A stretch of 64,000 nucleotides of DNA from positions 1-64,000 of the IMG/VR virus record IMGVR_UViG_3300021400_000056; one strand, given 5' to 3'. This document shows positions 1-64,000 of the stretch, piece after piece. This DNA comes from a virus. Lineage: Duplodnaviria; Caudoviricetes. The notes under the pieces are model-generated. The model had not been told where the DNA came from, made no database searches, and saw only the letters and a list, made by a program, of their open reading frames with translations. How positions within the stretch are numbered: the first letter of the stretch is position 1; each line of letters opens with the position of its first letter. The position numbers and the translations under genes are program-made.

Positions 1-84
1 TTTTAATTGACGGATGCTTAGATCCATGACCCGCAATTGTAATATCTTTATCTGTAATTGTGATCGGCATGGTTTGGTTCTCCT

Positions 85-417
85 TTACGTATTATCTTTA
101 GCAACATTAAGACGCCATTCAAGTTCATCAACTCTCTTGTTTAAAATGTCGATTACGCTACCCTGCGGCGGATCAAATACAAGTCTGACTTTGCAGTAGA
201 TGTATTCCTTAACCGATTCGATGTCGCCCTCTTCCATGAATTCGTCCCAGGTTTCATTTGGTCCGGTAATCATGAAAGGATCATCAGGGCCAACACCCAT
301 CTGATTTAAGATCATGAATACCGAATTGATGTGCATAACAAGCTGTGGGTCAAATGGTGTGTATTCACTGGTTATTCCAAGGAGCAACTTAATGCTCGTG
401 AGTATACTGTCTGTCAT
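85..417 (-). CDS. Probable head-tail connector/adaptor protein
   Basis: 110 aa; SILTSIKLLLGI...FDPQLVMHIN...KVRLVFDPP...ELEWRL pattern resembles phage gp6-like adaptors; next to HNH and terminase-like genes. Confidence 0.55.
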   Translation of the reverse strand: MTDSILTSIKLLLGITSEYTPFDPQLVMHINSVFMILNQMGVGPDDPFMITGPNETWDEFMEEGDIESVKEYIYCKVRLVFDPPQGSVIDILNKRVDELEWRLNVAKDNT

Positions 418-432
418 TAGGTTGCATCCTTC

Positions 433-846
433 CTACCAGAGCGTAGTATCTCCGGGTTTTCTTTCTACTGAATCAGAGACTATTGTGTCTTCGTTTCCGT
501 AATGTATTGCATTGTGAGTTATGTGAGAAACTGTGATTAGATTATCTGGATCGAATAACTTTGGAGATCTGTTAATGATGTCTTCCTTTGTTATCGGATT
601 GATATGATGAACGATTAGTCGTCCAAATATAGGTCTATCAGAAATGCCGAGATCTTTGCCTTCATCTCGGAGAAGAACCTTACTTCTAACCTCTCTCCAC
701 TCAGGTGTATGATAGAAGTATTGGTGAAGCCACCTCTGAACTTCTGGATCGTCTTGCCCAGGAGAGCCATTTAGTTTGAGATAGCGGAATCGATCTCTAA
801 ACGACTTGATGTTTACAAGTTCGGAATAGCCTTTTACATCACTCAT
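433..846 (-). CDS. HNH endonuclease (packaging-associated)
   Basis: VHHINPI...DPDNLITVSHITHNAIH HNH motif; start placed at MSD, overlapping the upstream stop. Confidence 0.8.
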   Translation of the reverse strand: MSDVKGYSELVNIKSFRDRFRYLKLNGSPGQDDPEVQRWLHQYFYHTPEWREVRSKVLLRDEGKDLGISDRPIFGRLIVHHINPITKEDIINRSPKLFDPDNLITVSHITHNAIHYGNEDTIVSDSVERKPGDTTLW

Positions 847-1177
847 CGCTCTGGTTCCCACTATACAGCTTCATTGCATTAAGAGCGTTCTCGTATAGCT
901 CTTCAACTCTCTTTGCTGACTGCATTGCTTCTGTCTTAGCTGTAATAAGTTCCTTCTGACGCTCAAGAATCTCTTTCTCAATTCGCTCCTTTGTTGATCC
1001 GAGCCTCAAGAAGTGCACTGTTTCCTGTGAAGTTGCCGTTCCATCAAGCAACCGCTGCTCGACAAGGTCGTACGCCATGGAAATCAGCTGATTCTCCCTT
1101 GCCTCAGGTGTGAGCGCTGGTCGTCGCCTTCTCGTTTCAGCGGAAGTTGAGTTTTTCTTTGGTCTTCCCATAGACAT
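839..1177 (-). CDS. Putative terminase small subunit
   Basis: 112 aa basic, helical protein; first gene after the GC-rich putative end region and before HNH; GAGGAGG RBS. Call rests largely on position. Confidence 0.45.
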   Translation of the reverse strand: MSMGRPKKNSTSAETRRRRPALTPEARENQLISMAYDLVEQRLLDGTATSQETVHFLRLGSTKERIEKEILERQKELITAKTEAMQSAKRVEELYENALNAMKLYSGNQSDE

Positions 1178-1208
1178 TCCTCCTCTTCTGCCATAGTTTC
1201 AGACACTA

Positions 1209-1366
1209 TTTGACTAGTTTCCGTTAGGACATATATGGTTTAACCTGCTTTAGGAGGACTTTCATGGGCTGTAAACACAAACGAAAGGAGCAAAACTTTC
1301 ATGTAAAACCGCAGAATACGAATTTCACAAGTTAAAACACATATGCCCCAACGGAACATAGTCAAA
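1209..1366 (-). ncRNA. Long imperfect inverted repeat, candidate structured RNA or leader upstream of the packaging genes
   Basis: 1209-1244 pairs with 1331-1366 (~35 bp); several mismatches are G-U compatible on the - strand. Confidence 0.4.
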
Positions 1367-1382
1367 AATATCACTAAAAAAG

Positions 1383-1472
1383 CACCCCCGGAGCAATTTT
1401 AAAGACCGGCGCGATGCAGGGGTGGGGGGTATTTTTTCGCCACCCCCCGGGGGCCTATAAATCCTGCATCGG
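1383..1472. other. GC-rich palindromic region, putative genome end/cos region
   Basis: Runs CACCCCCGG, GGGGTGGGGGG, CCCCCCGGGGG and IR CGATGCAGG...CCTGCATCG in an AT-rich intergenic gap upstream of terS/HNH. Confidence 0.45.
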
Positions 1473-1559
1473 GTATGAAAAAAGAAATAGTTTTGAACGT
1501 TATGTCAGGCTAAACGCAACTAGTCGACGCCATCTGTTGCTATTAATCCCCACATTAAT

Positions 1560-1850
1560 TCAATAATCTATTCCTTCTTTCAGCTTATAAGGTTTCCATT
1601 TGCCATCTTTGTAGTCATCTTCGGTAACTTTTTTATAGATACCAAGAATGTTAAGCCTCAGAATCTCGTCCATGGCCCTATCGAACTCAGCTTCATACAT
1701 CTCTTCTGATAATTCAGATGAAACAATTGCGATTCGAGCTAAGTATTCGTTGGTATAGTAACCTTCGTCCTCATCATACCTTCTCCATTCATCGTACTGA
1801 GTGAATGGATTGAAAGGATTGTCAATCGTTGTTAACATGTAAGTCTTCAT
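1560..1850 (-). CDS. Phage hypothetical protein
   Basis: 96 aa ORF with AAGGAG RBS, directly downstream of the RNAP-like gene. Confidence 0.7.
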   Translation of the reverse strand: MKTYMLTTIDNPFNPFTQYDEWRRYDEDEGYYTNEYLARIAIVSSELSEEMYEAEFDRAMDEILRLNILGIYKKVTEDDYKDGKWKPYKLKEGIDY

Positions 1851-1877
1851 GATCGTCTTCTCTCCTTTACTCAGTAC

Positions 1878-4634
1878 TTAGTTCGATAGTTCCTTCGACA
1901 CGGTTGATGTGGACACCCCGAATCTTGAAGCAATCTCTTCGAGTGTGTAACCTCTATCATTCATTTGCTTTGCTACTCTTGCCTGCGAATCTGTCATGCC
2001 TCTTGATGTCTTAGGCATCGCCATCTTCTTAACAACTGTCATGTCTGCATTGTTTAGAATCTTGTTTAAGTTTGTTGAGCCAATGGCTCTATGCTGTATT
2101 GCTTCCCATTCACGTGGGGTAATCACAACAGATTCTTTGGATGCGCCATAAGTTGCTCTAGCTGTACGAAGAGCTTCGTTCTTTCTCTTCTTAAGCCAGT
2201 CTTTGTCTTTAGAATCTTCTGGATACTCGGCTATCTTCATTGATACAATCTTGTTTGCAAGAAGCTGAGCTTGTCTTTCTCTTGGCGCGTTCTCTTGTGC
2301 GATCTTGAGCTTTCGATTCAGAGATTCAACTTCGGGGGCGTATTTCTTAGCCGCCTCCGGGTCCCTCTTAGGATTATCGGTGGTGTAATACATTTTTCTT
2401 GCATCATTTGCTAATGATTTTAATCTATTTGCATATGTTGCATATTCTCTTTCCATAGGTGTGTTATAGTCTGATATGAGAGTCCTAGCATCATTTGTTT
2501 CTGCCATTTGTGTGGACTTCATTTTCCGATGCTGTTGCACACCATGTTCATCAATGTATGTATCACCCTTTTTTATTTCGTATTTCTTTTCTCCTGTGTA
2601 GGAGTCACTAGTTCGTTCTTCTTTTTTAGGAATAACTTCTTTTCTAGTGTCTACTCTAATATCGGATTTAGCTCTAGATAATAATGTTGCTGCACCACCA
2701 GTAGATCCATCTGATTGTCTCTGGTATTCTTTTCTAAGTCTATCTATTTCGCAATCTTTTCTTGCTTGTCGAAAATCAAGATCATGTTTTTCTGCGTCGA
2801 TAACAACCTGTGCATATTTTGCAGCAAGACCAATGTCCTGTAATTTTGCTCCGGTAATTGTCATATCTGTAACAAGGTTTGATACGACTCCCATTTCCCT
2901 TTGCTTATACTCAGATGACATTTTCTTAGGGAGTTTCTCTCCAGCCGCTTCTCTTTCTTCTCGATTTTTTATTGCGTATGAAGTCTTAGGATCGAATATT
3001 TCTCCAGTCACAGGATCCTTTAGAGCAGCAGGGCGATCTGATGTTCTTATCTTTACATTTCCTCCAGTAGGAATAACAAGAACTGTATCGCCATCGAAAT
3101 CCGCTCCAGATAATTTCTCTGCAGTATGACTGTTTATTCCAACAGCATCTGCCGCATTATGCATAACACCTTTTGCTTCTTTATTTGTGTTATTTACTTT
3201 AAGAATTGGAATTTCAAATGTTCCCTGATGAGGATATCGGACAAGCGCTACCATTTCTCCCTGTTTATATCCAGGAGCGTAAATTTCTGTATCCTTTAAA
3301 GAAGGAATTGGAAGAATAACTTTTGACTGCTGCCTCGGAAGAGCGGCCGCTTTAAGATGAACGGCTGTTGAATCACAATCACTGGCAAATTCTTCTAATA
3401 ATTTCTTTTTAACTACAGGATTTGTAAGCGAATTTATTTCGTCTAGCTCGCTCTTTTTAATATCGTATGATAAATTTAACTGTCTTTTCGCTAACTGAAG
3501 AGGCTGTTTAGATAACATCTGCGACGCAAGTGTTCTAGACCATTCTCCCCAGTCGCCTTCTTCATTTACAACATTTATAGGAGAGACGTGTTCTTTTCCA
3601 TCTTTTCCTATATATGTTCTCGGCACACGTTTTAATTCTTCTTCAGATTTAATACTTGCTCCAAACGGATTATCTTTATCATCCTTCATTGGTTTCAGTA
3701 CTTTTTCGAATGGTGTACCAATAGATTTATTCGTGTTAAATATCACATCGTATCCATCGGGAACATTATCGGAATACATTGCCATACCTTTCAGATACAG
3801 CTTATCATCAACTCCAATTCTAACCTGAGCGTACTTTGCATTACCAAGATTTAAGTCTTCAAGGCCTCTCCTAATCTCGATAACTCCATCTTTTCCGAGT
3901 CCACCTTCTTCGCCATATCTAATCATAACTCTATCAGAGCTAATACTTTCAACAGGCGGCAATGATTTCTTCATCATAAACTCGGAGGGGTCTTTTTCGT
4001 GATCGATTACGGTTCTGATTTTATCAGTATTCTTAATAACATCTTTCCATTCAGTTCCAGGAGGGGCAAGAACCTGAACAGTCGTTTTTTGACCATTTTT
4101 TGTTCCTTGCTGATCTACCTGAATATTGTGAACTGTGTATCCTTCGTCCTTCAGAATATCAACGGCCATCTTTTTTCGGTTTTCGTTAACACCGAGATCG
4201 ATTTCTGTTCCAGAACCAATATCGATAAATCCTTTTTCGTCAACCGCATTCTTCAAAATATCAGCAATCCTACGGTTTTCGTCTCTTCGTCCAAGAGCCT
4301 CTTCTCGACCCATCTTTCGCCACTGTCTAACGGTTCCCTCTGTAACGCCAAGCCGCTCAGCAATATGTACGTTCGACTTTCCGTCGTCCATCATATTAAA
4401 GGCGCTTTCCATATTCTCTTTTTTAATTTCGTTCTTTGCGTTATAGACTCTTGCTTTAAGTTCGCTTGCGGATTTCATTCCAAAGCCTTTAGCAATATCG
4501 GCGTCGCTGAAGCCTTGAGCTTTTAGCTCGTTGTACCGTGTAAGAATATTCTTGTTTCTTTGTGGATTTTTACCTGATCCCCATGGATATCTTCCAGAAT
4601 GTCTGGGAGTACCGTAATGCATTAAGTCGCTCAT
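1878..4634 (-). CDS. Single-chain double-psi beta-barrel RNA polymerase (YonO/RdRP-like) with HTH domains
   Basis: Catalytic-type LSGADFDGD motif preceded by VRYP; HTH near the N-terminus (HIAERLGVTEGTVRQW) and at the C-terminus (EEIASRFGVSTSTV). Confidence 0.75.
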   Translation of the reverse strand: MSDLMHYGTPRHSGRYPWGSGKNPQRNKNILTRYNELKAQGFSDADIAKGFGMKSASELKARVYNAKNEIKKENMESAFNMMDDGKSNVHIAERLGVTEGTVRQWRKMGREEALGRRDENRRIADILKNAVDEKGFIDIGSGTEIDLGVNENRKKMAVDILKDEGYTVHNIQVDQQGTKNGQKTTVQVLAPPGTEWKDVIKNTDKIRTVIDHEKDPSEFMMKKSLPPVESISSDRVMIRYGEEGGLGKDGVIEIRRGLEDLNLGNAKYAQVRIGVDDKLYLKGMAMYSDNVPDGYDVIFNTNKSIGTPFEKVLKPMKDDKDNPFGASIKSEEELKRVPRTYIGKDGKEHVSPINVVNEEGDWGEWSRTLASQMLSKQPLQLAKRQLNLSYDIKKSELDEINSLTNPVVKKKLLEEFASDCDSTAVHLKAAALPRQQSKVILPIPSLKDTEIYAPGYKQGEMVALVRYPHQGTFEIPILKVNNTNKEAKGVMHNAADAVGINSHTAEKLSGADFDGDTVLVIPTGGNVKIRTSDRPAALKDPVTGEIFDPKTSYAIKNREEREAAGEKLPKKMSSEYKQREMGVVSNLVTDMTITGAKLQDIGLAAKYAQVVIDAEKHDLDFRQARKDCEIDRLRKEYQRQSDGSTGGAATLLSRAKSDIRVDTRKEVIPKKEERTSDSYTGEKKYEIKKGDTYIDEHGVQQHRKMKSTQMAETNDARTLISDYNTPMEREYATYANRLKSLANDARKMYYTTDNPKRDPEAAKKYAPEVESLNRKLKIAQENAPRERQAQLLANKIVSMKIAEYPEDSKDKDWLKKRKNEALRTARATYGASKESVVITPREWEAIQHRAIGSTNLNKILNNADMTVVKKMAMPKTSRGMTDSQARVAKQMNDRGYTLEEIASRFGVSTSTVSKELSN

Positions 4635-4635
4635 A

Positions 4636-5199
4636 TCAGATCTCTCCTGCTTTTAGCTTGTTCAAAATATCATCAAAGTGAATGATCCTAGCAATAATAT
4701 CTTCAATGAGCTCCGGTTCGGGACTTCCGATAAGGACCTCATCATTCTGGTAAATCCTAAGTTCACTATCAATGTTCTTAGGTTTAAAATCGTACTCTAA
4801 ACAAAAAAGCGCCATATATATCTCGAGCTGATGCATTGATGCGGGTGTAACTCCCGTCTTAAGATCATGAATCCTCAAGAAATTATTTCTAAAGGAAATA
4901 GCATCAGCAGTACCGAAACAGTTCGGTGAGAAATATAATGGCTGCTCAGGTTCCATCTTAAAACCAATCGCGTCGTTAACAAATGAGTTCAACGTCTTTT
5001 TGCTCTTAGGCAATTTCTGTCCAAGCTCAATGCATCTTCTTGCAAAGTCATGAAGCTTGGTCCCCATCAACGTGGCCTGCGAATTGTTATAGACCGCGAT
5101 AAGTCTTTCGTCATCATAGTTAAGCCAATTGTATTTGCTGGCTCCTAAAAATGCGTGAGCGCCCTCTGGCACTTCACGATAATGCTTGTTCCAAATCAT
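4636..5199 (-). CDS. PD-(D/E)XK / Cas4-like exonuclease (DUF2800-like)
   Basis: HAFLGAS, GTKLH, FGTAD, IHDLKTG, QLEIY motifs; start at MIWNKH after GGAGG. Confidence 0.75.
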   Translation of the reverse strand: MIWNKHYREVPEGAHAFLGASKYNWLNYDDERLIAVYNNSQATLMGTKLHDFARRCIELGQKLPKSKKTLNSFVNDAIGFKMEPEQPLYFSPNCFGTADAISFRNNFLRIHDLKTGVTPASMHQLEIYMALFCLEYDFKPKNIDSELRIYQNDEVLIGSPEPELIEDIIARIIHFDDILNKLKAGEI

Positions 5200-5461
5200 G
5201 TAAAACATCCTCCTTGTTTTCTGGAAAAATAAAAGCCGAGAAAGACATATCATTCATCTTCTCGACATAATAATCCTGATTAGGACGATGCTTAGCTTTT
5301 TTTGATCTTTTGACTTCCAGACTCGCCCATTTGTCATTATGCAATATGAGCAAATCCGGAACTCCCTGAATATAACTTGCGTCGTTCTTTAACACCATAC
5401 ATCCAGGGAATCTCGTCTTAAGCTCCTTTATTAATTTAGACTGAAAATCGCTTTCTACCAT
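5174..5461 (-). CDS. VRR-NUC domain nuclease
   Basis: ESDFQ...GVPDL...LEVK...PNQ motif. Confidence 0.8.
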   Translation of the reverse strand: MVESDFQSKLIKELKTRFPGCMVLKNDASYIQGVPDLLILHNDKWASLEVKRSKKAKHRPNQDYYVEKMNDMSFSAFIFPENKEDVLHDLEQALS

Positions 5462-5552
5462 AATGTCAACCTCCAGTCCAAAAAAATAGAGACAGAAAAT
5501 TTTACGTATTCTCCCTCTCTCTATTAAAGGAAAGGATTTTTTTACGAATTTG

Positions 5553-6794
5553 CTAAGCCCCTAAAAATGCTTTTTCGTTGAAGTTCCTTTTCTCACGCAA
5601 TGCTCTTAGAATCGCAATATCGATTGGCGCATTGCATCTAATGTGGTAATAGTATAGATCTTTGTATTTTGTGTTTAGTCTATCGATCCTTCCTTCTGCT
5701 TGAGCAGTTAGTCTGTAAGAATAATTCTGCGAGTAGAATATCATTGTATCGGTAGTTGTACAGTTCCAGCCTTCAGCTCCTGCCATGTACTGAACGAAGT
5801 ACAACCAACGATCTCCAGTTGGAACATTTTCATGTCGTTGGCCATTCCATTCACGAGACTCTACATCTTTCCGTTTTGCAAGATCTCTAAGCATAGTAAG
5901 CTCATAATCGAAATTGTAGAATATAATGATACGAGGATGACGATCAACGATTTCTGAAACGGCCATTAATCGTCTCTCATCAGAGTTAATAACTTTTCGC
6001 ATCAAATAGCATAATTTCCCGGTTTCTTGAATTGGCTCATTTTCGAAAATGTCCCATCTGTCTATTGCAACTTTCTTATATGACGGTCTATCATATTCAA
6101 CAATAGTCGTAATATGATGTGGTATAGTTTGCTTTTCAAAACGCATATTAACCATTATCCGGTTTCTTAATTGAATAAGTCGACCTGTGTTAACATAATG
6201 GTCAATCTCTGGATACTTCTTATAGGTCTTAAATATAACATGTGTCTGATTGAAGTCCGTACGGTTTCTATAAAAGCCGTTGGCTATAAAAACCGGGATG
6301 TAGTCAGACCATGTGTCTCCAGGAGTAGCACTAAGAAGAATCCATTGATTACGCCTGGCAATCGTAAGGAACGCTTTAACCCATGCTCCCTTTCCTACGA
6401 CTCTTTGCTCGTCAAAAATAAAGAATGCTCCAAATACGTTCTTATACTTTTTGATGTTATTCCAAGAATCAATTGTTACGTTCACATGAGAAGTGCTATT
6501 CTCCGGAAGTGGCTTGCCATTCTCATCTGCAAATATAACGAATGGAAGACATTCCGCTTGCCATTCAAGAGTGTCTCTCTTCTTAGCGGTTGTAATGATG
6601 TAAAGATCCCGAGGAGACGTCATATCTCCCCAGGACCCTTTGCCATTGATAGCAATACTTCCACCACAGACTTTGATGAAGTAATAGGCAAGAGCCGTTC
6701 TACTCTTACCAGTACCGACACCGCCACATAATATTGCACCATTCTTCAGCTGCTCAACAGCTTTTATTTGGTGGTCGTATAAATCAATATTCAT
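5553..6794 (-). CDS. SF2 (SNF2-like) DNA helicase
   Basis: LYDHQ Q-motif, GVGTGKS Walker A, FDE, SAT, QAEGRIDR motif VI. Confidence 0.85.
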   Translation of the reverse strand: MNIDLYDHQIKAVEQLKNGAILCGGVGTGKSRTALAYYFIKVCGGSIAINGKGSWGDMTSPRDLYIITTAKKRDTLEWQAECLPFVIFADENGKPLPENSTSHVNVTIDSWNNIKKYKNVFGAFFIFDEQRVVGKGAWVKAFLTIARRNQWILLSATPGDTWSDYIPVFIANGFYRNRTDFNQTHVIFKTYKKYPEIDHYVNTGRLIQLRNRIMVNMRFEKQTIPHHITTIVEYDRPSYKKVAIDRWDIFENEPIQETGKLCYLMRKVINSDERRLMAVSEIVDRHPRIIIFYNFDYELTMLRDLAKRKDVESREWNGQRHENVPTGDRWLYFVQYMAGAEGWNCTTTDTMIFYSQNYSYRLTAQAEGRIDRLNTKYKDLYYYHIRCNAPIDIAILRALREKRNFNEKAFLGA

Positions 6795-6796
6795 GA

Positions 6797-7291
6797 TTAT
6801 TTAAACGGAACTTCTTCTTCCTCTTCTTCGATTCCGAGATCGTCAGCGTATGGAATATCACGATACTTCGATTCAAGAGTATCATCTCTCAGAGTGACCC
6901 AAAGACTCTTAAGATACGGCTTTACTCCTGTCTTTCCGTTAATATCGTAATTATAGGGGCGGATCTGAAGATCAACATTATCCATGTAGGCCCAATCAAG
7001 AATGTTAACATTACTCTCATCAAGATTCTTCTTAACGCCACCAGATATAATCACAATCTGTGGTGAAACCTTTCCAAAGCTGACCTTTACACGAAGAATG
7101 GCAGTTCTCTCTTCTTCCTCATTTCTGGGTTCAAGATACTTCACAGGCCATCCATCGGCTTCCAGCTTCACAGCAAGATCCGGCTCAATAACAACACTAA
7201 ATGTGCGGTCGTTATTATAGCGGTTCTTTTCTCCAGAAAAGTCTCTAAACAAAATCCTTGCGCCTTCGATTGTAATATTGTTGCGTACCAT
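6797..7291 (-). CDS. ssb: Single-stranded DNA-binding protein
   Basis: 164 aa with acidic tail ending EEEEEEVPFK; lies between polymerase and helicase. Confidence 0.7.
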   Translation of the reverse strand: MVRNNITIEGARILFRDFSGEKNRYNNDRTFSVVIEPDLAVKLEADGWPVKYLEPRNEEEERTAILRVKVSFGKVSPQIVIISGGVKKNLDESNVNILDWAYMDNVDLQIRPYNYDINGKTGVKPYLKSLWVTLRDDTLESKYRDIPYADDLGIEEEEEEVPFK

Positions 7292-7312
7292 AAATATAAC
7301 TCCTTTCGCTTT

Positions 7313-10300
7313 TTAGAATGGTATCTCTTCTTCAGTTACGTAATCAGGTATGTTCATGAAATTAAGTGGAACATCTGATTCTTTTACAGGTGGAACCGGA
7401 TCATCAGAAACGAACCATTCTGAATCTCCATACTTTGAAATATCATTTAACGCTTCATCGACTAGAACCTTATAATACGAATGATCAATGTCATCCCATT
7501 TATCAAGGGTCTTTACAGTTTCTGATTCCAACCATCGATAAACGCCCTCTTCGCCACTCTTCTTATCAAATGACTCTTTTTTAGTTCCTGCGACTGCATA
7601 ATATTTTCCGCCACTCTCTCTAAGCAGCACTCCGCCACCGCATCCGCTCTTTATAGGACAGAACTGTCCAACTTTACCGATAAACACATAATCATGTTCA
7701 TCATCGCCGAGTTTCTCGTTCATATCCAAATATAATCCGAGACCCTTTGACACAGACTTGGTTTCGCAGACATCGTCATGTTCGATCTTCTCTTTACTAA
7801 AGAGTGTTTTAAACACATAAGGAACCTGAAACTGTGTTCCGGTTGCCGTCCATTCACCATCATGCTTACCGCCTTTGTATTTGGCAATATAAACGGCATC
7901 ATTAACCAAACACATCTTTTCGTAAGTTGCCTCATGTTCAAATGTGTAGCCGTATTTCTTGCCATATTCCATAACAAAATCAATAATCCTTGAATCTGCA
8001 TTTGGAATCTTGATACTATCGGTCTTAATATGCGCTACCGTATACCCTAGCTTTTGTACCTCATGTTTAAGATTCACCATGAATAACGCGCCACGCTTAG
8101 CAACGATATTATCGACATTTCTTGGATCACGAAGTTTATTGTCGAATTTAGCAGCGGTAAGTCCATATACACTATTGATCGCTATTTTAAGGGCATAAGC
8201 AAGCGAATCTGCCTGAGAATCATCCGTCAAATACTTAGCCAGCTTTCTGTCAAATAATTCCCCAGCTTTATCGTACTCTCTATGCTTAATATAAATTCTC
8301 GCATTAACAAGCTGCTTGAAATTTTCAGTGTATGGACCAAAGATATTAAGAGCGATCGCTGAATGAGGATGCATAGATGCGATATCAAGAAGTGCAATAT
8401 TGGTGTACATACCTGGCTCAGCGTAGACATAGCCACCTTCGCCAACGGATTCGCCCATATATGTAGACTTATCTTCTTTCTTGGTTCCATCATAAATATA
8501 ACCAGGAAACATCTCGGATAGATCAGTGTAAACAAACTTATCCTGAGGTCTCTTATCATCTCCAACAATCAGTTTGGTTGTGTGAGAGTTGGTTGTATCG
8601 TTAATACTAAGACCAGAAATATCAGCTAGGATCTCTCGTGCAACAAAGTCTTGGTATCTCGCCTCGAATACAGCTTCAGTAGCGACGACATCGTTAACAC
8701 AATAGTCAGCAACTTTTGTCCATAATTCTTCTGGTACCTCTTGGTCCCAAGGAAGTCCGAGTTCCTGATGGTGTATTCCAAGCTCAATCTCCCATTTCTT
8801 AAGAGACTGTTTCTTGGAAGCGTAATCGTAAATATCGCTGTACGACAGGTTATATGCTTCTCTAAAGAAACAGCTTCTATCCATCTTTTCATTACTGATT
8901 ATGCCCTGTGAAATCTCATAGATCCTCTTATTGGAATAGCCAAGAGAAGCGGCATAAATAATATGATTATCGTACCGTCTATTATTAAAACCAATAAGCC
9001 TCATCCTAAACAATTTCTTTACTTCTTCTGGAGATGGATTAATCATACGTACAGTGGCGTTACGATCACTTCCTCGATCTTTCCAACAAATAATAAGAAG
9101 ATTAGGAAATACTTCAACGTCAAAGAATATAATTGGCGCTTCACTTCCATACAGCTCATCGCTTGCTGCACTACTCCCTTCCTCTGATCGGAAATGCATT
9201 TTAGCAACAAGGTCGACACATCTGCTAGCCTGATGGGTTGAATGCATTGCAAAAGTTAAGACGGCCGGTCTTAGATCACTAACGTCATAAGGCAAGCCGT
9301 CTTTATAAGCATCTTCCAAAATCTTAAATATAAAGTCTACGCTCGGCGCTGTCGCTCCGTGATACTCTTTATTAAGATTTCGTATAATCATTGTCCGTAA
9401 AGCCCTCTCAGACTTAACGGTTTCAAAGTTTACCACGTTTTTTGCTCCTTTCAATGGTAAGCCCGAATTAATAGTTGCAATTGGAATATCATTACAGTAA
9501 CTAAGAGCTCTTCTTAACGAGCTATAGCCTCTTGTACCGTCTGACTTCTTAAAGACCTTGATCTCTATGTTTTCCTCATAGATCCTGCTAAGCTGTAACA
9601 CGTCCCCTTCATAAAAATAATGCAGATGTATTCCACCTCCAGACTTGGAAAACTCTGCATATGTTGGCGGCCACTTACTAGCAGCTTTTAAATTTGCTTC
9701 TGGATCTTTGTTTCCTTCTGCATCTCTTAGATCGAAATCAATGACTATGAGATTTTCCGGAACCAAAATATAATGCAGCTTATGGGTATCGATGTCTTTA
9801 AGTTTACTTCTAACGTTACTCCACTTAACTGATGGTGTCTCCTCTTCGCTTGCAAGCTGAGCTCGGCATTCAGCATATTCCCTATCAAATAGAGATTCTG
9901 TCTTATCAAGTTTAAGCCATGTATCACCTGCCGCTTCTTCACCAGGATCCTCATTAGAAATATAACTTCCGTCGTACTCCTCGTCACTGGAGCTCTCATA
10001 GCTAAACTTGTCTTTCCTGAACCCCATGTACACTTTATACTTACCCTTATACCGCTCTCTGAAGTCAGTGTAATAATTCTTAAGCTCCTCTTTAAATACT
10101 CTTCTTGTAAACGGATACTGAAGGTTAGCATCTACGGCGTACTTCTTATACTCGCTCCATGCAGCATCAAGTGTAACTCCTTCCTCATCAGAGAAAATAT
10201 CATAGTTGTCCTCAATGAAGTTGTAGAAGTCGTTTGTAGCAGAAATCATTGAGTTTGGTTTATACCGGTTATAATACCTCGGCCCCATCTCCTCGTACTT

Positions 10301-11290
10301 CTTAAGACAATGATAAGCAATAGCGCCAAGTTCGAACTTAATCTGGTCAATGAGTTGCTCATATCTTTCTGGGCTAACAGTATTTCCTGATGGAACCACA
10401 TCAATCAGCCTTCTAATGATTCCAGATTTCGCTTCTGTAATCTTAACCGGGGAATTCGTGCCTACAAATAAAAATGAGTCAAATCGCATGGAATATTTGT
10501 TTTTAAACTTTTCATTAACAAGCATCGACTCATGAGATATGATTGAATTAAGAATTGTGTTGTCTTCAATCCTTGATAAATTTCCATCAGGATCTATTGC
10601 CACAAGCGGATTGTTCTTAAAGGCTTCAAGCGCAAAATCCGAATTACTCATTCCAAGCTCTTTCGCTTTAAAATCTGCGCAGTATCCATCAAAGAGTTCT
10701 TTGACAATATTTAGAAACGTTGACTTACCGGATCCTGATGCACCATAAAGAACTATAAATTTCTGAATCTCTTTCGAATCTCCAGATATAATCGCTCCTA
10801 TGGCCCACTCAAGTTTGTCTCTCTCAGATTTTATGTAGAGTGTATTAATTAATTCCTCATAGGAATCCATTCTACCTTCGGCAATCGCATACGGAAGAGT
10901 TCTACTGATGTAATCGTTCTTACCAAATTTGGTATTTGAGAATATAATTTTATGATCAAGCTCGTGATAACTGTCGGGAAGGGACTTCACATAAGTCTGC
11001 CACTCCGCCCACTTCCTGCTTGAATAATTTTTCATGAGCAGAGTCTTTATCTTCACATTTTCCGGAGCGGTCTTAGCGACCTCTTTTTTCTTCTCAAATA
11101 TCATTTTGTCGATTAACGGAACAATGCGCTTTTCGTTTCTTGACCAAGTGTTGTTTTCCTCATCCCAGATAGCATAAAATGACTTACCTTTAACCATCAG
11201 ATCTTCGCTGTCTCCGATGCTAAACTCAGGGTAGATTTCAATAACATCTTTCTTCGGATAAGCAACGTTAATTGTAACAAAATCAAGCAT
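7313..11290 (-). CDS. Fused SF3 helicase / AEP-type primase / family B DNA polymerase
   Basis: GASGSGKST Walker A; IVIDFD...SKSGGGIHLHY primase motifs; FFDVE and FNNRRYD exonuclease motifs; LDIASMHP, KIAINSVYG, KTDS PolB motifs. Confidence 0.85.
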   Translation of the reverse strand: MLDFVTINVAYPKKDVIEIYPEFSIGDSEDLMVKGKSFYAIWDEENNTWSRNEKRIVPLIDKMIFEKKKEVAKTAPENVKIKTLLMKNYSSRKWAEWQTYVKSLPDSYHELDHKIIFSNTKFGKNDYISRTLPYAIAEGRMDSYEELINTLYIKSERDKLEWAIGAIISGDSKEIQKFIVLYGASGSGKSTFLNIVKELFDGYCADFKAKELGMSNSDFALEAFKNNPLVAIDPDGNLSRIEDNTILNSIISHESMLVNEKFKNKYSMRFDSFLFVGTNSPVKITEAKSGIIRRLIDVVPSGNTVSPERYEQLIDQIKFELGAIAYHCLKKYEEMGPRYYNRYKPNSMISATNDFYNFIEDNYDIFSDEEGVTLDAAWSEYKKYAVDANLQYPFTRRVFKEELKNYYTDFRERYKGKYKVYMGFRKDKFSYESSSDEEYDGSYISNEDPGEEAAGDTWLKLDKTESLFDREYAECRAQLASEEETPSVKWSNVRSKLKDIDTHKLHYILVPENLIVIDFDLRDAEGNKDPEANLKAASKWPPTYAEFSKSGGGIHLHYFYEGDVLQLSRIYEENIEIKVFKKSDGTRGYSSLRRALSYCNDIPIATINSGLPLKGAKNVVNFETVKSERALRTMIIRNLNKEYHGATAPSVDFIFKILEDAYKDGLPYDVSDLRPAVLTFAMHSTHQASRCVDLVAKMHFRSEEGSSAASDELYGSEAPIIFFDVEVFPNLLIICWKDRGSDRNATVRMINPSPEEVKKLFRMRLIGFNNRRYDNHIIYAASLGYSNKRIYEISQGIISNEKMDRSCFFREAYNLSYSDIYDYASKKQSLKKWEIELGIHHQELGLPWDQEVPEELWTKVADYCVNDVVATEAVFEARYQDFVAREILADISGLSINDTTNSHTTKLIVGDDKRPQDKFVYTDLSEMFPGYIYDGTKKEDKSTYMGESVGEGGYVYAEPGMYTNIALLDIASMHPHSAIALNIFGPYTENFKQLVNARIYIKHREYDKAGELFDRKLAKYLTDDSQADSLAYALKIAINSVYGLTAAKFDNKLRDPRNVDNIVAKRGALFMVNLKHEVQKLGYTVAHIKTDSIKIPNADSRIIDFVMEYGKKYGYTFEHEATYEKMCLVNDAVYIAKYKGGKHDGEWTATGTQFQVPYVFKTLFSKEKIEHDDVCETKSVSKGLGLYLDMNEKLGDDEHDYVFIGKVGQFCPIKSGCGGGVLLRESGGKYYAVAGTKKESFDKKSGEEGVYRWLESETVKTLDKWDDIDHSYYKVLVDEALNDISKYGDSEWFVSDDPVPPVKESDVPLNFMNIPDYVTEEEIPF

Positions 11291-11379
11291 TACATCTTCT
11301 TACCTCCTTTCTTAGCGTATTTCTACCGACCAAGTAAAAAATCGGTTAAAAACCTCAAGATGTGTGAATTTTGAAAAAA

Positions 11380-11677
11380 TCTATATTACTATATAGAAAA
11401 ATGCATTTTCTCACGCAATAATAGTAAAAATTTTGCACAAATTAACAACAACACCCCTCAAACCCGCATAAAACCGTGGTTTTTTAGTTGTTAATTTCAT
11501 TTTGAAATGCACATCAAATTAACAAATTAACAAATTTTGCACATCTTTTTTAACAAATTTTCACCATTTTCTCGAATTTTTGTTGTTAGTTTTGCACAAA
11601 TTTGTTAAAACCGATTTTCATTTTAACAACCAAATTAACAACAAACTAACAAAAATTAACAACAAATTCACCAAAAT
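11380..11677. repeat. AT-rich repeat region, putative replication origin
   Basis: Many direct and inverted copies of AATTAACAA/TTAACAA and TTTTGCACA in a non-coding gap upstream of the replicase. Confidence 0.55.
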
Positions 11678-12223
11678 TCACTCACCATTCTCGGCCAAAT
11701 ATAGCATGACCTGCTTCCAGATTTCACACTCTCTTTGATCACAAGGTGGCTCCACAAGAGGAAATGGAGAGCCCAAACCGTCGTAACAGAAGTCCCTATT
11801 TAACCATACTGCTACCCGTGTTCCGACCTCAATTTCGTTGTAATTTTTACCTTTATAATTCATTAAACCGAGGTTATAAATCCATGTCCAGAACCAATGT
11901 TTTTTAAGATTTTTCTCATCTTCATCTCCCAAAACATCTTCTGAAAGACGTCTGGATAACCCCATCAAAACCTCTAAAACAGTGCAAGCCGGCAGTCCAA
12001 GATCGTCAGCATCGATACCGGTAAATCCATAAAAATCTTTTCTGAAAACTACGGCATCATAGATCCGATTTTCGTCTTTATCGATACTGTATCTAAACTC
12101 AATTTTGAATAAATACCACAGTACATTGTAGTATTCTTCATAGAGTCCATCGCCTCCTTCGACAATATCTAACTGAGAGAGCAACCAGTTAAAATACTGT
12201 TCGTTCTCACTATTTTTTCTCAA
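11678..12223 (-). CDS. Phage hypothetical protein
   Basis: 181 aa ORF, GGAGGTG RBS. Confidence 0.7.
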   Translation of the reverse strand: MRKNSENEQYFNWLLSQLDIVEGGDGLYEEYYNVLWYLFKIEFRYSIDKDENRIYDAVVFRKDFYGFTGIDADDLGLPACTVLEVLMGLSRRLSEDVLGDEDEKNLKKHWFWTWIYNLGLMNYKGKNYNEIEVGTRVAVWLNRDFCYDGLGSPFPLVEPPCDQRECEIWKQVMLYLAENGE

Positions 12224-12481
12224 ATATAACCACCTCCTTCATCATCAGATTGACAATATCTGTCATTGTAACTGAGCTTTTTTCTTCTCTTTCCACGACC
12301 AATTTCACATGAAAAACCGCTTCCAGACTCATCAGAAGCCACTAAATCATCCTCATAAATCTCGTCAAAACCCTCTGCTGAAGCTAGCATTTCATCGTAT
12401 TTTTCCATGAATATCCTCCAAAAAACACAAAAATTCACAATTTTTTCACAGTTTGTTCACAATTTGAACACATTTTCATCA

Positions 12482-12569
12482 CAAACAAGCAGTTCGCTTC
12501 GCTCACCACTACCTTTGAAGTTCCCCAAACAAGCAGTTCGCTTCGCTCACCACTACCTTTGAAGTTCCC
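12482..12569. repeat. Perfect 44-bp tandem duplication
   Basis: CAAACAAGCAGTTCGCTTCGCTCACCACTACCTTTGAAGTTCCC x2, spanning the stop codon of ORF 12553-13332. Confidence 0.9.
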
Positions 12570-13332
12570 CAAATGCCGTAAACATCTTGGTTATTCGATA
12601 ATCGGTCATGGTATAGAAGTTTCTGACATAGATTTCTCCTTCATCGTTACTTCTAAACCCAAATTTATCAAGACAATCGCCAACTGTGTGATCAATATTG
12701 TCAATAATTTCCTCATCTTCTGATGCTAATGTGTCGTCCTCGACGTAATAATACAGGTCACACTTATCGTAAATATCACGTCCGTCGTACTCGAATGTGT
12801 CCTCTTTTATGAGTTTAGGCTTCCGTCTTTCGGCTGCATAATAGTTCGCATCCCTTATTTCACCGTCAAATTCGGACGAATCCGTGTGTTTATCCTCTTC
12901 AGATTGACACATTTTGTCATCCTCATCATCAAAATCCTCACTTGGGCTCTCAAGTTCTGCCGGATCAACACCTTCTTTTTCAAATGCTTCCCTTGAACTT
13001 TTGCCATTTCCAGGATGAATTCTGGCATAGTCAAAATCTTTACCAGAATATAATTTCTTATACTCATCAACAGTTACAGCAAGATCAGACCCGTTTCTTT
13101 CCTTAACAGCATCTTCTCTCATGAACCTCTGAGCTTCTTCTAACGCCGCAGTTGCAATTTCGGACTGCTTAACAGACTCATCGACCATCTGATTACAGTC
13201 ATCAATCGCCTTCTGAAGCTCCTTCTCCTTAATTAATGTGAATAACGCATAGCCCAGGATGACACCAACTGTCATTCCCGACCCAAATATAACACCTCTA
13301 TTATTCATCAGAGCCCTAAAATCGATCTTCAT
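12553..13332 (-). CDS. Hypothetical protein with N-terminal membrane anchor and acidic C-terminus
   Basis: 259 aa; hydrophobic GVIFGSGMTVGVILGYALF. Confidence 0.7.
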   Translation of the reverse strand: MKIDFRALMNNRGVIFGSGMTVGVILGYALFTLIKEKELQKAIDDCNQMVDESVKQSEIATAALEEAQRFMREDAVKERNGSDLAVTVDEYKKLYSGKDFDYARIHPGNGKSSREAFEKEGVDPAELESPSEDFDDEDDKMCQSEEDKHTDSSEFDGEIRDANYYAAERRKPKLIKEDTFEYDGRDIYDKCDLYYYVEDDTLASEDEEIIDNIDHTVGDCLDKFGFRSNDEGEIYVRNFYTMTDYRITKMFTAFGELQR

Positions 13333-13703
13333 CTTCCAAAAGTCCTCCTGAATTTCTTCTTAAACCAACTCTTAATCCTATCGAGCACCCAGATTCTTCG
13401 CATGACTTTAAGTTTCTTCATGAAAAGTTTTGCTTCATGAGAATATAACCCTACAGCACACTTGCTCCCACCGTAAGGGCATAATGTCTCAGACTTATAC
13501 GCACTGATTTTAGCAAGATGCGCATCAATAACGATCAAGTCAACCCTTTTCATCTCAACTTTTCTTATCTTTCGATCGGCTCCTATTACGTTACTCCACT
13601 GAATATAGCTAGCTGACCCAATTCGCTCATGAATCTTCTTAAAACCGGTCTTCTTTTCTATCAATTCGTCAAGAGAATCGTAATTTTCGTTGTCTTTTCC
13701 CAT
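13329..13703 (-). CDS. Hypothetical protein
   Basis: 124 aa, AAAGGAG RBS. Confidence 0.6.
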   Translation of the reverse strand: MGKDNENYDSLDELIEKKTGFKKIHERIGSASYIQWSNVIGADRKIRKVEMKRVDLIVIDAHLAKISAYKSETLCPYGGSKCAVGLYSHEAKLFMKKLKVMRRIWVLDRIKSWFKKKFRRTFGR

Positions 13704-13873
13704 AAAATTGCTCCTTTACCGTGTAAAAATCGCCAAAAACAAGAGAAAGACTGAGAGGACTGGTAATAATTACGAGTCCTGATCAGCCTTTTTACTCTAA
13801 TTTTTAGAAAATAGACTATACCGCAATGTACAAGTTAACAGGTTGCCAATTTATTTAATGCAAGAATATAACT

Positions 13874-14488
13874 CTACTTTCCCAACAGTTCATGGCAGTA
13901 TTTAATCTCTGCCCTAATCTGAGCTTCCCATGAAGGATCGCCAGCACAGTAGCTATGATCACCCATATGATTCATCGTTTCAAGTGTTGTCTGGCCATTT
14001 AAGTAATAATGCTCGTAAATATAACAAGCTCCGTCAATGATTCCGTCATAGAACGTCTCACCGACAGTGTATCCATTGTGTTTCCCATCTCCGTACATAC
14101 CAAGAGAATATGGATTAGATTGCTTAATATGTACTTCGCTGGTTCCCCAACCGGACTCAACCCCCGCAAGCGAGAACAAGAACAAAGGGTCAAGCCCGGT
14201 CAGGTTGGATGCGTCGATAAATGCGCCTTCGCACCCAATAAAGACAGATGAAGGATTATGACTTACATAATGATCCACAAGGATCTTCATGTCATCTTTA
14301 GTTACAAGCATTTTATTGGCCAAATCGTCGCTATCAAGTCCATCATAAATATAACGTGTGCAGTATGTCGTCTCACTAGCAGCACTGACAATTGTCCTCG
14401 AGTCTATACCGCTAAATGCAGGACGAATAGGTTCAGAAACATTATTACTAAGTGCTATAACTAGTGCAATACCAGCGATACCTATCAT
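13874..14488 (-). CDS. Secreted or anchored lysozyme-fold hydrolase (GH73 glucosaminidase-like)
   Basis: N-terminal signal-like segment; DPLFLFSLAGVESGWGTS...NPYSLG...YC..DPSW motifs. Confidence 0.65.
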   Translation of the reverse strand: MIGIAGIALVIALSNNVSEPIRPAFSGIDSRTIVSAASETTYCTRYIYDGLDSDDLANKMLVTKDDMKILVDHYVSHNPSSVFIGCEGAFIDASNLTGLDPLFLFSLAGVESGWGTSEVHIKQSNPYSLGMYGDGKHNGYTVGETFYDGIIDGACYIYEHYYLNGQTTLETMNHMGDHSYCAGDPSWEAQIRAEIKYCHELLGK

Positions 14489-14531
14489 GGAGCTCCTTTC
14501 GTTTTCCCACCAACCACTACCACAAGACTAT

Positions 14532-15527
14532 TTAGATCAGATTCCAAATAAGTCCATCAATATCGAATGTAAGATAATATCCGCTATCAAGATAAGACGG
14601 CTCGATCTTTCCTGTAGGATGCACGTAATCACCGTCCTTAAGATAAACGTTAGCCATGTTGCCGAAGCTTACTTTTCGACTGCTCCTATTAGGATCTGCA
14701 GGATCGATAATCCAACCGACAAGTCTTGATTCTGGTGTTACAGGAAATCCGAGTGCTTCATATACCTCAGATAAGAACACATATCCTCTAGTTTTAAGAA
14801 GCATAGTAAAGTACGTCTGCTGACCCTCAAGAAATGCGATGTTCGTGTTTGGGTCATAAGTTGTGCAGTTTTTAGCGAGGCCTCTTGCAAATATACGGTC
14901 GTAATTACTAGGATCTTCCATCATTACATCGTCCATTGTAGAGACTTCTTTTTTCTCAGTCTTAACCTCACCGGTATCAGGATCAGCCTCTTTCACCATA
15001 ACTTTTTTCTTAGTAACGCCAGTTGCAAGCTCCCGATCGACATCTTCTCCGAACTTTTCAACAGCACGGGCACGATACTTCTTAAAACCGTCGTCAAGGG
15101 CCGTATAAGCCGCTACAAGCCCCAAATGACGCAGTTTCATGGTTCTGTACGAGCAAAACACTAAACCGGCTGTAAGGGCGCCTAACGCAGCTGCAGGGGC
15201 ATATAACTTCACGAAGCCAATAGCAGCATTTTTATACGCAATCGCCATATCACGGTTCTTATCTTTCTCCGTGTATTCGATATCGGTCTCTCCAGATTCT
15301 ACCGCCGCAGTTGCAGCTTCAATCTTTCCCTTATCTTCTTCAAGCTGATTCAGAATATCATCTGCCTTAAGTGTCGCCCTGCAAGCGGTTACAACGGTAG
15401 CTACACCAGTAACTCCTGCCGTTATAAGACAGATTTCAGGTGAATACTTCGTGACTTTAAATTTAACTTTAGATAAACCAGCCGCTACTGGTCCAGTCAC
15501 TTTAGTTACAAAACTATTAAAACTCAT
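14532..15527 (-). CDS. DUF6353-like phage protein (paralog 1)
   Basis: N-terminal TM helix followed by AxxKA, second hydrophobic segment, C-terminal VFLSEVYEALG...VGW. Confidence 0.65.
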   Translation of the reverse strand: MSFNSFVTKVTGPVAAGLSKVKFKVTKYSPEICLITAGVTGVATVVTACRATLKADDILNQLEEDKGKIEAATAAVESGETDIEYTEKDKNRDMAIAYKNAAIGFVKLYAPAAALGALTAGLVFCSYRTMKLRHLGLVAAYTALDDGFKKYRARAVEKFGEDVDRELATGVTKKKVMVKEADPDTGEVKTEKKEVSTMDDVMMEDPSNYDRIFARGLAKNCTTYDPNTNIAFLEGQQTYFTMLLKTRGYVFLSEVYEALGFPVTPESRLVGWIIDPADPNRSSRKVSFGNMANVYLKDGDYVHPTGKIEPSYLDSGYYLTFDIDGLIWNLI

Positions 15528-15676
15528 CGGAATTTATCTCCTTTACGTACTCGATATAGTCAGACTCAGACGCAAACAGCATATAGTGACCGCCAGAGTC
15601 ATCAGAAATATAACCCATGTACCCATAATCAACGTAATAGCCTTTCATGCGCCCTCCTCTTTACCTTATTTAATTG

Positions 15677-15871
15677 TCAAACCTTCTGTTTAAAATATCT
15701 CACCTTGCCGTGAGCTTTTGACCGTGATCGTATGTTTTTCTCGGTCTCTTCTCTACGTTTTGCTGAAATATCATCTACAGCTGCACGAAACTCCTTATAA
15801 GGACCGCACTCTGAATGACACCCAATGTGTCTCTTCTCACAGTCTTTACAAGGAGCTTTTGGAAATGGCAT
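15677..15871 (-). CDS. Small Cys/His-rich (Zn-binding) protein
   Basis: PCKDCEKRHIGCHSEC. Confidence 0.6.
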   Translation of the reverse strand: MPFPKAPCKDCEKRHIGCHSECGPYKEFRAAVDDISAKRREETEKNIRSRSKAHGKVRYFKQKV

Positions 15872-16044
15872 TTTAATCAGCTTCTTTCTTCGTTAGTTTT
15901 TCATACATATCAAGAGCTTCTTTGCCAGAGAAACTCTTTACTAGAATATAGCCACCATCATTTTCCCTCTTAAATACTGAAAGAACCGGATCATACTTTC
16001 CGTTGCCATCGTCGTATCCAAGATATAATGGTGCAAATCGGTCT

Positions 16045-16230
16045 TTAGTTCCCATCTTTTTTGTCCTTATCCTCAGTTGTGTCGATCTCGATGTTTAATC
16101 TATCGATCGCTGAAGCAATTGCAAAAAGACCAGCTGCTACGAAGTACCATACCCAATGGCCAGAATCATACTGAGTTATGTGAAAATATAATCCTGAACC
16201 AAGGAGTATGGCTGAGATAACTGTGAACAT
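16045..16230 (-). CDS. Small two-TM membrane protein
   Basis: Two hydrophobic segments, charged tail, AAGGAGG RBS. Confidence 0.55.
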   Translation of the reverse strand: MFTVISAILLGSGLYFHITQYDSGHWVWYFVAAGLFAIASAIDRLNIEIDTTEDKDKKDGN

Positions 16231-16238
16231 ATTCCTCC

Positions 16239-16892
16239 TTAATCAATTACAACCGGTTTCGGCAGATCAAGGTACCAACCTTCTCTGTCTCTTCTAATAG
16301 AGACGCCTCTAAGCATTGGCAGATTCCAACCGTATTTATTATCGGTAAACGCTTGGTTTTTGACGCTAACCCCTGCAAGATCATAAAAATCAGCAACGGA
16401 CGCCCAACCATACTGATCAGGATCTGCTAGATCTTGCATCGAGCTTAGAACATCGTTAGCGTCGTTTTTCGTTTCAAACGTTATCCCACGATAATCGATA
16501 CGTTCTTTAGAACTGCTGTCGGTCTTGGGAGAAGAAACACTACTGCTTCCACCGTATTTATATGTGCTCTGTTTTGAATAATCGTAATATCCACCAGCAC
16601 CCGAACTTCCAGATCTTCTTCTAGGGCTCACCTTAAATATCATGGACAGCCCGTCATTAACCGCATCAAGAACGGCGTTGATAAGTCCTGGGACTATTAC
16701 TTCTTCAACCACATGCTTTCTAACCGCGCCAATATCGTCAGTAATAAACGCATCTGCGAACTTGTTAGCAAGCGATTTTTCTTTAACTTTTACCTCACCT
16801 TTAGTTACCTTCTCGAGTTTCTTCTTAGTTTCAACAGGTTCATTCTTCTCGGAAGGAAGTTTTCCTAAAGGCGGAAGATTTGCAACCGCCAT
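16239..16892 (-). CDS. Phage hypothetical protein with a C-terminal domain resembling the DUF6353-like paralogs
   Basis: ASVADFYDLAG...YGW...YLDLPKP. Confidence 0.65.
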   Translation of the reverse strand: MAVANLPPLGKLPSEKNEPVETKKKLEKVTKGEVKVKEKSLANKFADAFITDDIGAVRKHVVEEVIVPGLINAVLDAVNDGLSMIFKVSPRRRSGSSGAGGYYDYSKQSTYKYGGSSSVSSPKTDSSSKERIDYRGITFETKNDANDVLSSMQDLADPDQYGWASVADFYDLAGVSVKNQAFTDNKYGWNLPMLRGVSIRRDREGWYLDLPKPVVID

Positions 16893-16917
16893 CGGATCAC
16901 CTCCAAAATATAATTAC

Positions 16918-17238
16918 TTAGTCCTCAGTACCCTCACCAAAGATCTCTTCTTCAGGATCCTCAGTCTTGATTCCATCATCTTCTTTCGCTTCTTCCTGCT
17001 CCTTTTCTTTCTTCTCTTTCTTATCGAAGATCTGATCAACGATGATGCCACCAATCAAATATGTAGCGACCCCTATAATGCATCCATAACTGTACGCATG
17101 AGCGCCTGCACAAAGGGTGTTATAAATATTCTTCGGTGCGGACGAATCTCTAAACTGACTTAAAACGCTCTGGCATCCACCAGCTCCAGCCATTCCAGAA
17201 ACACCAAGTACGATTCTTTTTGCAGTCTTTCTTTCCAT
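16918..17238 (-). CDS. Membrane protein with acidic tail
   Basis: 106 aa, TM segment, AGGAGG RBS. Confidence 0.55.
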   Translation of the reverse strand: MERKTAKRIVLGVSGMAGAGGCQSVLSQFRDSSAPKNIYNTLCAGAHAYSYGCIIGVATYLIGGIIVDQIFDKKEKKEKEQEEAKEDDGIKTEDPEEEIFGEGTED

Positions 17239-17369
17239 ATATAAATGTCCTCCTAAATGATTTATGAAAAAGAAAAAGAGAACCGAAGATTATTTCTTCG
17301 ATCCCCTTTCGGTTCATCCAATATTCAATTTTCTGACGTCTGTTTACAAAGTTCCTCCTAGAATATCAT

Positions 17370-17675
17370 TCAGTCGATTTCAGGTTCATCAGCTGCCTCG
17401 AAAGGTGCCTCCTGATCAAAGTCGTCTCCTTCATCTTCAACCTCGTCAGGATCAGATCCGGAAGAACGCTTCAGAACAGTCCCTACTGCAATTGCTGCGG
17501 TGCCAAGTGCACCAACACCAACCAGTAGTTTCTTTCCGAAACCTTTCTTCTTTTTCTTTTCCTTAACTTCGGTTTCGTCTTCCGGTACAACACCGTCAGG
17601 ATCGTATCCTTCTGCTGCCGTAGCCTTTGTTTCCTTTTCTACCTTCTTGATTTCTACCAGATTAAAAATCTTCAT
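17370..17675 (-). CDS. Membrane protein (promoter-cassette gene)
   Basis: 101 aa, poly-Lys then TM helix; own promoter motif at 17715-17741 and downstream hairpin with U-tract. Confidence 0.6.
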   Translation of the reverse strand: MKIFNLVEIKKVEKETKATAAEGYDPDGVVPEDETEVKEKKKKKGFGKKLLVGVGALGTAAIAVGTVLKRSSGSDPDEVEDEGDDFDQEAPFEAADEPEID

Positions 17676-17794
17676 AATACAAAACTCCTTTTGTTTTAAT
17701 ATTGGGATTATTCCCTATTAGGTGCGCAAAAAAAATTACGAATATTTCGCTTTAAAAATACACCTAATAGAGAATATAATCCCGACAGAAGGAA

Positions 17795-18670
17795 TTAATC
17801 GTATCTAGGGCACTCTATAGTGTCGTAATCAAGCACAATTACACTCCGGCCATCCGGAAGCTTCTTCGTTTCATTCATCTTTACCCACAGTTCAACTCTC
17901 TGCGGATCCCAACCATTCTTTTCTCCGAATCCGCATTCTTCAAGGCCCCAATTATCGTATAAGATATTGGCCTCGATGAATTCGCCATATCCGAAGTTCA
18001 GTCTAACGTCTGCTACACCATTTTCAATCTGGGCTATAGTTGACGGGAACACCCTGCCGGTTGGTTTATCAAGAAACCACTGCATGACATATCTAGGATC
18101 AGACGACCTCGTGCTGCTTACTTCCTCTACGATCTTTTTCTCGACCTCTTCTTTCTTCTCTTCTCCTACTTCCTCGCCGAGAGCCTTCTTATACTTCTTA
18201 AGAGCCTCGTTTGAGATGTCATAAAGTGCTGTCGCGTCCGCAAGTTTTTTTGTAAGAGACCTGGTCCTCTGGATGTGAATATAATTAGCACCCCACATCA
18301 ATCCGATCGTCGTTACGGCTGTAGCAATAGGAGCTTTAAGAGCAAGCGCTAACTCTACACCTGTATCAATATTAATCTTACGTGTCTCTTTCTTTTTCTC
18401 CTCTTCCGTGTATTTAGGCACCTCTTCATACCCATCGCCTTCAGCGTTATCCTGAATTACAGTTTCCTCGAGCTTTTCGAGTTCCTCTTTCCGCTTCGCC
18501 AAAATATCATCGCATTTCGGCTTAGCAATCCAGAGCTCATATGCTGTGAGACCGAGTCCAAGCGTTGCCCCGATAAGCATGAGTGTCGGCGCGTGCTGCT
18601 TCGCTCCTGCCTTAACGGTGTTCGTAGCAGCGGTTACATTCTCTTTGGAAAATAATTTCTTAATCTCCAT
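17795..18670 (-). CDS. DUF6353-like phage protein (paralog 2)
   Basis: Same layout as 14532-15527; FLDKPTGRVF...LYDNWGL...NGW. Confidence 0.65.
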   Translation of the reverse strand: MEIKKLFSKENVTAATNTVKAGAKQHAPTLMLIGATLGLGLTAYELWIAKPKCDDILAKRKEELEKLEETVIQDNAEGDGYEEVPKYTEEEKKKETRKINIDTGVELALALKAPIATAVTTIGLMWGANYIHIQRTRSLTKKLADATALYDISNEALKKYKKALGEEVGEEKKEEVEKKIVEEVSSTRSSDPRYVMQWFLDKPTGRVFPSTIAQIENGVADVRLNFGYGEFIEANILYDNWGLEECGFGEKNGWDPQRVELWVKMNETKKLPDGRSVIVLDYDTIECPRYD

Positions 18671-18731
18671 AACTGCAGTTACTCCTTTCTTTGTGCATAT
18701 GCATAAAAGTCCTACCTAAAAATTAGGCAAA

Positions 18732-18801
18732 AAAGAAAGGGAGGATTCGAACCCCCACCTCTAGATAACATCTAGCGCTCTACCATTGAGCTACTTGTCT
18801 C
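18732..18801 (-). tRNA. Degenerate tRNA-Asn(GTT)-like gene
   Basis: GAGACAAG-TA-GCTCAATGGTAGAGC-G-CTAG-ATGTTAT-CTAG-AGGT-GGGGGTTCGAATCCTCC-CTTTCTT; canonical D and T arms, short anticodon stem, bulged acceptor stem. Confidence 0.65.
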
Positions 18802-18882
18802 TCTATTATAGGAAGGAATTTTTTTACGAATTAACCTCCTTTGATTCGAAAAATAAAATATTAAAAAAGAAAAGGAGCGCAT

Positions 18883-19068
18883 TTAACGCCCCAAATCTTT
18901 CCAAATATCCCATTCGAACTCTATTATTATGAGTGCGAACAATGCTCCTACAATGAACCTTGCTTCACTACAAGCTTCGGTTATAAGTGTAAGTGCTACA
19001 ACACACGCAATTACAACCGCTACTGTCATCACAATGTTCATCAAAATATTAGCTACTCCTCGTTTCAT
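18883..19068 (-). CDS. Small two-TM membrane protein (cassette gene)
   Basis: 61 aa hydrophobic; promoter 19095-19121; hairpin and U-tract downstream. Confidence 0.6.
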   Translation of the reverse strand: MKRGVANILMNIVMTVAVVIACVVALTLITEACSEARFIVGALFALIIIEFEWDIWKDLGR

Positions 19069-19173
19069 ATCTATATCCTCCTAAGAATATTTATCTATTA
19101 GAGGAAACAAAATATTTACGACCAATGAAGAAAAACAAAAGACCCCGAGATTTTTTCTCGAGGCCTCTGCCTG

Positions 19174-19266
19174 TCAGATCACTCCTTTCATTCCAAGCCA
19201 GAATACCAACAGTCCCATAGGCAATTCCGTTACCGCCCAAAGTGCCCAATTAATATTTGCTAACAT
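19174..19266 (-). CDS. 30-aa hydrophobic peptide (cassette gene)
   Basis: MLANINWALWAVTELPMGLLVFWLGMKGVI; AAAGGAGG RBS; promoter 19292-19318; terminator ~19130-19167. Confidence 0.5.
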   Translation of the reverse strand: MLANINWALWAVTELPMGLLVFWLGMKGVI

Positions 19267-19319
19267 TGTAAAATCCTCCTTTATGATCTTTCTATTAAAG
19301 GACAGAAATTTTTTACGAG

Positions 19320-19784
19320 TCAGAATGCTCTTTCATTTCTAACAATCTTATGCATTTTCCATTCGTACCCGGTGTCAAATATCGATTCGTCATCATCTAA
19401 AAAGTTCGAATCTCTACAAGTGTCTTCAAAATATAACTCCTGATCTTCACTCCATCTCCTCTCCATTTCAATCTTGGCAGCTTCGATACTCTCAAACTCC
19501 TCAACGCCAAAGTCTACTCCGTTGTACGCATGCCAGTGAACAAGAAAATACGGAGATTCTTTTGAAACCTCAAATATTTCAGAAACAAAGAACTGATAGT
19601 TTTTCCAAAACTCTCCTCTTAAAATATACTTGTCTCTATCTGCGTCCTCTGCAAGCTTCCAGATCGCTATTCCGTACTCTGATGCATAATCCTCAACCGC
19701 ATTCTTTACTTCACTAAGATCATCAGACATTGTGTAGAACAGCTCTGAATAATGCTCATCGTCTATTCCAACAGCTATAAACAT
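19320..19784 (-). CDS. Acidic hypothetical protein
   Basis: Start at MFIAVG after AGGAGG. Confidence 0.6.
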   Translation of the reverse strand: MFIAVGIDDEHYSELFYTMSDDLSEVKNAVEDYASEYGIAIWKLAEDADRDKYILRGEFWKNYQFFVSEIFEVSKESPYFLVHWHAYNGVDFGVEEFESIEAAKIEMERRWSEDQELYFEDTCRDSNFLDDDESIFDTGYEWKMHKIVRNERAF

Positions 19785-19827
19785 TATTGTCCTCCTAAAA
19801 TAAAAAAGAAAGAGGAGCATAAGCCCC

Positions 19828-20130
19828 TCAAATCTGCATTATGTCGTACTCATAATATACTACAGTTCCATCGTCTTCGGTTTCGAAACGAGTTCTTCCA
19901 ACGAACGTTTTAGTTTCCGTCAATTCACTTAACCTGAAGAACAACGGTAATCCGGGGTTCTCACGTCTGGCAGCTCTAACCGCTTCACCTAATGTGGTAA
20001 AGCCAGCTTCGTTACCATTCTTGATAACCACGGGTTTTCCATTTTCTTCTCTTCCTAACAACGGTGTCATAAAACGCCCAAACAGTTTCTTTCTTCTCTG
20101 CGAAACCTTAGTTTTAGTTAAATAGTACAT
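19828..20130 (-). CDS. Hypothetical protein (cassette gene)
   Basis: 100 aa; GGAGG RBS; variant promoter motif at 20145-20171. Confidence 0.6.
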   Translation of the reverse strand: MYYLTKTKVSQRRKKLFGRFMTPLLGREENGKPVVIKNGNEAGFTTLGEAVRAARRENPGLPLFFRLSELTETKTFVGRTRFETEDDGTVVYYEYDIMQI

Positions 20131-20180
20131 AATCGTACCTCCTTCTAACTAAGGAGCAAATATAATTACGAATGCCTTAC

Positions 20181-20583
20181 CATTACCATGCCAAATCCAA
20201 CGCCACCCAACTTTACTGTCACCCAACAGAACAACGCTACACCGCCACACGACCTCACCATACGCTACCATTGCATGACTGCACGGATCGTGACTGTACC
20301 GTACCTTAACTGGACATAATTTGACGAGACCTGACCACACTATTACCTTGCTTGACTCATCGAAACATCGCACTACTTTGCCTTTACATTACTAAGCAGG
20401 ACAGGACTTAGCCGTACAGTTGCAACACTAAACTATGCTATGCCGTTACTCAACGCCACAAGACCAGGCTATACCGAACTGTACCATTACGTAACCAAAC
20501 TTCGCCTTGCGACACTACGCCCTTACAGCACACTACTGTGAATTACTTTGCCATTACATTACCATACTAAACGAAACCATCGC
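20181..20583 (-). ncRNA. Periodic GY-NNN array 1 (candidate guide-RNA array)
   Basis: 60 of 65 pentamers on + end in AC/GC; 13 hexamers (mostly NNTTRC) split it into 12 units of 26-41 nt; directly downstream of the RAMP gene. Confidence 0.8.
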
Positions 20584-20607
20584 ATCAAAATATAAAAAGG
20601 AGACCTA

Positions 20608-21222
20608 TTAAAAGGCCTCCTCCCATTCCTTTACAACTTCCCATGTGAAGGTGCCGTATCCAGCATTTCTCCACTGAAGGAAGCCACGAAGCTTTCCGTA
20701 GTTGAGCCATTCTTTGACGTACTTCATGTAGTCGCCAAGAGTGCTTACTGTAAATATAAAGCTAGACCCAGCAGGAACAGTCTCGGAAATAGCCAGAGCA
20801 ACCCTAGGCCCCTGAGCAGTTTCAGCTCTAAGACTTCTCTCAAGTGTCCCCATCTCTCCGTTCATCTCGATCGGATACATACGAGTATCAAAGAAGATAT
20901 TACCGTCGATAATCTTCTTATGCGCCTTAAGATCAGAGCTAAGAGTCTTCTCACCTTTAGCCGCTTTAAGAGAAGAACAAGCAGCCTTAAAGAATCCGGC
21001 GATCTGATGCTTAAATATACAAGGTGTTCCATCAGGTGTGCGAGGGAAGATCGTCATTCCGTTCTCCACAACCTCATCAACACCTACCGCTGCTACTTCA
21101 TCCTCAATAGTGGCAGCATCTGGTGCCTTTGACGCAATATACTTCCTGTAGACCTCAGGATCTCCAGGGCAAGTGCCAAGAACCTTCTCTGTAAATGTTA
21201 CCTTAACTGTCATGTACTTCAT
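20608..21222 (-). CDS. Stand-alone Cas7-like RAMP protein (Vipr-like candidate RNA-guided effector)
   Basis: N-terminal strand VKVTFTEKVLG; P.I..HQIAGFFKAA helix; SETVPAGSSF; C-terminal Gly-rich loop YGKLRGFLQWRNAGYGTF typical of Cas7/Csm3/Csf2 RAMPs; no other cas genes nearby. Confidence 0.8.
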   Translation of the reverse strand: MKYMTVKVTFTEKVLGTCPGDPEVYRKYIASKAPDAATIEDEVAAVGVDEVVENGMTIFPRTPDGTPCIFKHQIAGFFKAACSSLKAAKGEKTLSSDLKAHKKIIDGNIFFDTRMYPIEMNGEMGTLERSLRAETAQGPRVALAISETVPAGSSFIFTVSTLGDYMKYVKEWLNYGKLRGFLQWRNAGYGTFTWEVVKEWEEAF

Positions 21223-21318
21223 AGTGTCTGCTCCTTTTCTTAAAATATAATTTTGTATGAAGTGTTAATTAGTTACCTTAAGTTAAAAAGAAAAAGGAGC
21301 TATAAAAGCTCCCTTGCA

Positions 21319-21597
21319 TCACTTGACCTTCCGGATCTTGTAAGTTGCAGTTACTTGGTTTTCCCCGTACTCCAATACAGTTTCTCGATCGTCGTCTACA
21401 ACAACCTTGAAATTGTCAAATGTGTTTTCATAAGTCGTAATAGATACATCGATCACGCATCTAGCTGTATCTTCATCCGGATACAAGAACCAAGACACCC
21501 CTACAAGACCGTCTTCATCAACATACACGCAAGTTAATAAATATAACTCCTCATCGTTGACACGTTCCTTAATTGCCTTTTCAATTTCGTAATTCAT
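21319..21597 (-). CDS. Hypothetical protein (cassette gene)
   Basis: 92 aa; promoter 21630-21656; terminator GGGAGCTTTTATAGCTCC plus U-tract. Confidence 0.6.
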   Translation of the reverse strand: MNYEIEKAIKERVNDEELYLLTCVYVDEDGLVGVSWFLYPDEDTARCVIDVSITTYENTFDNFKVVVDDDRETVLEYGENQVTATYKIRKVK

Positions 21598-21672
21598 AGT
21601 TACCTCCTTAATAGGCTATTAATAACATCCTATTAAGGGATCAAAAAATATTACGAATCAGAACTATCAAAT

Positions 21673-21977
21673 CTTTACATTACTGCACCATACCATTACA
21701 GGACCCGACTTAATCGCACAGCACTCTACTATAGCCCAGCGTCACTTTACTCTACACTACGGTACCACACCTCGCAATTGCGCTACTCCACGCTACTTTA
21801 CTTAGCCATACAATTACCGAACTCGACATGACTTCACCATACTAATACACCGCTCCACGATGCTTAACCTCGCATTACCTTTACTCTACCACGCCACACC
21901 TCGCCCTACCTTCGCCGTACATAACTGAACAAGGCTAAGCCATTACTGTGCTTCACGTTACGGTACAATGCCTTCGC
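21673..21977 (-). ncRNA. Periodic GY-NNN array 2
   Basis: 48 of 49 pentamers end in AC/GC on +; hexamers at 21673, 21694, 21730, 21776, 21812, 21843, 21879, 21910, 21941, 21972. Confidence 0.8.
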
Positions 21978-21980
21978 AGC

Positions 21981-22010
21981 AAAAAGAAAAGAGCCCTAAA
22001 TTAGGACTCC
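21981..22010 (-). terminator. Intrinsic terminator-like hairpin (near-identical copies at ~38753 and ~40675)
   Basis: GAGTCCTAATTTAGGGCTC followed by TTTTCTTTTT. Confidence 0.65.
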
Positions 22011-22207
22011 TTCATGTGGAAATTGTGGAACATTTCCCAGATATTGCATTCCTCATCAGAAAATCTTCCATCAGGATATACGTCTCTCTCGGCCATGTCG
22101 CGCAAGCCAGCGATGTCCTTTGCAGAATATCTAGGATCTGCAATAGATCTCGTCTTGCGCCTCTCCTCAAGATAGTCATCCTTCAGATAATCATACTTTC
22201 TGTTCAT
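22001..22207 (-). CDS. Hypothetical protein (cassette gene)
   Basis: 68 aa; promoter 22240-22265; AAGGAGG RBS. Confidence 0.55.
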   Translation of the reverse strand: MNRKYDYLKDDYLEERRKTRSIADPRYSAKDIAGLRDMAERDVYPDGRFSDEECNIWEMFHNFHMKES

Positions 22208-22267
22208 TCTAATACCTCCTTCTGGAATTTTCTACTTTCCATTAAGGGATCAGAAAAATATACGACC

Positions 22268-22483
22268 TCACCACTTGTCTTGTCTCCATCCCTCCTCGAA
22301 TTTCTGCCAGTCATCAGGATCGATGTCGTCTCTGTTCATAAAGTTCTCAACATCCTCAACTGACCATGTTCCGTCCTGAACATTATCAAGAGCCATGTCA
22401 GCAGTATCCTCGCCAAACTGTTCCAAGATGTCTGCAAATATACCTGCAGGTAAGATCGGGTGTCCAGTAGTTCTTCTAGCCAT
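22268..22483 (-). CDS. Acidic hypothetical protein
   Basis: 71 aa; AAGGGAG RBS. Confidence 0.55.
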   Translation of the reverse strand: MARRTTGHPILPAGIFADILEQFGEDTADMALDNVQDGTWSVEDVENFMNRDDIDPDDWQKFEEGWRQDKW

Positions 22484-22569
22484 AGTCGACTTCTCCCTTC
22501 AATTAAGATAGTTGTACGACTATTATACGCTACGAACAAGAAAAAGAAAAGGGGCATTTGCCCCTAAGA

Positions 22570-22719
22570 CTATTCTTTTACGCCACGGATTTTTACAACA
22601 GTCCCTTCAGGAATATCAAGTGCCCTTGCTATCTCACCGGTGTAATATCCTCGATTTAGCATAGCCTTAACCTTCTCTTCAAGCCTCGCCTTTTTCTCCT
22701 GCTTTTCTTTTTTAGTCAT
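22570..22719 (-). CDS. 49-aa helix-turn-helix protein (not in ORF track)
   Basis: MTKKEKQEKKARLEEKVKAMLNRGYYTGEIARALDIPEGTVVKIRGVKE; AAAGGAG RBS; promoter 22749-22775. Confidence 0.6.
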   Translation of the reverse strand: MTKKEKQEKKARLEEKVKAMLNRGYYTGEIARALDIPEGTVVKIRGVKE

Positions 22720-22759
22720 CTGTTTTGCTCCTTTCTTAAAATATACTCCTATTAAAGGC

Positions 22760-22993
22760 TCAACAATTACTACGAATTTGAATTGGTATGCCTACCGCCT
22801 TCTCAAGATACGCGCATTGCCGGATAAAATTAACAAGCGCTAATTGCTCATGATTGAGACTGGAAAAGCTAAGTGGTGTTAGTGGAGGAGGACCAAAAGC
22901 TTTTGACTTAATTTTCATAGCTTCACCGACATATTCATAAATATCATTATGAAGATCCTCAGGAATTGTCTTCCATAACTCGTTAATCGTCAT
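22760..22993 (-). CDS. Hypothetical protein
   Basis: Likely start MTINELW after GAGGTG; the longer ORF runs into array 3. Confidence 0.5.
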   Translation of the reverse strand: MTINELWKTIPEDLHNDIYEYVGEAMKIKSKAFGPPPLTPLSFSSLNHEQLALVNFIRQCAYLEKAVGIPIQIRSNC

Positions 22994-23004
22994 AAACCAT
23001 TCAC

Positions 23005-23202
23005 CTCTACTAAACTTGGCTATGCGTCGCTTTACTATTACCCTGCCTAACACTACGGTGCAGCACCTCACTTTAACGGAGCAACACAAAACCGGACTGG
23101 ACTATTGCCATACTAAACCTCACTTCACGATACAAGACCATTACCAAACAGCACTCTAGCATCACTTCATCGCACAGTACCCAACCCCACTTTTGCAGCT
23201 AC
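23005..23202 (-). ncRNA. Periodic GY-NNN array 3
   Basis: 29 of 30 pentamers end in AC/GC on +; hexamers at 23005, 23036, 23072, 23103, 23139, 23155, 23191. Confidence 0.75.
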
Positions 23203-23909
23203 TAGGAATGGTTCATTTTTCTTTCTCCTCTCCTATCACCAGCGGTAACGCAAACGGACATGTAAGTGCAATCAATATGACTTTGACTAATTCTGTAATT
23301 TCTGTCATTATTCTTTCACCTCGATTACATCCACAAGCTGTTGTGTAATGGCGATTTTCGGCTCGCGGAATCCTTTTGCGATTAAGTCCTTTAAACCATC
23401 TTCGACCATGCCGCTTCGGAAGTTCTGCCGAATTTCATCAATCGTAAGACCAGTGTCTTCCGGCGCCATCTCATCCTCGACTTCAAGCAGTGCAATATAT
23501 CGAATTTTAATCATGGTTTTTTCCAGATTACAGCCGTCTCCCTGATCCCATATGTTAGTTAGTTCCCGAGCGATTTCAGGCTGTTGTAATGCGGAAATAG
23601 CCATGTGTATGGCAATTCCGTCATCAATACTCATTACAAAAGGCGTTTCACCTGGAGTATGCACGGCCTTTTTCGCGATTCGTTTCAGCCTGTCGATTAC
23701 TTCTTCTCTGGTCATCCTTCTATCCTTTCTGCTACCTTTTTCGTCACAGCAAAACAAAAAAGAAGAGGGAGAATATCCCCCTCAACTTTTAGCAGCTACT
23801 ACGCCAGCCGCCACAGCTTCGTCATACCACTTTTTCCAAGTTTCAATTAATCTAACCATTTCATACCTCCTTGAAATTATGGTTTAATCCATTAAGAGGA
23901 CGAAATATT

Positions 23910-24461
23910 TTACGATGTTACTGCATCACCTCTCAATTTATCCTCCATCTCACAAATGAAAGCGATATTACAAGCAAGATGCCAATAATGAGGAAGGCCA
24001 CTCTCTGCATCTACACCCTGCGGATCATCGAGATACGCAAGAAAATGCCTAAACGCAGCATCACGATATCTTTGTACATCGACAGTCTTCCAGTTTTCAG
24101 AATCTCCATACTTCTGATTGCCGTATTCTCTAATCCTGGCGATGTCAAATATAATGCTTCTAGGCACAAGTGTGAGTTTCGCCTTTCCATTATCAGCTTT
24201 AGCATCCTGGTCAGCAATGAAATGTAACGGATCAACCTTAGGCATCATTCGCTCCTTCCGCTCTTCTACTTTAGATATTATAGTTCTTCTTCCAACAATA
24301 GAAACGTCATATAATCCACTTTTACAAAAAACGATACCTGCACTTACTTCAAAATCAGAATCAGTTTTATTTTCAAAAATGACAGGCTCATCTACATCAA
24401 TAACTTTTTCATCAGTTCCTATAAATTCTGCCATAACTCTCTTCCTCCGCAGAATAGACAC
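23910..24461 (-). CDS. dATP/dGTP diphosphohydrolase-domain protein (DUF5664-like); true start may be downstream
   Basis: KADNGKAKLTLVP...EYGNQKYG...RHFLAY...DAESGLPHYWHLACN. Confidence 0.7.
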   Translation of the reverse strand: MSILRRKRVMAEFIGTDEKVIDVDEPVIFENKTDSDFEVSAGIVFCKSGLYDVSIVGRRTIISKVEERKERMMPKVDPLHFIADQDAKADNGKAKLTLVPRSIIFDIARIREYGNQKYGDSENWKTVDVQRYRDAAFRHFLAYLDDPQGVDAESGLPHYWHLACNIAFICEMEDKLRGDAVTS

Positions 24462-24928
24462 GGTTTAAGTTTCTACATTCTGTTCTTCTTTAGTATTTAA
24501 CCATTCCTCCAGTATCTTCGAGCACTTCGGGCACAAATCAACAGACTGCCACCCCAGTGCGAAGCCTTCTATTCTACTTATAGAAAACATAGGTAGTATT
24601 GTATTTGCTGTTGGATTCGTGTTGATTTTGGCCCCGCACTTATCGCATGTTTTTATAGTCATTTCTTCTCTCCTTTCCTTCCTGATCAGTCAAAGTCTGC
24701 ATTTTCATCATCCTCCTCATAGGTCCCAACGTTTTTCATAAAATCCGTGTCGGCTTTTTCATCGACACTCATCATGAAGACTTTCACTTTAGGTACGTTA
24801 TCGATGTTTTTAAGAAAATCCTCAACTGTAAAATATACTTCGTCTGGCTTAAAGCTTCCGAGTTTAGCCATAAACCAGAGCTTAAGTACATCAGGATCGA
24901 TTAACTCTTTAAATTCCTCATCCATCTC

Positions 24929-25420
24929 TTACCTCGCCTTAAATCCCATAGGAAGATCACCATAAAACCCATCAAGTTTATCAAGGATTTTCCTAAGGCT
25001 GTACTTCATGTTCGTTATCTCAATGCATCCGAACTTTGATTCGCGAAGCTCTTTGACTCGTTCGTTGAATTTGCTGTTCGTGGAAATATAAGCTCTAAAG
25101 TCTTTATCCGACCCAGACTTTTCGTAACGTGTTTTAAGCCTCTCTACCCACTCATCTCTTAGATCTTCAACTGGATACATCACAATAACTGGTTCGGAGC
25201 AGTGCTTCTCTAAATATTTAATAACCTCAGCATGTGTTGACACAAACACCGTGTTATCCTGCTTTGATAACTCAATCGCCATATCGCAGTAGTACTTTTC
25301 CCACAAAAGAGGTCTTACACCATCTTTGCCTGTTCTAAATATACTTGACTCGAGGTCGATTACATTCTCTTCTCTTGCTATTGTCGACTTACCAATCCCG
25401 GGAAATCCGCAAATAATCAC
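24929..25420 (-). CDS. P-loop nucleotide kinase-like protein
   Basis: N-terminal IICGFPGIGKST followed by IDLESS. Confidence 0.7.
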   Translation of the reverse strand: MIICGFPGIGKSTIAREENVIDLESSIFRTGKDGVRPLLWEKYYCDMAIELSKQDNTVFVSTHAEVIKYLEKHCSEPVIVMYPVEDLRDEWVERLKTRYEKSGSDKDFRAYISTNSKFNERVKELRESKFGCIEITNMKYSLRKILDKLDGFYGDLPMGFKAR

Positions 25421-25422
25421 TC

Positions 25423-26394
25423 TTATCCTCTCCTTTCATACTTCATGCAAGCCTTGGCGGTCTTCGGTCCAAACAGTCCATCCGCTCTTATTCCGCAAGC
25501 TATTTGAGCACGCTTAACCGCTTCAACTGTCTTGGCTCCATAATCACCATCGATTGTAAGGTTTATCTCACTTACCCAAGACACCATCTTCTGAATCTTC
25601 TTGATTTCTTTTTTCCAAGAACTTCCAGTAAGTACAAGATAGCCATCTCCTTTTCTGTAGAACCCACGATCCGGGAATACCTTAACTTTTTCACCAGAAT
25701 ATAATGCTGCAATGACCACGTTATCTGGAATTGGAATCGATTTAGCTGATGTAAACCAACTTATGGTCTGCGTTCCAGTCAGCCTATTAAGATCAACATC
25801 GCCTTCAATTCCAGGGTACTTTCCATACTCAGTATACTGATGAAGGTCGCATCCTTTATGAGGAGGATAGAAAGGATTGTATTTCGGTTTGTTTTTCCCG
25901 TACCGAGATTCCCACCATCCAACTTTTTCAGGATTTAAAGTCAAAATATAATCAATAAGTTTCTTGTATCGCTTATAGTCCTTATGACCAGTGTAGACCA
26001 TCATCTTAAATGTTCCGCAATGTTTATACATGTACTTAACAGCAGCCATCGCACTATCAAGTGAGTTGTCATTCTCGATGTCAAGAACCCATCCAACAAA
26101 GTATTTATCACTAGCCGTATCAGCATCACCAAGAATTCCAAGGTCATTTGTTACTTGTAAAAGATACCTAACCTGATCAATGTGATACTGAATACTACCT
26201 TTTTCAATATAAGCGTATAACCAATACGGAATGTTGTGCCCCCTGCAGCCAGCCACAACAGATTTAAGAGTCGGATCGATCCAGTTAGTCCTCTGAGTTG
26301 CTTTCATAACAAGAAAAGGAGCGTTAGTTGCAACTTCGCCCCAGTCAATAACTGTTTCATGATGTGAAATATCCGGTATTATTACGTTAGACAT
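25423..26394 (-). CDS. GH25 lysozyme (endolysin-like) with C-terminal peptidoglycan-binding domain
   Basis: PDISHH, KATQ, LDIE, LHQYT, VDLN GH25 motifs; IDGDYGAKT..AVKRAQ..GIRADGLFGPKT PG_binding_1. Confidence 0.85.
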   Translation of the reverse strand: MSNVIIPDISHHETVIDWGEVATNAPFLVMKATQRTNWIDPTLKSVVAGCRGHNIPYWLYAYIEKGSIQYHIDQVRYLLQVTNDLGILGDADTASDKYFVGWVLDIENDNSLDSAMAAVKYMYKHCGTFKMMVYTGHKDYKRYKKLIDYILTLNPEKVGWWESRYGKNKPKYNPFYPPHKGCDLHQYTEYGKYPGIEGDVDLNRLTGTQTISWFTSAKSIPIPDNVVIAALYSGEKVKVFPDRGFYRKGDGYLVLTGSSWKKEIKKIQKMVSWVSEINLTIDGDYGAKTVEAVKRAQIACGIRADGLFGPKTAKACMKYERRG

Positions 26395-26612
26395 ATTACG
26401 TTATTCCTCTTCCTTTCTTCTAAAACTTCATTAATTTTACCAACAAATTCTTTGGCATTTCCTTCAACTGTGTAATATCCACTATTTGTGAGCCAAATCT
26501 TAGCGCATTCGGTAGAGTTCAAAGTAACCGATTCAATGGATACTATCTGATCGATATTAATGAAAATGCTTTCGTTTTTATTACAAATTTCCAAAAATAT
26601 ACTAATCACCTC

Positions 26613-27041
26613 CTAATCTTCTACTGTAATGTCAAGTCCGATCTCATCACGAACAAGATCCCAGATCGCAGCATGATCCATGCCTGAACTCACGCAATCC
26701 CTTGTGATGTCCTGCATTAGTGTTAAGAACTCGCCGCATTCGTAAGCGTCATATCCATAACGTCTATGAAGAGCAAGCGCTGCACATCCGTAATCCCAAT
26801 CGGTGAATTCGTTCGAGACTTGCATAGAATTTGCTTTTAAAATATCATTGACCTCTTTGTTAACTGCCATCTTCTTAGCAACGGTCTTCCTGGCATTCCA
26901 TTCAACCATTGCCAGATTAACAGCGCTAAGTAAGCCAGGATCAACTTGTTTTTTCTTTGAAGATTGATACTGCCAGTTTTTTCGCTTTAATTTACTCACG
27001 ACGGTCTCCTTATTCGGTTTTAAAAGTCGCCACGACGCCAC
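26613..27041 (-). CDS. Hypothetical protein
   Basis: 142 aa ORF in a tightly packed operon. Confidence 0.55.
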   Translation of the reverse strand: MASWRLLKPNKETVVSKLKRKNWQYQSSKKKQVDPGLLSAVNLAMVEWNARKTVAKKMAVNKEVNDILKANSMQVSNEFTDWDYGCAALALHRRYGYDAYECGEFLTLMQDITRDCVSSGMDHAAIWDLVRDEIGLDITVED

Positions 27042-27559
27042 CTTAAACGTTCTGATCCATTTATATCTTCTGTTTTAACAGCCACCATATCGTCAATAAG
27101 TTCGATAGTATTGTTAACAGCCCATTGCAAAATGTCATTTGGTAAGTTAATGGTATAGATTGAATCATTACCGCGCCTTGCTTTAGTAGCACATACGATA
27201 TCGACAATCATCTCAAGTACATCGATCAAATTAACATCTTCAGGACAGCAGGAATTTAAGTGATGCCGCTCTGCTTGAACGTGCATCTTATACCAAGGAA
27301 GATCTGTGAAGTCTTCTTTAGTGTTTCCGTCCAAAACATCTCTAAAGTTTGAATAGAATTGCTTTGAATGAAGAATTTTTGTGAAATCATGAGCGGAACC
27401 TCTATCCTCAATATCAGAGGCCAACTCTCGCATTACCATCTCAACGTCTCGTATATGCGATTCGTTCGCTTTGCAAAAATCTTCATAAGAAACATTCTTA
27501 CCTGCAGTTCTGGTATCGCCATTTGGATTTTTTTCAATATAGATTTTTCTATTACTCAT
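27020..27559 (-). CDS. DUF5662-like HD-type protein (paralog 1)
   Basis: H..DV...HDFTK...H...RHH...LIDVLEMIVD. Confidence 0.6.
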   Translation of the reverse strand: MSNRKIYIEKNPNGDTRTAGKNVSYEDFCKANESHIRDVEMVMRELASDIEDRGSAHDFTKILHSKQFYSNFRDVLDGNTKEDFTDLPWYKMHVQAERHHLNSCCPEDVNLIDVLEMIVDIVCATKARRGNDSIYTINLPNDILQWAVNNTIELIDDMVAVKTEDINGSERLRWRRGDF

Positions 27560-27657
27560 AATGTGCTCCTTTCTTCATATAAATTGCCGTTTGATTAATT
27601 CAAGCTGACAAAAAAAAACAAAAGACCCCGGAAAATATCATTCCGAGGCCTTTAGCC

Positions 27658-27975
27658 TTACTTCATGTACTTCTGTTCGAGATCTTCAAGTTTAAAACAT
27701 CTAGCAACGCGCTTCAAGTCATAAGTAACGTCAGAATACTCGCTAGCCAGCCATGTCATAGCCATAACTCTCAACCAATCTTCACGGTCAACAATAGTAG
27801 TCATATCTTCCATTTTCTTCCAGAGATCCACCATCCTCTGACAGTATGAATCATTGTAGAAAATACTTCTATGACTCCTATCCGTAAAGTAGTCTTTTGT
27901 TATACCTAAGATATCCTCGCCAATTGTTTCTTCAAACTCTTTCTTGTCTTCAAGCCATCTTTTCGTATAACTCAT
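27658..27975 (-). CDS. Hypothetical protein (cassette gene)
   Basis: Start MSYTK; promoter 28013-28039; terminator ~27610-27650. Confidence 0.55.
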   Translation of the reverse strand: MSYTKRWLEDKKEFEETIGEDILGITKDYFTDRSHRSIFYNDSYCQRMVDLWKKMEDMTTIVDREDWLRVMAMTWLASEYSDVTYDLKRVARCFKLEDLEQKYMK

Positions 27976-28071
27976 AGTTCTCTTCCTTTCTAATAGAATA
28001 TACATTAAGTTTCTATTAAAGAGCCAAAAAGAATTACGAGAAAAAAGAGAGGAGCATAAGCTCCTCACTCC

Positions 28072-28443
28072 TTAGTACCTGAGCAATCCCATCGTCCGGA
28101 GGGCTTCTCCTTTCGAATACCCTCTACTGTAAAGATCATCAAGCTTAAGCTTTTCGCTAGTTCTAAGTGGACGCTTGCTCCAGTAATACTCTCCTAAACG
28201 TGGATCCCAATGACGGCACTTCAGATCAATGGTTTCCGCATGCCGCTTATGATTTCTATATGCTACTCTTACAGTAGCTATAGTACCACTCGCAACAATT
28301 GGCGCCCATTTTCTAATCTCCGCCTCGTGATCACGATAGAATATCTTAGCCTGATCGCAAGCTTCCATCGTTTTGACTCTAGCTTTAAACTTAGCGTCCT
28401 CAATTTTCTCGTTCAGTTTCGTCTTGAATTCTTCGTAAGTCAT
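28072..28443 (-). CDS. Hypothetical protein (cassette gene)
   Basis: 123 aa; promoter 28476-28502; terminator GAGGAGC-TTAT-GCTCCTC. Confidence 0.6.
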   Translation of the reverse strand: MTYEEFKTKLNEKIEDAKFKARVKTMEACDQAKIFYRDHEAEIRKWAPIVASGTIATVRVAYRNHKRHAETIDLKCRHWDPRLGEYYWSKRPLRTSEKLKLDDLYSRGYSKGEALRTMGLLRY

Positions 28444-28549
28444 AAAAACCTCCTTAAAGTTATTACTCCAAGTTCCTATTAGAGGCTAAAATATTTCTAC
28501 GAATTTACTTTCCGGTATTAGGCTGGCCTTTCCTAAAATACTCCTCCCT

Positions 28550-29395
28550 TCAATACTCGTACCATCCTTCGACCGGATAGTTCGGATAAATATACGGCTT
28601 ATCTTTAACGCCCATATCGATGTATAAGACGTCTTCCTTATACTCAGCTTCATAGACCCTTGTTACAAACATCGGGATTCCATCTTCCCTTGATTCGCAA
28701 TGACAGCATCCACAGCAGTCCGGATCAACCCAACCGTAAATCCATCCAAAATGCGATTCTGAGATTCCAAGCATATTATAGAGATCGTTCAGGCTTAGAT
28801 TTTCTCCGTTTTTGTATCGTTCCGAAAACTCGTTGATAACTCTTACGACCTCATCTTCTTCCGATCTAAACCACCTGCCAGAATATCCCTCATAGCAAAG
28901 AAGCTTTCCCTTACCTGTTTCTTCAGCATAGATCTGAATATACTCCTTAGAAGGCGTCCGTAGTTTTAGAGACTGCTTTAACTCGTTCAGTGCATCCTCG
29001 CCATACTTCCTTCTAACAGCATCCTCAAGCTGATCTCTGTTTGCTACAAGCATTGCCACAGAAGCCGATAAAGCTGCTATCTGCTTGTTTGAAATATACT
29101 GGCTTCCGACGATTGAGGCGATTGTAAGAAGCCCAATGATACCACTAGGAATATAGCATTTCCAAGTAAGCTTCATTCGCTCTTTAAAAGGAATCGGAAC
29201 CCATTCTTTTTCTTCTGGATCCTCTTCTTCCACCGCATCTGGCAGTATTTCAACGGCATAGTAATCGGATAAGATCTCATCAGCCCTCATCTGACCTCTT
29301 GCCGCAAGTACTGCAGTTCCAAAAACACCAGCTACAGAAGCCACAGTGAGGATTGACGTCTTATTATTCTTTAGAAATATACCTACCTTATTCAA
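28550..29395 (-). CDS. DUF6353-like phage protein (paralog 3)
   Basis: TM then AARG; YIPSGII; YEGYSGRWF; LSLNDLYNMLGI...YGW. Confidence 0.65.
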   Translation of the reverse strand: MNKVGIFLKNNKTSILTVASVAGVFGTAVLAARGQMRADEILSDYYAVEILPDAVEEEDPEEKEWVPIPFKERMKLTWKCYIPSGIIGLLTIASIVGSQYISNKQIAALSASVAMLVANRDQLEDAVRRKYGEDALNELKQSLKLRTPSKEYIQIYAEETGKGKLLCYEGYSGRWFRSEEDEVVRVINEFSERYKNGENLSLNDLYNMLGISESHFGWIYGWVDPDCCGCCHCESREDGIPMFVTRVYEAEYKEDVLYIDMGVKDKPYIYPNYPVEGWYEY

Positions 29396-30105
29396 CTCTC
29401 ATCCTCCTTCGTGTCGCACCAACGTCTAAACAGTGAATGGAATTTGCTTCCATGAATCTTCTTCATATACGCCATAGCAAGCCCAGTCCATTTGTCAAAC
29501 TTCTCTCCAGGCTTAACTTTAACAACGGTCTTAGTTCCGTCTTTCCAGAAGACGATTGTCGCCGGATCATTAAATATAACTTTTTCAATTTCCGTGATCG
29601 AAGGCATCACATATAGACCGTTAAGTGTGACTGTAAACTCATTTGTGTTATTTGTAGGCATAATATTCTCCTTTTCTTTAATAGCCGAAAGACCGTAAAT
29701 GCCGTTGACTTCCTGCTTAATTTTGTATTCAATATCTCTTTTTGCACGTACTGCCATGTCACATATCCAACCTTCAAGACCAAAACATACCGTATTGATA
29801 GTGTGAAGGTTTTCCTCATATGAAGTGAGGAAACCCGATTTCGTAAAGCACAGTTCGAAACACGGATATATGTCGACTGACATCACCGATTTGAATGAAA
29901 TATTATCAAACCAATAGTATAAGGACTTCGGAATAGCCTTTCTTATTGCGGCATTCACATCCATACCTAGCATTCTTAAAAATTGATCGTTACGTGTTTT
30001 TACGAAGTCCCGTAAGTTAAGGTTAGAGGTTCTAAAGGTTCCAGAAGTGTTAGTAGCAACCTCCCATCTATTAAACTCATAGTCGAACAAATCGTCGCTT
30101 ATCAT
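29392..30105 (-). CDS. Phage hypothetical protein
   Basis: C-terminal IEKVIFNDPATIVFWKDGTKTVVK motif, common in phage ORFs. Confidence 0.6.
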   Translation of the reverse strand: MISDDLFDYEFNRWEVATNTSGTFRTSNLNLRDFVKTRNDQFLRMLGMDVNAAIRKAIPKSLYYWFDNISFKSVMSVDIYPCFELCFTKSGFLTSYEENLHTINTVCFGLEGWICDMAVRAKRDIEYKIKQEVNGIYGLSAIKEKENIMPTNNTNEFTVTLNGLYVMPSITEIEKVIFNDPATIVFWKDGTKTVVKVKPGEKFDKWTGLAMAYMKKIHGSKFHSLFRRWCDTKEDES

Positions 30106-30508
30106 ATTAAATGTTCCTTTCTTTTTCTTCGCTTAACCTATCGTCCCACATATCGCATACCGATTCATGAGAGCACGAAGCACCCCATATAACTACTGTA
30201 TTCCCATAGAAATCTTTAGCATAGCGTTCATTAAGACTAAGATCCGCATGCCCGCAATTCTTACATTTACCGGTAAACTTAAGAACGACCCCCATACCGT
30301 GACTCCTTTCCACATCTTAATTCCCAGTCAGTCTCTGAACGATAGACAAAAATATAAGCAGGTGCTGATCTTTCAAGCGTCCTGCTTATTACAATTCCAT
30401 CCCGATTCCTGTTAACAGAGTAACTCCATCCATGCCAATCTTTAATAAGATCCGGAAAGAGTCTCTTAAAATGCTCGATCTGCTGCTTTCCCTTCATTGT
30501 TAAGTCGC

Positions 30509-31018
30509 TCACTTTAATGGTCCTCCTTTCCGATACTGAGCGGGAAGTGGCATCCATGCAATTGCATCTTCGAGGTTGAACCATCTTCCTGGCGGGAAGA
30601 AATGATCCAAAGCATCTTCTTTGTACCGTTCCACGCTCATATTCACGCCGTCTGTAAACAGACACCATTTCCCGTCTTCCGGCATCCTTTCGGAACATGG
30701 AAATGGTATCCACAACTGTTCTGACTGTGCAGAATGAAAATATTTTTCAAGAAGTGCTGTGTCTATTATGCTAAGACCCCGCTTACGGCAGTACTCCTTA
30801 ACCGCCTCATGGGACGGTTCTTCTGGAGGTGCGGGTGGCACGGTTTCAATCGCAAGCCTGTCTAAATCATACTGATTTGCACAACCCAACTCGTAATCAC
30901 CGCCTGTCCATAAATGCGGTCTTTCACCATGAGCCTCTATCGCGTCTTGCCTGCTGATGCAATCGGTATCCGACACGTGCTCAATCCGTTCCTTTCCCTT
31001 CATTGTTAAGTCGTTCAC
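30509..31018 (-). CDS. DUF551-like protein
   Basis: DCISRQDAIEA; WIP..CSERMPE...AWMPLP. Confidence 0.7.
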   Translation of the reverse strand: MNDLTMKGKERIEHVSDTDCISRQDAIEAHGERPHLWTGGDYELGCANQYDLDRLAIETVPPAPPEEPSHEAVKEYCRKRGLSIIDTALLEKYFHSAQSEQLWIPFPCSERMPEDGKWCLFTDGVNMSVERYKEDALDHFFPPGRWFNLEDAIAWMPLPAQYRKGGPLK

Positions 31019-32370
31019 TGTAATAGTCCTCCTTCTCCCAATACAGTTCTTTTATTACTTCGCCCTCAGTGTTGTAGACCCGGTCCACTTCAAAGCGATC
31101 AAAATCCAATTCTGGATACTTGCTTGGCTTGTACTTAGCATGGTTTACGTCAGTTGTATGAGTACATGTCGACAGATTTAACGGATTCCCAAGAAAACAT
31201 CCATAGGGATTTTTACAAGCCTTTCCGTCACAAATATACGCTACGGTCTTATGTATCTCACCTGTCATCTATTTTATGCTCCTTATCATAATATTCTTCT
31301 TTAACACCGTACACATGTCTATCCGGATAAAAGCGTTCGGCTATAATATAATAGTCAGTTGTCTTATCCTTAACAAAGCTACAAACCAATAGAGTGTCGT
31401 CGTAATCAACCAAGAATATAAGTTTCTTGATTAGCCACCATAAGAATTTCTTCATCTGTGGCATCTCCTTTTTGTTTTCCAGAGCTTTAGAGTGAAGAGT
31501 ACAAGATCATCGTAGTCGACAGCTACACCAACGTTTCCGAGATGATGCTCGCCATATGTGCAAGGATCGTACGACTGAAGCCAACCTTTCTTATGCCATA
31601 AAACAACCTTGTGCTCGTATGCTCCAGCTTTTTCGGTTTTTATGTATTCTGTCGAATTTCTGCACTGATTAACATTCCATCCACGTCGTGTTAAAGCAAA
31701 ATCGAAAAAGTCATTTACGCCCGTATCACTATGTTCACGGCTTTGAATCCTTCTCCAATTTAAATAATCAAGAAGTAACATTAATCTCGTTCTCCCTTTC
31801 CATTTTAGCAATGAAGCTAAGCACCTCATCATACGTGTTAAGCGCTCTAATATGAGCTAGTCTCTGGGCTGGATCTATTTCATCAGCGATCTGAAGAGCT
31901 ACAAATGATCTTCTTCTCTCGCACATTTCCTTTATTCTTATCACGTCTTTACTCAGGCTCATCTAATTCCTCCTCGTAACGATAGTAGAAGGCCGAGAGC
32001 AGCGCTCCGATTACTAGAAGAATAAACCCCATAAATATACATCTTACTGTAAACTCGCCTTCAACTACCGAGAATAAAATAAAAACCGTGAAAGCAATTG
32101 CTCCCACGGTGTATGGAATAATCTCTTCGCAGATGAAGTTTCGAATCAGGATCCAGATACTTTCAACCTTAAGGCCAACGTCATTAATCATATCCAAAAT
32201 ATACTACCTCCTGCTCTTCTTCTCTTCCCTGAGCTCGTACTTCTCAGGTCTTCTAGAGTCTTCCCTTGCAGTTATAGATACACAACTCCTGCACGGCTCC
32301 TCTTCTTCTGAAACGTTCTCGTGCTTGCATCTGCAGCAGTACTCATCAAATTCTACTATTCTAAGCATTC

Positions 32371-33174
32371 TTACGACTCCTTACTTAATTCAATAATCTT
32401 CTCGGTTATCTGCCCACGGTAATAAGAGTTCGTCATTGAATCTCCAATCTCCTGAAGGGCTTTAAGCGCATACAAATATCCTTCGTCATTCTCTTCAACG
32501 AGATCAACAATCTTTTCTGCGTAGTCGATCTTGTAATAATCAGAAGCTTTTAAAGCAACTGCAAGTATTGCTTTAACGGCAACGTCTGTCGTGTTGCTGG
32601 CATTAAAGACTACATTTGACTGATAGCCATTTACAGTCGGAGCAATACGTCCTTCGTAAGTACGTCTGATTTTATTAATGGCCTCAAGAGTAGCCTCGTT
32701 AATTCCAACAAGCATCTTGTCTCTTGCCGCTGCTACAGCTTCCTCCCTGACTTCCGACGGATCAATATCACCTACTCTCTTAAGAAGGTCTTTCGTGAGA
32801 TCTTTCTGCATCTCTTTCCATGTCGACTCTACGGTGTTATCGATCTTTGCGTTCCAGTGCTTAATGCAACTGTTGCATGCCATCTCTGCTTGCCTTTTAA
32901 CCTCGGTATCAGCTTTCTGCTTTACCGCTTTATTCACAGACTCCTCAATCATGGAATCATGAATATGGCTTGCGATCTCATCAGAGAGTTTATCAGTACC
33001 GTCAACGATCATACCGCCAAATCTGTTAACGGTATTTTCGCATTTGCTTACCATGTCACTCGCCTTCTTCGAGACATGCACCGCGTATCCAAGAGTTCCT
33101 GCAGAGAGAAGAGAAAGGCCAGCCAATGCGATGTTTTTCATAGTGTTCGCGTTCATGTTAATGTTCAGGTTCAT
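32371..33174 (-). CDS. Membrane-anchored coiled-coil protein
   Basis: 267 aa; N-terminal TM, helical remainder. Confidence 0.6.
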   Translation of the reverse strand: MNLNINMNANTMKNIALAGLSLLSAGTLGYAVHVSKKASDMVSKCENTVNRFGGMIVDGTDKLSDEIASHIHDSMIEESVNKAVKQKADTEVKRQAEMACNSCIKHWNAKIDNTVESTWKEMQKDLTKDLLKRVGDIDPSEVREEAVAAARDKMLVGINEATLEAINKIRRTYEGRIAPTVNGYQSNVVFNASNTTDVAVKAILAVALKASDYYKIDYAEKIVDLVEENDEGYLYALKALQEIGDSMTNSYYRGQITEKIIELSKES

Positions 33175-33790
33175 AAGTTTGCTCCTTTCAAGAAAAAAAT
33201 ATAAAGTTTAAGAAAAGAAGATGAGGACAATTAATCCCCATCTTCAAAAAACACATGTTCGAGTCTATTAATGCTTACGCCGCTTTCAAACAGCTCATCG
33301 TCACCGTCAAAATGGATCACTGCACAGGGCTCTCTGGTAATGGATCCATAAAACCCCTTTATAGTTCCTTTTTTACCGTTGAACCTTATTCTAGATCCGA
33401 CTTTAAAATCTTCAATTCCGATGTGATCTGCCATACAACGTACTCCTTTCTAGAAATCAAATAATATGTTCTATTAAGGAACTAATATTTTTACGACTCT
33501 TATCCGATTTGATGTAGACAGTCGTCTAAGTCGCCTTTCGATACTTTAAGCGGAAACACGCTATCGTTGACGATTCCCATCCTTCTCATGCCAAGTGTGG
33601 TTCCATCAAAACATTCTTTATCAGTGTGTTCTGCGATATCACATAGTTCTTCGATTTCATCAGTCCGGCCCATAATATACAGATTATAGAGACCAAATGC
33701 CAACGATCCTACAGTTGCAATCACCTGTGCTGGTTTCGAGTTAAAGATGTTTTTGAGATACATAGAGTTGCTCCTTTCAAGAAAAAAAAT

Positions 33791-33934
33791 AAGAGTAGAA
33801 TTGGACGGTTAGATTACCCCATTGCTTTTGCAACGTCTTCGTCTGCTTTCGCAGTGTAACCAGCTAACCCTCTTATATGCAAGCCGCCAGTCTTGCAAGG
33901 CCACTTCCCAAGCAATTGCTTGATGTCTACTCTT
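33791..33934 (-). ncRNA. Structured ncRNA (~145 nt) in its own promoter cassette
   Basis: Closing stem AAGAGTAGA/TCTACTCTT, internal hairpins including CTGC-GAAA-GCAG, U-tract after; promoter motif 33935-33960 abuts the 5' end. Confidence 0.6.
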
Positions 33935-34135
33935 CATTTAGGCCTCAAAAAATTTTACGAATTGGATGTGCTCGGTTTAGAAATATCCTGATCCAGCAGA
34001 TCCTGCATACATACCCATCTAACCGTTTTGTTAGACGCAGATGCACAGTTGCTACAAACTCCGGTGCAAGTACTATTCGGATCATTACATTTATACATTA
34101 ACAGCGGAACTCCGTATATGCAGTCGTTGCAATTT

Positions 34136-34708
34136 TTATTGCATGTCATCAGGATTCTCCTCAACCTCTACATTCTCATCTTCCTTCTCCATCTCCTCAT
34201 CAAGTTTCGTGTTAATACGATATAAAATATACTCGACCCTCTTTCTGGTCTTATCGCTGAAGATGATTCGATCTTTTCTCTTATCGTACCACTTAAAAAT
34301 CTCATAAAGATCACCGGACCGGAAACTAAAACTCCACCAGTCGCAGATCATCTCGACGATGTACGGGTCTGGCATATCCAGCGCTTTATATGGCTTATCA
34401 CCAGTCGGATCGCCCTCAAACAAGATCCAGTGCTGCCAATGATGAGGGTTTGCATGAATATGGTGAAGCCACGCCTGATCGAATTTCTTCTTGGCTTCAT
34501 AAGATTTGTTTCCGTAGAAATAGTTATCATATGCATCGTACTCCTCGGTTAAATATTTACTCTCATCATGCTCAAAGCATGTATTCCACTTGTACGATCC
34601 TGCAAATTCAGGAAGTAGAATATCCGGCAGCTTTTCCTCAATCCAACTAAACGCAGATGCAACAGCTGCCTTGTGCTCTGCTATATAAGTGTCATATGCG
34701 TTACTCAT
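34136..34708 (-). CDS. DUF5662-like HD-type protein (paralog 2)
   Basis: HK...HDESK...HHIHANPHHWQHW...EMICDWW. Confidence 0.7.
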   Translation of the reverse strand: MSNAYDTYIAEHKAAVASAFSWIEEKLPDILLPEFAGSYKWNTCFEHDESKYLTEEYDAYDNYFYGNKSYEAKKKFDQAWLHHIHANPHHWQHWILFEGDPTGDKPYKALDMPDPYIVEMICDWWSFSFRSGDLYEIFKWYDKRKDRIIFSDKTRKRVEYILYRINTKLDEEMEKEDENVEVEENPDDMQ

Positions 34709-35150
34709 ATTATCTCCTTCTCTTCTTATATGAATCCCGATGATTGTACTCGAAATCGACTTTTTCAGGAATTTCCCATCCAGAAATATCATCGATGTCG
34801 GCTTCGAGTCTTTTCATTTTACGGATCCTCATCATCTTAGACCTAATCAAGTTCATATACATTCCGTCCGTCCAACATCTTGTATCATTGCCTCTTGTTC
34901 TGACAGTATTCCATTCGCGTCTTGCTTCTGTGAACTGCTTATCAAGAGGCCTTTCGTCGATTTCTAAATGAATCATCTTTCTCTTTATAGCTCTCCTTTA
35001 TAAGCTAAATCACAAATATACTCAGTTGCATCGCCCCAACTCATGTCATGGTCTCCGTTTACCAGTTCCTCTACTCTGTCGACAAGCATCTCATACTCAT
35101 ATCCGGTATCGATCGCCGTTTCATGCAGATCGATTGACAAGTCTCTCATT

Positions 35151-35852
35151 TTAACCATCACTTTCACCTCGAATTTCTTTAATGTAAGGAAGAGAGTTAA
35201 GAATATCAACGAAGGTGTTCCACTCGTCAAGTTTGTGACCGGTTCTCTGATTGATCATAGACATGACGTTTTCATAGTTCATAGTTACTGTACGTCTCTG
35301 ATTGTATGAGCTCGGAAGCAATTGAATCATCTGCCACCATGCGGCTTTAGACTTCTTTTCTTTTTCTATATACATATTCCTCGCCACATTTAGAAATTTG
35401 ATTGTGACTTCCAGACAGTCATTAATGGCGCTATCTGTCAACTCTTCATGGCTGAAGTCATCCAGAGTAAATTCTTTTGCGTGAATCTTATGCATTGTAG
35501 AGCAAGAATTAGCAACCGTGCCAACCTTATAGGTATCAAACTCCTTCCACCAGTACAGTGGCGCCGTAATATCCATACTGACAAATATCTGTCTAAGATA
35601 CTTCCGATGCTCTGTACCCGCTTTATAAAGTCTACGCATAAGGTCTAAATCATTTTTACCAATTTTGATATTCAAATTATATTTATCGTTCCATTCCCAA
35701 TATTTATCCTGCATTGGATCATCCGGAGCAAAATTTTCAACCACATTGAACGCCACACTACTATCACTCTTACTGTGGCTATTCATAGGATTTCGCATAC
35801 CTCTGATAGCATGCTCAAAACCCCAGACGTCAATGTTTTCTACTTTAATCAT
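35151..35852 (-). CDS. ThyX-fold (flavin-dependent thymidylate synthase-like) protein
   Basis: AIRGMRNP, EHRKYLR, APLYWWKEFDTY, STMH, LLPSSY, RTGHKLDEW; canonical ThyX RHR motif not conserved. Confidence 0.6.
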   Translation of the reverse strand: MIKVENIDVWGFEHAIRGMRNPMNSHSKSDSSVAFNVVENFAPDDPMQDKYWEWNDKYNLNIKIGKNDLDLMRRLYKAGTEHRKYLRQIFVSMDITAPLYWWKEFDTYKVGTVANSCSTMHKIHAKEFTLDDFSHEELTDSAINDCLEVTIKFLNVARNMYIEKEKKSKAAWWQMIQLLPSSYNQRRTVTMNYENVMSMINQRTGHKLDEWNTFVDILNSLPYIKEIRGESDG

Positions 35853-36339
35853 TTACAGACCTCTTCTAATAATTCTTTTCCTCTTTTAGAACGTGCGAGT
35901 TTTTCAGCCATAACAACTGCGGCATTTTCAATAATTTCATCTCTATGCGCTTCAAGAAATTTATCAATCTGCGCTTCGACTAAAACTCTCATGCCATCAG
36001 AAACTCTATCACCATAATACTTTTTTGCATTATCAGTTAACGTTTTCTTAACATAATCATTTATCATATTAAGAACTTTACCTTCATAATCTCGCTGAAG
36101 AACTTCTTCCATTTTCTGCTCATCAACCTGTAACGGGATATTAATAATCATCTTAAATGTCTCCCTTCTTAAGCGAGTTCTTTCTCGCCATGTCACAAAT
36201 ATAATTAATAGCTTCGATGAGATTTCCGCTCACATTATTGTATCGATCGAGAATCTCTTTCTTAAGAAACTCCTCGCTATAGCCAGTCTCCTTGACAATC
36301 CCATCAAGGTTCAAGTTCATGTCACCGATTGTAACCATA

Positions 36340-37215
36340 TTAGTTACCTCCTTTATTATTTCCAAACGCAGCAAACGCTTCTCTATAAACTTCGATCTTT
36401 GCCTGACAGATCTCAAGCATCTGACGAAGAACAATCACATCGTCCGATTCCGTCTTAACTTCGACTGGAACTTCTTTCTCAACGACCTTTTCGACAACTT
36501 TCTCGACTTCAACCGTAGTGCCCTCGATCTTAAGATACTCTGCAAGTTTGTCCTTGACGTTCTTAAGAGGCGTAGCAAGAACTTCATTACTGGCCGATAG
36601 GAATCTAATCGGAACTGTGGACAGTCTTGAAATATCAATAAAATAGTCCTTAAACAAACTGCCAACCTTCAACGAATAAGGACTGTCAGATGCTCCTGTC
36701 CAAGCTTCACAAAGCCTAAAACCAGTGGCGTTATCCCCATATGAATTAAGAACAAGGAAATCGTATGTGTCGCCGTTTGCAGTTCTATGCTCGACAATAG
36801 ATCCGGGAGCAAGGTTTAAGTTCATTTTATCGACCTCCCTTATTGCAGCTGAAGCAGTCGGATCAGAATATCCTTCCGAATTCTTACCCTTTGAGAAATT
36901 AGTGTCTGACTTGTCCTTAAGTTTTTCTGCCCTATCAATATAAAAGTAGGTAACCCCTTTTGTGTTACCTGACTTTCTGATGATGCCTTTATCGATTAGA
37001 GCGTTAGCATCGTTCTGAAGAAGCTCTTTTGAATTCCAAAGAGGAACAATATCTTTCTTCATCACACCTTTCTCTCCCGCATCCTTAACGATAGAAAGAA
37101 GGGTTGCCTGCCTGTCGAAACGATTCATTCCGGAAGAGTCGGTTCTTGTGTCAAGAATCACATCGCATCCACTTTTCTCATACTCTTTAACAAGATCATC
37201 CATAATTTTGCTCAT
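36340..37215 (-). CDS. Hypothetical protein, possible N-terminal winged helix
   Basis: 291 aa; internal KNSEGYSDPTA motif; (VEKV)n repeat. Confidence 0.6.
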   Translation of the reverse strand: MSKIMDDLVKEYEKSGCDVILDTRTDSSGMNRFDRQATLLSIVKDAGEKGVMKKDIVPLWNSKELLQNDANALIDKGIIRKSGNTKGVTYFYIDRAEKLKDKSDTNFSKGKNSEGYSDPTASAAIREVDKMNLNLAPGSIVEHRTANGDTYDFLVLNSYGDNATGFRLCEAWTGASDSPYSLKVGSLFKDYFIDISRLSTVPIRFLSASNEVLATPLKNVKDKLAEYLKIEGTTVEVEKVVEKVVEKEVPVEVKTESDDVIVLRQMLEICQAKIEVYREAFAAFGNNKGGN

Positions 37216-37257
37216 ATGTAAGCCCCTTTCATTTAATTAGTCAATTGTCAAATATAC

Positions 37258-37614
37258 TTACTCAGTTTCTTCGGAATGCGTCTCTGCGTACCTTTCTTTT
37301 CTGGATCTCGCCCTCCTACAACAGACACAGCGCTTCGGCGGATCAAGTTTCTTTCCTTCATACCATTCCATGTCTTTCTTCGTGACTATGAAATATAATC
37401 CGCACTCTCTGCATCTAACTACTGATACGTTACCTTCTGCATGCTGAATATTCGCGTTCCAGCACATCAGATTTGCCATCTGGGCGTTGTTTACGCAGAT
37501 AGAAGTAAGTCCATCGTTTTCACCTACGAGATTGCTCTTACCCGAGGAGTCTTCCTCATTAACATTCGCCACAGTAAACAGCTTTTCCTCATCGTTCCAA
37601 TTAAGCTTGTACAT
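37258..37614 (-). CDS. Zinc-ribbon protein
   Basis: CRECG...WYEGKKLDPPKRCVCCR. Confidence 0.7.
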   Translation of the reverse strand: MYKLNWNDEEKLFTVANVNEEDSSGKSNLVGENDGLTSICVNNAQMANLMCWNANIQHAEGNVSVVRCRECGLYFIVTKKDMEWYEGKKLDPPKRCVCCRRARSRKERYAETHSEETE

Positions 37615-37967
37615 TTGGTTGCTCCTTTCATTATTTGAAATATAAAAAAAGAGCTTCGAACTGAAGCCCTTTTTCCTTCTTTGTAATTGATCTAAATTTT
37701 TATTGCTCATTGTTTTACAATCTTCTTCCACATACAGGACAATAGTTCATTACTATTTCCTGCCTGAAGTTTTTAAGAGATACGAAATGATCCCTGGCGA
37801 ACCATACCTCTGCATGAGGAGCCGAGACTGTGCCCTCTCCAGAAGCTATCCAAAGTTCCACATCGAGACTTGTGTCGCCAAACGGAATTTGAATCATACC
37901 AAATTTTTCCATGTCGTCATCATCACAGCAATAAACGCATTTCTTCTGATCGCTCATCTTTGCCTCC

Positions 37968-38405
37968 TCATTCGTCTAAGTTTACTTTCATAGCTACTTC
38001 GAAAATATCATTGCAATCGTCGATGTCATCATCAATGATCAGCCCCTTTTCACGAAGCATCTCTTTATACTCGCTAGCGAAATTACACTCTTGAGAAACC
38101 GGACAGACCGCGCATGTATAGTCTTCTCCGTACTGTTCGTCAACCATGTCTCTGAACAGTTCAAATTCAGATACCTTCTTACACTGCTTCCCTCTCGCTT
38201 CGAGTTTGATTAATGTTTTTGCATCCATTTCATGAACTCCTTTCTTTCTAAGAAACATGTCATAATCAATCTTTGAAATCTTGTATCCGGTTTTCTTTGC
38301 CGTGATGCTAGCTCTAATCTTGCCAGATCGTATCCAACGTCTAACCGTTTCATGGTCAACGTTTAACATTATCGATACATCCCTGACAGTATACCATTCT
38401 TCCAT
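37968..38405 (-). CDS. HTH_17/excisionase-like DNA-binding protein
   Basis: YTVRDVSIMLNVDHETVRRWIRSGKI. Confidence 0.75.
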   Translation of the reverse strand: MEEWYTVRDVSIMLNVDHETVRRWIRSGKIRASITAKKTGYKISKIDYDMFLRKKGVHEMDAKTLIKLEARGKQCKKVSEFELFRDMVDEQYGEDYTCAVCPVSQECNFASEYKEMLREKGLIIDDDIDDCNDIFEVAMKVNLDE

Positions 38406-38406
38406 T

Positions 38407-38691
38407 TCATAAGCTCCTTTCATTGTGCTCGTCTATTAATAGCTCCATGACCATGACTTTATTCGTATCTTGAATCGAGGAAATATACTGTTCAAACGCA
38501 ACCCTAAGGGCAATGTATTGAGCTTTTGTCATTCTTGTTCGATGCGATTCCATGTTTGATATAGATTGTTTTGTCAAACCGATCCAAGAACCAACATTTT
38601 CAAGTGTTTTCCCCGCAACACTTCGAATTGTTCTCAAATTCTTTTGAAAATATGCTATGTCTTCATTGGTGATTTTAGTAACGTCTTTCAT
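38407..38691 (-). CDS. XRE-family HTH regulator
   Basis: NLRTIRSVAGKTLENVGSWIGLTKQSISNME. Confidence 0.8.
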   Translation of the reverse strand: MKDVTKITNEDIAYFQKNLRTIRSVAGKTLENVGSWIGLTKQSISNMESHRTRMTKAQYIALRVAFEQYISSIQDTNKVMVMELLIDEHNERSL

Positions 38692-38781
38692 AAGCTCCTT
38701 TCATTATTTGAAATATACTAGAAGAAAAAAGAAAAGAGAAAAGAGCCCTAATTTAGGGCTACTTCTCCAGATAAGAAATAG

Positions 38782-39111
38782 TTACTGAAACAAAGGACGA
38801 TCAACAAGTTCGTTTAACGGAACCTCAACGACACGTATACTGAAATCCACATTTATGCCTTCTTCATCATCGTATGCCTCGAAAAACAGATCTCCATTAT
38901 CTAACCAATTTGATTTCAAATCTAAAAGACCTAATTCCTCTCGCTCAACAACCGAAATCTCTTCAGCGCGTTTAGAGTAAAACTTTTCAAAATCGAACTC
39001 TTTGCATGCTCGCATTGCGTCATCTGCGTTTTCAAAGACTCCAAGCAAAAACGACTCCTCGCCCAAATCGTCAAGACCTAAAATTCCAGTAATACAATAA
39101 ACGTTTCCCAT
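38782..39111 (-). CDS. Hypothetical protein (LGVF..EA family)
   Basis: VYCI...LLGVFENADDAMRAC. Confidence 0.6.
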   Translation of the reverse strand: MGNVYCITGILGLDDLGEESFLLGVFENADDAMRACKEFDFEKFYSKRAEEISVVEREELGLLDLKSNWLDNGDLFFEAYDDEEGINVDFSIRVVEVPLNELVDRPLFQ

Positions 39112-39444
39112 TTCATTTGCTCCTTTCATTTAAGAAATATACTAGAAGAAAAAAGAAGAGAGGACTATTCGTCCTCATCCTCTTCGTCTTCAGAATCCTC
39201 CTTTTTAAAGATCTGAATTGCCTTATCTCCGATCTTGCAAACGACCCACAGTCCGCCGACAGCTCCGACGAACATCGCTCCTGTGTAAGTGCCGAGTCTA
39301 AAACCCGCCACCATCATAGTACCGACGTTGTTCAGTTCTGCTGCTACAGCTTTTCCTACGTTCATTGCCAGACCCTTCATAATAAGTTCCTCCTTTACTT
39401 TATATAGGTCTTCTGTTTCATTAAGGCGTCAGAAATTTTTACGA

Positions 39445-39735
39445 TTATTTCTTAATGTCTTCACAAAGAACCATTGGAACGTTTCCGCCAAGTGCATCCG
39501 TAACCTGACAAAAACCGTAATCATTAATGCAAGTAACAATATCGTGAATCGTCACATTTTCAGCATTATTGAGATCGTCAATAAGCCTATTGATTGTGTT
39601 TGCCGAATGTAAAGAGCCCAACTTAATTCCTCTTACATACCCGAAAATAAGTCCAACTCCGAGACACGCTACTCCGACCTTAACTGTTGTTTTATTCTTA
39701 TCCCACCAAGCCGATACTTTCTTTTTAAGTTCCAT
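39445..39735 (-). CDS. Membrane protein
   Basis: WWDKNK followed by a TM helix. Confidence 0.55.
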   Translation of the reverse strand: MELKKKVSAWWDKNKTTVKVGVACLGVGLIFGYVRGIKLGSLHSANTINRLIDDLNNAENVTIHDIVTCINDYGFCQVTDALGGNVPMVLCEDIKK

Positions 39736-39766
39736 TTCATAAGCTCCTTTCATTTTAAGAAATATA

Positions 39767-40273
39767 CTATTCAAATAGCATACGAACAGCTTCGATATCT
39801 ATAGGTGCATCGATAACGCTTTCTTCCACGAAAAAGTCGAAACTGACGCGGTAATCTGGGAAACCCACATATCGCCAATCTAGTCTTTCCTTAGTTTCTA
39901 TTCCATTTTTGTAAATATACTCAGGGACAAGGCTTGACGGAGCAACACCCCTGATTGCTTCGATCGCTTGTTCCAAGCTAGAATATGATCCAACGATAAA
40001 GTAGCCGCTCAAATTGTCATTAAGATCCTCTACAGGAATGTCATATGAGCATTTAACCAAATATACTTTTTCAGGTCCATCAACTTTAAGATAACCGACG
40101 CTGCAGCCCAACGATTCCGCAAGCTTATCATAGACTTCCTGTTTTCTAGGGCGTACATTTTTCAGCTCATAATTGACATACGCTCGTCTAGAAATTCCTA
40201 TAGACTTAGCGATCTCTGCCTGAGTCAGTCTTTGTTTAAGTCTAAGAATTTTAAGTTTCTTACCAAATTCCAT
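39767..40273 (-). CDS. XRE-family HTH regulator fused to an LGVF..EA-type domain
   Basis: FGKKLKILRLKQRLTQAEIAKSIGISRRAYVNYE; C-terminal VYLV...VGSYSSLEQAIEAI. Confidence 0.8.
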   Translation of the reverse strand: MEFGKKLKILRLKQRLTQAEIAKSIGISRRAYVNYELKNVRPRKQEVYDKLAESLGCSVGYLKVDGPEKVYLVKCSYDIPVEDLNDNLSGYFIVGSYSSLEQAIEAIRGVAPSSLVPEYIYKNGIETKERLDWRYVGFPDYRVSFDFFVEESVIDAPIDIEAVRMLFE

Positions 40274-40298
40274 TTCATAAACCCCTTTCATTTTAAGA

Positions 40299-40625
40299 TT
40301 ATAATAAGAAATCATTATCAGGATAATAAATGACGTCGGTATTTATCTCGTCGATTCTGACGATGTATGTCCAAGTGGATCTTCCCCAATCGGTAGCTTC
40401 AACGATTCGCTCTGTCCAGCTATCCCCACTGTTAATTTTATCATCGTTAATTCTTTCCATTTCACAAGGCCATGATTTTGTGAAGCTGTTAACGTCGAGA
40501 TTTTTAACAGCTTCAATCGCTTCGTCCAGATTGTGAAATACTCCTAAAAATTTTTGCGCATGAAAATAATCTTCATAATGCCCATCGTTCTCTACAAAAC
40601 ATTCGACTTTGTACATAGTGGCCAT
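40299..40625 (-). CDS. Hypothetical protein (LGVF..EA family)
   Basis: MYKV...FLGVFHNLDEAIEAV. Confidence 0.6.
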   Translation of the reverse strand: MATMYKVECFVENDGHYEDYFHAQKFLGVFHNLDEAIEAVKNLDVNSFTKSWPCEMERINDDKINSGDSWTERIVEATDWGRSTWTYIVRIDEINTDVIYYPDNDFLL

Positions 40626-40726
40626 TTCATAAGCTCCTTTCATTATTTGAAATATGCTAAAAGAAAAAAGAAAAGAGCCCTAAAATTAGGACTCTGCCAA
40701 CTGCGCGACCAGCGCCGGGCGAGTGC

Positions 40727-40879
40727 TTACGCCCAGAAGTACCAGTCGAGGACCACGTCCCCGGACCGATTGTAGTCGCGTACAATCATGTCCGGAGTAT
40801 AGTTCTCGTCATAGTGCTCCTTGACGTCTACAAAATCGCCAGTGACCTGGTCAACGTAAGTTATGTTAATTACTCCCAT
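40727..40879 (-). CDS. 50-aa protein (cassette gene, not in ORF track)
   Basis: MGVINITYVDQVTGDF...DWYFWA; AAAGGAG RBS; promoter 40905-40930. Confidence 0.5.
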   Translation of the reverse strand: MGVINITYVDQVTGDFVDVKEHYDENYTPDMIVRDYNRSGDVVLDWYFWA

Positions 40880-40943
40880 TTCATTTACTCCTTTCTTTTT
40901 GTTTCATTAAGGCATCAAAAATTTTTACGAGACAAAAAAAAAA

Positions 40944-41077
40944 GAGAAGCCTAGATCGCTTCTAACGATCGTCTCTTGAATTTAGACAAAGTCCAACTCA
41001 AGCGTTCTCCAGTTAAACTATTATCGGGGTTGGGCCTCTTCGGCCTCGCCATCTACGCTATTCCCCGTCAGCTTCTC
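40944..41077 (-). ncRNA. Structured ncRNA (~135 nt) in its own promoter cassette
   Basis: Closing stem GAGAAGC/GCTTCTC, three internal helices, then a U-tract of ~10; promoter 41077-41102. Confidence 0.6.
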
Positions 41078-42568
41078 ATTAAAGCATGAAAATTTTTTAC
41101 GACTTTCATAAAAGAAAAACCCCGGACAAGAATCGTTATCCGAGGTGCATTCATTGTACTTTTCTGAATTATCGTTCACACAAATATACTCATCTTCGAT
41201 CTCAAGATGGTATAGGCAGTCTTTACATGTTTTCATCCGCTTCCGATTCCTCCAAAATACGATCAATCGTATCTGCTAAATGGTTAAAGTTCTTTCTATC
41301 GATCCCGTCTTTAGAAATTAAAAACCCTTCATTAAATTTTTCCTGCAAGAATTTTCTTATAACTCTAACTCCTGAAATATACACAAAAGATCCAACAGCA
41401 TTCCCGCTCAACTGATAACGCAGACCGTCATACCCTTCGATTTTAATAAGCCCGATCTTTTCAAGAAAATATACCAATTTCCTCTGCTTGTCATTAACCA
41501 CCACGATTGTTGTATTCTCGTTCCTCATACATTACCTCTTTATAGTCTTCAACAAATGCTTTAAAATGAATCAGATCATTTCTCATCTGGTTCATAAGGA
41601 CTGTTTTTTCAAGTTTACCATATCCAGCAGGCATGTCAATTTGTTTCAGATAAGGCCTTATCTGAGTATAAATCCTAATTCTTTCATCTTCATTCATGTC
41701 ATAAACTCCTCTTCGTTAATCGGAAATATACTTAGAAAAAAGAAAAGAATCATAGGACTGAATTCTTTTTTCTCTTCAATCCTATGATCCCTAAAACCTA
41801 CCGATGTTCGAACCCATTCGCGAGCAGATACCTCTGCTGGGAAAGATCCTTAGCATCAACAATGATACTATCATTCGTGACCTCAAACTGATCATTATCG
41901 ACATCATAGCCGCTAACGATCATCCTTGCCATCAGCATCGTAGTATCATCATCTGTTACTCTAAGCTTCTTTTCCATCTTCATTGTATTGTCCTCCTTAT
42001 ATGGAAACGTTCATTTTAGTTTCTATTAAAGGACAAGAAATTTTTACGATTGGCTGTTTTCGTCTGAAATATCAGCTATGTCTTCACGAAGAACGTTAAA
42101 CTTCTCGTTCTCGAACTTTGCTTTAAGCTCGAGATTACGACTAATCAACCGATCTACTGTATTCACTCCTTTCTGCGCGCTGACTGCATTTTCAAGCGCC
42201 TCAGTTACGGCCTCTTCATACTCAGACTTAAGGTTCCTAAGCCTCTTAAGATTTTCATCAAGCAACTTGATCTTCTCTTCGTACATGAATGCTCCTTTCA
42301 AAATATCACTTCAATGCCTATCTCATATAGTTCAATAGGAAAAAGAAGAGAGGACCGATTAAGTCCTCCCATCTTAGATCACTTCTTCTTTTCTCTTTCT
42401 TTGAGTTTCTTTTCGACCGCATCGTCGATCTGCTTTTCCTGCAGCTTACTCGGGATGATAAAACTCCCGATAGCACACACTACTCCGCCGATCATCAGTA
42501 ATACTGTAGACATATAAAACCTCCTTGAATTTGAAATTTACTGTGTTCTATTAAGACATCAAAAATAA

Positions 42569-43006
42569 TTACGAATCCAGAACCTCAATCACATCCGGGT
42601 TCCATACGACAATTGAGTCGACATCCCATGAGTAAAACAGATTCGTATCATGAAGCTCGCACCAGTTCTCACTCAGATGTACCTCCATCGCATCGAATTC
42701 AGAGTAGATTCTGTTAAGATCCAATTTGCATCCGAAAAAGTGTGGATTAAGAGTGGTAAAAGGCTCGACGTCTCTTAAGTGTCTAACATGAAGGACCCTC
42801 GCTCCGTCTTTTAACTTAAATCTAAAATTCATAGCGAGCTGCTCTTCACTTCTAAAATCTTCAGCTTCACACCACTCTCTCCATCCCCAGTCAGTGTCTT
42901 CAGGAGATGCCCAAAGACCGGATGGCTTATCCCATCTGTCGAATTCCTTGACTATAAGTTCAGGCTTAAACACATCGCTCCCACAATGAATATACACACC
43001 TTCCAT
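42569..43006 (-). CDS. Hypothetical protein
   Basis: YIHCG...KPSGLWAS...W.EWC...YSWDVDSIVVWN. Confidence 0.6.
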   Translation of the reverse strand: MEGVYIHCGSDVFKPELIVKEFDRWDKPSGLWASPEDTDWGWREWCEAEDFRSEEQLAMNFRFKLKDGARVLHVRHLRDVEPFTTLNPHFFGCKLDLNRIYSEFDAMEVHLSENWCELHDTNLFYSWDVDSIVVWNPDVIEVLDS

Positions 43007-43095
43007 TTCATACCTCCATTTAGTACTTACAACTACCCTCGATAACAAAAAAAAGAGAAAAGACCCCTAAGATTTTCTCTTAAGGGCCTTTCACC

Positions 43096-43245
43096 TCAAC
43101 TCTCGTCAGTCACCTCCAAGATCGATTCTCCGATCCATCCGCCGAACTTCTCGCCGATCCAACCTCCGATTACCGTTTCCAGTGTCAGGAAACCGATAAA
43201 TGCGAAGATCTTACCAACAAGTACCATTTTAGCTTTTGTAATCAT
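43096..43245 (-). CDS. 49-aa Gly-rich membrane peptide (cassette gene)
   Basis: MITKAKMVLVGKIFAFIGFLTLETVIGGWIGEKFGGWIGESILEVTDES; promoter 43283-43308. Confidence 0.5.
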   Translation of the reverse strand: MITKAKMVLVGKIFAFIGFLTLETVIGGWIGEKFGGWIGESILEVTDES

Positions 43246-44379
43246 AATTATCCTCCTAAAAGTATGATCTTCCAATTTGTTTCATTAAGGGCATAAAAAA
43301 AATTACGAATTATTTGAGCAATTTTGTGATTAATAGCTCAAGCTCTCTTCTTTCTATCTCTCCATTAAGACCAACATAAACTTTGTACTTTCCGTTATCT
43401 GTTGACTCGATTTCGAACGTAGTAAGTTCCGTTGTAATGTCACAGCCGGTTGCTTTTTTGAGCTTTTTGTTTATAAATTTGCATATAAGCCGTTTTAAAA
43501 ATATACTTCTAATCCTCAATTCGTCCATTACTGCTCCTTTCATAAAAAAAAAGAAAGAGCCCCTTATTCAGGGGTGTCTTCCTCTTTGCTAGTTCCTACA
43601 AAATCGCTTATAAGTGAACTAAATCCTCCACTTATTGTGTATGAGATCCCGTCAAAATGCCCACAGATAGCCTGCTGCAATGCGACGTCTAATATCGCTA
43701 TAACGCCAATTGCGAATAGTATAGCTTTAAGTATCGCCATCACTGCAAACAGCCAAACTGCATATACTCTGTATAAACCTCTCTTAATAAGTTCCATATA
43801 GCTGCCCCCTTTAAGCTTTTTGCTATTAAAGAAAGATAAAAATATACGAAAAGAAAGAGAGGCCGAAGCTTCCCTTTCGGTTACTTCTACCTCCTCCCTA
43901 GCCTAGCCATTACGATCCTCGCAAGAATAATTGCTGCTGCAATTACAACAATAGGTACAATGAATTCAAGTATAACTCCGAGTACGATCAGTACTACAGA
44001 AATTATCCCTGCAACAATTGCTGCCAAAATAGTTGTTATTACTGCTAACATATTTCTACCTCCGTAAAATAATGTTCTATGTGCTATTAAAGAGGCAAAA
44101 ATTTTTACGAAAAGAAAAAAGGGAGAGGAGCCGATCTCATTTCGGTCTCCAATCCCGATCTCCATTTAGTCTCGTTTATTCCTCCTTTCATCGTGTAAAA
44201 TTATTAGAATTCCGATCACAATAATGATTAACCCGATCTCCATAAAGTTACCTCCTTTAATTTGAAATATGCCGACTATATACTTCCATCTAATGGGCGA
44301 AAAAAAATACGAATGACAAAAAAAAAGAGGAACCGGAACTTTTACGTTCCGATCCCAAAGTCGATCCTACAAGTTACAA

Positions 44380-44760
44380 TCAGAATTTCCATTTCGGAAT
44401 AAACCCGAGAATCTTGGAAGTTACCGCTCCAACCTCTTCGATTTCTCCGATTCGCTTAGATAGCACAAGTGTCACGACTCCCCCGATCGCACTGCTTCCC
44501 AGTTTTCCGATCATATCTCTGCGAGATTTCTTCTCCTCAGCCAGATTCCGATTGTTTGCATTAACATCATCGGATTCCGCCCTAAAAGAATCCACCGCCG
44601 CATCGTTTAACATCTTAAACTGCTTAACAAGCGATTCTCGAGTTTCCGGATCCTTCTCCGTCCTAAGCTCCTCTAAGATCTCTCTCATACGTTCCTGTAA
44701 CTCAGCACTACCCATAAGTATTTCCTCCTTAGAAATGTGCTTGTATACTTGTTTCTTCAT
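44380..44760 (-). CDS. Hypothetical protein (cassette gene)
   Basis: Probable start MGSAEL after AAGGAGG; promoter motif 44758-44783. Confidence 0.55.
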   Translation of the reverse strand: MKKQVYKHISKEEILMGSAELQERMREILEELRTEKDPETRESLVKQFKMLNDAAVDSFRAESDDVNANNRNLAEEKKSRRDMIGKLGSSAIGGVVTLVLSKRIGEIEEVGAVTSKILGFIPKWKF

Positions 44761-45075
44761 TAGACCCCCAAAAATTTTTACGGATTTTCTACCGTGTTGA
44801 TGACTGTTAAATATACGTGTCTCTTAGACGGAATCTCATCCAGTGGAATGTGAAACTCCATCAGGTAACGATCCCTTGCCGGATCCGATACGTCGACTTT
44901 AAGCACTCCGTCCGGTTTTCTCTTCGTAATGAAAATCCCGAACAAAATGCCAAAAAAGGCGCATCCGAAATATCCAGCAATAACAATAAGATCCATACTT
45001 TTTCTCCTTTCTAAAAGTTTTACAAAAATCCCATTAGGGGAAATTTTGGCAAAAAAAAAAAATAAACAAAAAGAA

Positions 45076-45176
45076 AAAGAGCGAATCGTTGGTTCTGATT
45101 TTTTTATCCGTCATTAAACGTCGCTAAGATCGTCTAACACCGATTTCATCAATCAGTTTCATCAACTCTACTCTTT
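45076..45176 (-). ncRNA. Candidate rod-like ncRNA (~100 nt) in a promoter cassette
   Basis: AAAGAG/CTCTTT, GTTG/CAAC and CTGATT/AATCAG nested pairings; promoter 45177-45203; U-rich 3' flank. Confidence 0.45.
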
Positions 45177-45197
45177 CTATTAAAGGACAGGAATTAT

Positions 45198-45551
45198 TTA
45201 CGAATACCCTTTTCTCTCACTAAGGAGCCAGAAGAACTTAGCTCTAAGATCATCGAACTCGCCCTTACTCAAAGTCACTCCTAACTGAGAGAAGCTAACA
45301 TCTTCGGTTACAGATCTTAAAATATATATACCATACTTCTTGTCTGTATCCACAGCCGTCGTCTCGATCAGCCGGATGCCATTTATTAAATTAGTAAGTT
45401 CTGTTGCAGTATCACCGACGGGATCCTCGCCGTCAGCAAACACCAATCCACTTAGTCTCCTAACACGATCTCTCATCTCGTAATACTGCAAACAGAAATG
45501 CTTCAGCTCTCTGTATCTGTGCGCGGACAACTGATAATTATTTGTTGCCAT
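45198..45551 (-). CDS. Putative phage transcriptional regulator
   Basis: LSAHRYRELKHFCLQY...ILRSVTE...RAKFFWLL; ArpU/RinA-like layout by inference. Confidence 0.5.
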   Translation of the reverse strand: MATNNYQLSAHRYRELKHFCLQYYEMRDRVRRLSGLVFADGEDPVGDTATELTNLINGIRLIETTAVDTDKKYGIYILRSVTEDVSFSQLGVTLSKGEFDDLRAKFFWLLSERKGYS

Positions 45552-45786
45552 CCCACAAATATCCTGTTTCTTCATACAGTTTTTTCGGGGAAATGTAGAA
45601 GTTGATTCGGCCAAGACGAGAGTCCATCTTATCAACCTCTGTGATCTTATCGCCATCTCTTGTAGCTACACCTATCGGCAGCCAACCAGCAATGATACCG
45701 GCTCTAACCCAGGTGGCGTCTTTACCATAGACTTTAGCTGCTACTTGAACTGGAACAGAACCAATTGGAAAACTTACTTCTAACAT
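45538..45786 (-). CDS. Excisionase-like DNA-binding protein
   Basis: VPVQVAAKVYGKDATWVRAGI...FYISP; divergent from the integrase. Confidence 0.6.
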   Translation of the reverse strand: MLEVSFPIGSVPVQVAAKVYGKDATWVRAGIIAGWLPIGVATRDGDKITEVDKMDSRLGRINFYISPKKLYEETGYLWDGNK

Positions 45787-46048
45787 TAAAATATACCTCC
45801 TAACTTAGCCTTAGGAGATTGTTGACGGATGATTTGATATAGACTATAATAAATCTGCTACGATTTTACCCTATATAAGCCTTACGAACAATCTCCATCT
45901 GGCTTGGTAAGGATTATATGGGGTTTGTTTTTTCTTGTCAATACTATCAAAAATATACGTTCTGCTAGTATCCACAACAAAAAGCAACAACCGACTTCTT
46001 TACTCGTCTAGTTTCAATTAAGTACTATTAAAAAATTTAGGAGGAAAA

Positions 46049-47257
46049 ATGCTGATAAAATGTATTGAATGTGGCGGAACAGTATCCGATAAAGCCGCTT
46101 TTTGTCCGCACTGTGGTTTCACTAAAGAAGAACCGATCATTAAGCCTGTAAAACCAAAGCCAAATAAAAGAATGCGACTTCCAAATGGTTTCGGACAAAT
46201 ATCATTGATTAAGAACCAAAACTTAAGGAACCCATACCGAGTTATGGTTCCAGACGGAAAGACCGAAACGGGAAGGCCAAAAGCTAAGCTCCTTAAGCCA
46301 ACTGCGTACTTTAAAACGTATAACGAAGCGTATGCAGCACTAACAGAGTACTGGAAGGATCCCCATCTTAGGCCTGACATAACTGCTGAGGAGCTTCATG
46401 AGAAATGGACAGAGGCGGCACTTAAAGACGTTCCAAGACATGCAAAATATACCAGAAGCGAGTGGCCTTGGCGTTACTGCGTATCGGCTTACAATGTAAA
46501 AGTTCGCGACATCAGAATCTACCATATAAAAGCCTGTATGGACGGTGAAGGATCCGGAGAAATTCCAACAGCAAGCGCTAAAGGCCAAATAAAGACCATG
46601 TGGAACCAGATGCTTGACTATGCTGTTGAAAATGATTACGTCGATAAGAACTATGCCAGAGCTATGAAGTATTCAGTTCCCGGCGCAAATAAAGAAAGCG
46701 GCATGCATAAATCTTACACCGATGACGAACTAAATATTCTCTGGGCAAATGTATTTAAGAATCCGTACATTGATATGACAATTGTTCAATGCTATTCAGG
46801 TTGGAGACCGTCCGAAATATGTTCGATCAAACTGTCAGATGTTGACATTAACAACTGGACCATGACCGGCGGCAGTAAGACAAGTGCAGGAATAAACAGA
46901 ACGATTCCGATTCACTCTCTCATTAGGCCGATTATCAAATACTACTATGATCTTTCCACGAGGGAAAATTACAAGACTCTTTTTATCTCGCCTGGCAATA
47001 ACGTAGAGATTACGTACAGCAATTTCTACAAATATCTTGAACTGCATTTGGCTAAGATCGGTTTGGCTGATACGCATATCCCTCATGACGGAAGGAAGTG
47101 CTTCGTGACTTTGGCTAAAAGATACGCAGTAAATGAATATGCAATCAAGAGGATCGTCGGGCACGTGATTGACGATCTTACTGAAAGAGTCTACACAGAA
47201 AGGCCTATGGAATGGCTCTCTGATGAGATCGAAAAGATCAAGTGGGAGAAAAAATAA
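46049..47257 (+). CDS. int: Tyrosine integrase with N-terminal zinc ribbon
   Basis: CIECG...CPHCG; RLPNGFGQI arm-binding start; catalytic GWRPSE, KT, HDGR, GH, VY. Confidence 0.92.
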   Translation: MLIKCIECGGTVSDKAAFCPHCGFTKEEPIIKPVKPKPNKRMRLPNGFGQISLIKNQNLRNPYRVMVPDGKTETGRPKAKLLKPTAYFKTYNEAYAALTEYWKDPHLRPDITAEELHEKWTEAALKDVPRHAKYTRSEWPWRYCVSAYNVKVRDIRIYHIKACMDGEGSGEIPTASAKGQIKTMWNQMLDYAVENDYVDKNYARAMKYSVPGANKESGMHKSYTDDELNILWANVFKNPYIDMTIVQCYSGWRPSEICSIKLSDVDINNWTMTGGSKTSAGINRTIPIHSLIRPIIKYYYDLSTRENYKTLFISPGNNVEITYSNFYKYLELHLAKIGLADTHIPHDGRKCFVTLAKRYAVNEYAIKRIVGHVIDDLTERVYTERPMEWLSDEIEKIKWEKK

Positions 47258-47504
47258 AGTGTAGGAATAATGTACGAAATGTGTATGAGTTTACTTAAAG
47301 AGATGTATAAGTAGTGTACGAATAAAGGAGACGCAAGTACGTTTTTCTAATGCTAATCATTAAATCAGCATGTTTGAAATAACGTAAATACGTCTCCTTT
47401 GCACGACCTGCTATCAAGTACTAGCTTCCATAGTCTTATTATATAAAACTTGAAAATGGCGGATTTAAGCCATTTTGAAGCGGCTAGTGTAGGAGTAGTG
47501 TAGG
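47258..47504. other. Putative attP with arm-type repeats
   Basis: Seven (G/A)TGTA.(G/A)-type repeats (GTGTAGGA, ATGTACGA, GTGTATGA, ATGTATAA, GTGTACGA, GTGTAGGA, GTGTAGGT) flanking an IR AAAGGAGACG...CGTCTCCTTT. Confidence 0.6.
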
Positions 47505-48425
47505 TTACTGAACCGGGGAAATATAATACAGCCGATTGACGACGCTTGAGACTAAATTTCCGGTATCATACAACACATATTGGATCAAACCCGCTTCATT
47601 ACCATTGGGACCTGTGACTCCGTAAAACGCAATGGCGTTTCCATCAGCGGCAGAAGCTGGTGTGTATAGGTTGCCCCTTACATTCAGCACAACGGGTTCT
47701 TCGCCATTAGCCGCGTTTGATACTGCTTGTATTACTTCATCATACTCTTTGTCCACGCCCATGGTTCCGTCACCGTTGTCAACGGCGTTAACAATATAGA
47801 ATTGACCTGAACCTGAAGCGCTAAATGGATAAAACTCGGTTAACTCCCAAGAGCTAAATGGACTATGCCAGTAAAGTGTTCCGTCTGGAGTTGGCAATTC
47901 ATACGGTATAATGCCATCAGCAGGAAGGTCAGCCGGTGCAATAGAATGCGCAAGTATACCATTAGCGCATAATAGTCCATCATGAAACAGCGAAACAGCA
48001 GCCATTACACGGCCTCTCACGATTGATAGTCTGACGTTCGGATCAAGCATACTAGGTATTGTATAAGCCTGGCCATCGAATGAAACACTTAACTCGCCCA
48101 TCGCTTCGACAATCGTTACAATCATTCTCTTCTTGCTCTCTACTGCTTGCATATACTCATCCGCTGGACGATTTGTGTATATAAGTTTTTCATTGCGAAC
48201 TTCGTCAGGAACGTCAGAATCTTGAGAAATAACATATCTCGCTGGTACAAAATATAAATCAAGATAGTACGTATCACTGTCTGCGCTGCCCGATGAAGAA
48301 CCGCCACTACTTGGCCCAGCAACATCCTCAATCTTATCGATCCATTCCTCTACGTTAGAAGCTCCTGTATTAGGATCTCCTCCGAGTTTTACATACAGTT
48401 TCTGTAATTTATCTGTAATAGCCAT
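47505..48425 (-). CDS. Hypothetical protein at the end of the tail operon
   Basis: 306 aa; short helical N-terminus, Gly/Ser linker, beta-rich remainder. Confidence 0.6.
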   Translation of the reverse strand: MAITDKLQKLYVKLGGDPNTGASNVEEWIDKIEDVAGPSSGGSSSGSADSDTYYLDLYFVPARYVISQDSDVPDEVRNEKLIYTNRPADEYMQAVESKKRMIVTIVEAMGELSVSFDGQAYTIPSMLDPNVRLSIVRGRVMAAVSLFHDGLLCANGILAHSIAPADLPADGIIPYELPTPDGTLYWHSPFSSWELTEFYPFSASGSGQFYIVNAVDNGDGTMGVDKEYDEVIQAVSNAANGEEPVVLNVRGNLYTPASAADGNAIAFYGVTGPNGNEAGLIQYVLYDTGNLVSSVVNRLYYISPVQ

Positions 48426-48444
48426 ATAAATTTCCCCTTTTTAA

Positions 48445-50511
48445 TTAAGCAATTCGGACAGCCGTAATATCGGCAGTGCCAGATGCAATTGTTCTTTTCT
48501 TTCCGGTTTTAAGGTTGAAGTAATAGGTCTCGGCAGTTGTAATCTGCATTAATCTTACTAGCTGAACACGCATATTACCAACCTCGCTAACAATATACTC
48601 GGCGTCTTTAGCTGCATTCTGATTAGTATTTCTAAAATTCAGCTCGGCATACGTCTCACCTGTTGCTTTCGGAACCGTAACCGTGCAAGTGACCGCCCAG
48701 GTGCCAATAGGCATCCATATAGATGCGACCGCACGACGTCCCTCATCGCCAACTACGCTTTCATTTGGATCCCCAACAGTTATGGCAGAAGAATTGCTAG
48801 CTGTAATACGCGTTCCGATTGCATTAGTATGACCGGAAACAGTAAAGCTCGTTCCAGTAATTGTGGTTGCAGTAAGAGCTTTTAGAGATGATGCTCCGCT
48901 AACATTAAGTACACTTAAAGACGAAGTACCGGTAACGCTTAGAGTGGTAACATTGACTTTAGGGGTGTGAACTGCTTCGGTTACAGTTAAAATTCCGCCA
49001 GTATAATACATAGTATTAGTTGGAACGGCTCCGCCAGTGTACCCAACAGAAAAATAATCAGGTGTTAATATGCTCTCATAGCTGCCTGTTTTTACCATGT
49101 AATAGTATTGTTTACTGCTAGTATTTGGATTTACTGCTCCATACGCAATTTCCACACCTGCGCTACTATTTCCGGTATATGCCTTATCTGCAGTAATATT
49201 AAGCGGTCCAATCTTTCCAGTGCTGCAATAAATTTCTCCCTTTTTGTTAACTCCAAAAAGTTTGCCGCATGTTAAAACCCAATTAGTATCCGGATGTCCA
49301 TTAAACGTTTTTGATCCGGTAACGCCAAGAGGAATTAAGAATATACTGTCATCGGAGCCAATCGTTTTACCAGTAGTATAAAGCGATCCGTTAAGTTCAT
49401 TCGCCGCATTACCGATTGTCCAATTCCCAATTTTTCCGTCTTTAGCAGTTAGAGACCCGTCAGCATCCACAACAAACTTCTGCTTAATTGATAGCCCACT
49501 GTTACCGAAATATAACGAGTTCGCATTATTAAACTCAGGGCTTGTCGTTCCTTTATAAATAGCACTATCAGCTACTTTCCAAGGTCCAATGGAGCTTCCT
49601 GCTTTTGCAGTTAATACTCCATCAATAGTTGCTTCTTTAGCAGTTAAGACGCCTTCGCTTGTGACAGTAAAGCCTTTTGTAGGCGCTCCAAGAGCAATAC
49701 CGTCGTCACCTAAATATACACCGGAATTGGAAGAATTAAACGCGTTCTTATTATTCGAGTAGATAGCGCCATTAATATCAAAGTTGCCGATTTTACCACT
49801 TGTTGCGTTTATCTTTCCCGTAATGTTAGCGTCATGCGCATATACAACACCGTTTGCCGAAACACCAAAGTTTGCGCCAATAGCAAATCTAAGAAGCTCT
49901 CGATTTAAACCTCCAATTGCCCTTGTAAAATCAGTATTACCAAGGGTAATGAAGCCCGTTTTAGCGCTAGTCTTATCGTCGCCTGAATATATACCGTATT
50001 CATCGATCTTAAAACCGGATTTCTCGCTTCCTATGTATCCCTTACTAGCTCTGATCTCACCTTTTATATAAGCATCTTCTGCGCGAAACTCGCCATTGTT
50101 CTTAATATACCAATACTTTCCCTGACCACCATAGGCGCCCATTCCGCCAGCACTAAATGTCAAACCAGTCTTTGTCTGATCGTCATAACGAATTCGTTCA
50201 GCATTTGTTGTTAAATATCCTTCAACAATAATTCCTGTTGTAGCTTTTAAGATGCCAAGAGTCATTGCCGGATTAGTGATGTTAGCCGTAATTACTGCCT
50301 TACGGTTTTTAATCATACCCATAACTCGATCACCATTATTTGCGTTTGTCGCGTATATGGCCGGGGTAGGAGTAGTGGCTCCATCAATTACAACAAAATC
50401 ACCGTCTGATGTTAACTTAGCAGTGCCATAAAATATAGTGTTTTCTTTTTTCTCTTGCGTGTCATGCGTTACTTTAGCAAACTCGTCAAGTAGATCTCCT
50501 GGAAGTTTCAT
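48445..50511 (-). CDS. Tail fibre/spike protein
   Basis: Repeated G.I.A.SG.IG.(W/F).I beta-helix-like motifs. Confidence 0.75.
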   Translation of the reverse strand: MKLPGDLLDEFAKVTHDTQEKKENTIFYGTAKLTSDGDFVVIDGATTPTPAIYATNANNGDRVMGMIKNRKAVITANITNPAMTLGILKATTGIIVEGYLTTNAERIRYDDQTKTGLTFSAGGMGAYGGQGKYWYIKNNGEFRAEDAYIKGEIRASKGYIGSEKSGFKIDEYGIYSGDDKTSAKTGFITLGNTDFTRAIGGLNRELLRFAIGANFGVSANGVVYAHDANITGKINATSGKIGNFDINGAIYSNNKNAFNSSNSGVYLGDDGIALGAPTKGFTVTSEGVLTAKEATIDGVLTAKAGSSIGPWKVADSAIYKGTTSPEFNNANSLYFGNSGLSIKQKFVVDADGSLTAKDGKIGNWTIGNAANELNGSLYTTGKTIGSDDSIFLIPLGVTGSKTFNGHPDTNWVLTCGKLFGVNKKGEIYCSTGKIGPLNITADKAYTGNSSAGVEIAYGAVNPNTSSKQYYYMVKTGSYESILTPDYFSVGYTGGAVPTNTMYYTGGILTVTEAVHTPKVNVTTLSVTGTSSLSVLNVSGASSLKALTATTITGTSFTVSGHTNAIGTRITASNSSAITVGDPNESVVGDEGRRAVASIWMPIGTWAVTCTVTVPKATGETYAELNFRNTNQNAAKDAEYIVSEVGNMRVQLVRLMQITTAETYYFNLKTGKKRTIASGTADITAVRIA

Positions 50512-50515
50512 TTAT

Positions 50516-51583
50516 TCACCCCCATAATTTCTTAGTATAAGTTGCTTTTTCCGTGACCTTACATCCCGTTTCACAACTTATCTCTTGAGATTTTACAATT
50601 GCTCTAATCCCAACAAGTCCGGCTCTCTTATAATTTAATTCCACGCAATCACCAACCCGAACAGGACAATAGCCATGGGAATATGAGATCGTGTATTCAA
50701 GCGTTGATAAGTCTCTAAGTAGCTTAGTGGCATACTCATCCATTGTATGCTGATCTGGAGAAATTAAATCTTCCGGATTGTTAACACGATACATAACCTC
50801 TCGGCCTCTGGACGGAATAGATGTTGGAGAGTTTTCATCTGTATTCTCGGCTCTAGCCATAAGAAAGGAATACTCATCCGAATACATTACCTCAACAACA
50901 TTTGGAATACCGTAAAGATCTCTATCGATTGAAATTTCGGGATAAAGAATTGAACTGTTATCGTCATTAAACGTCCAAACTGGTTTCACTGCATTACTGT
51001 TTTGATTTGGAACGAATAAGATCCTTCCGAGTTCATCAACGTCGAACCTATAGTTGATACTGCCTAATAAGTCTGACGCATATGACAAAATCGTATCGTT
51101 CTCATAATCGGATACATAATCGCCATTTAAAATATCACTAGACTCTGATGAAACAACAGGCGCTCTTGTGTTTTCAGCAACAAGGTTTGAAACTGATTTC
51201 AGAATATTCACCCCGGAGGAAATTGAGTATCCAAAAGGTGGATTCTTATCCTTTAATTCAAGAAGAGGCGTGTACGCATCCATTGAAAGACTTTGTACAC
51301 GCCCGTTATAGCTTTTTCCAGGTGTCTGAACAAGGAGAGTGCCAAGAGGAAACTCGTATTTGAATCCATTTTGAATGCAAACAAGATACGTCCTCACATA
51401 GCACTCTCCTAATTCTTCAGTAGTTTCAAAAGAACCACTACCAAGAGTCTCGTTTTCCGCGTCTCTTTTAATTGAACTGGACGTGATCTCATGCAATTCC
51501 CTTTCGTTTTTCCAAGTTCCTGGATGCACGACATAGTACTTGAAAGTCTGCTGCATCGACTTGGTCCAGTCAATATCTGGCAT
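50516..51583 (-). CDS. Minor tail/baseplate protein
   Basis: 355 aa between Fn3 protein and fibre; GYCPVRVGDCV. Confidence 0.7.
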   Translation of the reverse strand: MPDIDWTKSMQQTFKYYVVHPGTWKNERELHEITSSSIKRDAENETLGSGSFETTEELGECYVRTYLVCIQNGFKYEFPLGTLLVQTPGKSYNGRVQSLSMDAYTPLLELKDKNPPFGYSISSGVNILKSVSNLVAENTRAPVVSSESSDILNGDYVSDYENDTILSYASDLLGSINYRFDVDELGRILFVPNQNSNAVKPVWTFNDDNSSILYPEISIDRDLYGIPNVVEVMYSDEYSFLMARAENTDENSPTSIPSRGREVMYRVNNPEDLISPDQHTMDEYATKLLRDLSTLEYTISYSHGYCPVRVGDCVELNYKRAGLVGIRAIVKSQEISCETGCKVTEKATYTKKLWG

Positions 51584-51584
51584 A

Positions 51585-54500
51585 TTAGGTTCCTCCTTCT
51601 ACTCGTGTAATGTCTAATGAAACTGGCACGATAGGCTCAAGATGCGAGATGTCAAAACTGACTTTTACATGTGCCCAGTATCCTACTCCTGAAGGTGATC
51701 TGACATAACAATCACCAGGCCAGACAGCAAGGCGTCTAAGAGCGTAAATCGTCTCTTTATCAGTTTTAGCAATGTCAGTCTTCCAAGATGCAGTCTGGCC
51801 AACATGTGTTCCAAAGTAACTAACAGGGTGTTTTCTACCAATGTAATTAACGAGCTCGATATCAAGGTCATTAGATTCTGACTCATCTATATTATAAGGA
51901 AGTCTTAGCATCGATCCTTTATAAGGAGCCTCATCTAAATTCGACGGGAAATCATCAGTATCGAATCCAGACCAGGACTCGTCCCACTGAATGATGATGT
52001 CTGTAATTCCAATCGGCTGAGGAGCAAGGTCTTCGTAGAACATCCTTCCGGTTGATGTATCTATTGCCACGATTCTATATCTAGCATAATCAAGTGCTGG
52101 ATGTGGATCGATAACTGTAATGTTATCCCCATTTGCAAGATCCGTAGCAATCTCAGTTAATCCACCGTCAAACTCTCTTCTAAACACTGAGAGACTAAAA
52201 TGGTTAAGATAATAGCCCTGCTCGTTCGTTGCACTAGGATTCAAATATACTACTGCTGCATCTTCATCAATAGTCAACGACGCATCAAGCTCAACGTCTG
52301 CATCCATATCCCAATCTACGACAAAGTCGCTTGTTGTTTCAGCAGTAAGACCGACATCAGTGTTAACTGTAACGGTTAACGTGTAACTACGAAGATTATC
52401 AAGATTCAGTTCATTGGCCATAATCAAGGTAATGAAGTCACGTTCATTAGTGTAAATATACCGTTTATAAATCTCCTGACCAGACCTGATATGAATAATC
52501 CTACCTGTGTCGTCAATGTCGTCATAAGTGTCATTTGAAATGATAGAAAGCACATAGACAAGAGGCTTTTGCGTTGTTGGTCCTGAGTGAATATCCAAGA
52601 TCATAGGAAACGTCTCTAGCCTGCCCTCAATCGAGCTTGCCGTGATTGAACCGTTTGTATAGATATTATCTTCCCTGAACTCAAAGTCATCAGATAGCCA
52701 CCTGTAACCGCTTCCAATCGTCACGCGAATTGTAGGCGGCGTGTAGATGTTAATCTGCCTCTCTCCAGAGAACGGACCATAATCAGGGAGCACGCCTTTT
52801 GTTTTAACTTTCCACGTAATAACAGCTCCGGCTTCATATGTACCAGCAGGAATTAAGTAATAACTAACTCCGCCCCTCTGGAAGCTGAAATTGTTGGCAA
52901 GCGATCTGTGATAGATATCGTCTTTTGAAACTGACAGAATATGCTCAAGAGCAATAGGAGCAGCATCTAGATTGGAGACTTTGTAAACATAGTGAATCAG
53001 CATATCGCCATTTATCTCGTAATTATCGGTATTAGCGGTGACTGACACAGTGCAGTTGAGTAGTGAGTCATCATCTGAATTTTTATAGTTAATTGTCATA
53101 ACGTCGTTCTCAAATGACCACGAGGTAATCTTGTCGTCTGCACTATTGCCCTCTGCGTCAGTTACACTAAGTTTCATATTGTGTTCGATATCTCTAATTC
53201 CATCCGGAAGCATTGTACCATCAAGTTCGATTTTCGAAGAAGATTCGTCTTTCCAGGTGAGCCATAAATAGTGATCAGAGCTAGTCAAATGCGGGCCGCT
53301 TGGGTTAGGATCTGTACCTTGAGGATATTGATATGTAAGAATGTTATTGTTTATAGAAAAATCACATTCTCCTTCAATACTTGAGTCGGTTTCATATTCA
53401 CCGATCGTCCATCCCGATCTTGTCTGACCCATTTCGACTTTATATATTTTATTGTAATCGTCGAGCACATCGCTCAACCCACTCACATTAGACAGATCTA
53501 CAGTTTTATTTTTATACTTTTGATAATCACCGATCATGAGGTTCCAATGTCTAGTTTTATTTAACGTTTTAGTGTAACTCCATGTATACGGTGTTTCGTT
53601 TTTAAGAACCGTCCTTCTTGTTGGATTATACGTAGAATAAAGCTCAGCTAAAAGTCCATTACGCTGATTTTTAGGAATTTCAGAAATATCCACGGATATG
53701 AACTGCGTTCCACTATAGTTGTCGATCGTTTGTGGCTCGGATTCGATCGTAACCGTCTCTGACGAATAGATCATCTCGGTTGGCTCAGTTATAATAACGT
53801 CGTCCTTATAGAATGATAGAGTCGCTGTCGTGTAAAAACCAGTACTGTCTGTCGGAATGTCAAGAACAAAATATACAGTATTATCTTCAATCCTGCTCGA
53901 TACGATCTTAGAGGTATACTCGTCATTATCACCAAGTTTTGTTATTCCAACGTAACCATCTGGTTTGAGAATTGCCGGAACTGAGCTGACATCGATCGTA
54001 TTCTCGACACCAATTAACTGAATGATTAAAAACGCATTACCCCATACGACTTCAGATGTGGAAGATCCGGTAGGGTATTTAAAGCTTATCTCCGAACCAT
54101 TTAAAGAAAATTCTCCTTCGCCTACAATCTGTTCGTAGGTTTCGGCGTCTTCCGCATCAGCAATTGCTAAACTGGCAACCGAGATATTATGCCTCAGATC
54201 CTCTGGCACTATGTCTGTAAGGTCGATTGTTCTAGTAGTATACTCTTCGTATTCACCTAACCGAATCACATAAAACGATTTTTTAATCTCTACAGTGGTT
54301 TCGCACAAATACGGCTCAAACAACTCATACTCGTCAACAATTTCGTGAGTCTCTTTAACACCGTTAACTGTCATCTCGATAATCGCACCAGACTGAGCGG
54401 ATCCATCTTCAGAGTTATGAAGCCAATTCAAATATACATCATCGCTTGTTACCGGCGTTGTGGAAGACGACCATGTAGTAGGTGCATCCGGAACAGTTCC

Positions 54501-57500
54501 AAGAACAATATACGCAATTTCGCTCCATTCGGATTCTCCGCTGGCATCATTTACAGCTTTAATCCTAAAATACCACTCTCCGGTATTACCGTCAGTTTCA
54601 GATTTAGGTTCGAGTCCCTGAATTTCTGCTCTTATACCGGAAGTGATAGTCGTCTCTTCAACAAGATCCGGAGCAGCGTCAAAATATCTTGCTTTTGTAG
54701 TCCTCTGAATAACATATGAGGTCGCACCATCAACCTGATTCCAAAGAACCTCAACTGAAGTCGCGCTAAGCGCATTTACAACAGGGACTCCTTCAGGTGG
54801 AAGAGGAATTGTATAGACAGGATCAGTTGTATACTCCGACCAATCACTAGCTTCGCCATCATCATTAAGCGCTCTAGCTCTAGCTCTGATACCGTATCCT
54901 GCCTCAATATCCTGTACGTATGTTGCTCGGTTAAAGAGGATCTCAGCATTTCCGTAAAACGTATCGTCTGTATCAACATCGTTAATAAACTCGTATTCGA
55001 TCATGCTGGCTTTCTCGTCATACGAGTCGACCATGGCAGTGAGTCTGAACTTATTAATAGACAACGATGGAACCGCAGGCGTTTCAGGGACTGTTGATGA
55101 AGGCATTATAAAGATTTCATATTCAGAGTCCTTGCCTTCAAATGCTAACGAGTATTTCGGCACCGGTGTGACTTTAACTTCCACCATGTCAGCCTGAGCC
55201 GGGGCATCGTAAGTGCACACTTTTGATTCGTACGAGGTAGTACCGCTAGATCCGTCATACCAAACAGCGTCTATTTTATAGCGCCATTTAAACGAGTAGC
55301 TGTCGACGTTCCTCTCATCATCAATGCCCCAAGTCGCAACAACCGTTGTCTTACTCCCCCTCTGTAAGAACATCGCAATATCCTGAACGCTTCTCGTGCC
55401 AGGTTTAAGAGAATATATAAATTCAGAGGAGTACGTGCTAACAAAATATGCGTTAGAACCGGACGTATCATTAGGCTTAATTTTAAGACGAATCTCATCG
55501 GCATCCGTAGGAGCGTCAATCTCGAATATTTTCTGTGTAACCGTGCCCTCAGTAGGTTCGCTAAGGACACCTCTTACATAAGTCTGATAAGAATATGTGT
55601 AGTCTTTTACATGGCTTTCATTTGAAATTGTGAAGGATACTTTTAGCTTTCTATCTGTCCCTTCAGAATATATGACATTAAGACTGCCCGAGTTGATAGT
55701 TCTGGATGGAACTGAAAACAAGTAGTCGACCCATTCGCTCCATATGCCCTCAAAGTCTAGATCTTCATTATTTGGAACTGGTCTAACTCTAAATTGAGCA
55801 TGCTTGGCATTTGCAGGAACGGTGTAATCGTCAGATATAACCTGTTTATCGTTAATCGATTGTGTCTCGCCTTCTCTTATTAACGTTCCAAGTTCTTTGG
55901 TATAAATAACGTATCGCCATACAACTTCATATCCAGCCACTTTTCCTACTAGATCATCAGTCTGCTTTTTAGTGTCAGGATCCCATAAGTGTAGACTCCA
56001 TGCCGCAGTTAGTGTTTTATCAGTTCGCTCTGCTTCTGGCCAAACAACTCTAATTAGATTATTAGGTATGCTTCTTTTTGGAAGTGGCATAATTACTTCC
56101 GTAGCCGGTGAGCAATATACACCAAGAAAGTCGTTAGTGTGCTTGGGAACAGGCTTTACTCGGAATAGTACTGCCTGAGCGTTTTCAGGAGCTTCATAGA
56201 TTGGTGTGTGAAATGCCGGAGCATCTTGAGACAAAGTTCCGGTATCAGCGCCCCAAAATTCCATATTTAACCCAGCGATTCTATATCCCCATTCATACTC
56301 ATATGAAGCAACATTTGGATCTTCTATCTTATTCCATTGCGCTACAAAGCTTCGTCTCGTGTTCGGTATCAGAGTAAATCTAATGCTACTCTGAGCAACC
56401 TGCTTCGTATCAATAACCACTTTATAGGGCTCGCTCGTTACTGAGGTTTCAAGATATCCGCTGGTTTCCGCAGATTTAGGCGTAATTGTAACTCTGATTT
56501 CACTAGCTCCTTCAGGAATAGTGTATTCTTCAGAGTAATAGAATTTAGATGGTGTTTCTACATTTTTTGTACCTGTTTGGTATCTCTCAGTGCCAGTCTG
56601 TACTTCTGTTACGGTGCCAGTTGTAACTTTAGCATACGCTTTTGCTTGTTTATCACGCAGTGTCGCAACAGTCTCCATGTATTTATTATACAACACAGTG
56701 GCTTCGATTTTGTTTTTAGCCTTTCCGTGCTTTATTAAATACGTAATGGGATCTTTTTTATTAATTACTTTCTGCGCAAATTTTTCGGCTTTCGTTGGAA
56801 CGTAAGTTCCATGTTTTTCTACTGTTTTTTCGACTTCTTTAGACCAAGCCCTTGTTGCATATTCCGGCGTCTCGACATAAATAGATCCCATCATCCACTG
56901 GTCAGGATCAATATCCATGGTGGTCTCATTAGTCCATCTCGCCCCGGATCCAGATCCGTTTCCCTCAGTTAGCGTCTCGAACTTACATGTAAAACCATCA
57001 AGATTAGCGTCACTAGGAGTAAGTCTCCACTCCGCCATAACCGTATTATCGCCATGAGGATATCTAAATATATGAATACTATCAGCAATGGCTTGTCTGA
57101 TTGTCTTAGTAAGGCTCGAGTCATACTGTTTCTCAACATTCTGAGCAACTACGGAACTATCAGCAGATGTAGGTTTGGTAACAACTCTAAGTTTCTCGAA
57201 CGAATTTGGAATAACGCCAGTATATACAACGGTTGTAGTATCTCTTGGAATGCTGCTTGTAGCGTCTCCGGTTCGCCATAGCTTTCTTCCACCTTCATTT
57301 ACGTAAAACTCCCAGGTCACCTCAAAATTGGTAACCCAGGAGAAATTCTTTTTATCAGGAGCTGTGGATAAATGCGGTGTAACGTCTACCGATAATGGAT
57401 AGGAGCTAGATGCGTTATAGGTATAGTTTTTAGATAAACTGTAATATCCTTTTTTAACCAGTTTGTCGACCTTTACCGATGCTACACCTGCCGATCCCCA

Positions 57501-57857
57501 TTTCGTTGTTGAGAAATAATGCTTGGTCTCTTCAACCTCTTTCTTTTTACCCTTAACAGTTTTTGTTGTTTTGACCTTATGCGTTTTTGATGTTGCTCTA
57601 ATCTGAAAATCAACACTTACCGCATCGGTTGGCACATCATAGGTCGCTTCTTTCGTCTGACTGGCACTTCCACCATCTGTTGTGCCATCACTGCCAACGA
57701 TCCAACCTTTAGCACCACTTCTTTTATACAACCATTTCCATTCGAATTGATCCACATGGTTTTTTTGGCTGCCAGTCACGGTCCACGTAACGACGAAGGT
57801 TCGTTCTGTTCCAGCTTTAAGCGTAATCTTGCTGGGCTTAATTGTAATTTTTGACAA
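51585..57857 (-). CDS. Very large minor tail protein with multiple fibronectin type III-like domains
   Basis: 2090 aa; recurring R...A.W...Y...W.Y...Y..P..A..V...V.P repeats; directly after the tape measure gene. Confidence 0.8.
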   Translation of the reverse strand: MSKITIKPSKITLKAGTERTFVVTWTVTGSQKNHVDQFEWKWLYKRSGAKGWIVGSDGTTDGGSASQTKEATYDVPTDAVSVDFQIRATSKTHKVKTTKTVKGKKKEVEETKHYFSTTKWGSAGVASVKVDKLVKKGYYSLSKNYTYNASSSYPLSVDVTPHLSTAPDKKNFSWVTNFEVTWEFYVNEGGRKLWRTGDATSSIPRDTTTVVYTGVIPNSFEKLRVVTKPTSADSSVVAQNVEKQYDSSLTKTIRQAIADSIHIFRYPHGDNTVMAEWRLTPSDANLDGFTCKFETLTEGNGSGSGARWTNETTMDIDPDQWMMGSIYVETPEYATRAWSKEVEKTVEKHGTYVPTKAEKFAQKVINKKDPITYLIKHGKAKNKIEATVLYNKYMETVATLRDKQAKAYAKVTTGTVTEVQTGTERYQTGTKNVETPSKFYYSEEYTIPEGASEIRVTITPKSAETSGYLETSVTSEPYKVVIDTKQVAQSSIRFTLIPNTRRSFVAQWNKIEDPNVASYEYEWGYRIAGLNMEFWGADTGTLSQDAPAFHTPIYEAPENAQAVLFRVKPVPKHTNDFLGVYCSPATEVIMPLPKRSIPNNLIRVVWPEAERTDKTLTAAWSLHLWDPDTKKQTDDLVGKVAGYEVVWRYVIYTKELGTLIREGETQSINDKQVISDDYTVPANAKHAQFRVRPVPNNEDLDFEGIWSEWVDYLFSVPSRTINSGSLNVIYSEGTDRKLKVSFTISNESHVKDYTYSYQTYVRGVLSEPTEGTVTQKIFEIDAPTDADEIRLKIKPNDTSGSNAYFVSTYSSEFIYSLKPGTRSVQDIAMFLQRGSKTTVVATWGIDDERNVDSYSFKWRYKIDAVWYDGSSGTTSYESKVCTYDAPAQADMVEVKVTPVPKYSLAFEGKDSEYEIFIMPSSTVPETPAVPSLSINKFRLTAMVDSYDEKASMIEYEFINDVDTDDTFYGNAEILFNRATYVQDIEAGYGIRARARALNDDGEASDWSEYTTDPVYTIPLPPEGVPVVNALSATSVEVLWNQVDGATSYVIQRTTKARYFDAAPDLVEETTITSGIRAEIQGLEPKSETDGNTGEWYFRIKAVNDASGESEWSEIAYIVLGTVPDAPTTWSSSTTPVTSDDVYLNWLHNSEDGSAQSGAIIEMTVNGVKETHEIVDEYELFEPYLCETTVEIKKSFYVIRLGEYEEYTTRTIDLTDIVPEDLRHNISVASLAIADAEDAETYEQIVGEGEFSLNGSEISFKYPTGSSTSEVVWGNAFLIIQLIGVENTIDVSSVPAILKPDGYVGITKLGDNDEYTSKIVSSRIEDNTVYFVLDIPTDSTGFYTTATLSFYKDDVIITEPTEMIYSSETVTIESEPQTIDNYSGTQFISVDISEIPKNQRNGLLAELYSTYNPTRRTVLKNETPYTWSYTKTLNKTRHWNLMIGDYQKYKNKTVDLSNVSGLSDVLDDYNKIYKVEMGQTRSGWTIGEYETDSSIEGECDFSINNNILTYQYPQGTDPNPSGPHLTSSDHYLWLTWKDESSSKIELDGTMLPDGIRDIEHNMKLSVTDAEGNSADDKITSWSFENDVMTINYKNSDDDSLLNCTVSVTANTDNYEINGDMLIHYVYKVSNLDAAPIALEHILSVSKDDIYHRSLANNFSFQRGGVSYYLIPAGTYEAGAVITWKVKTKGVLPDYGPFSGERQINIYTPPTIRVTIGSGYRWLSDDFEFREDNIYTNGSITASSIEGRLETFPMILDIHSGPTTQKPLVYVLSIISNDTYDDIDDTGRIIHIRSGQEIYKRYIYTNERDFITLIMANELNLDNLRSYTLTVTVNTDVGLTAETTSDFVVDWDMDADVELDASLTIDEDAAVVYLNPSATNEQGYYLNHFSLSVFRREFDGGLTEIATDLANGDNITVIDPHPALDYARYRIVAIDTSTGRMFYEDLAPQPIGITDIIIQWDESWSGFDTDDFPSNLDEAPYKGSMLRLPYNIDESESNDLDIELVNYIGRKHPVSYFGTHVGQTASWKTDIAKTDKETIYALRRLAVWPGDCYVRSPSGVGYWAHVKVSFDISHLEPIVPVSLDITRVEGGT

Positions 57858-57859
57858 AC

Positions 57860-60800
57860 TTACACTCTCCTTTCCGTACGTGCGGCTCTAATAAGACTTC
57901 TAACAGCCGTTGCCACGTTGCTTCCATCGTCATAAGACACATTACCCATACTGTAATTATTAACCGTCTGCGGGTTATTTATAAGATCGTCTCTTAGACC
58001 ATTAATTGCAGAAACAACATCTTCGTTTGTCATGCGATATGTTGCACCAGGAGCATTTCCTGCTACGGCAAGGCCAAGGCCAATAGACCCATTAGGAAGA
58101 AGGCTGTTAATCATGCCGGCACCATTCTCAATATCAGTTAGATCAAGAACGGGTTTGATTGTAGGGTCGAGGTCGAGATCGCCATTTAATATAGCTCCGG
58201 CTCTCTGAAGACCGTCTTTTGTCGACTCAATCGCCATCTTAGCTGATTCTTTACCTGCTTCACCGATACCTTTTATCTTATTTCTAAGACCGATGATAAA
58301 GCCTTCGCCCATGTAGCCGCCGACCTTCATCATGACTCGTGAAGGCGATTTAATCTTACCGTACTTTTCAGCTTCTTTCTTATAAGCTTCAGCCGCTCTT
58401 CTACCAGCTGCACGAATAGCTGAAAGCTTGCTATCAAGACCTCGAACAAATCCTTCGCCCATATTCTGGCCGGTAGAATGCATACTTACACCTGACACAC
58501 CATTTCTTGCTGCTGACGCAAGCCCACTAGCCGCAGATCTAACAGCTCCAGACGCAGATCGAAGTCCCGCTGCAAGGCCGTTACCCATAGTAACTCCAGC
58601 CCTTGAGAACTGAGGAATAACAGTCTGAATGGCTTTAAGCGAATCCATAGCCATCTTTGTCATGGCCGTCTTAACTTTCGGCGTTGTTTTCTGTATTCCC
58701 TGTGCTGTTCCTTCTGGAATGCCAGAGCCAATATCCGCAAATACCTTCGAAGGTGAGTTAATCTGCCAAAGTCCTCTTAATTGTTCAGGGAGCATATCAC
58801 CCATATTATTAATTGGCTCAGTAGCGGCACCAAGATTTGACGTGATACCTTCTCCAGTACCCTCAGTAAGCCCGGCACCAAGATCCACTCCAGATGCACT
58901 GAGATCGATATCAGCAACGCCATTTTGAAGTGCTCCGCCAAGGTTATCGGTTATCATGCTCTGAACATTGCTGAAATCTGCCCCCGCGACATTTTGCTCA
59001 AACATCGCGCCGAGATCTAAGTTCATTTCACCAGATCCAGCAGCGTCATTAATCTGAGCGAGCACATCGTCAACGGCACCAGTTGCTTCAGCGGAATTAT
59101 CTTTCACACCTTTTGCCGTCTGATGCATAAATTCTTTACCGTATGTCTCGCCATCTTTGGCCATGTCTTTACCGGTTTTCTCAGCGGTTTTTCCAAACTT
59201 ACCAACTGTTCCAGTGAATTTCTTTTCGCCACTCTTTACACCATCAGTAAGGCCGTTTGCATAATTCTGACCGATCTTCTTTGATTCTTCAGGTTTAAGC
59301 TTTTCAGCCATACCAGAACGCCAACCCTCAAGCTTTTCAGTGATCCATTCTGTACCCGGAATCTTAGATATAAGACCTCCTAACCCGTCTACGATAAGAT
59401 TGATGAAGCCCATAAGAATTCCTTTCAGAGCATTACCAATTGGACCAGCAGCGGACTGTACTCCTTGAACAACACCTTGCACTATACCCTGAAGAAGACC
59501 ACCAATAAACGCAGGAAGAGCAAGCATCAAGTTGCCTATCGCCGCCATAATCTGAATGAAAAGCGAAACGATACCTGCTATAATATTAGGAAGCTGAGAT
59601 ATAAGCCAACCGGGAAGTTGCCCAATTAACTGTAAAATCTTGTCAAGAACAACCGGTGCATACGTAACAATTGCTTGTCCAATGAAACTAAATATATTAC
59701 CAATTCCGGTTATGATCTTATCAGCAAGCTCAGGAAGTCTTGACACAAGGTCTCCGATTCCTAAGAATATAGCAGTAACTGCAGCAATAACCACTCCAAC
59801 CACTGCTAATAAACCAGCTAAACCGTGAGACAATAACACCATCCCGGCACCGGCCATTAAACAGGCTGCTCCGAATGAAAGTAATGCACCACAAAGAAGT
59901 AACATTCCTGGCATTACCATTCCGGCTAGTGCGGCAACCCCAACAAACGTAAGCAACCCAGCAGCTATAACTACTATACCCTTCATGGCCGTTTCCGCGG
60001 TCTTTCCAAGAAGCAATAATACTGGCGCTAATAGGCCCATTGCTCCAGCAAGAACGATCATTGCAGCAGCACCAACCAATGCTTTTGCACCGAATTTATC
60101 GCCAACAAGCCCGGCAAGCGCCGCAATACCTGCCATTGCAGCTCCAAGAAATGCAATTGTTACTGCACCAGCCATAGCAACTTCGGATAACTGACCGAGC
60201 AGCAACACGACCGGAACAAGCAAAATAAGAGCTACCGTAATAACAGCAATACCACTTGCCGCTTTACCGATATTTGATTGATTAAGCGCCTTAGCTAAAA
60301 TCGCGAACATACCAATTAGAGCGCCAACACCAAGTAAACCTTTCCCTATTTCGGCCATGCCCATTCCTGAGAACAGAACGGCAACAGAGGCAAGCTTAGA
60401 AATTGCAGCGGCCATTGCATAAATGGCGACACCAGTGCCGGCGTCTAGGTTTTTAGTGCAATCATTTAATTTCTTTACAAGAATATACAGAAAAGCGCCA
60501 ATACCAATCATTAACGCGGTGACTTGAAGAGCCTTATTTGCGTCCATCTCAAGACTAGCTAGTTTTGCTACAACACCTGCTATTATGCCGACAGCGACCG
60601 CAATTAGTGCTATTGCGGCGGCCTTCGAAATAATGCTTAAAGCTTTCTTTATAATTTTCTGAAGACCGGATAAGAAACCATCAAGCATGTCCACAAGGGG
60701 GTTACTGTCCTCTCCGCCTCCAGCTTTTGCATTAACAATCTTACCAATAACAGCGGCAAGAATAGCTATCATACCTATTATAAGGGCGAGATCGACCGCC

Positions 60801-63088
60801 ACATTTGCTAGCTTCTGAGAGTCAACAAATGTTAAGGCAATAATCGAGAGTGTTAATATACCAATCGCGGCCGCAACTTTAAGAAGAATATTTGCCCTAA
60901 GGTCATTCTGGTATGTCTTAAGCGCTCCAGCGAGATTATTAAGAGACTTGTTAATTCCCTTAGGAATATTACTAATGTTCTTTACAAACTTGCTGACATC
61001 GCCAGATGCTTTCTTAAGGTTTCTAAAAAGTCCTGCAACCTGCATTACAAAATATAAAAGGACGCCTACTTTCGCGCCCTTAAGTGCTTTGTTAAAATCG
61101 ATTTTAGCAAGGCCTTCGAGAATTCCATCACCGAGTCCTTTTGTCGATTCTTTTGCCTTGTCTTTTAATTCAGCGGCATTGCCTAAGAATTTATCATACA
61201 GATCAGAAACGGATCCAAGTGCATTTCCAAGCTTTGAGTTTTCGGGAACTGCTTTAAAAATCTTATCAAATGCACTCTTAACTCTATCGCCAAGCTCATC
61301 TATGGACGGCAAATTCTCGATAAGACCTTTTGCTGAATCCCAAATATACTTGAATACATCTCCAATACTATTGAAACCGGAAAAATCTGGTGCTGAAATA
61401 TGCTCAGAGAAGAACTTACTAATAGACTCAAATGCCTGCCCGCCAAGCTCTTTAATTGTATTAAAAATCGGCGTAATAACCGACATTAATTTATTAAATG
61501 TGGTTTGCAAAATTCCGCTTTGCTTAATCCATTCAACAGTTCCGCTTATTACTCTCCCGATTGCACCGGTAATTGACAATATTACAGATATTACTTTCCC
61601 AAGCACAGTTTGAAGAGGGAAAATTAGTTTTGTAGCTAAGCCTAAAACTTTAGCAACTGCTCCAATGATCGTAAAAACACCTTTAAACGTGTCCTTGAGA
61701 TTCCCAGCCTCGGTTTTACCAAGCTTCATCCTCGCTGTGAATTTTTGGAAATCTAAGGACAACTTTTTCAATTTCAATGCCGTCATAGGCGGAAAGATTT
61801 CACGAAATGCTTCTTTTATAGGCTTAATTACACTAAGAAGTCCTTGAAAGGCGTTAGATATACCGTTTAATATATCGGTTCTTCCGCCCATATCCTTCCA
61901 ACCTTGAAGAAGGTTATTTCTAGCATCTGACATATCGCCAATAACTCCGCTAAGAACATTGTTAAGAGCTGTCCACATATCCTTTGCTTCTTCAAGATTA
62001 CCAAACAAGATCTCGAACGTCTGAGCCCATCCAGAACCGGCAGCTTCCTGAAGGGAGTCCATCATCTGAGTGAATGTCTTTACTTCTGTTGCCGCTTTTG
62101 AAGCCTGCACACCGAGTTCCATTATCTGCTTTACTTTTTCTTCGTCTTGGTAAATACCCATCAGCTGATCGTGATACGTCTGCTTTTCGGTTTCGTTCAT
62201 CTCCTCAACGTTTTTCGAGTAATTAGCTAATGTCTGAGTAAGAACTTCTGAAGTCATCCACTGATGGGCCAAAGAGTCATTAAAATTCACTACTGAGTCA
62301 AATGCGTTAGAAACTTTACCCTGCATATTTGTTGTCGTGGAAACGTACTTATCTCCTTCTTTAACTAACGTTCCCATGGCAACGGCAGTGTCGATGAGCT
62401 GCTGCTTGAACTCCTTGGTGCCCATATTTGCATTCTCGATTGACCTCCAGTCGAGCAGTTTTACCGAGCCTGACGACAACGCTTGCGAGAAGTTATACAT
62501 AGCTCTAGAGGCTTCTGCGGCACTTGCTCCCGATCGTGCGGCCTCGTTACTAATTCCCTTCATCGCATTAACTGCATCTTCTAATTTAACTCCGTTATTG
62601 GTAAATTTACCAATATTGCTGGTCATATCTTTGAATGAATAAATAGTTTTATCGGAATATGTATTTAAATCGTTTAAGTATTTATTGACTGTTTCGACAC
62701 TTTCGCCAGTGCTAGCCATAATCGTCTGAACAGATCCCATTTTGAGTTCATATTCAGCGAAACCATCTTTAACAGGCTTAACCGTAAACGAATCAACCAA
62801 CTTTTTACCGGCATTAACCGCGGAATTGGTAATGTTAGATAACGCAGTCATAGCGACTACTTCCATGGCCGAGAACTTCATCTGCACAGTTTCTGCCGCG
62901 CTTCCGAGTCCGCCAAGATTAAAACCCTTAGCCTTTGCGCTTATGTCGTCAATTCCTTTTGCGGCTCCATCAAGTTTAAGGCCCTGCTTTAATTTATCCA
63001 AAGTGCCTAAGCTTGTATTAACGCCTTGCTCGAATTGCCGGTTATCAAAACTTAGTTCTACAACCTTGGAATCAACCGCTTGACTCAT
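57860..63088 (-). CDS. Tail tape measure protein
   Basis: 1742 aa Ala/Gly-rich helical protein with tape-measure domain (LNTYSDKTIYSF...SQALSSG), hydrophobic central region and SPSKV/SPSRV motifs. Confidence 0.92.
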   Translation of the reverse strand: MSQAVDSKVVELSFDNRQFEQGVNTSLGTLDKLKQGLKLDGAAKGIDDISAKAKGFNLGGLGSAAETVQMKFSAMEVVAMTALSNITNSAVNAGKKLVDSFTVKPVKDGFAEYELKMGSVQTIMASTGESVETVNKYLNDLNTYSDKTIYSFKDMTSNIGKFTNNGVKLEDAVNAMKGISNEAARSGASAAEASRAMYNFSQALSSGSVKLLDWRSIENANMGTKEFKQQLIDTAVAMGTLVKEGDKYVSTTTNMQGKVSNAFDSVVNFNDSLAHQWMTSEVLTQTLANYSKNVEEMNETEKQTYHDQLMGIYQDEEKVKQIMELGVQASKAATEVKTFTQMMDSLQEAAGSGWAQTFEILFGNLEEAKDMWTALNNVLSGVIGDMSDARNNLLQGWKDMGGRTDILNGISNAFQGLLSVIKPIKEAFREIFPPMTALKLKKLSLDFQKFTARMKLGKTEAGNLKDTFKGVFTIIGAVAKVLGLATKLIFPLQTVLGKVISVILSITGAIGRVISGTVEWIKQSGILQTTFNKLMSVITPIFNTIKELGGQAFESISKFFSEHISAPDFSGFNSIGDVFKYIWDSAKGLIENLPSIDELGDRVKSAFDKIFKAVPENSKLGNALGSVSDLYDKFLGNAAELKDKAKESTKGLGDGILEGLAKIDFNKALKGAKVGVLLYFVMQVAGLFRNLKKASGDVSKFVKNISNIPKGINKSLNNLAGALKTYQNDLRANILLKVAAAIGILTLSIIALTFVDSQKLANVAVDLALIIGMIAILAAVIGKIVNAKAGGGEDSNPLVDMLDGFLSGLQKIIKKALSIISKAAAIALIAVAVGIIAGVVAKLASLEMDANKALQVTALMIGIGAFLYILVKKLNDCTKNLDAGTGVAIYAMAAAISKLASVAVLFSGMGMAEIGKGLLGVGALIGMFAILAKALNQSNIGKAASGIAVITVALILLVPVVLLLGQLSEVAMAGAVTIAFLGAAMAGIAALAGLVGDKFGAKALVGAAAMIVLAGAMGLLAPVLLLLGKTAETAMKGIVVIAAGLLTFVGVAALAGMVMPGMLLLCGALLSFGAACLMAGAGMVLLSHGLAGLLAVVGVVIAAVTAIFLGIGDLVSRLPELADKIITGIGNIFSFIGQAIVTYAPVVLDKILQLIGQLPGWLISQLPNIIAGIVSLFIQIMAAIGNLMLALPAFIGGLLQGIVQGVVQGVQSAAGPIGNALKGILMGFINLIVDGLGGLISKIPGTEWITEKLEGWRSGMAEKLKPEESKKIGQNYANGLTDGVKSGEKKFTGTVGKFGKTAEKTGKDMAKDGETYGKEFMHQTAKGVKDNSAEATGAVDDVLAQINDAAGSGEMNLDLGAMFEQNVAGADFSNVQSMITDNLGGALQNGVADIDLSASGVDLGAGLTEGTGEGITSNLGAATEPINNMGDMLPEQLRGLWQINSPSKVFADIGSGIPEGTAQGIQKTTPKVKTAMTKMAMDSLKAIQTVIPQFSRAGVTMGNGLAAGLRSASGAVRSAASGLASAARNGVSGVSMHSTGQNMGEGFVRGLDSKLSAIRAAGRRAAEAYKKEAEKYGKIKSPSRVMMKVGGYMGEGFIIGLRNKIKGIGEAGKESAKMAIESTKDGLQRAGAILNGDLDLDPTIKPVLDLTDIENGAGMINSLLPNGSIGLGLAVAGNAPGATYRMTNEDVVSAINGLRDDLINNPQTVNNYSMGNVSYDDGSNVATAVRSLIRAARTERRV

Positions 63089-63462
63089 ATCTTAGTTACC
63101 TCCTTCCACGCTTCCTCAGCTATTTTGTCAAATATAGGCTGAATAGCTGGATTAATATAATCTCTGCCTTCTACCCATCCTCCGGTCCCTGTGCCATGGC
63201 CGTATTGCAGGATAATGGCAATCGGCACTCCGTTATTAATATTCGAATTATGAAACTCGATTGACGATTTTGTTTCGCCAGGCACAACCTTGTAACTCCA
63301 CGAAGAAGCAGTCAGACCCGTAGATCTAGGTGTTGCTTGTGATAGCGCCTCAACTCCTTCCTGACCGTATCTCTCAAGAACTTTTAAATATTGCGGAGTT
63401 TTGTTTTTCATCAAATAGTTTCTAATTCGATCGTAGTTTCCGTGCTCTTTTAAGCGAAACAT
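63085..63462 (-). CDS. HK97 gp10-like tail component
   Basis: ATPRSTGLTASSW...LQYGHGT...GRDYINPA. Confidence 0.7.
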   Translation of the reverse strand: MFRLKEHGNYDRIRNYLMKNKTPQYLKVLERYGQEGVEALSQATPRSTGLTASSWSYKVVPGETKSSIEFHNSNINNGVPIAIILQYGHGTGTGGWVEGRDYINPAIQPIFDKIAEEAWKEVTKI

Positions 63463-63466
63463 ATCG

Positions 63467-63841
63467 TTATTCCTTATTTACTTTAATTTCCTCTAAAACA
63501 CCGTTTATAAACTTTGCCGATTCTTCGGAATTTGATATAAGTTCTGTCATAAGTACAGAATATGCTTCAGTCTCGATGAAAGATCTGGTGATTTCGTCTG
63601 ACTTCATAAACCGTCGCCCGTCCTCACTTTTCTTTCCATACGACCTAAGAACAATATCTTTTACCATCTTAATAAGTGCCGCTTTATCATCTTCTTCGAC
63701 ACATTTCCTTACGTATTCCGTTAAATTGCCATCTATACTTAACGCAAATTCAAGAGCCTCAACTCGGTTAAGATTGAATTCAAAGTTCTCGGTTCTCTCA
63801 TTGTCATTGTAGTCAACATATGTAATTCTCTTTGTAAGCAT
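63467..63841 (-). CDS. Putative tail assembly chaperone
   Basis: ITYVDYN...SYGKKSEDGRRFMKS; position upstream of the tape measure gene. Confidence 0.6.
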   Translation of the reverse strand: MLTKRITYVDYNDNERTENFEFNLNRVEALEFALSIDGNLTEYVRKCVEEDDKAALIKMVKDIVLRSYGKKSEDGRRFMKSDEITRSFIETEAYSVLMTELISNSEESAKFINGVLEEIKVNKE

Positions 63842-63850
63842 AGGTCCTCC

Positions 63851-64000
63851 TTATCCTCTACTATGAAGAGCTTTTCTCCTTGATGCATTAAGAGCGCTTC
63901 TCTGTTGAAGAGCGCTAAGTGTATTGCCCTTTTTAGGCGGGGTGTTCTTAATCGAACAAAGCCTAATAAGAGCTAGCAAACGGTTAAGATGCCACTTTTG
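63851..64000 (-). CDS. Partial tail-region protein (C-terminus only)
   Basis: ...WHLNRLLALIRLCSIKN...LNASRRKALHSRG*. Confidence 0.55.
   Translation of the reverse strand, partial: QKWHLNRLLALIRLCSIKNTPPKKGNTLSALQQRSALNASRRKALHSRG

What the first reader, a model, noticed from the sequence alone, without database searches (positions are those of the whole stretch)
20181..20583. Array code is GY/NNN (three free positions), not GGY/NN
Seen in sequence: in array 1 the position that would be the first G of GGY (C on +) is C in only 17 of 65 pentamers, about background, while the GY dinucleotide is ~92% conserved. Inference: three variable bases per 5-nt step could specify a contiguous 12-24 nt target, or the third base is an unconstrained skipped position. 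Either would be a distinct subtype compared with GGY/NN arrays as I recall them.
Basis: partly seen in the sequence, partly recalled or inferred. Interest (0 to 1): 0.8.

Follow-up and report, generated by a model that had tools for sequence, protein, structure and literature searches.

The report
VIPR guide-RNA array, G-Y-N-N-N type
This stretch is one of three guide-RNA arrays of a phage VIPR system (a small Cas7-like protein plus 5-base-repeat RNAs, first described in 2026); its repeats keep only G-Y instead of G-G-Y, a variant the VIPR paper already lists, and whether the freed third base helps to read the target is still open.

Summary
On the gene (-) strand, 20176-20583 parses into 66 pentamers and 13 hexamers. 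G-Y starts 61/66 pentamers (92%). The base before G-Y is G in 18/66 (27%; background 24%). The same parser gives 79% G on the canonical GGY/NN arrays of phage SUSP1.

The tract is vrRNA array 1 of a VIPR system. The adjacent 204-aa gene (20608-21222, -) folds as a Cas7-like RAMP. In 159 of 160 homologous loci a co-oriented 5-nt array abuts the gene, and none shows GGY.

It is not a new kind. The VIPR preprint (bioRxiv 10.64898/2026.04.26.720920, Methods) already names YNNNG repeats, which is the same unit written from the Y.

New here: the two residues that read the first G in SUSP1 Vipr (H17, D177) align to T17 and Q183 in this family. The residues for the second G and for Y (W178, R179) are kept as W184 and R185.

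The freed base varies about as much as the two guide bases. I found no convincing natural target under any skip rule, so whether it is read remains unresolved.

Earlier notes of this scan on this same window (e1-5767839 and others) had already flagged the arrays and the RAMP gene.

The parts
20176..20583 (-). vrRNA array 1: 66 G-Y-N-N-N pentamers cut into 12-13 units of 4-8 pentamers by 13 hexamers (consensus G-Y-A-A-N-G). It opens with GCGATG straight after the hairpin and U-tract.
20595..20624 (-). Hairpin plus U-tract (terminator-like). It overlaps the vipr stop codon and lies directly 5' of array 1.
   Evidence: sequence
20608..21222 (-). vipr: a 204-aa Cas7-like RAMP with G-loop motif G-x-x-Q-W-R-N-x-G-x-G. 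It has no Pfam or PHROG family.
21319..21597 (-). 92-aa ORF just upstream of vipr, separated from it by a terminator-like hairpin (21293-21315). Function unknown. It is only a positional candidate for an accessory gene and is absent from the 80 IMG/VR homologous loci.
21632..21656 (-). Exact copy of the phage's repeated TCGTAA-N14-TTAAT motif (putative phage promoter), directly 3' of array 2.
21664..21977 (-). vrRNA array 2: 50 pentamers and 9 hexamers. It opens with GCGAAG after a hairpin and U-tract (21987-22013).
23001..23202 (-). vrRNA array 3: 31 pentamers and 8 hexamers. It runs straight into the ribosome-binding site of the 77-aa ORF at 22760-22993.

Best explanation
The tract is a guide-RNA (vrRNA) array of a phage-encoded VIPR system.

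Inferred from the published SUSP1 system: the array is transcribed with the genes on the - strand. Copies of the 204-aa Vipr RAMP bind it one protomer per pentamer and hold the constant G and Y in protein pockets. The variable bases are presented for pairing with DNA of a competing phage or mobile element, which is then silenced.

Shown here: the constant G-Y corresponds to the second G and the Y of the canonical GGY motif. The first-G position is free, and the two residues that read that G in SUSP1 Vipr (H17, D177) align to T17 and Q183 in this family.

Shown here: hexamers of the form G-Y-A-A-N-G divide each array into about 26-29 short guides of 4-8 pentamers. No structured tail was found.

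Open: what the freed base does. I lean, at about 45%, to it being a base that is held or tolerated but not read, so the published rule of two paired bases and one skipped target base still holds. Reading of all three bases is about 40% (contiguous about 25%, with a skip about 15%).
For: Fold: the AlphaFold model has pLDDT 84 and pTM 0.82. Foldseek's best PDB hits are the Cas7 of type VII (8z4j_J, E 4.8e-8), Csm3 and Cmr4. An independent aligner gives Z 12.2 to Cmr4 and 12.1 to Csm3, and nearly all listed matches are CRISPR RAMPs.

Association: 80/80 IMG/VR loci and 79/80 MAG loci that encode a homolog carry a G-anchored 5-nt array abutting the gene on the same strand. The window's other neighbours are not conserved in the 80 IMG/VR loci, so the gene and array appear to travel as a module.

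Repeat logo in relatives (n = 6016 and 6528 pentamers): position 2 is C/T in about 60% and position 5 is G in 21%.

Homology to a proven Vipr: SUSP1 agp039 lies between GGYNN arrays. It aligns to this family with hhalign probability 65% and E 6e-5 over 175 columns. H17 aligns to T17, D177 to Q183, W178 to W184 and R179 to R185. The roles of these residues come from bioRxiv 10.64898/2026.04.26.720927. Across 159 family members Q183 and W184 are invariant, R185 is present in 155, and position 17 is T or S and never H.

Other: arrays of related phages align end to end. Position 1 varies in 5% of columns, position 2 in 18%, and positions 3-5 in 27, 25 and 30%. No guide matches the phage's own genome better than shuffled guides, as the preprint reports for VIPR guides. 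The YNNNG repeat class is named in the preprint.
Against: Strand and processing are therefore inferred from co-orientation.

Arrays 1 and 2 sit between a terminator-like hairpin and the next promoter motif, so transcription needs read-through or an unseen promoter.

The hhalign match to SUSP1 Vipr is only moderate, and the thumb region does not align well. The residue mapping is therefore an inference.

No conserved accessory (vap) gene was identified.

The units hold 4-8 repeats, against the 9-16 repeats described for the tested systems. If only two bases per repeat were read, the shortest units would specify just 8-10 nt. This counts against my lean towards an unread third base.
Confidence: 0.85

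Rival explanations
1. All three variable bases pair with the target and no target base is skipped. Each unit of 4-8 pentamers would then specify a contiguous 12-24 nt site.
For: With units this short, three read bases give usable specificity and two do not.

Position 5 varies in 30% of columns, less than the 36% at fourfold-degenerate sites of the adjacent gene.

Shine-Dalgarno-like cores appear in 4 of 26 contiguously decoded guides against about 1.5 expected (p about 0.05).

In the strict G-Y subset, the dinucleotide formed across pentamer junctions resembles natural dinucleotide bias (r = 0.54).
Against: The junction signal is not significant (G = 12.2, z = 0.7) and is absent in the larger set (r = -0.15).

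No exact contiguous match to the longest guide turned up in IMG/VR or in JGI metagenomes. Two guides conserved in a close relative gave 0 hits and 1 chance-level hit.

In the SUSP1 structure a thumb passes between paired segments and one target base is flipped out. A target strand with nothing flipped is sterically less natural; this is my inference.
Confidence: 0.25
2. Three bases pair and one target base is skipped after each triplet, so the target has a period of 4.
For: This keeps the one-flipped-target-base geometry of the thumb while using the freed base (inference).
Against: An exact scan for the longest guide under this rule found nothing in IMG/VR. Local searches equalled shuffled controls. 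The lag-correlation pattern predicted for a period-4 target was not consistently seen. The rule would also change the 5:3 RNA:DNA pitch of the known filament.
Confidence: 0.15
3. The tracts act as DNA (protein-binding or curved DNA upstream of promoters) and are not guide RNAs.
For: Arrays 1 and 2 lie between a terminator-like hairpin and a promoter motif. There is no RNA evidence.
Against: The arrays are strictly co-oriented with a Cas7-like RAMP gene in 159/160 loci and never lie on the opposite strand. The same architecture was shown by small-RNA sequencing and pull-down to give guide RNAs in SUSP1.
Confidence: 0.03

Closest known systems
VIPR type II (Escherichia phage SUSP1, Pseudomonas fulva prophage): Vipr plus GGY/NN vrRNAs; bioRxiv 10.64898/2026.04.26.720920 and 10.64898/2026.04.26.720927
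   Same: A small RAMP of about 200 aa with an RRM core, G-loop (W-R kept) and thumb. Phage-encoded. Co-oriented 5-nt repeat arrays on both sides of the gene. The constant G and pyrimidine are kept. No self-targeting.
   Different: The first G of the repeat is not conserved (29% against 79% in SUSP1), and its two reader residues are replaced (T17, Q183). No conserved structured 3' tail was found; units end in a G-Y-A-A-N-G hexamer. Units have 4-8 repeats against 9-16. No recognisable vap1. The decoding rule is untested.
Alternative vrRNA classes named in the VIPR preprint (NNNGG, YNNNG, NNNNG; 'staggered' arrays, fig. S18) and the non-canonical 5-mers of bioRxiv 10.64898/2026.10.21.760802 (WGT/NN, TGH/NN)
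   Same: YNNNG is the same unit as G-Y-N-N-N read from the Y. The long uninterrupted arrays without tails resemble the 'staggered array' description.
   Different: I could not see the figures or data tables, so I cannot say which of the seven types this clade is. The texts held give no decoding rule and no protein rationale for these classes.
Class 1 CRISPR backbone (Cas7: Csm3, Cmr4, type VII Cas7)
   Same: Closest solved folds. A filament of RAMP subunits on a guide RNA, with a thumb that periodically interrupts pairing.
   Different: No CRISPR repeats and spacers, and none of the neighbouring ORFs scanned has a Pfam cas family. The period is 5 nt, not 6, and sequence-specific bases recur in every period.

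Membership tests
VIPR system | Vipr protein: minimal RAMP (RRM core, glycine-rich loop, thumb), about 20 kDa | tested here: met
   204 aa. The AlphaFold model matches Cas7-type RAMPs (Foldseek E 4.8e-8; Z 12.2). hhalign to SUSP1 Vipr gives E 6e-5, with the G-loop W-R conserved.
VIPR system | Tandem pentanucleotide repeat array next to vipr and co-oriented with it | tested here: met
   There are three arrays on the vipr strand. The same arrangement holds in 159/160 homologous loci.
VIPR system | Canonical repeat consensus GGY/NN | tested here: not met
   G-Y is kept (92%), but the first G is at 27-32% per array against 79% in SUSP1. The unit fits the alternative YNNNG class named in the preprint's Methods.
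VIPR system | Mainly phage- or prophage-encoded | tested here: met
   The record is a 94.6-kb virus genome. Homologs lie on IMG/VR contigs and on gut or rumen MAG contigs.
VIPR system | vrRNAs are expressed, processed and bound by Vipr | not testable with these tools
VIPR system | Non-contiguous target recognition (two paired bases, one skipped) | tested here: inconclusive
   No natural target stood above chance under nine skip rules.
VIPR system | Accessory vap gene | tested here: inconclusive
   The neighbouring ORFs have no informative family; a 49-aa HTH-like ORF lies 1.3 kb away. None is conserved in the 80 IMG/VR loci.
VIPR type II (SUSP1-like) | Conserved structured 3' tail (pseudoknot) after each repeat tract | tested here: not met
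   There is no invariant tail between units, which abut through a hexamer. Array 2 folds no better than shuffles (z = -1.3). Rfam finds only a tRNA in the window.

The most novel reading that the evidence does not exclude
[quoted passage not shown] This would be a second, denser VIPR decoding rule that allows guides of only 4-8 repeats.
Probability: 0.35. Interest if true: 0.7.

Novelty: new member of a known kind. Interest (0 to 1): 0.4.

Why it matters
VIPR is a newly described RNA-guided DNA-binding system, and the two-paired, one-skipped code has been tested only for GGY/NN repeats in the papers held here. This window belongs to a very large family: 1462 homologs in the protein search, and loci in many gut and rumen Clostridia MAGs. 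In that family the first G is free.

If the freed base is read, the code is denser and guides can be shorter. That matters for understanding how phages compete and for using Vipr as a programmable binder. If it is not read, the family shows which protein contacts set repeat specificity.

The mapping of H17 and D177 to T17 and Q183 gives a directly testable handle either way.

Tried and rejected
1. A fixed-register period-5 scan does not flag the region. The signal appears only when single-base slips are allowed.

2. Self-targeting: the best matches of 26 window guides in the phage's own 94.6-kb genome equal shuffled controls under nine skip rules.

3. Pooled search: 323 guides from 80 loci were searched against 0.72 Mb of flanking DNA. 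There was no excess. The few exact 'NNNxx' hits were ordinary homology, where the parser had run into downstream genes. Guides of the close relatives L081, L082 and L029 do not hit this genome.

4. IMG/VR exact scans with the longest guide (8 pentamers).
- The NNx pattern gave 8 hits, about the chance number. Third-base agreement was 0-5 of 8. The best hit (L088) is in frame in an unrelated structural gene.
- NNNx gave 0 hits and NNNxx gave 0 hits.
- Two contiguously decoded guides that are conserved in a 94%-identical relative gave 0 hits and 1 hit. The single hit is antisense in an SSB-like gene, where about 2 hits are expected by chance.
- A JGI metagenome scan gave 0 hits.

5. Statistics on the decoded sequence.
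- Junction dinucleotide bias gave conflicting results (r = -0.15; r = 0.54 but not significant).
- Strong lag correlations in the loosely parsed set probably come from unrecognised hexamers.
- Stop triplets are depleted (110 observed, 189 expected), but mostly through general TA depletion.
- Shine-Dalgarno-like motifs are only marginally enriched (p about 0.05).

6. Substitution rates: position 5 at 30% against positions 3 and 4 at 26% is not significantly different (p about 0.13, my calculation). Against the close relative L081 the counts are 1/31, 7/31 and 9/31.

7. Other checks that gave nothing: megablast of the locus against GenBank phages found no match. Pfam and PHROGs gave no family for Vipr. 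The search for relatives of the genome is not available for a virus record.

8. Decoded guides have no sequence reference, so I did not run BLAST on concatenated decoded guides. Only short patterns were typed.

Full report
**What is in the sequence**

All genes in 17-27 kb of the window lie on the - strand. Read on that strand, 20583 to 20176 is a run of five-base units that begin with G and then C or T. A fixed 5-nt frame hides this, because a sixth base is inserted every 4-8 units.

When steps of 5 or 6 are allowed, chains of such units occur only at three places and on one strand only. A parser anchored on G alone recovers the same three tracts, 20172-20583, 21664-21977 and 23001-23202. Their scores are 59.9, 50.3 and 29.9. 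It finds nothing else in the 94.6-kb genome on either strand, and shuffled sequence reaches at most 11.4.

Array 1 has 66 pentamers and 13 hexamers. G-Y opens 61 of the 66 pentamers. The base that would be the first G of GGY is G in 18 of 66. Over all three arrays that figure is 43/147 (29%) against a background of 23.8% (p = 0.12). The identical parser gives 42/53 (79%) on the arrays of phage SUSP1. The three variable positions carry 0.03-0.08 bit each.

**Punctuation of the arrays**

The 30 hexamers have the consensus G-Y-A-A-N-G. They split the arrays into about 26-29 units of 4-8 pentamers. Arrays 1 and 2 both start with GCGAWG directly after a hairpin and U-tract, and a relative's array (L029) opens with the same hexamer. 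No conserved tail lies between units. Array 2 folds no better than shuffles (z = -1.3). Rfam finds only a tRNA in the window.

**The neighbouring protein**

The gene at 20608-21222 (-) encodes 204 aa with no Pfam or PHROG family but with 1462 homologs. Its model (pLDDT 84) matches Cas7-type RAMPs:
- type VII Cas7, E 4.8e-8, followed by Csm3 and Cmr4;
- Z 12.2 and 12.1 with an independent aligner, with nearly all listed matches being CRISPR RAMPs.

**What the literature says**

A 2026 preprint describes VIPR systems: a minimal RAMP (Vipr) plus vrRNAs made of GGY/NN pentamers. The NN bases pair with DNA and every third target base is skipped. The systems are mostly phage-borne and silence competing elements.

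Its Methods state that loci without YNNGG repeats revealed alternative vrRNAs made of NNNGG, YNNNG and NNNNG repeats. YNNNG is G-Y-N-N-N read from the Y. Its text also mentions tail-less 'staggered' arrays. A later preprint lists further non-canonical 5-mers.

None of the four VIPR papers in the library gives a decoding rule for these classes.

**Relatives**

All 80 IMG/VR loci and 79 of 80 MAG loci with a homolog carry a same-strand 5-nt array abutting the gene. The MAGs are mostly gut and rumen Clostridia. In about 12,500 pentamers, position 2 is C/T in about 60% and A in about 25%. Position 5 is G in 21%. GGY is therefore absent across the family.

None of the window's other genes recurs in the 80 IMG/VR loci. 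A 28%-identical relative in Hydrogenobaculum phage 1 has the same kind of array.

**Why the first G is free (inference from alignment)**

SUSP1 Vipr (agp039) lies between GGYNN arrays. It aligns to this family with E 6e-5, and MAFFT agrees at the N-terminus and the G-loop.

In the cryo-EM study, G1 is read by H17 and D177, G2 stacks on W178, and Y3 sits against R179. These residues align as follows:

| SUSP1 Vipr | Role in SUSP1 | This family |
|---|---|---|
| H17 | reads G1 | T17 |
| D177 | reads G1 | Q183 |
| W178 | stacks on G2 | W184 |
| R179 | contacts Y3 | R185 |

In 159 family members Q183 and W184 are invariant, R185 is present in 155, and position 17 is T or S and never H. The residues for the two conserved bases are kept and those for the lost base are replaced.

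Loci whose arrays are A-rich at position 2 mostly carry changes at 181-182 beside this motif. They form one or a few clades, so this is only a hint.

**Is the freed base read?**

Arrays of related phages align along their whole length. The share of variable columns by repeat position is:

| Position | Variable columns |
|---|---|
| 1 | 5% |
| 2 | 18% |
| 3 | 27% |
| 4 | 25% |
| 5 | 30% |
| fourfold-degenerate sites of the adjacent gene | 36% |

. Against a 94%-identical relative the substitution counts at positions 1 to 5 are 1, 3, 1, 7 and 9. Position 5 thus behaves like the guide bases, perhaps slightly freer.

Searches for natural targets failed. They covered the phage's own genome, the flanks of 160 loci, exact pattern scans of IMG/VR and one of JGI metagenomes. 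Sequence statistics were weak or contradictory.

Short units argue for three read bases. The thumb geometry and the slightly higher variability of position 5 argue for an unread base. I put an unread base at about 45%, three bases read at about 40%, and other outcomes at about 15%.

**Verdict**

This is a real and well-defined feature: a new member of the published VIPR kind, in the already named YNNNG repeat class. The decoding rule remains the open and testable point.

Noticed in passing
window 18732-18800 (-): A tRNA gene (Rfam RF00005, 47.6 bits) sits among the small early genes, with a copy of the TCGTAA-N14-TTAAT motif (1 mismatch) just upstream at 18805-18829.
   Followed up: no
window, - strand, e.g. 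5523, 19294, 21632, 23891, 28015, 39420-45203: TCGTAA-N14-TTAAT occurs 14 times exactly, and further times with 1 mismatch, always on the - strand. With up to 2 mismatches there are 68 matches against 36 expected by chance. It looks like a phage-specific promoter.
   Followed up: partly
window 23203-23260 (-): Just 5' of array 3 there is a strong ribosome-binding site followed by a 4-codon mini-ORF (ATG AAC CAT TCC TAG). Unlike arrays 1 and 2, array 3 has no terminator-like hairpin before it.
   Followed up: no
L081:758-1287 versus window 20176-20583: A relative whose Vipr is 94% identical shares blocks of guides with array 1, differing by point changes. It carries about 250 nt of extra units at the 5' end and lacks others, so arrays gain and lose whole units.
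   Followed up: partly
L071 and L077 arrays (e.g. L077:4866 onward): Some relatives carry a pentamer pair (GCAAG GCATA) repeated four times in tandem inside the array. A guide like this would point at a repetitive target, or it may be a recent duplication.
   Followed up: no
L059:3414-5115: One IMG/VR relative has a 1.7-kb uninterrupted 5-nt array (263 pentamers), far longer than the others.
   Followed up: no
L171 (SUSP1) 27615-27817: In SUSP1's downstream vrRNAs the first G is itself degenerate (7/12 and 10/14 G, against 12/13 in the upstream one). First-G conservation therefore varies even within a canonical system.
   Followed up: partly
window 17795-18670 (-): A 291-aa DUF6353 protein (Pfam E 1.1e-26). 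A DUF6353 gene also lies downstream of vipr in the close relative L081.
   Followed up: no
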